A stretch of DNA of 62,308 nucleotides, filler included, from Collodictyon triciliatum (Eukaryota): the NCBI GenBank assembly GCA_043381765.1. It is 17 parts of 17 records of this genome, joined end to end, with 100 filler letters (N's around TTAATTAATTAA, not from the genome) between each part and the next. Parts side by side here need not be neighbours in the genome. Positions count along the whole stretch, not along the records: positions 55,073 to 58,643 come from JBHJMP010007135.1; 16 more parts are not named here. One strand, written 5' to 3'. Under the pieces are notes generated by a model. That model saw only the letters and a list, made by a program, of their open reading frames with translations. It searched no databases and had not been told where the DNA came from. A program made the translations under genes and the position numbers. Each line of letters begins with the position of its first letter. Position 1 is the first letter of the stretch. Of this stretch, positions 1-62,308 are shown piece after piece.

Positions 1-171
1 AAAGTAAAAAAAGTAAAAAAAGTAAAAAAAGTAAAAAAAGTAAAAAAAGTAAAAAAAGTAAAAAAAGTAAAAAAAGTAAAAAAAGTAAAAAAAGAAAAAA
101 GAAAAAGAAAAAAAGAAAAAAAAAAGAACGGCTCAAGACACACGACCAACAAAACCCACTCTGAAATTAAT

Positions 172-450
172 GACTTTCGAATTGCAGTGCGCAATAAGGC
201 TCTCAAGGTCGGAGCGCGGCAGGTGTTTAAGGAGGACCTGTAGAAAAGGTTTATCAAGGATTACATCTTCCGGGTCATCCAGGTGGAATGCATATGTCAA
301 GGCCGGTACTTGTTAGAGACGTTGCTGGCGCGGCTGGTGATTGCGTGGTGGCTGGTACACTTCAAGCTCCATCTAAGTGCTGTACCCGATGCTGCGCATC
401 ATCGTCTGTGGTGGCTGCCGGAGTTCTCAGCGTCCTTCCAAAGCCGTCCT
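172..450 (+). pseudogene. ASS1: Argininosuccinate synthase fragment, decayed
   Basis: Manual translation AVRNKALKVGARQVFKEDL*KRFIKDYIFRVIQVECICQGRYLLETLLARLVIA..VHFKL..LYPMLRII..WLPEFSASFQSRP matches eukaryotic ASS motifs (KALKLGA..EDV..RYLLGTSLARP..VRFEL..WRMPEF..RFxGR). It has a TAG at 241, frameshifts, and lacks the HGATGKGNDQ segment. Confidence 0.8.
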
Positions 451-1479
451 ACTCCCATATAGATCCCAACCATATTACTATTAATTAGGCGCGACAAGTT
501 TATACCTTTCTTTGCCCCTAGAAATAATAGTCAATACATGTATATTCACCTTAAGTGAAGTGGGTTAAAACAGCTACGTAAAAAACAGTTGAAGTTTTAT
601 GTCATTAGAAGATATTGAGATGTTATTGACGGTTTTTCATGCTGATATTGTGTTAAGAAGTTTGAATATTGGATGGCATACATATAAAACCAATTAGTTC
701 GATTTGACTGAGCAATAAGATAAGCAGAAAGGTCATTTCATCATCCTATCTGCATGAGCGACGACCAAGCAAATTCCCATAATTTGAGAAGGAAATAAGA
801 AAAAAAATTGGCTGCAAAATGATAAGTATAATGAGTCGCCTGAAAAAAAAAAGGGAAACCGAACTAGCAAATATGCAGGTGTACGACAGGCAAAGAAAGC
901 AAAGGAGACACTGCAGCAAATAGAAGAATGGCTTCATGATCAAGCAATCCGCGCAATGAACCGAAGAGAACAAGAAAGGCCTGATGAAAGGGTTAGTAGG
1001 CTTCATGTTCTAGCCATCAAGTCATAGACGACATAATTATGAATATAGTGCTCAGGATTAATTGTATGGTTCGTTCATCCGTTTCCATGTTTTCTTTTTT
1101 GTTTTTCACCCATTCCAACGCGAAGCACAGGTACCAAAGGTAGTATTAAGTATATATCTGTATCATTTTTATATTTATATTTATTTCCTTCACTACCCGA
1201 GCCATACAGAGCTGAGGGCGAATACCAGACCTTAATTTGTTAAGAAATCTCATCCACTTAATCCTGCACCCACAGAGCACTTTGTCTCCTTTCAGCCATA
1301 ATCGACCCCAGAGAGCACAGACCAGAACATATATTTGTATTGGTATCGATAACAGGGCAGGAGGAGGAAGAAGAGAATAGAAGACCTCACCATTTTTGCG
1401 ACTTTAGGCCTACCAAAGAATCATTGATTGGGACGGATAGCCGTGCACTGCTGCAGACGTCCTGAAGGAGATAAGTAGA

Positions 1480-2390
1480 AGCGTCGTGGGCGCAAGCGTG
1501 CCTGTCCGTGGGGGCTAATGCGACGGCAAAGAGCGCCCACAAGATGCCGACGAGGCTGATGCAAAGGTCGGGCAGGAAAGGGAGGCGTAAGGCCAGGAGT
1601 GCCGCCAGAGGCATGGTGACGAGCGAGTAGCCGAGAAGATACCAGACAGCAACCAGACAGTGACGGCCCAGACCGCGTTGCCTTGCAGCTCATCGGCAAT
1701 GTGGAAATGGGCGCCGACTGGGATGAGGGCGGCTGTTTGTCGCTGGTGAAGGCCGCAGGCACATAGGCACGCGCGAGATGGATTAGGTCGCAACGAAGGG
1801 TAGCAGCACAAGCCCAACAAGGACAGCCCCGCAGATGGCCAGCGCCACGTAGAGCAGGATGTAGATGGTCAGGAGGATGACGCGAGCATCCAGCGCAACA
1901 ATGTCACCCGCTGCCTCGGCCAGAACCGCGGCTCCTTGGAAGCTCGAGACCTCCAGCGCAGCCATGACCCCGGCTGCTGCCTTGCCACATACATCTATCT
2001 GTCACAACCACCAGGCAAAGCTCGCTCTGAGCATCGTGCGCATCAGAGACGTCGCCATGGCTGTGCCTGTGAGACCGAGTTCCGCAGTGCAAATGAGCGC
2101 ATAGTTTGCTAGGATGTTGAAGAGGTTGGCAGCAAGGCCCAGGGCCAGACACGGAGCCATACAGCCTTGCACCTGCTGGTACTCCTGCAGGACCGTGGTC
2201 ACAACGAGACACGACACCCCGGGATTCAGCCAGAGGCAGAAATCGCCCGTCAGCCGCGCAATGCCTGCATAATGTCCCCAGCATGTCGAGATAGGTGCTC
2301 ACACCGACGCAAAAGAACCACGACAGTTTGAACCATGCGTTGCCCAGCGCTGCTGCTGCCAGCTCATTCTTGCCTTGGTGCCCACCATCA
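1480..2390 (-). pseudogene. MATE family efflux transporter, decayed and intronless
   Basis: Pieces in different frames: ELAAAALGNAWFKLSWFFCVGVST; VLQEYQQVQG..PCLALGLAANLFNILANYALI...LGLTGTAMATS; MAALEVSSFQGAAVLA. These are MATE-like segments broken by frameshifts. GC content is higher than in host genes. Confidence 0.75.
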
Positions 2391-2669
2391 TCTGGTCCAT
2401 AGTATGCAGTAGAGTCAGTAGCAGATTTGTCAATACTGTGGGGATTCCGAGGTGGAGTGGTTGCTTCAGCTCGACCCGAGTCTCCTACCCAGGCCCCATT
2501 CTGTGTCGCAGTGCTCTGTGTCTTTGTTCGCTTGGTGGTCGTCGCTGCCGTCATTGTCCGGGTACTCGCTGCTCAACGTTCTGTGTGGATGGGTATCTTG
2601 CTTCTCCTTTTTGAAGGTGAGACTTTGTAATATGCGTTATGCGGCGTATGACTTATTCGGGGTTCATTT

Positions 2670-3396
2670 TTTTTCTTAATTTCAATTTTGTGCGGGATGG
2701 TGAGGATTTTGGCTTTGGTTCGATAGCCATCGTTTGCATGAACGCTACTTGTTGGCTGGTTGGCAGAGAAGTAGTCGGTAATCAGGAATTGCATCCTGCG
2801 GTTTGGCCTGCAACCTGTGTCTTGTGCTTGCATGAGAGATACAAGGCGAGGTTTAACATCTTTCTCAGCCTCTTTCCACATGTCTCTTCTCACAGGGTCT
2901 GGGTAATAGAGAACGTGCAGGTGGCGAAGAAAGCTGGTGAGAAAAGCATTTGTATGATGTCATTCAGCCTGTTATCAGGAATGGGTGGCTGGTTGTTGAG
3001 TCTTGCTTTGCGTGAGTATATGCGCGCTATCCACACAGTCCATAGCAAATGGCCTCGCGTTACTGCCCAGAATGTTTTTGCCTCTGGACGCAGCAGTTGC
3101 AGAGGCCCAAACATCGCCTGGATTGGGCAAACAGCCGCAACCGTCTTGAGTGTCAGTCGAAGAGTCTCACCGGCTGTTTCGCGCAGGTTTTGAGCGAAGG
3201 GACATTGTAAAAAATGGGTGCTCAATGGACTCATCACCGTTGCTTCAAAGTGTGCATTGTTGGGAGACTTTGCCAGCTTTTGCCGCGCGTGTGCCCATTC
3301 ATAGCTCCCTATTGGTGATGCTAAGCATTAGAGAGCGGTGATTTGGAAGGACTTGCGGGGTTCGTGCTTGTCTCCAGCTTTTGCCGTGCGTGTGCC
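2670..3396 (-). mobile_element. 3' remnant of a non-LTR (L1/Tx1-like) retrotransposon ORF2, zf-RVT domain
   Basis: Minus strand reads WRQARTPQVLPNHRSLMLSITNREL*MG...CTL*SNGDESIEH/FLQCPFAQ...WAVTRGHLLWTVWIAR. This fits a CCHC zf-RVT motif followed by WxxWxxR, with stops and frameshifts. Confidence 0.65.
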
Positions 3397-3574
3397 TCAT
3401 CTATGTACATATATCTCTAAACATATAAAGCGACAAAACAACGCAATACGGCCGCACTTTAAACCTTTGAACGACAATACTATATCTGAGTCATAGTAGG
3501 ATGTTAATGGAACCGACCTTGTATTCATCGCGATATGAATCAACAGGTTGAATAGATAGGTTATGAAAAAAGAA

Positions 3575-3674
3575 NNNNNNNNNNNNNNNNNNNNNNNNNN
3601 NNNNNNNNNNNNNNNNNNTTAATTAATTAANNNNNNNNNNNNNNNNNNNNNNNNNNNNNNNNNNNNNNNNNNNN
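3575..3674. other. Artificial contig linker (N-run + TTAATTAATTAA + N-run, 100 nt); first of 16
   Basis: The same 100-nt spacer, with stops in all six frames, recurs at ~7249, 10923, 14597, 18269, 21941, 25613, 29284, 32955, 36625, 40295, 43965, 47633, 51301, 54973 and 58644. Intervening contigs are all ~3.57 kb, consistent with length-sorted unplaced contigs. Confidence 0.97.
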
Positions 3675-3680
3675 TTTTTT

Positions 3681-3711
<31 letters not shown>

Positions 3712-4012
3712 GTATATCTATTCGTGAGTTAATTTATTTTCTTATGGTTTCTCTCTGCTTCTTTAAGTAATCAATTTTTTTTTTTTAGTCTTCCTTTCAG
3801 TTTTGTGCACGATGGTGGAGATGTTGGTTCTTTAAGTAATCATAATCATAATTCATTGTTGCTATCACTATCATAGATTAACCAGCATCATATACAATTT
3901 AGGGCATTTCTTTTATTCCTATGAGGAGTGCATCAGCGAGACTGAGAAAGCACGAATGTAAAAAAATGAAAAGAGAAAAAAAGGGCAAAGGAAACTTCAC
4001 ACTCCGTTTCAC

Positions 4013-6943
<2,931 letters not shown>

Positions 6944-7197
6944 TCTCGAGACTAAAACCTGACTGTCACTAAGCGACACGATTTGAGAGATAAATGATCC
7001 GCAGCAGTAAGACTTTGTGCTGAGAAATATGTTTCAGAATGAGTCAAGTTGAACTTTGAATCGAATAAAGGAAGAAAAAAGAATAAGCCAAGTTGGAGAG
7101 TCAATCATGAAGACGCAAAGGCAATATTATAACCCAATACTTCACAACATAGTTTGCTTAAGAAAGAAAGGGGGAAAAAAAAAAAGGAAGAGAAAGA

Positions 7198-7248
<51 letters not shown>

Positions 7249-7349
7249 NNNNNNNNNNNNNNNNNNNNNNNNNNNNNNNNNNNNNNNNNNNNTTAATTAA
7301 TTAANNNNNNNNNNNNNNNNNNNNNNNNNNNNNNNNNNNNNNNNNNNNT

Positions 7350-7441
<92 letters not shown>

Positions 7442-8119
7442 TTCTTTATTGGACTTGTTAAACATCTCGACCATTGTCTGTGGGGATTTCTCGCAGCTGT
7501 GTTAAGCGGATGTTTTATTCGATTCATTCTATTCTCCCCAGTTAGGCGATTCGAGTTAGCTCTTATCCTGAATAAACTTTTACAAATTACTTGAGATTTT
7601 CTTTTATTCTGGAAGTGAAATGAGTGGATAATGAATGTGCCTTAATACATAGTCATAGTGGATATCAGGAATTGAATAAAGCATGGTACCATCCCATGTT
7701 TTCTCAACTTTTCAAGCCACATCGTCTAATGATCGGCTTAATCCATTAGTTCCAGGAAGAGAGAAGAGTTACAAGCTTTTCCGATTCATTTCTTTCATAA
7801 CAATATACGATTCCTTTAAAGGTAACTCATAGCGGATTCCTTGTAATATAATCCTATCGAAGATCTTAAAACTGAGAGGTTTCATTAAACCAGAATATTG
7901 CATTAGTTCTATTATACGAAACAGACATATTTTGTCGTTCATTTTTTTATTATTATTCTTTTCGCTCTCTTTCGCATATTATTCAATGAAAGCACTTGAG
8001 AAATTAATGCATATATTTTACCTGATTTTTCCAAAAAAATATTCTACAGTTTATCTCATTCCCAATGACGAATACCTTTAGGTTAGTGAGAATATTCAGC
8101 ACAAACCTTTTGCTCTCCG

Positions 8120-10743
8120 ATGACAAGCAAGCCAGGATCGGGAAAAGTAAGCCGCATCCTGAGGAACTCAGAATCATCTGACGAAGAGGATGGAATGGGG
8201 TCATTTCGACTTCCTCCAGCTAATTTATCTTTCTCTGCTCGAGGTTTTTTTTTGTATAATTTCCCCACCTTCTCTCCCCCCCCCCCAAACGTATAGAAGT
8301 GTGTCAGGCTTCATGTATTTTTCATCAGCGCAACCATTTGGAACATTTTGTATCTAACTATTGTTACAACCCAGCACATTATCTGAAGTATTGAATTATA
8401 TTATCGGGTTTAGTCTGCGATATTGAAATTCAAATGAATCTTTGCGATTCAGATATTCCCATCATCACCCTTCAATTTTATCACAAAAATTCAACATCCT
8501 AATCTAATTAGAAAAAAACAAGAGCCGTGCCGGTGGAGAAAGAAACGGTCCAGTTGGGGTTTTCTCCGAGGCTGAATCTAATCGACGAGCATTTAGCGCA
8601 GAGGGTTCGAAAAGGGCACACCATAATATCGAAAAGAGCTTGCTCTGTGTCGAACCCAAAGAAGTTGAAATATTTGATATAAGCCCCAATCAAGTATATG
8701 TGGCAACTATCGTTGTAAAGAATCTCGATATCGTAAGTGTAATATAAAAGAGTTTATTATTCGCATACACTTTTAAATGCTTACCACATTTTTTCCCATT
8801 ACAACCTTTCACTTCCAGATGAGCAGATATACATTTTAGAGTTTCTTTAATGACCATATTTATCATTTGGTGAGAAATTCATTACTTTTTTTATCTAAGA
8901 TTAATCGTCGAGTCAGGATAAGTCCACCTGTGAGCAAACTTTTTACCATAAGTAACGTGACGTTTCCTCCGATTGCTCCTGGATTAGATATTAAGGTTGA
9001 AATAGAATTCTCTCCTCCATCGGATGAGAAAGAATATCACGACCGAATCATGGTGGTATCTTCAAATGAACAAATTGAAGTTCAAATACACGCGTAATAT
9101 ATTTATTCTGGGAGAATTTCGTGATTCAAGATGACTCCAATATTCATCACCCTCCATTTGCCCGAATCATGTATACGATAACGTGATAAATAATACAAAA
9201 AAAGCACAATCGATGCTTATATTACTTTCCTTAAAAAACTAAAAGGTATCCACCAGGCTCCGATATTCAATTTGAAGGATTTATCCAGCTAGGCCCTGTT
9301 TTATTAAACACGACCACTTCAAAAATGGTCGAGCTACGAAACGTTGGAACTAAAAGGGGATTGTACTCATTTGTTTTGGATCCCTCTCTGCCCTTGCGCA
9401 TTACTCCGCGTGCTGGATTTCTCGAACCACGAAATAGCGAAAAGTCTACAGAAATTGTGAAGGTGGGCTTGTCAACTCATCTACAATCTTTCAGAAATAT
9501 CCTGTTTCTCTGACTGGAACCGCTTTATCGCCAATATTGTACACCAGTGGTGAGTTTGTAATGATATTTTCATCAGGTTGAGGTGATAGGGTCGCAACTA
9601 GGAGCTTTCCGAACCCTAGTTCCAGTATCGATCGATGGTCAACCAGGGTAAGTTTCCCAAAAGTCATCATAATATAATAATTATCTGTGTCCGGTCTTTT
9701 CCATTACCAAAGAAGTAATGCATTAGAGGAAATTTTGATGCATAACATCGTGGTATCAGTATCGTATAAGCTCCATTTCGTTGCGTTGCATAAATACATC
9801 ATCCATATGCGAGACAAGAAGACTGAGGTCTTATGAAATTGATAGAAATTGGATAGTTTCTAACGGTCTTGATTTCTGATAGGGCGAAATTTTTAGACGT
9901 GAACGCTACAATAGTAGAGCAATCTCTTGAAGTTGTTTTACCAGAAGATGGACGCTCTTTAGATAGTAATGTCTTATTTTAGCCATGCAATATAAACGCC
10001 TCCACATAGAAATATCCACATTATAGTTATCGAGACATATTCGATTCATTTTTTTAAAAAAAAGCTGATACCTGAAAATTATTATTTCTCTCTCTAATTT
10101 GGGTTTTGGAATGTCTCAGGTGTTCATTTTGGCTCCTTATTTTATGGACAGCAGCGAATTATCCAAGCCCATATTGTCAACAACGGGTTGGTGATATTTT
10201 TCCTTTAAGAGAAACAAATGCATCATTAGCCATACCGTTTTATTATATAATTCACCTTTTAATATGAAGTCGGTGTCTATAGACCCCAACCTACATCTTT
10301 TGTCATATCTGTTCAGGAAGAGTCTAGCACAATCAGATCTGAATCTGGAAATACAATGGAGAAGGTATGCTATTTTGAATTTTTGGTTTTTTTTTTATCC
10401 AAGTGTGTTAACTAGAAAAACCGATACTCATATTTTCTCGCTTACGATAGCCATCTTCTGATGATGACGATAGAGAACCAGTGATTCTATATTCTAAGGT
10501 CCCACCCGCTATTATGGTATCTCCGTAAGTCAATTTCTATTTCGACTTGGAGTTCAAAAAAGAAAGCAACAGGAATTGCACCAGCCAAAACAACCTTACT
10601 GGAAGTGGAAATATTCATTTATTGCTAGAGGATTCAATCAAATATGACGGAAACAATACAACATCGCCTTGTCTTTTGCTATATGCAAACTTAATAGGCT
10701 TCACCTTCCACTCATTACATAAAGTATGGCCAACCTTAAGTAT

Positions 10744-10818
<75 letters not shown>

Positions 10819-10892
10819 AGACATGAAGGGACGTTGTCTCCTTTCAGCAAGATGCCGTTAGTCATTAAGTTCCTTCCCAGCCCTGAAAAACT
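8120..10892 (+). CDS. CFAP47: Cilia/flagella-associated protein 47-like (ASH/Ig repeats), 5' part, truncated by contig end
   Basis: Spliced exons VEPKEVEIFDI..YVATIVVKN; IAPGLDIKVEIEF..YHDRIMV; KMVELRNVGTKRG; IDGQP..LDVNATIVEQSLE; VHFGSLFYGQQRIIQAHIVNNG follow the CFAP47 N-terminal pattern. Start codon is tentative. Confidence 0.8.
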
Positions 10893-11313
10893 GTTAATAG
10901 TTTTTCTTTTTTTTTGATTCTGNNNNNNNNNNNNNNNNNNNNNNNNNNNNNNNNNNNNNNNNNNNNTTAATTAATTAANNNNNNNNNNNNNNNNNNNNNN
11001 NNNNNNNNNNNNNNNNNNNNNNAATTTATTATTATTGTTTTTAAAAAAAAAAAAAAAATTTTTTTAAAAAAAAAAATTTTTTTTTTTATAAAATTTTTTT
11101 TTTCTTTTTTTTTTTTTAAAATTTATATTTTTTAACCTTTTTTTTTTTTTCTTTTTTCCCCCTTTTTTTTTTTTCTTTCGTCTTCTTTTTTTTTTTTTTT
11201 TTTTTTTGGTAGCAAAATATGCTGTTACACTTGAACACATTACATATCCGATAATTGCGCTCTTTGGATAACAAATATAATTATAGTTCTGCTAAGATGT
11301 TGAGGTTGGGAAC

Positions 11314-11440
11314 CTTCGTCAGATATCTTTATCGCAATGTCCTCGTGTCCCTCTGCAATAATGATTTTAACTTTCGGAAGATCTACAACATCTCGTCCAC
11401 AGTTTTCCACCGTCTAATGAATTGTGTAGTGAATGTTAAT

Positions 11441-11481
<41 letters not shown>

Positions 11482-13521
11482 AATAAAAAAATAATTTTAT
11501 TTTAAAAAAATAAGAATAAAAATAATGTAAGCGTAACAAAGTGAAAGCAGCAAATATCAATTAGTTGTGTGAGACTTCTCTTAAAGAATGGCAAAGACAT
11601 AAATTTAAAGCGAATACTAACAATATTGATGAAAAAATTGAATATGCATGGTTAGCAACCACAAATATATACCTTAATATATAAATAATAAAATATCTAT
11701 CTATCTACTTACTGCTCGCAATGAATTCTTGATCAGTTCGAAAACCATGTAATACAAATGAGATGTGATGTAAGGAAACTCTAGATTTACCTTACCTAAG
11801 AAAAGCATAAAAGTGAACAATATTGATACAATCATACAAAGTCACTTACCTATACAGTCTTTATATTGAAAGAGAGAAGATAACTGATAAACGTGGCAAT
11901 TACACTGTTCATTAGGTACTATTTATTCACATGTGCGAGTAAATAGATTGTGAAATTAGGATTTGGATTAAGTTTACCATGAACACTAACTTCAGGTGTA
12001 TTTTCGTAGTGGGATAGACACAAATTTTTCGCATGGTCAACTGCCTCTTGGATGAGATCAACTGGCCTACATTTTGCTTGAATAATACCGACGAACCCTG
12101 GTCTCTATAGCGCAGATAAAATATACGTTTTTTTTTTTNNNNNNNNNNNNNNNNNNNNNNNNNNNNNNNNNNNNNNNNNNNNNNNNNNNNNNNNNNNNNN
12201 NNNNNNNNNNNNNNNNNNNNNNNNNNNNNNNNNNNNNNNNNNNNNNNNNNNNNNNNNNNNNNNNNNNNNNNNNNNNNNNNNNNNNNNNNNNNNNNNNNNN
12301 NNNNNNNNNNNNNNNNNNNNNNNNNNNNNNNNNNNNNNNNNNNNNNNNNNNNNNNNNNNNNNNNNNNNNNNNNNNNNNNNNNNNNNNNNNNNNNNNNNNN
12401 NNNNNNNNNNNNNNNNNNNNNNNNNNNNNNNNNNNNNNNNNNNNNNNNNNNNNNNNNNNNNNNNNNNNNNNNNNNNNNNNNNNNNNNNNNNNNNNNNNNN
12501 NNNNNNNNNNNNNNNNNNNNNNNNNNNNNNNNNNNNNNNNNNNNNNNNNNNNNNNNNNNNNNNNNNNNNNNNNNNNNNNNNNNNNNNNNNNNNNNNNNNN
12601 NNNNNNNNNNNNNNNNNNNNNNNNNNNNNNNNNNNNNNNNNNNNNNNNAGTCTAGTGTTGCTTTAGGGATTTAAATGTATGTAAATGTCAATCCAAACGA
12701 TTAGTATGTATAAACAACCCTAAGTGTTCGGATTTGGTTGTTGAATGCGCCATCTGATTTGCAATCTTCAGGAGATACCTCGGGAGGAAACTGAAGCATA
12801 TCAGAGAATGCTTTGATATACCTAATTAGCTTCGCTCGTAAACCAGACCATGAAAAGGATATTCCAGTGTATAGATTTCATATCGAACTCAAACATACAT
12901 GTCTCGGACAATCTTGATGGAAGGCATATCAGATAATCCGTCAGGAAGCGAAGAAAGCTCGATCACTCGATGAGCAAGGCGAATAGGAACTTCCTTTTTT
13001 TTTCAAGAATGAATGAATATATAAATAATAAACAAAAAAGAGAAGAAAGTTCATACCTAATTACATAGTAGACGAACATGTAGGAAGTATTAATAGAAAA
13101 ATCCATGAAAAGAAAGTAGCATCGTAAACAAACACCAATAGCAAGATAAGGAAGATAAAAGAAGGAATGATCATATGAGAGCACCAAATAAAGAGCACGC
13201 ACCCGTCTCATCAGTCGGGCACTAGTGAGTCTTTTTTGTGAGGTAGGGTTCAACCCAAATTCATACATTTGCCGGAGAGTTACCTGTGAACATGTTGCGA
13301 GAAGGTTTCATTTTTCTGAAAGTTAATGGAGTGAAGCAAAACAAAGCAATATAAAAGCAACAATAATGGACACTTGGATGTCAGTTTGAAAAAAAACAAC
13401 AATATTTTCATCCTTTCATCTGCAACTGGCCGTATCAACCATATTATAGCCAGAATATGTTATTTTTCACTTGTAGCTCGAAAGGTTGTATTTGGTTCCC
13501 AGTGCATATATTTGAAAATAA

Positions 13522-13597
<76 letters not shown>

Positions 13598-13673
13598 GGA
13601 AAGCATGTACCGCAGTTTGCCTTTGGCTGGCATAATACGCCAGCTTCTCGGCCACTATTTTGCTCATCGCCAT
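11314..13673 (-). CDS. PDK: Mitochondrial pyruvate dehydrogenase kinase (PDK/BCKDK family), 3' truncated, internal N gap
   Basis: Exons translated by hand: QTAVTLRQMYEFG; EVPIRLAHRVIELSSLPDGLSDMPSI; PGFVGIIQAKC; FPYITSHLYYMVFELIKNSLRA; LPKVKIIIAEGHEDIAIKISDEG. Confidence 0.9.
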
Positions 13674-15414
13674 GGCGCTGGTCTGCGCGGGTGCGGCCGA
13701 AGCTTTTGCCCTACAGTTAAGTTTGGAATGAGCGAGAATCAAGGAAAAGAATGTTTGGAATGAACGTAAATAATATGACAATATAATTGAGGGACTCGTA
13801 ACATAAAATATAACGCTATGTGTTAAGGTTCTGCGCTTTTTCGCAGTGGTTGAGCAGCAGGGTTGCGAGTGCGAGTTTATTCTCTTTGATCAGACAAGCG
13901 CTTCCCGTTGCTGTTTGTCTGTTTGTTGCTCTCTGTGATGTTATATATCCACATTTGGAAAAACATTGTGCGTATATTCGGCCAATTCTTCCTGTCATCC
14001 TTTTTTATTTTTGTTTGTGGGTTGGGGGCATGGCATTTCTTTTGCATCCGGAGAACAAGGGATGGAGGACGAGTATCGGTTTTGTGGAAATATTTTTTTA
14101 TGACTATAGAATATGGCTTCTTTTTTTTTTTTTAAACAGCCTAGTTCTTAAACTCTCCCTCAACTTGATTATAAGGGCCAAAGACTAAATTTCTTTTTGT
14201 TGTTACATATCAAAATACTGATTGGACTCTGCTTAATCATTTTAAATGCTTATATCATGATGTACCACAAGTCGATGAGACCAAAATCTGAAAATGTTTG
14301 AGAAAAAGTAAGCGCGAACACAAAAAATGAGGCACTTTATCTTATCATCGGATTGCAGAAACATATATCATTTGTTGCGCGCTGTATCTATTCTCCCAAA
14401 AGCCACCGCCCTGCAACCCTTGGAACTATATCTATATATAGAAATAGATCTCAAACCACACAATTTCGTGATCCAGCCCAGCTTTATCCAGTCGGCCCAC
14501 ACGATCAACCCAAAAGAACAAAGGAACAAAGGAACAAAGGAACAAAGGAACAAAGGAACAAAGGAACAAAGGAACAAAGGAACAAAGGAACAAAGGNNNN
14601 NNNNNNNNNNNNNNNNNNNNNNNNNNNNNNNNNNNNNNNNTTAATTAATTAANNNNNNNNNNNNNNNNNNNNNNNNNNNNNNNNNNNNNNNNNNNNTGTT
14701 TGTTTGTTTGTTTGTTTGTTTGTTTGTTTGTTTGTTTGTTTGTTTGTTTGTTTGTTTGTTTGTTTGTTTGTTTGTTTGTTTGTTTGTTTGGTCTGTTGGT
14801 GTGTTTTAATCTACCACCGGGGCGGGCGGAGCCATCGGTGCATTGTTCTTGATCAATATAATTTCCAGATATGAACAAAGGAAAGAAAAGAAAACACTGC
14901 GAAGCCTAAATCTCACGACGGAAAAAGACACGAACATAGGGACGGCACACAGTTTCCAGAAGAGTGCAATTTGGAAAGGGACGCGCAAACACCAGCACCT
15001 GCACCAATGTTCCTCTGCTACGTCCGACGAAGCAGGAAACGTCACACGCAACATTTGTGGATAAAGCAGGATTCATTTTGTTCCCATACACACCCAACGA
15101 GGCCAAACCGTGATTATTTGTTTGTCTCTCATCTTTCCTTGATTCAGATATTCAAAATGGTTTCCCAATATTCTTCCTTTTTCTCCAGTATTTTTTTTTC
15201 TCTCTCATCCGTCTTCCAGGCTCGGTCATTACCCGAAACCCGTTTGATGCATTCTCCTAACTGAAAAACCACAACCCAGATCAACCCGCCTCCAAGGACT
15301 TACGCAACCGAGACAACACAGCGAAGCACACACACGAGAAGGACGCAACCCCCAGCCCACTAAGGAAAGGAAGCCTCGTTCAGTACCAGAAGAGCGGTAG
15401 TAGTCCCTCGCAGA

Positions 15415-15805
15415 ATGGGCGATTTCACAGCGGAGGAGACCAACGCCATCCGCGGCGTCACATTTACGGCGTGCTTTTTGTCCATCTTCGGCTGTCTCTT
15501 TATCCTGTTCTCATACGCGAAGTTTCCAAACGTTCGCTCTTTCCCATTGAAACTGGTCATGATTCAGTCTCTCGCGGATCTTTTTGGCTCGTTCTCGACC
15601 CTCCTCTCAATATTTTCCAAAGGAGCCTCTTTTGATACGTCCAGCCCAACAGAGAACTTTTTTTGTAAGCTACAAGGTATTTAACTTTGTGATGCATACC
15701 CATCAGAAATATTCCATCCTAACTGTCCCCGAAGAGCATTTGTTTTGTTCCTTTTGCCAATTTTTCTGTTATAATTATTATTATTATTATAATTATTTTA
15801 TTATA

Positions 15806-15854
<49 letters not shown>

Positions 15855-17276
15855 GTATTAGTATTAGTATTATTATTAGTATTATTATTAGTATTATTAT
15901 TAGTATTATTATTAGTATTATTATTAGTATTATTATTAGTATTATTATTAGTATTAGTATTAGTATTATTATTACTCTTTTTTTACTTTTATTATTCGTA
16001 GACTCAAGTTTCAACTCATTGTAGAAGGTATTGATGGTTTAAAATAATATTGGTGACTAGGTGCTGGGATTCAATACTTTTACATGTCAGCCTTTATTTG
16101 GACGCTTTTCATCGCCGTGACGGCATATTCAATGATACTCCATCCAAATTTCGATGTAAACCATTATATAAACATTATTGCCGTATTACCGCACTGGTTC
16201 TGGGACCAAGGATAATATTCATTTTGCTATGCATAATATCATCGCTGCTGTTGAGCAGAAGGCACTAACAACTGTTTTGGGGGAAACAGATTACAGAGTA
16301 TGAGATCGTTTTTCACGTTATTGCCTGGGGTGTACCTGGTGTCTTCTTGATTATACTGTCTTTTTTAGATAGCTTTGGAGAAGCTGGTGTCTGGTACATT
16401 TCACAACTCATATGTTCTATAACTATTTTTATACACATTTTATTATTCAAAATTGAACCTTCCCGTAGTTTAAAAAAAAAACTCAAATATCACGAAATTT
16501 TATGAACAAAAGGTGTTGGATTGAAGACCCAGAGAGCCCCTTCAGATTTGCTTTCTTCTATGGACCTATGATATTCATACTAGTGTCTAATATCTTCATA
16601 TATGTTGTTTGTAAGCGGAAGCTCATACAATACGCAGTTAGTGGTTGTAAACAAATTCAATTTCCTTGACAATTTCACGTACCCTTTTTCTCTGATACGT
16701 TGTGTTAGCTTCTCACAAGTAGCAACAAATAACTAATATGCAAACACCATACAGAAACAGGGAGAGGAAACGTATTTTGCAGGGGCAGTATCCCTAAGGC
16801 AATTTGAGGATAAAATAAGTAAAAGAATGCTGAATGTCGTATTGGCCTGGGTATTCTGCTGGTTTTGGGCTGTTATCAACCGACTCCATAATTTCATCGA
16901 GCCTGATAATCCGATGGTAAAAAAAAAAAAACTAAATTCGCTGACGGTCTTAGGGTGAAATCGTAATTTACACTCTTCACTATAACCATAGTTCTGGTTG
17001 TACTTGATTCACTCCATGTTTTCACCAACATTTGGGTTCTTCAACAGCCTGATTTATGGCTATAGCCGAATTTTAAGGCGAGAATATAAGTGAGCACATT
17101 TTTTTCATGTATTGCTTGTACCTAATTAACTTGTCTATATTTTACCACCAATCTTTAACGGATTTCTGAATCGCTGTTATGCGAAAAAAAAAAACCTTAC
17201 TACATAATTTTTCTCTCACCCTCATCTATTTTACAGGAAAATGCTCTATTCTAGACCTCATTCCCAACAGGTTTAA
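15415..17276 (+). CDS. GCR1/Dictyostelium cAMP-receptor-like 7TM GPCR
   Basis: Exons LSIFGCLFILFSY..SLADL..FCKLQG; QYFYMSAFIWTLFIA; FHVIAWGVP; GVWCWI; FYGP; CWFWAVINR; GFFNSLIYG are Dicty_CAR/GCR1 family motifs. 3' end is approximate. Confidence 0.85.
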
Positions 17277-19554
17277 TAAAGTATAAAGTATCACGATTTT
17301 AAAAAAAAAAATTGTTCCTTAATCGGTGCATCAGTATTGAACATATTCCAATACACCCACTTTAGTTGTCTGCTGGCCTTCTCTCATCTAATAACTGATC
17401 GCACTGATAAAAAAGAAAAAAAAAGGCGCTCCGTGTTCAAATCCATAAACAACCCTATTGAACTTTTGTAACCACATAAAATTAACTTTCCAACCATTGT
17501 GTCCATGGATGGATATCGTCAAATACTAGAGTTGCGTTTTTCCGCACGAAATCACTGTCAGTCACTCATGTCCCACCAGTTGCCATACCGTATCTCATCA
17601 CATAATTGAAGCCTGCATGAGTGAAAAGATAACGAAAAGAAAGAAAAAAATACTGCGAGCAACCGCGTTACACGGCAGGCAAGAGCAAAACCCGTGCTCC
17701 TCCCTCAGCGTTAGCAACCTGTTGGCGACCACAAGGCATTGGAAATTGAACAACGCGTTTTTGAATACGTTTTTAGCCAAAATAAAATTAAAATAGACAC
17801 GCGAATGTAGAGGAATTGGCTTCCCTGTCTATGATCCACTCTGATGGCCATATTGGTTGGGGTGCGTCTGTGCGGCGGTGTGGGAATCCAAGACAATACG
17901 TCAGAGCTGTGATCCCTGCTTGGGCGCCGATCTCGCTGCTGCGTCTATGTCGTGACTGGCGAGTTGTTCGGCCCTCGTAGAGGAGGTTGGGAGTTGCTTT
18001 GGTGTGTTGCTTATGCGACCCTCTCTTTGTTCTCGATTTTGCTAGCTCATGGTTTCTTTGAGCTGGCCTTTCTTTTCGGGCGGTCTTTGGTTGGACACTT
18101 ACGGACGTTTCGCTTAGTCTTGTTGCTTTATTTTTTTATTCTTTTCTTTTTACTTTTTACTTTTTACTTTTTACTTTTTACTTTTTTACTTTTTTACTTT
18201 TTTACTTTTTTACTTTTTTACTTTTTTACTTTTTTACTTTTTTACTTTTTTACTTTTTTACTTTTTTANNNNNNNNNNNNNNNNNNNNNNNNNNNNNNNN
18301 NNNNNNNNNNNNTTAATTAATTAANNNNNNNNNNNNNNNNNNNNNNNNNNNNNNNNNNNNNNNNNNNNTTTTTTGTTTTTTGTTTTTTGTTTTTTGTTTT
18401 TTGTTTTTTGTTTTTTGTTTTTTGTTTTTTGTTTTTTGTTTTTTGTTTTTTTCTGTTACTGTTACTGTTTCTGTTTCTGTTTTTTCTTTGGTCCGGGAAT
18501 CGAAACCTGTTTTGGAAGCCAACACCGATCCGACCCAAAGCCGAATCTGGCGATCTTACAAATGATGCAACTTATAAATGCATCTTTTGTTGGCGTTTCT
18601 GACAGACCCGAAAGATTCGCACGAACTTCCCCGATACATGGAGCTCGTTTACGCACGCACGCAAGAAAGAGTTGATCCTCTACTCCAAGGCGAAGCAGTA
18701 TAGTCGCAAAGAGAGGCTGGCAAGGCGAGCGTGGTAGAACGCAAGCGTGGGACGATGAGTTGGTTTGTGGAAGGACGACACCATCAGAAAGGAGTCAGCG
18801 ACAGGCAGTTGTGTGGGAGTGGTGAGAGTCTCTGGATTGAACTTCCATCATTCAGTTTTGCATGCTTCACAAGGAAAGAGTTGTGTTGCTGTGTGGTTGC
18901 AGTTTTGTCGGTGCGGTTTTATTAGCGGGTGTGGTTTGGTTTCTAGCTTTTTTCGTTGGGTTCTTCGGATTGGAAAAAGCTGGAGACGGAAACTGTGGCT
19001 GTAGTCTGATAAGTGGTGGAAAACGCGGGTAGAATGTCCTGTTTGTCTTTCTCAACCTCGACAGGGGCTTCGTGCTCGTCCTGTAAAGGGGAAAGAAGAT
19101 TAGATTTTAGTCAGAAAGTATTTTTTTTTTCCCTTCATTCGATTCAAAGTGCAGCGAGGTTATGCCGTACAAAGGGGCGAGATAGGTGCGCATGGTAGAG
19201 AGCAAACGCGAGTAAGAGATAGTCTGAAAGTATTTAACAGAGCTCTTCATTATAAGGTGTCAAGACATGAAGAATGTAAAATGAGAAAGAGAAAAGAGAA
19301 CCGTTCTTTGGCGAACACGCCGATCTCTTCCTCTCTGTCTTTGAGATTTTTTTCTATGAAAGGGTTACAATAGTTACAATAATAAACCCGTTTACTACCA
19401 TTTGTTTATTCGTTTATTCATAAAAGTATTCATATATAGGAATATATATATATATCGATGTATTTGGAGTTAAGTAATTAAGTGTGCTCTGGTGTAAAGA
19501 GGTAACGAATAGTTCATGCCGTCTTTGTGAAGAGAGAAAAAAATTAAAAAGCTG

Positions 19555-21466
19555 ATTCTGACTTTCCCTTATTGGCCAGCATCTCCTTTTCATCGTCAGA
19601 AAAGTCTTGCAACTGATAGTGAGAATGTTTTTTGTTTTTACATCGTTGCAGATCCGTTGATGCCACAGAGACAAATGATAGTAAAAAAAAAAAAATTATA
19701 AATAAAATGCATATATGTCATCATACCGCTTGTTTGGGATTTCAAATTCTGATTAATTAATTACATTTTCGGGCATCTCCTCGTCCATGAAGAAACTTGC
19801 ATCGCTTCCTTTCTGATAGATATCGCTAGGTATAATAACTCGTGCTGATTGAATAACGATTGAAACGCCACTACCAAGCTTATCCTTCGGCTCTTTATCG
19901 GTAGCCATTCTCCGCACGGAGTAAACAGGATTTTCGATTGGGCCAAAAACATCAAAGATCTGATAGGATTCAATTGTCAGTTCAAATGGGATTGTGCGAC
20001 AATTGGTTTAATAACGCCAATCATATGAAAACTTCATATTTATTTATGGTGTGTTGGCTCACCCTCCCGATGGGTTGATTATTTTGTAAACATATGATTG
20101 CCCCAATATCATAAGGAGGCACGCCAGGGTTGGACTGGATGATGTACAAAGGCTCAACCTAATAAAATTTATCGAATCCGTAACTAATAATTTTACATAA
20201 AAAAAATTGTAGTTGTATAACTAATTGGAAAATAAATTTATTTCAAAAGAAGTAATAAAATGGAACTAGTGGCAATAATGGAGGGGAAAAGAATCTCACA
20301 TATGTTTTAATAGTCCCAATCTGTCTGCTTGTGAATCCCGGCTCAAGGTAGATTGGCGATTCGTCTGGATATACTATTTCCTATAAACGGTCGCGATAGT
20401 AATTAAAATAAATCTTATTTTTCAACACAGAGTACTGGAATGGTTGCATCCTGTTACTCATCTAGGCATTTTTTTCCCTCATGTTTGGGACTGATATCAT
20501 ACGACAAACCCGGTTAAGCTGAGATGTTTCACCTATATTTCAATTTATGAATGAGAGGTTTGATTCAAAATTTGAAATTGCGTTTTCTCAAAGTTAAAGA
20601 AGACGGAAAAGATAGTATATATAAAAATAAAAAATAAAAGAGAGGGAGAGAGAGAGTACAGCCGAGTACCTTCCTCATCGTCATCATCATTCATAGCTTG
20701 GCGTTTTTTTCTTCCTGAATTTTTCTTTTGACCGTCCTCCTCTTCCCCCTCCACTTCCTCTTCACCCATGTCCAATTCATCATTATCATGTACTTCACTA
20801 TCGTCATCATCGCCCAGCTCGCTCATAGTGTCCTTTTCCTGCCCTCTAGCTTTCGGCAGTTTTTTGCCGTCTTCTCGTTCATAAGGAATATCTTTGCTGT
20901 CTTGTTTATCTCCGTCATGGTCTACCAATACGTGATCATTAGAATGCCTAGCGTCTTCGTGCTCAACGATGTTTCTAGTACTCGTGGCATTCCCACTCTC
21001 ATTCTCGTGTGCATGTTCTGCACTGCCCTCTGCATTGGATTCTTTCTCGGCAGGAATCTCGACCTGTTTTTCTGGACAAAAGTCTTTCTCTGCGACTGGA
21101 GTGTTTGGGTCCTCCCAAATTGTTTCTTCTCTCGCAGGCTCAACCTCAGTTTTGTCTGTTGCTTCGAGGACAGGCTCGCTCTGAACCGGCTCTGTGTGAT
21201 CTTGCGAAGCGAAAGAAGGCTCGATGTCTTTGCATTCATCGTTTGCTGGGGGAATGTTTGGAGTCACTGCAGTTGTCTCTGATTCGATCGTCTTTGGCGT
21301 CTGTGCGAGAGTCAAAGGTGTGTTGTGAGAATAGAGGGGGCAAAATAGTGAGTAAAAGTACAATCATGTCGGAGTTTGCGAGTATAGGGGTGAAAGGTGA
21401 GTCACTTGCTTTAATATTCTTCGTTGGCTCTGAAGTAGATTCCTCGACCTGGGTGGCTGCCTCCAT
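19555..21466 (-). CDS. NAF1: H/ACA RNP assembly factor NAF1 with long acidic N-terminus; C-terminal exons probably extend towards ~18.7 kb
   Basis: Exons IFDVFGPIENPVYSVR...QKGSDASFFMDEEMPEN and QDFSDDEKE give the Gar1/Naf1 domain plus the NAF1-specific KGSDAS..FSDDEKE motif. Confidence 0.85.
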
Positions 21467-22777
21467 ATTTGAGCGAAGTTGAGAGCAACCCTGCTGCACA
21501 ACTCTGGATCTCCTTATAATGGGTGTTTGACTTGGCTTAAGTACTGGATAATAAAGTCAACAATCTTTTTTAATTCTATAATTTTTTTCCTTTCTTCTTT
21601 TTCTTTTTTCCTTTTTTTTTCTTTTTTCTTTTTTCTTTTTTCTTTTTTCTTTTTTCTTTTTCTTTTTTCTTTTTCTTTTTTCTTTTTCTTTTTTCTTTTT
21701 TCTTTTCCCAACCTATTTTCTATTCTTTTCATTCCTATTCTTACTCTTATTCTTTTTCTTTTTTTCTTTTTTTCTTTTTTCTTTTCCCTACCTATTTTCT
21801 ATTCTTTTCATTCCTATTCTTACTCTTATTCTTTTTCTTTTTTTCTTTTTTTCTTTTATCTTTTCTTTCTTTTATCTTTTCTTTCTTTTATCTTTTCTTT
21901 CTTATTCTTTTCTTTCTTATTCTTTTCTTTCTTATTCTTTNNNNNNNNNNNNNNNNNNNNNNNNNNNNNNNNNNNNNNNNNNNNTTAATTAATTAANNNN
22001 NNNNNNNNNNNNNNNNNNNNNNNNNNNNNNNNNNNNNNNNTTTTGTTTTTTGTTTTTTGTTTTTTGTTTTTTGTTTTTTGTTTTTTGTTTTTTGTTTTTT
22101 GTTTTTTGTTTTTTGTTTTTTGTTTTTTGTTTTTTGTTTTTTGTTTTTTGTTTTTTGTTTTTTTTATTCGATTATTATTCGTCTCTGGGTTTACAGCTGT
22201 TTGCAGCAATGGCAGAGGCGGGGGTTATCGCGCCGCACTGGCCGAATAAGATCACAGCCATGAAAAAATAAAAAAAAAAAAAACAATTCCACGATGTCCG
22301 CAATGAACGCAATTTTTAGTCGCTCCGAACTCATTCCACAAATAGAAAATTCACCTACTGCGTTGCTCAGGCAATCGAAGAAAATGCACTTTTGGGTGCG
22401 TCCCATACATAAACGGTCGTCGGACATCTGTCGACATCCGCCACCCGCGTAATTTCGCTCGGCGCCCTTCGTTTTCTTCCAAAAGCTCCACACGAGACTG
22501 ATTCGCAGCAAAACAGCGCAACCTTTCGCGGCGTCTGCTTTGCAAAAGCCTGACGAATCGATGCCCATAAGGATCGAGCGATGAGCAATAGTTGAAAACC
22601 TTGCCATCTAACCAATTCGATCCTCTTGTCTTTTCCTTAATTTCTCCCTCTAGTGTTATTGCTATTTGTATGGTTTCGGGCAGAAGAGTGGGGTTTGCCC
22701 TTTTACCTTTTTTTTTTAAAAACAAAAAAAAACCCCCTCCAACCCAAACAAAGGAGAGGGATAAAAAGGAAAGGAGA

Positions 22778-25494
22778 ATGGCCGAGTCACGGCGATTCTC
22801 TTCGTTCCAGCGAGGGAGTTCGATTCGCCCTTCAGTTGTAGACACGGTTCGTTTCGATTCACTTAACTGTTCCTTTCAATTTTTGATCTTTTATATGCGC
22901 TGTATTTTAGCAGAATTTACTGTGATATAAAATCGAAAAACTTCCCATCGCAAGTCTCAGAGATCCTTTCGCTCTCGGACTTTTTTTTTTCTTCCTTATT
23001 TGCTCCTTGTTCATTTTTTTTTTTAACCAAAGAGGTGTGGGAGAGAAATGGTGAAATGTAGTCTGTTTTATTTTTCTTTTCGAATGGCATTACTTGGCGA
23101 TTCATGCAAGTGTTGCGCAACTGCAGCTTTTCCCTGCCTCAAGAGACATAGCTTATCAACCATTCTGACTCTTCTCCACCAATATAGGGTTCGATATTAA
23201 AGTCCGGCTGGTTAAAAAAGCAGGCAAAGCGTGAGTGTTTCAGTTAATTCTCACATTCTGATACCGTTATGCTATCACACTTACATTGTAAATCCGATGG
23301 TTCCGTAATAGATGTAAAACAGTGGAACCGTCGTTGGTTTGTGCTAACGAAGCTCTTCATTCAATGGTCAGATGATGAGGTCAAATTTATACTGAATGGA
23401 TTTTAGTCTGTTTAAAATGATATAATATCCTTGGTAGTATGCAACGAAATCGTGTAAAGTGGCGCATTTATAAGCGTTCTTTCATTCTATTATCTATGCT
23501 ATGGCGATCTGTGTAATCAAATGTTCGAATTGAATGACATTTATCACGATAAAAAAAATACATGTGACAGGAAAGTAAAAATCTTGGGCAGTTTCTTCTC
23601 AAACAAACCACACTCCGCGAAGTGAGCGAGGATGCATGTGGCCGTAAATACTGTTTCGAGGTTACTATCATTTTAATTTATTTCATAATTGGGTAATCTT
23701 GCTATTCATATGAAAGAGGAACAAACCAAGTTTTCATTCATCAAACGAAACAAAATATCATAGCTATCATGTGCTGAAAAATCCTTCCTTGTTTCTGCCG
23801 AATCCCAATCCGAGTATGATGATTGGATGAGAGCATTCCAAAAGATTTGCGGGGACCCGTGTAAGTGACTAACATTAAAGAGAGTTAGTAAAGTATTTTT
23901 GTCCGATTCAATTTATGGTAAATCTTTACTCAAAATCGATTGCGACGAAATTATAAAAGAACAAACCCATCTCTAGAAAAATTATAATTAGTTTCTTGTT
24001 TAGCTTTAGCAATTAGTGAAATGCCCCCAACCGACCAGTTGGACGCTATGTTTCAGAATTTTTTGGTTGGCTTCCACTTTATCATGAACAATAACCCTTG
24101 AATATTTTTGAACACATTTATGGACGCCATATAGAACCCTTTAAATCTTTTTTTTTTTTTAGAATTTCTTCCTCTCTTGTACCTCAAATATTGTCGATTT
24201 GGTTCATATTTTATTCATTTTCATATTCATACTCATGAATCTATTACACTTTTCAACTGCTATTTTTATTTTTGGATATTAAATATTTTCTCAAAAGGAT
24301 GAGCTTGGATTGCCTTCGGTGAAACGTCAGGAAATGGAAACGATGTCTCATGATAGAAAATGGATTCTTTTGTGTCAAAGCAAGAGTCGGGAACAATTAG
24401 AGGCATGATAATGGCAATTAAAAATACTAGTTTTTTTACATGTTATTGCAGCGAAACGAATATTTGGAGTCTCGTGCGATTCGTTTTCATTGTATATCAT
24501 TCCTTGTTTTTCTATATTAATTACATCCTTATGCTATACAGAAGGAGCAGTCAAGTTCTTTGGGTAAAATTCAAGACACACCTGCGGGTCATTTGAGCAA
24601 TCTGAAAGCAGCTCTCAGTAGCGAGAATTTGCAACGACTTGCTGTAGCTCTACGTTCCAAGCCTGTTAGCTGGGTCTCTCAGTTCATATCTCTTGGTGGC
24701 TCTGACTTTCTTATCGACCGGATGGGCGAGTTGGAAAAAAAGCCCGGGTTTTTTTCCTTTATCTTTGTTTGAACCTTACATTGACGGATCATTCACATTT
24801 TGTGTCTTATCAAATGACTTTGTAACGTTCATTCACGTAACATGACGTTTTAAAATACGTGTAGCAAAACCTCAGATGATTGGGAATCTCTTGTTGAAGT
24901 AATGCATTGCTTCAAGTCGATGCTGAATAATGAGGTTATTTATTTATTTATTTATTGACTAATCCAACCATCAATACCATCGACCTCTACATTCTCATTC
25001 CTACTTTGAACTGATTAATTGGAGGAAATTATGTATATCCCTATCCCTATCCCTATCCCTATCCCTATCCCTATTCCTATTCCTATTTCCTTTTTTTCTA
25101 GGTTTTTTTTTTTCATGTAACTCGTACATTATTTAAAACAGACCGGTGTCACTGGGTTACTCGGAACAAACGAGGCTGTGTCCAAGATATGTCTCACATT
25201 GAGAACTCAACATGATGAAATAGTAGCTAATGTTTGTCAGATACTGGCAGCCATATGCTTGCATTCAACCACTGGATATGAGTGTGTACTTCTAAATTTC
25301 TTAACCGTGTGTTAACTTGTCATACGCAACCACACGCGTGATACCACACCAATACGCAAATCGATACTAAATAATCAAATATACAAATAGCATCGTAATC
25401 GAAGCGTTCAACTGCTACTCTGAAGTAATGCGAGAATCTCGACGCTTTGAACATCTTGTTCGCTCCCTGAGGCTGGACTCTGACGATGTTATAG
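22778..25494 (+). CDS. PH domain + GBD/FH3 (diaphanous-type formin N-terminus), 3' truncated
   Basis: PH exons: KSGWLKKQ, WNRRWFVL, GRKYCFE, SAESQSEYDDWMRAF. GBD/FH3 exons: LDELGLP..MSHDRKWILL, LAVALRSKPVSWVSQFISLGG, CFKSMLNN, QILAAIC, RESRRFEHLV. Confidence 0.85.
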
Positions 25495-25884
25495 TACGTC
25501 TAATTTTAGAAATGGTCTTCTTCTTCTTCTTCTTCTTCTTCTTCTTCTTCTTCTTCTTCTTCTTCTTCTTCTTCTTCTTCTTCTTCTTCTTCTTCTTCTT
25601 CTTCTTCTTCTTNNNNNNNNNNNNNNNNNNNNNNNNNNNNNNNNNNNNNNNNNNNNTTAATTAATTAANNNNNNNNNNNNNNNNNNNNNNNNNNNNNNNN
25701 NNNNNNNNNNNNCTCTCTTTGTTTCCCTTATTTTTTTCTCTCTTATCTTTTCCTTTCAACTTGTTTGCTTTTCTTTTTTGTTTTTGAAAATAATAACTCG
25801 CAATTACAAAGTTTTGCTGTGGAGTAATCATATTCTGGGAATAAAACTTTTTTTTGAATAGCACAGTGCCTTAAGCCAGAGCAA

Positions 25885-27862
25885 AACATGTCGTAAATAT
25901 GCGCGAATGTATTATTCAAAAGTTTCTAGCGTTCCCATCTGCAAGCAATGATGGCCCATAGCTGAAATGTGTGATAGATGTGGGTTTCAAGACATAAAAA
26001 CCGCCAAAACGCACGAACATATCAAAGTTAAGAATATCGATTATGATGCTATCAAAGATGACGACTTGATTGGGGAGATGGAAAGGAAAATCAACACAAT
26101 TGCTGAAATCAAGTCAAAAGTCGAGAGCGAAATGAAAAAGGTTTATTCATGAAGTGCTCAAGCTATGTGTGTGTTTCTTTTTTCTGTTTATTTCCTCGAA
26201 TATTCAATTCCTTAGATTGATGCTGAGGAGCGAGACCAAAATGCAAAGATCGACAACTTGTACGATGATATTGTACAAAAAGCAGCACAGTTGGAGAAGC
26301 TGAAAGAAACTGTAATCATTCCTCTTGTCATCGTTATTGTCCGATATTGACAATGTAAATTGGTTTTTTGTTGTGTGGTTTTTTCCATAATTCACTAAAC
26401 ATGAAAAATGATGATGATAATGAATTCAGGCTATCATAGCCTTGCAGCCAGCGAGCAGAAAAATCAAGTACACACAGCATCGAATGGCGGTATCACAGAA
26501 AATTCTAAGGCACTCCATAACCACGCTCAGAATGTCCAAGGAAATATACGAGCGCGAAAGAGTCGTGACCTAGCTTTTCAAGAGCGTCATGTTTGCTCAC
26601 ACAGCTTTTCAGATAGACATCGAAGAAGTCGGCAATGTGGATGTGGAAAGCTGCAAGCAAGCATCGAGATTGGCGGCAACGTTGTGATAGGAGAGGGCGG
26701 GCGCATGTGCTGGAGGAAATCCACGCAAAGTGTGAGTCGGTCTTGGAAGAGCTGCGAAGAGAAAACACCGAGTGGCAGAGACACATGGACGAGACAGACA
26801 AGCACATGAAAGAGTTGGAGGGTGAGGTACAGGAGCATCGCGCAATGAAGGAACATATTGCAAAGATGGAGCAAGGGAAGATGAAAGCAGAGGAGGTGAT
26901 GAAGAAGAAAATGAACATAGACTTGTATCAGAAGGCGTGGAAATACAACATCAAAGACTATGTATTTGAGAAGAAGGTCGGTTCAAATGGAAGTGGAGTC
27001 CAACAGTTTTCTAATCCATGGGGAATCGCAGCTCATCCAAAGACAAATCAGTAATCGTTGTTGTTCGTAGTAACCATCGATTTCAAGTGCTGAATGAGGA
27101 TTTGAGCTTTTCCTGTACATTTTGCACGAATGGCTCAGGCCCAAGTAAATTCAGCAATCCAATCGGAATCTCCATTAAGCATGATGGATTTATCGCTGTT
27201 TGTGACCGCTCAAATCATCGTGTGCAAATCTTTGATGATAACTTCAAGATGATTGAGACAATCCAATCGGGTCGCAAAAGAAGTGCACAAAGCACAGATT
27301 CCAGTGACTTTGGCGGTTTCTCCAGTCCGTTTAATCCATGCTTTGACAGCGAAGGCAATCTTAATGTTACAAACAATAGCAGGAATCAAGTGGACAAGTT
27401 CAACAATGTTTTTGAGTACGAACGCTCGTTTGCGAGAGCATCCTCTGGCGATGAAGGAATCGCATATCCCCAGAGGGCATTTGCGTGACTGAAATTAGCG
27501 AAGTGTATGTGATTGGACGCGGCGGAGACAAAATCAAAATTTATTATGTGATGGGGAGATGTATGCTCATTGTCAGAATCAATAATGTGTCGGGTCGTGT
27601 TTCGATTGCAAAAAGTCCAAACAACACAATTGTGGTGAGTGAACATGGATATTATCACATCCGGGTTTATGACACGACAAGAGACAATGTCGTTGTTCAC
27701 TATTTCGGCACATCGTCGCAGTATTCATCAAATGATGGACACTTTTATTGTCTGATGAAAATCTGCTTTGGACTGAATCAGAGACTCTATGTTTGCGAGC
27801 ATTTCAATCACCACATCCAAATGTTTGGCAAAAGTGAATGGGAATGCGATTGGAGAGAATGA
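25885..27862 (+). pseudogene. Cys/His (B-box-like) + coiled-coil + NHL-repeat protein, disrupted
   Basis: NHL repeats GSNGSGVQQFSNPWGIA, NHRFQV, GSGPSKFSNPIGI..CDRSNHRVQIFD and CEHFNHHIQMF are split by frameshifts and stops (e.g. ~27052, ~27486). A coiled-coil and CDRC..HEH lie upstream. Confidence 0.75.
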
Positions 27863-29398
27863 CAAAGAAAAATCCTCAAAGGAGGATGAAAAGGCAGAGT
27901 GAGAAAAGTCTGATTGAATAAAAAAAAACCACATTATGTCGCAGCTATTTGTGTTTATTTATAAAAATGCTGAATGGTAAAAATGGATGTGAATATTTAA
28001 TTTGATTATTTGATTATTTGATTATTTCTAATATCATTTTGCAATAAATCCCAGGATGATTACGCGCAATAACTCGGCATCATTCATCTTCCTTAATAGT
28101 CAATCTCGCTTCGAGAAACTGATTTTCCATCAATCATTCAAACATGATAAACTGCGATAAAGTAATGCGGCCCACAAAAAGCCTCTTGAAAAATGAGGAC
28201 TGTGTTGTACACCTTTGAGAAAATTCATAACCAGTTTTCTGCTCTACTAATCTCTTGGGAAGAAAAAAAGGCAGCCAACCGCGGAGTGTGATGGAAGTTC
28301 GAAGCTACTGTCGAAAGGATGTGACTTTTTTATCGGTGAATCCTTATTCCAACCTCGGACTCTTATATCAAAAGAAGAAATGGGAAAGAAATGAATCTGT
28401 TTTTACAAAGACTGCGCCTTCCTACTCGCTCTATAATTATATTCATTTGTTGGACATGGCATCAAAAAATTGCATATTTATTGAACGGCTGAGTTTGGAC
28501 AGAGCTTCAAGATGTATTGTATCCCTGTAAAAGGCGTATTCTTTCTGATCAAATGCAAGCGAATAGAGCCCTTCTGCAGAGTCATGAGGAACAAAGTCCT
28601 CTTTTTTTTGGAGGAGGAGAAAAAGACTCCTTTCTGTTTGAGATTGGCAAAATAACTTTATTGCAGATATTCCAAAGATGCTGACTTCCAGACTTTTCCT
28701 TCCAATACGAAACAAGTTCCATCGAACAAGAAACTTATTCGCACCAATAGAGAGAAAGAAAGAAGAAAAAGGGAAAAAAAGAGACCATTCACAAAAAAAA
28801 TAATCGCATTTGTAGGATTCTTGCATGACATTCAGTTCCAGTAAACCCACCACCGACTCTAAAACCAATAAAGTGTTGCGGATGACATGGACGAATATTC
28901 GAGTATTATCATCGAACATGTCGCTTCGCTCACAACAACCAGTACAAAGAGACGGAATCGGTACCGAACCTCCTTTTTTCGAAGAAATCGGGATAGCCTT
29001 GCAATCATCCAAGATGTTGAAGCCTTCTTTTCACACCAACCTGATTTCATCAGCTTGATTATGTGATGCTGCGATGAATGATACTTTGTGAGTCTCGCAT
29101 TATATTTAAAACAATATCTGACAATAGTAACATAACATGCAGCAATCCAACCTCTTGTGCTAATTCAGATAAGGTCGCTTCCACCAACTTATTTCTGGTG
29201 GCGTCGTTTGCCTACGAGTCAGACTTAAACTCAACCCATCTGCTGCTTATCCAACGCACTTCAATCGGTCTATCTTCTGGCTCNNNNNNNNNNNNNNNNN
29301 NNNNNNNNNNNNNNNNNNNNNNNNNNNTTAATTAATTAANNNNNNNNNNNNNNNNNNNNNNNNNNNNNNNNNNNNNNNNNNNNTGTGGGGGGTTTTTG

Positions 29399-29432
<34 letters not shown>

Positions 29433-30074
29433 TCAGTTCGAAGGGTTTTTTTTTCCTTGTTTATTTTTTTACTTTAGTTTGGTGGGTGGTTTCTTCTGTT
29501 GGTTGGATCGCTTATTTCTTTTTTTTTTGTTTTGCTTTGATGGATCTGTCTTAGGCTTATCTTCTCGCGATCGTGTGCTACTTTTGCTCCAGGCTGTTTT
29601 GTTCCCAAGCAGGAGTGATCTGTGGCTCCGTTCCGATCCACCAGGGGAAACCAGCGCGAGGGCTTGTTGTGCTGGAGGCGATACAAATAGGGACAATCTT
29701 TATCCTTTTGAAGATGAGATCTGATACCCTGTTTGGATGAATGAGCGCGTTTGGAAGGAGGGCATTTCTACGGAAAGAAAAGTACCGAATTATATTTTTC
29801 CATTAAGGATTGTGTAATCAAAAAGGTATTCGTTGATTAAGGGAGCTACACGCACTTTTAACCTTGTAATCTCTACCAAAAATGAGAAGAAAAAAACAAA
29901 AACAAAAACAAAAACAACAACAAAAACAAACGAACGAGAAAGCAAGAAGCGATTCTCAAAAGTTGAGTATTTAGCTTGCATTATACGGCCAGAAAAGCCT
30001 GGCTCCATATTCGCCAGGTGCATGTGTCTGGTAGGAAGCATCGAATTTTGGCAGGCAGCGGTCGGCAAGTGTCG

Positions 30075-44792: not shown

Positions 44793-46671
44793 ATTTTTTA
44801 GAGGAAGGTGTATGGATATTTTGAATGATTGAAAGAACTTTGTTGAGTATATTTATGGCGCTGTTAAAGTCCTTTGTCAGGAATACACTTTGTTTGCTTT
44901 CTGAGCGATTGCATTCTTTACATATGAGAAATCAAACACTTTTTTTTTTGAGTTTCCTTTCGGTGTCATATATTCCAGTTCTTTTTCGCAGTTGCAGCAC
45001 ATCTTGGACGTTCTAAATTCATTTACATCAACCGTTTCAAAACGTTTGGATAGTATTTTTCGTAATCCTCTTCCGATTGTTGGCATAAAATGGTTCGTCC
45101 GATAATTTCTGCCCCAGTCTCCATACGCCAGTACAAAATCCTCGCCAAATGTCTTTTCGATTCGGTTCATAAACAATTGTTCACTTCTTTTTGTATTAAC
45201 ATACTGTCTCCATCTCATCTTACGAAAAGTTACTTGCCCATAAAATCTGGAAAATTATATCTGGCATCTTGATTTCATAGATAAATACTCTCGAAATTTT
45301 TCATAATTGACCGTGCATGAATTATGTTTACTCAGTTCTGTCTCTAAATCGATTAAAAATACTCTTGATGTCTCAAACTGCTGATTCTCTTCAAAAGTCA
45401 TGTGACCAAAAGAAATAGCACTTTGTAAATATGTTGTCATCCACATCCCTTGAGCATTATACTTTTCTTTCTCGCACAAAAGTATTTTGTGATTTTTAAG
45501 AGATTTGCTTTCAAGTCTTCTTTGGTGTGCTGTGTAACGTAATTTCTTACCTGTCCCATCCACCATGCAAACCAAATTAAACTTGCCAGCGTCCAATCTG
45601 ACTATTTTTTTTTGTCGCTAATAAAGATAACTGCTCTTCAAAAAGTACATCTATATAAATACATTTTTGGGTCGTTTGATTAAATTGGATTTTGAATTTG
45701 AAATACCTTTCTTCTCAAACAATAATGACATCGCCAAGCCGTCTGTTTGTATCGTGTATTTAAAAATGTAGTCTGTTCGATGAAAACCCTCTTTTTCATT
45801 TCAAAGAACTTATCCCATAGGGTCTCTTTGCATCCCGATATATTCTTCAGTAATAATGTTTTTCCAGATAATACTAATAGACCTATCAAACATGTGCAGT
45901 ATCTAGAGTAATATGACATGGTATATTGGTAGTTCTTATAGAGATTGGCTAAAACAGTTTGGCTCCGATGTCCTCAAAAATGCGATTCGTGTAAATCAGA
46001 CATGGAATGTGCTTATTCAGATTGACTTTGACGTCATACTCAATACTTTTTACAATATCACTGGGAATCATACGATGCAAATGCGTTGTAGCCCATCCTT
46101 TATATTGTTCTGGTATTTCGAGATTCTTGAAGATGGCTTTCTTTTAACTTTTGTAACTCTGCCTTTTAAACAGCTTCCGTATTATTCTCATCTTTAGGAA
46201 CTGTTTGATTTATGAAGCGCAGTAACCTCTTTACAAAATGTACCTTAATGTTATTATGATAAGGTGCTAGAATTTGCTTCACCAGGTACCATAATACATG
46301 AGACAGTCCAACCAACGGAAAACGTTCTTCTCAGGACAAAAGGAATCGAAATTGTTGAGATAAAAAGTCATGTCGATACTTGTTTCTGGTTTTTTTAAAC
46401 TTGCTGGTCTATCTTGTGAAACTATTCCGACTGTCTTTAAAGCCTACAAAAAAACATTTCATCGATTGTTGGGAGTTGTTGTGATTTCAACATGTAGCAT
46501 CTTGCAAACAGAAAAGTGTCGGTAACCAAGTTATGACACAATAAAACCGTATCTCTGATTTTATCATAGTCATCCGCATTCTTTACAATCGACTTTAGAG
46601 ATGTTTTCACATTCCGATAGTGTTTTTACACACTTTAGATTCTCAGACCCAAGATGGTTTCTTTTCTTCAT
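44791..46671 (-). pseudogene. Fanzor1, copy 2 (~625 codons, frameshifted)
   Basis: LDAGK (RuvC-I D); LRYTAHQRRLES; RKMRWRQYVNTKRSE; YGDW; VNEFRTSKMCCNC (shifted RuvC-II E plus Zn finger); KDFNSAINI (RuvC-III D); TAG at 44791-44793. Confidence 0.92.
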
Positions 46672-47540
46672 CTGAATTTTTGTTTTACTTTTTCCATTAA
46701 AAAACTACCGAGCTTTTAATTTTAATGAAACTCTAACCAATTAGTATCAATTTAATAATAATAATAAAAAAAAAAAGCAACTGCATAAAATCAATTAATG
46801 TAAAATTTAGCATCTACCGAGACTTTCATAATATGCGCATTGTGGCAAACAAACACACGAAGTTTTTTTTTTTGTCGATTTGAGACAAAAAGCTGAGAGC
46901 TGACTCGACGAGTTCGAAAGGACAGCCGCATACCCATTGCGACTGAAAGTCAACATATCGGCCCCAAACAACGTGATTACCGCCGCAAGTGTGGATAGTA
47001 TGCTTTTTTGAAATGCATGTTTGGTGGCAGGTTTATTGGGTTGGGTTCTGTCTGGGCCAAGGCAATGGCTTTTTTGTAATTTTTGAATTTTAATGAAAAT
47101 GATAATATTGTATAAATGGGAAATAATATAATTGATTATATGAATATAATGAGATTATTACGTATTTTTAACATAATTATATATACTAATAACACTATTA
47201 TATTATCCAGGTTGTTTCTTGGATTCATCAAAGCTCCTGCTTTCGTCAAACCAGATTTAATTCGATTGTTTTCTGTGCAATAAACTGCTATATATATGCG
47301 GGTACACTTTCGTTGCATAAAAATTGTAGTGGCTTGAAAGGGATAGAACCAAGCTCGTCACAACCTTTGTTCTAAAGTTTATCCATTTACAGGCTGAATG
47401 AGGCCGAAGAAAAAGATGTTGGAAAAAGAAGGGAAAGATAAATGAATCAGAGCAACTAATAATGAGTACTATAATCATAATTATCTTGCTACCCGTGGGT
47501 CGATGGCTTGAGCCCGAGGCCTTTGTTATTATTGTTGTTG

Positions 47541-47632
<92 letters not shown>

Positions 47633-47926
47633 NNNNNNNNNNNNNNNNNNNNNNNNNNNNNNNNNNNNNNNNNNNNTTAATTAATTAANNNNNNNNNNNN
47701 NNNNNNNNNNNNNNNNNNNNNNNNNNNNNNNNAAAAAAAAAAAAAAAAAAATAAAAATAAAAATAAAGATAAAAATAAAGATAAAAATAAAGATAAAAAT
47801 AAAGATAAAAATAAAGATAAAAATAAAGATAAAAATAAAGATAAAAATAAAGATAAAAATAAAGATAAAAATAAGAAAAAGAGAAAAGGAGGGTGGAAAT
47901 AGACTGTTTGAAAATGCGCTTGAGAC

Positions 47927-48077
47927 CTTGAGCCATAGTCTCGCGCTTGGTCGGATTCGGGCAGCCGTAAACATGGTCGATGCTGGGCAGAGTGTACGCA
48001 GACGGCCTCGCAGCACCCACCTCAGCTTTGGCCAGCAGCGGATTCGGCCCTTCTGTCTGCGATCGACGGCTGTACAT
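47927..48077 (-). CDS. CFAP77: CFAP77-like (DUF4483) exon
   Basis: NPLLAKAEVGAARPSAYTLPSIDHVYG resembles the CFAP77 motif NPLxxKAELG..SYxLP..FxYG. A GT donor follows, then the contig ends. Confidence 0.65.
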
Positions 48078-48634
48078 CTCCTGCTAATTATGTCTTTCAT
48101 TGACACTGGCAAGCATTCACTTAGAGTATCGCTCTTCGCTCAAGTTCTCCCCGAAGCCCGCCCCTGCCGTGTCCGATTCGGAGCAGGTCGACAGAGACCG
48201 GAGGATTCGCAGGGGACGGTGTTGTGCTTTGGCGATCCGATCAACTGTCGCGGCAAAAAAAAAATAAAATAAAAAACAAGGAAATCCGTTGATGATGCAA
48301 ATTTGGATTATTTCTTTGAATATCAATGAAATAAATATATTCCTTTTTTGGTATGTAAATTCTGAACTTGGAAGGTGCCGTAAAATCAAAGATGGGCGAT
48401 GCGTATCGAATGAAGAAAAAAAATGGGCGGTACAACTATGCTTTTTTTTTTATTTTCATTTATTTTTTCAAAGAAAAATTAATTTTTATTTCATTTTTTT
48501 CTTGCATCATTTCTTTTGCCGCTTGCAGGTAATCAGGGTGAAAGAGGACGTTTTTTCCGAATGATTACTTCATTTGTGCGTATGCTTGGTGTGAGACGCC
48601 CTCAGTGATATGAGAATAGACAATCCCAAAGCGA

Positions 48635-50409
48635 TTAGCGGCGGTCTCTGTCGTGTTCTCTATCGCGTTCCTTTCTGTGATGGCGGTCGCGGTCGCGGTC
48701 GCGGTCACGGTCACGGTCACGGTCACGGTCACGCTCCCTGTCCTTTTCCCTGTCCTTTTCCCTGTCCTTTTCTCTGTCCTTTTCTCTGTCTCTACCTCTA
48801 TCACGGTCTCTGTCCCTTTCACGGTCTCTATCTTTTTCGCGGTCACGGTCTTTTTCTCTTTGGCGATCCTTTTCGCGGTCACGGTCCTTGTCTTTTTCCT
48901 TTTGACGGTCTTTTTCGTGGTCGCGTTCTGAATCTTTAGTTGAATCCTCAGGTTCGACCAGGACTTCTCTGAGATTCACATAAGACACAATTGTTGATAA
49001 TAGAACGAAGCGTGATGGTTCAATCTCATGAGCAAAATAAATAAATAAATAAAATAAAATGATACAACTGCTTGATATGAAATTGTGCAGGCCAACCTTC
49101 CAGATGTTCGTTGGTTAATGTCCGGATGGCCCTTTCGCGTGCCTCCGAGACCACCGCCTATGTATTGGGAAGGCGTATCACATACAATCCCCTGTCACAC
49201 GGGGAAACCAGACAACTTGTCTGATTTTCACAAATACTTACCAAGTCTTCGGGGCCTCCATCCTGGGATAGTTCTTCCACGTTCCACATCGACAACAATT
49301 CTTCGTCCGTCGATTTTGGTTCCATCAGCTTCCTTGTAGGCATCTGCAAAGGATTATTCGAATGATTCTCTTTCACATTTGATAGAAATGAAGTATTCAC
49401 TGTAAATGAAAATGAGAATGTAAAGGTAATTAGTCGAGAGAAAATGTGTAACATGAATAAACCAAGGGATGATATAACCTTTCACGCTTCGACTTCTTTC
49501 AAATTCAATGAAGGCATAACCCCGTGGCTTTTGTGTAAGCTTGTCAAAAATGAGCTTGATCTGCGCGATTTGTAAAGCCGAAGTGATAAGTGATAGATTG
49601 TATATACTCCAATGAGCTACAATATTGAAGTATATACCGATAAAGTGAAATAAACATTAACCTGTTTAATTGTGCCATATTTCTCGAACTCACGACGAAG
49701 ACGGCTTTCAGTTGTCTCATAACTCTGTGGCAGCATACAAGTAAATTTGGTATGTATCCTTCGCTTTGCATATGAGTTTGTCAATGATGGTATTTTGGAA
49801 TAATAATTACAAGGCGACCGACAAAGATAGTATGAAACGGGTCGCCACTTGCATTTGGATCATTTGTGGGGTCCCCTAATAAAAACCGAGAATAAGAGAA
49901 AGGAATGATATTAGTTAAGATACAGTATATTCCAAGAACACACAATTTTTTTTTTAGAGCCAGGTTTTTTTCTTAAAAAATAAATAAGCCAGAGATACAA
50001 GGGAAAAACAAAACAAAACAAAACAAAACAAAACAAAACAAAACAAAACAAAACAAAACAAAACAAAGCAAAGCAAAACAAAGCAAAACAAAGCAAAACA
50101 AAGCAAAACAAAGCAAAACAATGCAATGCAAAGCAAAGCAAAGTTCAAAGTCCGATTCTCACATTCTTTCAACTTTTCCTGCAGGACTTCTTCACATTTC
50201 TCCTTCCGCTCACGAGCGATGCGGCTCTTGCGGCCGTCTTTGGACTCCCCACCCATATACTCGCCGTCTGCTGGGTCTTCGAATATCTCAACATACTGTG
50301 CTATAGTCGCGTAGGAACCAAGTTTCGGCTTTTCGATGGGTGGGACGTAAGGAATCGGATCACGGGGCACAAAGAGTGCCATGATGTTGGCGGGCAAGTG
50401 GCTCGTCAT
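48635..50409 (-). CDS. SNRNP70: U1 snRNP 70 kDa protein
   Basis: [85 protein letters not shown]-rich tail. Confidence 0.96.
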
Positions 50410-51780
50410 GGCCCTGAGGGAACATGGGAAGATAGCATGAGTTTGCAGTCTTCAAAACAGGGTTCAAAGAATCATAAAGTAAATTGGGTTATATCCCCAG
50501 TGTCCAGAGAAGACACGGCGAAGCCGTCACTTCACAGTGTTTTTTTATTTATTTATTTATTTCGCGAACAATTAGCGGGGAAACTGCCTTTCAATTTAAG
50601 CAGAGAAGCAAAATAAGACATGCCTATTATTTTTTTAATCATTCTTTGAGAGACAGCGTTCTTGTGTCTGGCTCTTTAACTTGTCGGTTGGCGGCCTCTT
50701 TTTTTCTTTTTAGAAAAGTCCGAGACAAGTCAAACCCAGTCGTTATAGATTCAAGAGTAGCACAGTGTGGAGGGAGGCGTTGAAGTGGTGGTTATAGACT
50801 AAGATGTCGATCGAGTTGCTTGGATTTCAGACGCTAACGCTCCTGTGCTGGTATGGACTGATTCGAAGATGGATTGCCTTCTCCACAGATGGGCGTTGTT
50901 GTGGACTTGATTCACGAGATTATTTTCACAAACCACAGATGATCAATATGGGGCAAATTACTCTGGATTAAAACACTTCTTTTACAAAAGTGGAAAACAA
51001 CGAAAAACATATTTATATGTTGACTTACTATGTTTATACAGTATCGAACTTATATAAGTTGTTATGCTATTATACTTTAATATATTTATAACTATGCGCA
51101 AGGGTTTGGCCCTCCCTAATGTGCGCTGTAAAAATCTCTGCATATACGACCAAACAAGGCCAAAAGACTGGCTCTTCAAAACACATAACAGGCTCTTTGA
51201 CATGGCAAATGGAGAGGTGGGAATATGACAAACGAGCTCTCAGCATGATATACGCTTTAAAATCCATTAGAGGTCCTGCGCTTGGGTGTAAAAGCATTTC
51301 NNNNNNNNNNNNNNNNNNNNNNNNNNNNNNNNNNNNNNNNNNNNTTAATTAATTAANNNNNNNNNNNNNNNNNNNNNNNNNNNNNNNNNNNNNNNNNNNN
51401 AAAAAAACAAACAAAAAAACAAACAAAAAAACAAACAAAAAAACAAACAAAAAAACAAACAAAAAAACAAACAAAAAAACAAACAAAAAAACAAACAAAA
51501 AAACAAACAAAACAAACAAACATAAAACAACAACAAAAGAGAAACAAAGGATGAGTGGTCTTTGTTGTGGGAATAAGTCAGAGGACGTTCGCTCTTTCTC
51601 TCTCTTTCATTTACTACTGGCCAGGGCTTCTCTTAAATTGCAGGTATATCTTACCGCTGTTCTTTGAACCGCTTTGCAGGGAGCTCGGAAGAGAACTCGA
51701 CAGAGGATAAAAGAGGAACAGATCAGAGCGGCCTGAACCACATACAGAGGCAAAGTCATAAGCTAGGCAGCGAGACAAGG

Positions 51781-53944
51781 ATGCAGAATGCTCGGAGATA
51801 TAGCAAGCACAACGAGTACCAGTTCACAGAACACGAGGTTAGAGTTTTCCCTTTGTACTCTCCTGTCCCTTTCTGTCTGCCTCAATCATCACCTAGCACG
51901 TTCTCTCACCTTCATGTTAGTACGTTACTCTGAAACATCCGAAGAAAAACTATCATATTCAATTCTCTCCTTGCCTCATCTTCTTTCTCCTTTATCTCTA
52001 CTTTTTAAATTCTTTTTATTTCATACGTTTGAATATTTATTTGTGCGATAATACCATTGAGTGATATCTTGGTTGGCCATAGATATTTCATGATCGCTAC
52101 GTCTTTGGCGGCGAGATAGGGCGTGGCGCTTTCGGTCAGGTTTTTCGAGCGATTGATCGACTTACGCATGGGGTAGTTGCGATTAAGATTTTCCGGGCTG
52201 ATCCAGCTGTTGAGCGCCATGCCAAGCAGGAAGTTGAGATCCTCACCACAATCAACGCGAAGGATGACCAGGCCACACCGACGACAGGTTTTTGTTAGAT
52301 CATCACATTGTAAAATTAACCCTGTTCCTTTATGAATTACTCGAATCATTCTAAGCCTCCTCTTCACAGTGCGGCTTCTTGATCAATTCATGCACGGAGA
52401 GCATATTTGTATCGTGCTGGAGATGCTATCCATGAACCTTTACGAACTCGTCCAGTCCAATGGGGAGTGTGGTCTCCCATTGCCCCTTATACGCTCCTTT
52501 GGTTCTCAAATTACTCGTGCTCTTCGTTTTTACTCATCTGATATTCGTCTCTTGCACTCGGATATCAAACCAGAAAACATTCTCTTGGTTAATCCTACAT
52601 CAGCGAGAATTAAAATAATCGACTTTGGTGGTTCCTCTTTTGACCACTTTAAGGTATCTTACACATATCCTATTTAAAATTCCTATATTGTCTTATCGAG
52701 ATGAAATACAGACCTTAGAATATGCAGTAGTTAAAAACAAGATTCAGATATGTCCAGTTTGGTGATTTAATCACAAGCTGTCTTTTTTTTCTTCTTTCAT
52801 ATGATTTCTCAATCCCTGGATTATCATCTATAGCCATTCACATACATTCAAAGCCGACACTACCGCTCCCCCGAGATTCTTCTAGGCATCAAGTATTCCA
52901 CACCGATTGACATGTGGAGTCTCGGCTGTGTCCTTGTTGAGCTCTTTACCGGTGTTCCATTATTTCCTGGGCGAAACGAGAAGGAGGTGATGTGGGAAAT
53001 AGTAGAAGTGCTTGGGATGCCACCACAACCCTTTCTTTTCCTCAGTAAACGTTCTACTCATTACTTTGAAAGAGGCCCAGACATGAAATGGAGACACAAT
53101 CCATCAAAAACAAAAAAGATTGAAAAGGTACCTACATATTTTCCTCGACGAAAAGTCCTTCCATGCTGAAACCACGTTCCTTGTAATCCACAAAGATTCC
53201 GCACATTTAACCGATTTTCTATCGTCATAGGCAAGACCACTCGAATTGGTCATCAAAGACGCCATGCTGGATTTCTCCGCAGCCTTCCCAGGGTGCCCAG
53301 CCCTATCAGAGGCAGAGATTTCAAACTTTATCCATCTGGTCGGAAGTATGCTACAGTTTGAACCAGAAAAGAGAATCACCCCTGAGCAAGCACTTGCCCA
53401 CCCATTTTTTGCTACTCGAGAGGCTGAATCCGCAGAGCTTCTCAGCGAAATAATCCAGCTCATTACACAAGCGAACCACATGGAAGCAAACAGGCCCCCG
53501 TCAAGCATGGACTATGAAGCGGCTTCCAGTTCAGAATCTGCACACACTCTGGAAGCAGGAAGCCTGCACGCGTCACAGGGCACGTTCGAGTGCACAAGTT
53601 CTCCTTCCATTACTAGCTTGCTCCCAGCAGAAAGAGATGAGTTTTCTGGCTTCAAGAAGCAGACGCTCCCTTTGATGCCTGCAGTGCTAAAGGAGGTTGC
53701 CTCCATGCAACGGAGGACAAACAGTAGCCTCCGCGTATTGACGTCCACGCACTCGAGTACAGAGCGCGAAATCGCCATCAACAGCATCATTGCATCCACC
53801 CCAAGCACGCCATCAGCAGAGCACTACGTCCCGTCGCCCAGCGACTCTCATCACAGTGATGACTCAGTCCTATGCAATCCGCCAATACGCCTCCAACTGA
53901 GTCACCAGCCTGACCGGTCGCTGCATGACGTCTCCACCATCTGA
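51781..53944 (+). CDS. DYRK-family dual-specificity kinase (start uncertain)
   Basis: IGRGAFGQV..VAIK; LEMLSMNLYEL; HSDIKPENILL..IKIIDFG; TYIQSRHYRSPE..IDMWSLGC; RITPEQALAHPF; TGA at 53942. Confidence 0.9.
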
Positions 53945-54647
53945 GAGGTCTGTGCGACCGGCCTTCGTTTGTGTGGAGCTGATTGAATCAAGTATGTGTG
54001 GTACTATCGAGTGACCGGATTCTGCTTTTTTTTCTTTTTTTAAAAAAGGCGATTTTTCTTGGATTTTTTTTTTTTTTTTACTTTCGCTCTCCATATTCCG
54101 TGGCGATGTTGATGATGATGCTTAAGATTGTAAAGGGCATTGTGTTTGTCTTCTACTTTATCCTCATTTCGTATCCTTTTTCCTTTTCCCCCCTTTTTTT
54201 CATCGTTTGTGCTACCTTCCATCCTGGTCGGTGGCCCAAATCAGCCCTGACTCAAAGGGAAGCTCTTCAAACATGTTGGCCACTGCGATTCGTGCCAATA
54301 AATAGTAACTTGAAGCATAATGGCAGAAGTGCGCACGCTGTGTAATGTTTTGAAAGGAGTCTCCGGTCTGCAGACACAACCCCGCTGCTTCCATCGCGTC
54401 ACCGACCGAGCGACTCAAACTACTCGCAGGAGCGCCGCACCCACAACCCGCAAATCCGCAAATCCGCAAATCCGCAAATCCGCAAATCCCCACGCAAGAA
54501 TCAATCTGGGAGGCAGATGACGGCGGATACTGCGTCAACGAGGAGCCGCAAAGTGAATGCTCCTCAATGCCAAGGCGTCTCTGCAGAGGTCATTCCCTCT
54601 CGTGCGATTCTTTCCAGTCACCGCTCGGCCTGGCGCTTCCAAAGTCT

Positions 54648-54702
<55 letters not shown>

Positions 54703-55073
54703 TCGCGGTTTGTACTCTGCGAAAGAGGATGTCTGCTAGGCCATACCATCTGTGAAATCAGTTAATCCACATATGGAAAAGTTTATTGAATCTTGTGTGC
54801 ATCGCGTCAACACCACACTATCAACCAAAACGGAGACAGGCACTTTAGAAAAAGGAAAACAAACAATAATAAAAAAAAGAAAAAAAAGAAAAAAAAGAAA
54901 AAAAAAAAAAAAAAAAAAAAAAAAGAAAAAAAAGAAAAAAAAAGAAAAAAAAAAAAAAAAAAAAAAAAAAAANNNNNNNNNNNNNNNNNNNNNNNNNNNN
55001 NNNNNNNNNNNNNNNNTTAATTAATTAANNNNNNNNNNNNNNNNNNNNNNNNNNNNNNNNNNNNNNNNNNNNT

Positions 55074-55160
<87 letters not shown>

Positions 55161-55789
55161 CTGTTTCTTTCTTTCTTTCTTTGAGGCAAAATTACCAAAG
55201 GTTGATCCATTCTGTGCTTCGCAATGCGAATAAATCTGGTGGTCGCGCTGAGAGACTCCTGAGGAACAAAAAGAAAACACGATGAGGAAGAAAGTCTCCA
55301 TTGCTGAGAAACTATGAACACAGAGAGAGACAAAGGACACATTCCCCAGAAAATAATATTATTACACTGGCGTTCTTTCCTTCTTCTCCCAAACTACCAC
55401 ATTCTAAAGCGAATAAAACAAAAAGCCAGGAAGCAAGCGATCGGAAAAGGGGATCCCGAGAAGGACGAGACCGGCGCCGTGGAATGACCACTGACCGACG
55501 CAAAACGAGAAGGCCGACAAAGCCGACCCAGAGAGCGAAAAGGTCACTTGATTACATCCCTTGCAACATAGGTTATGCACCGAAAACACCGACGATCAAG
55601 ACGCCAGCTACCACTAACCTGTGAGTCAACAAACTATGAATTAGACAGAGCCAACTCTTTGAAACAAATAATAATAATAATAATAAAGGGGAATAAAAAA
55701 GACAGAGCGAGCCCAAGCCATCGACCCACGGGCAGCAAGATAAGTATGAATACAGTGTTCGGTATTAGTTGCTCTGACTCATTCATCTG

Positions 55790-56230
55790 TTTTTTTTCCT
55801 TTTTTTCTCTTTTTCTCTTTTTCTCTTTTTTCCTTTTTTCCTTTTTTCCTTTTTTCCTTTTTTCCTTTTTTCCTTTTTTCCTTTTTTTCTTGTGTTCTTT
55901 TCTCTTTTTTCTCTTTTTTCTCTTTTTTCTCTTTTTTCTCTTTTTTTCTCTTTTTTCTCTTTTTTCTCTTTTTTCTCTTTTTCTCTTTTTTCTCTTTTTT
56001 CTCTTTTTTCCCTTTTTTTTCCTTTTTTTCCTTTTTTTCTCTTGTTCTTTTCTCTTGTACTTTTCTCTTGTTCTTTTCTCTTGTACTTTTCTCTTGTTCT
56101 TTTCTCTTGTTCTTTTCTCTTTTTTCTCTTTTTTCTCTTTTTTCTCTTTTTTCTCTTTTTTCTCTTTTTTCCCTTTTTTCCCTTTTTTCTCTTTTTTCTC
56201 TTTTTTTTTCCTTTTCCTTTTCCATTTTTT
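55790..56230. repeat. Expanded CT-rich (TTTTTTCTC-like) tandem repeat within element copy 3
   Basis: ~440 nt of degenerate pyrimidine repeats. The matching spot in copy 2 (~47405-47440) is a short tract. Confidence 0.85.
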
Positions 56231-56946
56231 CCTCGGTCTCATTCAGCCTGTAAATGGATAAACTTCATTGCAGAGCTTGTGACGAACTTGGTTTTATCCC
56301 TTTCAAGGAACAACACATTTTATACAACGAAAGTGTACATATAAATATATAGCAGTTTATTGAAAGGCTAATCATCGAATTAAATCTGGATTGACGAAAG
56401 CAGGAGCTTTGATGAACCCAAGAAACAACCTGAATAATAAAATAGTATGATTAGTATATGTAAGGTTATAAAATACTTCACGACCTCATTCTATTCCTAT
56501 AATTAATTTCCATTTTATTTTTCATTTAGGTAATATTAAAATTCAAACATTCAAATATTACAAACAAGCTGTTGCCTTGGCCCAGACAGAACCCACCCTA
56601 TAAGCCTGCCACCAAACATGCATTTCAAAAAAGCACACTATCCACACTTGCGGCGGTAATCATGTTGTTTGGGGCCGATATGTTGACTTTCAGTCGCAAT
56701 GGCTGTACGGCCGTCCTTTCGAACTCGCCGTATCGGCTCATCGTTATGTCTCAAATCACTTACAAAAAAAACTTTGTGTGTTTGTTTGCCACAATGCGCA
56801 TATTTTGAGAGTCTCGGTAGATGCTTAATTTTACATAAATTGATTTTGTGCAGTTATTTTTATTTAATTGACGGAATGACTGAAGTTTTATTAAAATTGA
56901 AAACTCGGTAGTTTTCTAAAGGAAAAAGTAAAACAAAGACTTTCAG

Positions 56947-58465
56947 ATGAAGAAAAGAAAACATCTTGGGTCTGAGAAACTAAAGTCTGTAAAATCAGAC
57001 TATCAAAATGTGAAAACATCTCTAAAGTCGATTGTAAAGAATCTATATGACTATGACAAAATGAACGGTACGGTTTTATTGTGTCATAACTTGGTTACCG
57101 ACACTTATCTGTTTGCAAGATGCTACATATTGAAATCACAACAACTCCCAACAATCGATGAAATGTTTTTTTCGTACGCTTTAAAGACAGTCGGAATAGT
57201 TTCACAAGATAGACACGCAAGATTTTTTAAAAAAAAAAAACCAAAAATGAGTATCGGCATTATGACTTTTTTATCTCAAAGATTTTCGATTTATTTTGTC
57301 CCGAGGAAACGCTTTCCGTTGGTTAGACTGTCTCATGTATTACCGTACTTGGCGAAGCGAGTGTTAACAGCTTATCATAATAACATTAAGGAAAATTTTG
57401 TAAAGAGGTTACTACGCTTTATAAATCATACAGTACCTAAAGATGAGAATATGATGGAAACTATTAAAAAGGCAGAGTTACGAAGTTAAAAAAAGACATC
57501 TTCAAGAAACTCGAAATACCGGAACAATATGAAGGATGGGCTATAACACATCTGCATCATATCATTCCCAGCGATGTTGTAAAAAAGTATTGAGTATGAC
57601 ATCAAAGTCAATCCAAATAAGTACATTTCATATCTGATTTACATGAATCGCATTTTTGAGGATATTTGAACCAAACTGCTTCAACCTATCTCTATAAGAA
57701 CTAACAATATACCATGTCATATTGCTCTAGAAACTGCATGTTCGACAGGTCTATTTGCATCATCTGTAAAACATTAAAAATGAAGAATATATCAGGATGC
57801 AAAGAGACCCTATGGGATAATTTCTATGAAATGAAGAGGGTCTTTCATCAAAGAGACTACAATTTTATATGCATGATACAAACAGATGGCTTGGCAGTGT
57901 CATTATTGTTTGAAAAGAAAGGTATTTCAAATTCAAAATTCAAATATAATCCAATAAAATCAAAAACCCAAGAATATATTTATATAGATGAATTTTGCGA
58001 AGAGCAGTTATCTTTATTAGCGACAAAAAATAATAGTTGGAGTGGGCACAGGCAAGTTTAATTTGGTTTACATGGTGGATGAGACAGGTAAGAAATTATG
58101 TTACACGGCTCACCTAAGAAGACATGATAGCAAATCTCTTAAAAAATCACAAAATGCTCTTGCACGAGAAAGAAAAGTAAGTACAATTCTTCAGGGGTAT
58201 GCACAGTAACAGATTTACAAAGTGCTGTTTCTTTTGGTCACAGGACTTTAGAAGAGAATCGGCGGTTTGAGACATCAAGAGTATCTTTAATCGATTTAGA
58301 GACAGAACTGTGTAAACATAATTCATGCACCGCCGATTATGAAAAAAATCGCTCAGAAAGCAACCAAACTATATTCTTGACAAGGGACTTCAACAGCGCT
58401 AAAAATATACTCAACAAAGTTCTTACAACCCTTCAAAATATGCTAACACCTTCCTCTAAAATTAG
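56947..58465 (+). pseudogene. Fanzor1, copy 3, internally deleted
   Basis: MKKRKHL..; IPCHIALET; IQTDGLAVSLLF; VGVGTGK (RuvC-I D changed to G). A deletion at ~58346 removes the GDW, EFRTS and CCNC region. TRDFNSA is retained. Confidence 0.9.
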
Positions 58466-58582
58466 ACTGTTGGGTCTCTCCTGGCAGCCTTCACCACTAC
58501 ACAACCTCTGTTGAAAAAGCGGTGATACCTTGGATACTAGCGCACCAGGTTTACCTATCGAAAGATGGTTTACTACTTCTAG
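58464..58582 (+). ncRNA. Candidate Fanzor omegaRNA scaffold, copy 3
   Basis: Same series of stem-loops as copies 1 and 2, ending at CTAG 58579-58582. Confidence 0.65.
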
Positions 58583-58605
58583 TCTACCCGCATAAAGCCC
58601 TGCCG

Positions 58606-58643
<38 letters not shown>

Positions 58644-58870
58644 NNNNNNNNNNNNNNNNNNNNNNNNNNNNNNNNNNNNNNNNNNNNTTAATTAATTAAN
58701 NNNNNNNNNNNNNNNNNNNNNNNNNNNNNNNNNNNNNNNNNNNCTCACTCACTCACTCACTCACTCACTCACTCACTCACTCACTCACTCACTCACTCAC
58801 TCACTCACTCACTCACTCACTCACTCACTCACTCACTCACTCACTCTTTCATATGCTTATAAACAACTTA

Positions 58871-59193
58871 GCTTCGGAGCGCAACTATGGCGTGATGAAG
58901 AGCACTACACCACGAACGCCACGACCTCCTGTCACAACAACTTCGGGTCCGGGTTCGTATGAGCCTCACCCACCCCCAAAGGACACGAGGGCGCTCAGTT
59001 CGATGGTCAGCAAAACCCCACGTGATAATAGAAAGTTTGACATTGAGGCAAACTTGGCGCGCGGTGTGGATGTTCACAAAGACAACGAGAACTGGCACAA
59101 TCATGGAAAAACAATTCCAAAAGCCCCGCGCTTCAAAGAAAGAAAGCCAGATTACGACCCAGTAAGTTCTAATGTATTGGAGGCTGACAATAA
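58871..59193 (+). CDS. SHIPPO/ODF3-like (PGP-repeat) protein exon, partial
   Basis: MKSTTPR..TSGPGSYEP..SSMVSKTPR..TIPKAPRF, followed by a GTGAGT donor. Confidence 0.55.
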
Positions 59194-59897
59194 GGTGAGT
59201 TTTATCACACTTTGATATTAAATAGTTCGATGTGAATTATGAGAAAAAAAAGCGTATCTGCTGAACGATCTCTTTAATTCTAGTATATTCTATCTTTACT
59301 TCATCGATTTAATATATATTGCTTTTCGTTCTTCTATTGACTCGAAATATCGGACCATATAAAGAATTGGAGCCGGAAAGGTTTTGCTATGGCCAAGTCG
59401 CCTCGTTTTCCTGGGGAGGAGGTCGACAGTATCATCGCCGAAATGTCGTAATTATTTGCCCTTGGAAGGACTTCGTTCTGAAGGAAACTTTGCCACGAAA
59501 AGACTGCCATAACCAAAGCACGGCGCGTCTCGTCTCTGTTAGTCTGTGCGTTCCGAACGGGACACTGTCGAAGCGAATAAAAGCGATACATGATTGGGCC
59601 GGATGTGAATGAAAAAAACAAGCAGAAAAAAACAAGCAGATAAACAAAAATCAAAGAAACAAAAATTAAACAAACAAACAAACAAACAAACAAACAAACA
59701 AACAAACAAACAAACAAACAAACAAACAAACAAACAAACAAACAAACAAACAAACAAACAAACAAGCAAGCAAACAAACAAACAAACAAACAAACAAGCA
59801 AACAAGCAAACAAACAAGCAAACAAAATTCAGACAAATAAATAAACAAATAAATAAACAAATAAATAAATATTAAACTAAGGACCTTGACGACGGCT

Positions 59898-61770
59898 ATG
59901 ATTATCGGCGTTGGTGTTGTCTGCGTCGACCAAATTGTGTCCGTAAGTAACGCCTAGGTTTTCCTCATCTCGCATAAAGAGAAGAATGAGCAAGAAACCA
60001 ATATCGTTTCGTGTTCCGATGGACTTAAAATACTAATCTTACATCGACTTCGTAAAATAGGTATCTCAGTATCCCACACCTGATTCAAAAGGTCGTGCAA
60101 ACGAGTATAAGGTCTTATCATGGCTAAATAGCTAAATGACATACTTTTAAAACTGATTACCCCAATCTCAATATTAAAGAAACACATAATTCAGATATTT
60201 GGAGGGGGAAACATCGCAAACGCCCTGGTGACTGCGACTCGACTTGGGGCGAGAACAAGGTCTAGTGCGCATATACAAGAAATAGAATCAAAAGAAAGAG
60301 AAAACGAAATAAGAACCAAAAAATAAAACAATACTATCAGGACTTCATGATGTTTTGCACACCTATCATGCGGATAATTCTTTTTGAATCAGCACAACGA
60401 ATGAATGAAATGTAGGGCAGTAACTCGGCTGGGGAAAGACCATTGGGGTGATTGGACACTACGAGATTTACGCAAAGACATGGTAGATGTCTCCTTTGTC
60501 ATCCAGGATGGCGAAAAGACCGGAATGTCATTTGTAATTCTAGATGAATCGACAGGGACGAGGTATCATTGTTCTTAAACTTCTGATTTTCATGCGATTT
60601 AAGACAATGAGCACGCATATCAAGTATCAGAGTTACTTTATGAGCACTACTATTTTATGTCTGTTTTAATTCTAGAACAATCGTCCATTCGCTGGGTTTG
60701 GATATGGAGATAAGGCATATAGACTTTGCCTCTTTGGACGGGGCGAGGCTAGTATGCTTTGATGGGAGACATGGACTGGCAGGTGCCGAGATTGCCAAAG
60801 AAGCACAAAAAAGAGGAATTAAGGCACGTATGATCTGTGTAGAGAATTTAGTTGCTTATAGGTATTTTTTGAAGTGATTAAGTTTGGGGAGCCTTCTTAT
60901 GTTAACGTATTGGTAGACCAGACAGATTATGATGAATAAAGAAATTTGTGGACAAACAAACGATTTTCCTTTTCCTTAGATTCTTCTGGAATGTGAGAGG
61001 AAGCGCCCCCACTTGGATGGGCTCATTGAATACGCCAATTATATGATGTGGAGTTCGCATTTTCATGTCCAAGTAGACCTACCTGAAGGCGTCCAGTTTT
61101 CTACCCCTGACCAGGTGTGGATGGCTGCTGCTTGGTTCCTGGAGACTCACCAAAGCGTTGAATTTATCGTCATCACATTGGGAAAGCAGGGGTCCCGTTT
61201 GATACAGAGAGGGACGAGGATTAGCAAAGGGGAGAGTGTAAAAAATCCGGATGAAAGAGAGAGTACTTTTGGTTCAACAGAGTATGAATTAAGAAGGACA
61301 GTAGAAACCCACATCGGTTGCTTACATGTTCGGAGTAGGCGCACAAAAATATGGATTGAAACAGTATCTGAATGGATTGATTTCCTTGGAATTGAGTGTC
61401 CAGCAATATATTTGGACTCAGTAGTGGATACAAGCGGAGCAGGAGACACGTTTCATGGGGCCATGGCCTTCGTCCTCCAACAAGAAAATCAATACGCACA
61501 TCACAGCTCGCGAAGCGTAACCGATACATCGACTGTATTGTTTTCCTCCTGATGAAATACCATAGCAACGAATTATTTCGCACTAAAGGATTAATTCTTA
61601 TTTTTCCATTATTATTTTAGTTAAATTCTTTTTTAAATTTCAATAAGGTGGAGTTTGCGGAGTATCTTTTATCGTTTTGCAATATGGCTGCCGGGTTGAA
61701 ATGTACCCACATCGGCCCGCGTCTTGACCTTACAGCCGCCACGATACCACTAAAAGCAGCGAATGCATAG
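59898..61770 (+). CDS. pfkB/ribokinase-family carbohydrate kinase
   Basis: IIGVGVVCVDQ; YPTPDSK; GGGNIANALVTATRLG; LGKDHWG; FDGRH; VITLGKQGS; VVDTSGAGDTFHGA; NMAAGLKCTHIGPR; TAG at 61768. Confidence 0.92.
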
Positions 61771-62308
61771 ACATGCAGCGCCCTGCACTACCGGATATCA
61801 AACTCTACACATTTCCATAAAACGCCGCCCGTTAATTTTCCTAATGTGGACAGATCTCGTTTTGTGAAAATTCTTTGAATGGAAAACTACAAACTTCTTT
61901 GTTGTCTTTCGTTGCATCTCTCCTTTGTCTTGAACGGATTTCTGCGGCGATTTTCAAAAGTAACGAATGTTTGACAGAAAGCATCGCGTTTGTGTGGGAC
62001 ACAAGTCCCTTTTTCTTTCAATCGTTTTTTTTTATTTTGCCGGCTCGAATATCTGCTTACCAGCTCGTTCTTTCTGTTCTACTTGAACGCACAGCATTTG
62101 AGTGAGGTATTTATTCTATCTTTTTTATATTTTTATTTTTACAAATGTTTGCGCAATTGGGGGTCAAGTTTGGTGTTGGATCACTCACGCAGGCAGAAGA
62201 GCTATCGGCGGAAAAGAAAAGAAAAGAAAAGAAAAGAAAAGAAAAGAAAAGAAAAGAAAAGAAAAGAAAAGAAAAGAAAAGAAAAGAAAAGAAAAGAAAA
62301 GAAAAGAA

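Follow-up and report, generated by a model that had tools for sequence, protein, structure and literature searches.

A putative Helitron-type 3' end that may also have closed the guide-RNA scaffold of a decayed Fanzor1 transposon in Collodictyon triciliatum

The DNA analyzed here (the window) is a stretch of 62,308 bases from the genome of Collodictyon triciliatum. It is not one locus but a set of 17 unplaced contigs of ~3,570 nt each, arranged in order of length, with N44-TTAATTAATTAA-N44 linkers between them. Three copies of one element, designated A, B, and C, lie on separate contigs (A on 33055-36624, B on 44065-47632, and C on 55073-58643), and these three copies, together with public relatives, form the data base of the analysis. 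By blastn, the copies are 84 to 87% identical to one another, which is roughly 85% and corresponds to ~15% divergence. Homology of copy A to B and C begins ~75 nt upstream of the ATG of its gene, beside a (TATTG)n run that contains an N14 gap, and copy A may be 5' truncated. When the whole window was searched with a profile of the last 70 nt of the element (E < 0.01), only these three places were found, and none of the other 14 contigs carried a further terminus. Microsatellites start or finish most of the window contigs, including those bearing the three copies. As a separate observation, the Pfam-positive open reading frames (ORFs) of the window are those of ordinary intron-split eukaryotic genes, encoding a proteasome AAA ATPase, a protein kinase, U1-70K, and Vps39. 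The coordinates of the element and its parts are collected in Table 1.

Table 1. Features of the three element copies, in window coordinates
Feature	Coordinates	Strand	Basis and remarks
Element, copy C	55667..58582	+	blastn, three-way alignment; 3' limit exact, 5' limit is the extent of traceable homology with copy B
Element, copy B (most complete)	44674..47563	-	blastn, three-way alignment; contig ends in (AAT)n, 5' end missing
Element, copy A	33148..35297	-	blastn, three-way alignment
Fanzor1 pseudogene, copy C	56947..58514	+	tblastn with P0001; stops, frameshifts, ~387-nt internal deletion
Fanzor1 pseudogene, copy B	44755..46671	-	tblastn with P0001; stops and frameshifts
Fanzor1 pseudogene, copy A	33228..35224	-	tblastn with P0001; poly(A) expansion within the frame
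Predicted guide-RNA (omegaRNA) scaffold region, copy C, decayed	58464..58582	+	RNA fold
Predicted guide-RNA scaffold, copy B	44674..44792	-	RNA fold; four consecutive hairpins and 13-nt tail
Palindrome, copy C, imperfect, loop GAAA	58553..58569	+	ssDNA fold, -2.0 kcal/mol
Palindrome, copy B, perfect 7 bp, loop TTTC	44687..44704	-	ssDNA fold, -6.6 kcal/mol
Palindrome, copy A, degenerate, loop GAAA	33161..33177	-	Alignment, fold
13-nt tail ending in CTAG, copy C	58570..58582	+	Alignment; last stretch common to the copies
T after the end, copy C	58583..58583	+	Present in 3/3 copies; either the host T of an A-T target or the last base of the element

The gene carried by the element is, by its sequence, a Fanzor1 gene, and it is dead in all three copies. 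We used as a query P0001, an intact metagenomic protein of 648 aa whose matches to Fanzor1 proteins of solved structure (those of Guillardia theta, Parasitella parasitica, and Spizellomyces punctatus) have E values of 2e-28 to 4e-23. In tblastn searches, the whole P0001 gene mapped onto each copy, with the ATG at 56947 in C, 46671 in B, and 35224 in A and with the tail of the ORF ending ~60 to 80 nt before the element boundary described below. The longest open piece, of 211 aa (copy A, 33511-34143), is 59% identical to P0001. The TnpB-like split RuvC (D...E...D) and zinc-finger motifs are present in copies A and B, and B has kept the RuvC-I motif LDAGKFN, the RuvC-II/zinc-finger motifs VNEFRTSK and CCNC, and the RuvC-III motif KDFNSA. 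In copy C, the RuvC-I Asp is replaced (GVGTG), and the RuvC-II/zinc-finger part has been lost through the ~387-nt deletion. Pfam support for a TnpB-like protein was confined to a weak Cas12f1-like TNB match (E = 0.01, below the cutoff), and P0001 itself had no match.

The window gene is intronless, and no intact, expressible nuclease gene is found among the three copies, each of which has stops and frameshifts. Identity between the copies is even along the element, at ~82 to 95% per 60-nt window; extra constraint on the 3' end was considered and rejected, identity being even over the whole element. Judged from this pattern, the copies are decaying neutrally; they are relics of a Fanzor1 element that no longer amount to a working system.

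The right-hand limit of the element is sharp, and in a three-way alignment a single column is the end of homology in all three copies. Copy C ends in CTAG (58579-58582) followed by T at 58583, and copy B, on the minus strand, ends in CTAG finishing at 44674 followed by T at 44673. Copy A, also on the minus strand, ends in CCAG (33151-33148), one transition from CTRR, and is followed by T at 33147. The boundary reads AG and then T throughout, and the next base, which is G, C, or T, differs among the copies. Past the T, we found no likeness between the flanks in local alignments set against 5000 shuffles (p = 0.76 for A and C, 0.37 for A and B, and 0.37 for B and C). A blastn extension through a (CA)n run, which lies 24 to 34 nt beyond the boundary in both A and C, had suggested flank homology between these two copies, and this was rejected on the same shuffle p of 0.76. 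The pentamer CTRRT makes up 0.28% of the 5-mers of the window (333 of 120470, both strands), or about 1 in 360. The boundary pattern is not a product of chance, and the boundary is a real transposon end. An earlier note on this DNA had stated that homology stops at CTAG before T in two copies and at CCAG before T in one, and it had proposed an alignment of the 3' ends as the check. Run on the three window copies, that alignment bears the statement out, with boundaries converging on one column and unrelated flanks beyond it.

It is very improbable that this limit is not a transposon end at all but marks where a segmental duplication stops or is an artifact produced when a repeat-rich genome was assembled into short contigs. 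Such an origin would suit copies that sit on ~3.57-kb unplaced contigs ending in microsatellites, two of them with a (CA)n run shortly past the boundary, but it would not explain why homology gives out at one and the same base in all three pairwise comparisons, with unrelated flanks beyond. Moreover, a divergence of this size means that the copies are neither allelic nor collapsed, and what they contain is a transposon-borne gene family.

Immediately inside the boundary, the element carries an AT-rich palindrome of 17 to 18 nt. The earlier note had placed a short hairpin ~12 to 13 nt before the end, and the palindrome is indeed there, ending 13 nt before the boundary in A, B, and C. Folded as single-stranded DNA, it has significant stability only in copy B (-6.6 kcal/mol, z = -3.66), where 1 of 200 shuffles was as good. 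The copy C palindrome folded no better than shuffles (z = 0.12, with 101 of 200 as good), and the same was true of copy A (z = 0.88, with 166 of 200 as good, for a folded range that is 4 nt short of the end). The palindrome is decayed in these two copies. Between conserved stem arms, copy B has the loop TTTC, an exact inversion of the GAAA found in A and C. An inversion confined to the loop is what would be expected from hairpin-mediated template switching on a once-perfect palindrome, and on this ground the ancestral element very likely had a good stem at this position.

The palindrome is also the last structural feature of a longer stretch. The last ~120 nt of the element consist of codons of the ORF tail and a 60- to 80-nt untranslated stretch, and the consensus fold predicted for this region strings several hairpins together ahead of the 13-nt tail. 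For the last 123 nt of copy B, the prediction is four consecutive hairpins with a free energy of -44.7 kcal/mol (z = -5.86), which 0 of 200 shuffles equaled. The corresponding folds of copies C and A were no better than those of shuffles (C, z = -0.84, with 37 of 200 as good; A, z = -1.22). Compensatory changes were found in 0 of the 29 pairs predicted across the three copies, a comparison in which neutral decay leaves little covariation to be expected. The 13-nt tail of the window copies paired with no upstream segment (449 to 491 of 500 shuffles were as good), and Rfam returned no match on the copy B contig, its only hit being a spurious CrcZ far under threshold.

Fanzor guide RNAs are placed by the available text of two reports between the end of the ORF and the right end of the element, where they overlap the terminal repeat and the guide extends beyond it (PMC10530073, PMC10432273). 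The 3' stretch of the window element sits where such a scaffold is expected, and in the ancestral element it most likely encoded one. The proposal in the earlier note that the end doubles as the end of the scaffold was upheld in part: its position and the copy B fold speak for it, and the weak folds of A and C, the absence of covarying pairs, and the dead state of the copies speak against it. Because all of the copies are dead, any dual function would be ancestral and has to be reconstructed rather than observed.

These same features bear on another reading, which we consider improbable, namely, that the terminus is a Helitron end only, the Fanzor1 gene being cargo picked up in the way that Helitrons capture genes of their hosts, the hairpin serving solely as a DNA termination signal, and the RNA fold having no part in guiding. 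All of the gene copies are dead and evenly decayed, the fold is significant in only one of them, and covariation is absent, as simple capture would have it; in the available text of PMC10530073, moreover, the Fanzor borne by a Chlamydomonas Helitron2 formed a ribonucleoprotein whose cleavage activity was undetected. A random capture breakpoint, however, would not be expected to put the element end 60 to 80 nt past the ORF tail, a distance that compares with 44 to 105 nt in the relatives described below, and the copy B fold is far better than chance.

The relatives come from JGI metagenome contigs, in which at least 556 stretches encode relatives of the protein; we fetched the best 80 (L001-L080). 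P0001 is 38 to 47% identical to the loci of these best 80. A complete, uninterrupted ORF of 585 to 651 aa is present in 78 of the 80; the ORFs of the remaining two, L024 and L028, are cut off by the end of the contig ahead of the stop codon. Among these best 80 of at least 556, the element ends are sharp and lie 44 to 105 nt past the stop codon, and the same 3' tip motif occurs within 200 nt of the stop in 73. Terminal inverted repeats (TIRs) of 28 nt, with no more than 5 mismatches, the form TACACC...GGTGTA, and TA tips, bound 54 of the best 80 at both ends, and the elements that they delimit are 2.35 to 4.85 kb long. Most of the other 26 of this set are short of upstream sequence or variable. 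The left and right TIRs co-vary between subfamilies of the relatives.

At six loci examined, the neighboring genes encode an mRNA capping enzyme, the ribonucleotide reductase small chain, HSP70, topoisomerase IA, and rhodopsin. These are genes typical of giant viruses, and the neighborhoods suggest that the six loci are viral. In four of the six, the interval from the left TIR to the Fanzor gene encodes a DDE_3 plus HTH transposase. Read from their termini and transposases, the carriers of this lineage whose ends can be resolved are Tc1/mariner-IS630-type elements and not Helitrons; the available text of Bao and Jurka (PMC3627910) assigns SPu-1 and the viral Fanzor1 elements to the same TIR type. 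Searches of viral contigs gave 0 matches to a conserved 21-nt motif and 0 confirmed relatives of P0001.

RNAalifold, applied to the 3' ends of 68 relatives, predicted 20 base pairs, 10 of which show compensatory changes, and had the outermost 11 to 13 nt of the element pairing with an internal segment ~60 nt upstream. In this lineage, then, comparative evidence backs the general claim that the tip of the transposon is also the final stem of its 3' RNA, and any Fanzor element can be expected to have a stem at its end. The terminus of the window element is unrelated in sequence to the TIR of the relatives.

Canonical Helitrons insert between A and T, have neither TIRs nor target site duplications (TSDs), and carry a hairpin about 10 to 12 nt from the 3' end. 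The definition given in the available text of PMC3627910 comprises one 3'-subterminal hairpin, a 5'-TC, and a CTRR-3'. The window element has a 3' CTRR in two of three copies (CTAG in B and C, with CCAG in A) and a T as the first 3' flanking base in three of three, on contigs that lack the 5' junction. An inverted-repeat scan of the three contigs, in which the 5' ends lie outside the available sequence, found no partner for a TIR. When the terminal 40 nt were reverse complemented and aligned locally with the available upstream sequence (up to 3.5 kb in copy C), again no partner emerged, with 252, 150, and 125 of 300 shuffles as good. Two inverted matches between the 3' flank of copy B and the 5' region of the element, one of 15 nt and perfect and the other of 18 nt with one mismatch, were set aside as chance (blastn E = 0.1). 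The 3' flank of copy C contains no repeat of at least 6 nt found in the 1.9 kb upstream, the 5' junction lying outside the defined sequence.

Pfam detected no RepHel, no other Helitron or PIF1-type domain, and no transposase among the 125 ORFs of the window, which samples only 17 small contigs. Within these bounds, the earlier note was right on both counts, in that TIRs are lacking from the sequence at hand by both the scan and the shuffle-controlled alignment and RepHel is lacking from the window ORFs. No DDE_3 remnant was found in the window by tblastn with the transposases of four relatives (best E = 0.59). TA is absent from the element boundary, and copy A has no TA near its end. The end signatures of CACTA/EnSpm and hAT were also considered and rejected: each of the three copies has a different base after AGT, and the final five bases depart from the hAT pattern.

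The call of a Helitron-type terminus made in the earlier note therefore stands only in part, at the level of a reasonable guess. In its favor are the CTRR in two of three copies, the T in all three, the palindrome, and the absence of a detectable TIR; against it are a hairpin that does not discriminate and the fact that the nearest resolvable relatives are TIR elements. Since those relatives also end in an RNA stem, a terminal hairpin is no evidence for a Helitron, and, no copy reaching the 5' end, the comparison with Helitrons covers half of their defining features, which keeps the label a guess.

A doubtful but possible alternative is that we are looking at the right end of a Fanzor1 transposon of another kind (a DDE/TIR element, a Crypton, or an undescribed type), the left end of which lies outside the contigs. 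On that view, CTAG before T arose by coincidence, and the hairpin would be nothing more than the final stem of the scaffold. None of the three window copies includes its left end. Among the best 80 of at least 556 relatives, the carriers with resolvable ends are bounded by TIRs whose tips are TA (54 of 80), with DDE_3 in 4 of 6 loci. Their tip pairs internally, with compensatory changes in 10 of 20 pairs, so a terminal stem needs no Helitron. In addition, hAT, Mariner/Tc1, and CMC elements are the commoner carriers of Fanzor1 in published surveys (available text of PMC10530073), and among reported Fanzor carriers Helitrons form a minority. A coincidental CTRRT, on the other hand, is expected at only 0.28% of positions, and here a T comes next in three of three copies. 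Furthermore, the boundary lacks TA, the terminus has no inverted counterpart upstream (up to 3.5 kb in copy C), no DDE_3 remnant was found, and the terminus is unrelated to the TIR of the relatives.

With these rivals set out, the reading that we prefer, and to which we give about an even chance of being correct, is that the right end of copy C (58551-58583) is an end of the Helitron type, with which the guide-RNA scaffold of a nonautonomous Fanzor1 transposon was also closed. The ancestor would have been a DNA transposon without a transposase of its own, carrying a Fanzor1 RNA-guided nuclease. Its last ~120 nt would have encoded the omegaRNA scaffold, with the small palindrome as the last stem; the 13-nt tail would have led from that stem to the boundary, and the guide would have been read from the flanking DNA beyond, as in TnpB and other Fanzor systems. 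The carrier was most likely a Helitron mobilized in trans, presumably by a RepHel encoded elsewhere. Given such a carrier, the palindrome would also have been the rolling-circle termination signal.

A stronger version of this reading, which we hold only tentatively and think somewhat unlikely, has a CTRR-type Helitron using Fanzor1 as IS200/IS605 elements use TnpB, with one module of ~30 nt being at once the RepHel termination hairpin and the stem and tail of the scaffold. On this version, each insertion would rearm the nuclease with its new flank as the guide, directed against the donor site, resealed to A-T, or against an empty site.

The closest published parallels are the Fanzor1 genes in nonautonomous Helitrons of Chlamydomonas reinhardtii, for which the available text of Bao and Jurka (2013, PMC3627910) names CRe-1, -2, and -3 and that of Jiang et al. 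(2023, PMC10530073) describes CrFNuc, a Helitron-borne Fanzor1 with an RNA at the 3' end of the element. As those texts describe them, the Chlamydomonas elements resemble the window element in carrying the Fanzor1 gene inside an element that has no transposase of its own and in having intact 3' ends in copies that are often 5' truncated or internally deleted. They likewise have a structured RNA at the 3' end (conserved there and predicted in the window), and mobilization by RepHel in trans is assumed for them as for the window element. They differ in being Helitron2 elements, which insert after TTTT and have a hairpin at each end, asymmetric terminal inverted repeats, and often variable TSDs. 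The Chlamydomonas Fanzor1 genes have many introns, whereas the window gene is intronless, and the window end, CTRR before T, is of the Helitron1 type, the termini having been compared by their published description.

With canonical Helitron1 elements, the window element shares the 3' CTRR and the flanking T, and no TIR was found in the sequence searched; it also has a palindrome at a distance of 13 nt from its end, although one that is AT-rich and weak in two of three copies. With the TIR-bounded Fanzor1 elements (SPu-1 of Spizellomyces, the viral Mariner-Fanzor elements, and L001-L080), it shares the Fanzor1 lineage, an intronless gene for a protein of about 620 to 650 aa, and a predicted structured 3' RNA region that reaches the tip of the element, the ORF there ending 44 to 105 nt before the end. 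Those elements, however, have TIRs of at least 28 nt, TA tips, and in some cases DDE_3, and the available sequence of the window element has none of these.

IS200/IS605 TnpA-TnpB offers a looser analogy, as a TSD-free HUH transposon that recognizes hairpins, whose right end is the 3' end of the omegaRNA scaffold and whose flank supplies the guide; the window element may have worked in a comparable way. IS200/IS605 is prokaryotic and has a Y1 HUH transposase rather than RepHel. The parallel between HUH/Helitron plus Fanzor and the peel-and-paste of TnpA/TnpB has already been drawn, in the available text of PMC10432273, and is resumed in that of PMC13565253 and PMC10288648.

That Fanzor1 occurs in nonautonomous Helitrons and that its guide RNAs end at the right end are both already published, and the idea is not new in kind. 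The text of the Fanzor-Helitron literature available to us describes no canonical CTRR-type Helitron with Fanzor1, although supplements or Repbase may list some; a 2026 review (PMC13565253, available text) mentions Repbase entries for further Helitron-Fanzor cases. If the Helitron reading is true, the canonical CTRR-type Helitron would join the carriers of Fanzor, which the available text documents so far only for Helitron2 of Chlamydomonas. The window would then show, at the level of sequence, one structure acting both as a rolling-circle termination hairpin and as a guide-RNA stem, and the element would represent a eukaryotic rebuilding, on a Helitron1 backbone, of the partnership between an HUH transposase and an RNA-guided nuclease. 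It would bear on how RNA-guided nucleases aid the persistence of HUH transposons in eukaryotes. With only dead copies, an idea already in the literature, and no 5' ends, which would be decisive, this case has limited value. Of more use are the metagenomic relatives obtained along the way, in which covariation shows that the TIR tip bound by the transposase also forms the stem that closes the 3' RNA. That covariation gives direct comparative support to the dual use of a transposon end, in TIR elements rather than in Helitrons.

The stretch analyzed consists of 17 unplaced contigs of ~3,570 nt each, chained in order of falling length. Every joint between them is an N44-TTAATTAATTAA-N44 linker (positions 3575-3674, 7249-7348, and so on), such that distances and neighborhoods spanning a linker are biologically meaningless. 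The coordinates of the features discussed here for the three decayed Fanzor1 copies, A, B, and C, are collected in the table.

We compared the subterminal hairpins that end 13 nt before the base at which homology among the three copies stops and found that copy B has the loop TTTC, exactly inverted relative to the GAAA loop in copies A and C, between stem arms that are conserved in all three. The difference between the B loop and the A/C loop looks like a palindrome flip through template switching.

Features of the three Fanzor1 copies (window coordinates)
Feature	Copy A	Copy B	Copy C
Subterminal hairpin	33161-33177	44687-44704	58553-58569
(CA)n run past 3' boundary	33055-33113		58607-58643
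(AAT)n run		47560-47632	55667-55685
Shared region 5' of Fanzor ATG		46671-47563	55667-56946
Internal deletion (C) and matching segment (B)		44910-45297	58346/58347
Poly(A) run	34600-34700		
T/C-rich block			55790-56225
15-nt inverted match, 3' flank / 5' region		44618-44632 / 47196-47210	
18-nt inverted match, 3' flank / 5' region		44205-44222 / 46939-46956	

Copies B and C also have in common ~0.9 to 1.25 kb upstream of the Fanzor ATG. This shared region gave no match in Pfam and showed no similarity to the DDE_3 transposase found in relatives of the element; it may be captured DNA, the remnant of a second gene that has decayed, or simply a long 5' region. Within it, copy C carries a T/C-rich low-complexity block of ~430 nt that is absent from copy B. 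Copy C has in addition lost ~387 nt internally, removing the segment that encodes RuvC-II and the zinc finger; short similar sequences are present at both breakpoints. In copy A, a poly(A) run of ~100 nt falls within the reading frame; like the T/C-rich block of copy C, it is a simple-sequence expansion internal to the element.

Microsatellites lie beside all three copies. The 3' boundary is followed by a (CA)n run after 24 nt in copy C and after 34 nt in copy A, unlike in copy B, where no such run follows, and (AAT)n repeats sit directly 5' of the point at which B-C homology begins, in both B and C. The element may have inserted near microsatellites, the homology may continue through the repeat, or the pattern may be a bias due to contigs breaking at microsatellites. 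Two inverted matches between the 3' flank of copy B and the 5' region of the element, one perfect over 15 nt and one of 18 nt with a single mismatch, were rejected as being at chance level (blastn E, 0.1).

The metagenomic family to which these copies are related is very large, with at least 556 matching stretches. Its elements are TIR bounded, TA tipped, and 2.35 to 4.85 kb in length; in the long forms, the opposite strand encodes a DDE_3/HTH transposase. Among the best 80 loci, which we fetched, 78 contain a complete Fanzor1 ORF, and the remaining two are cut off by the end of the contig. The host contigs reach 255 kb, have a GC content of 19 to 37%, and carry giant-virus-type genes.

We aligned the last 150 nt of each of these elements (alignment A4). 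At the outer edge of the right TIR, 11 to 13 nt pair with an internal segment ~60 nt upstream, and a stem in the ORF tail also covaries strongly; one of its pairs, for instance, is CG in 34 of the sequences, UA in another 19, and AU in 13. This is comparative evidence for a TIR tip that also contributes to the 3' RNA fold. The small GTAGG...CCTAC hairpin immediately after the stop codon is missing, through a 15-nt deletion, from L023, L026, L036, L040, and other loci, and the ORF end of this subfamily is also different. There are, therefore, at least two architectures of the 3' RNA among the metagenomic elements.
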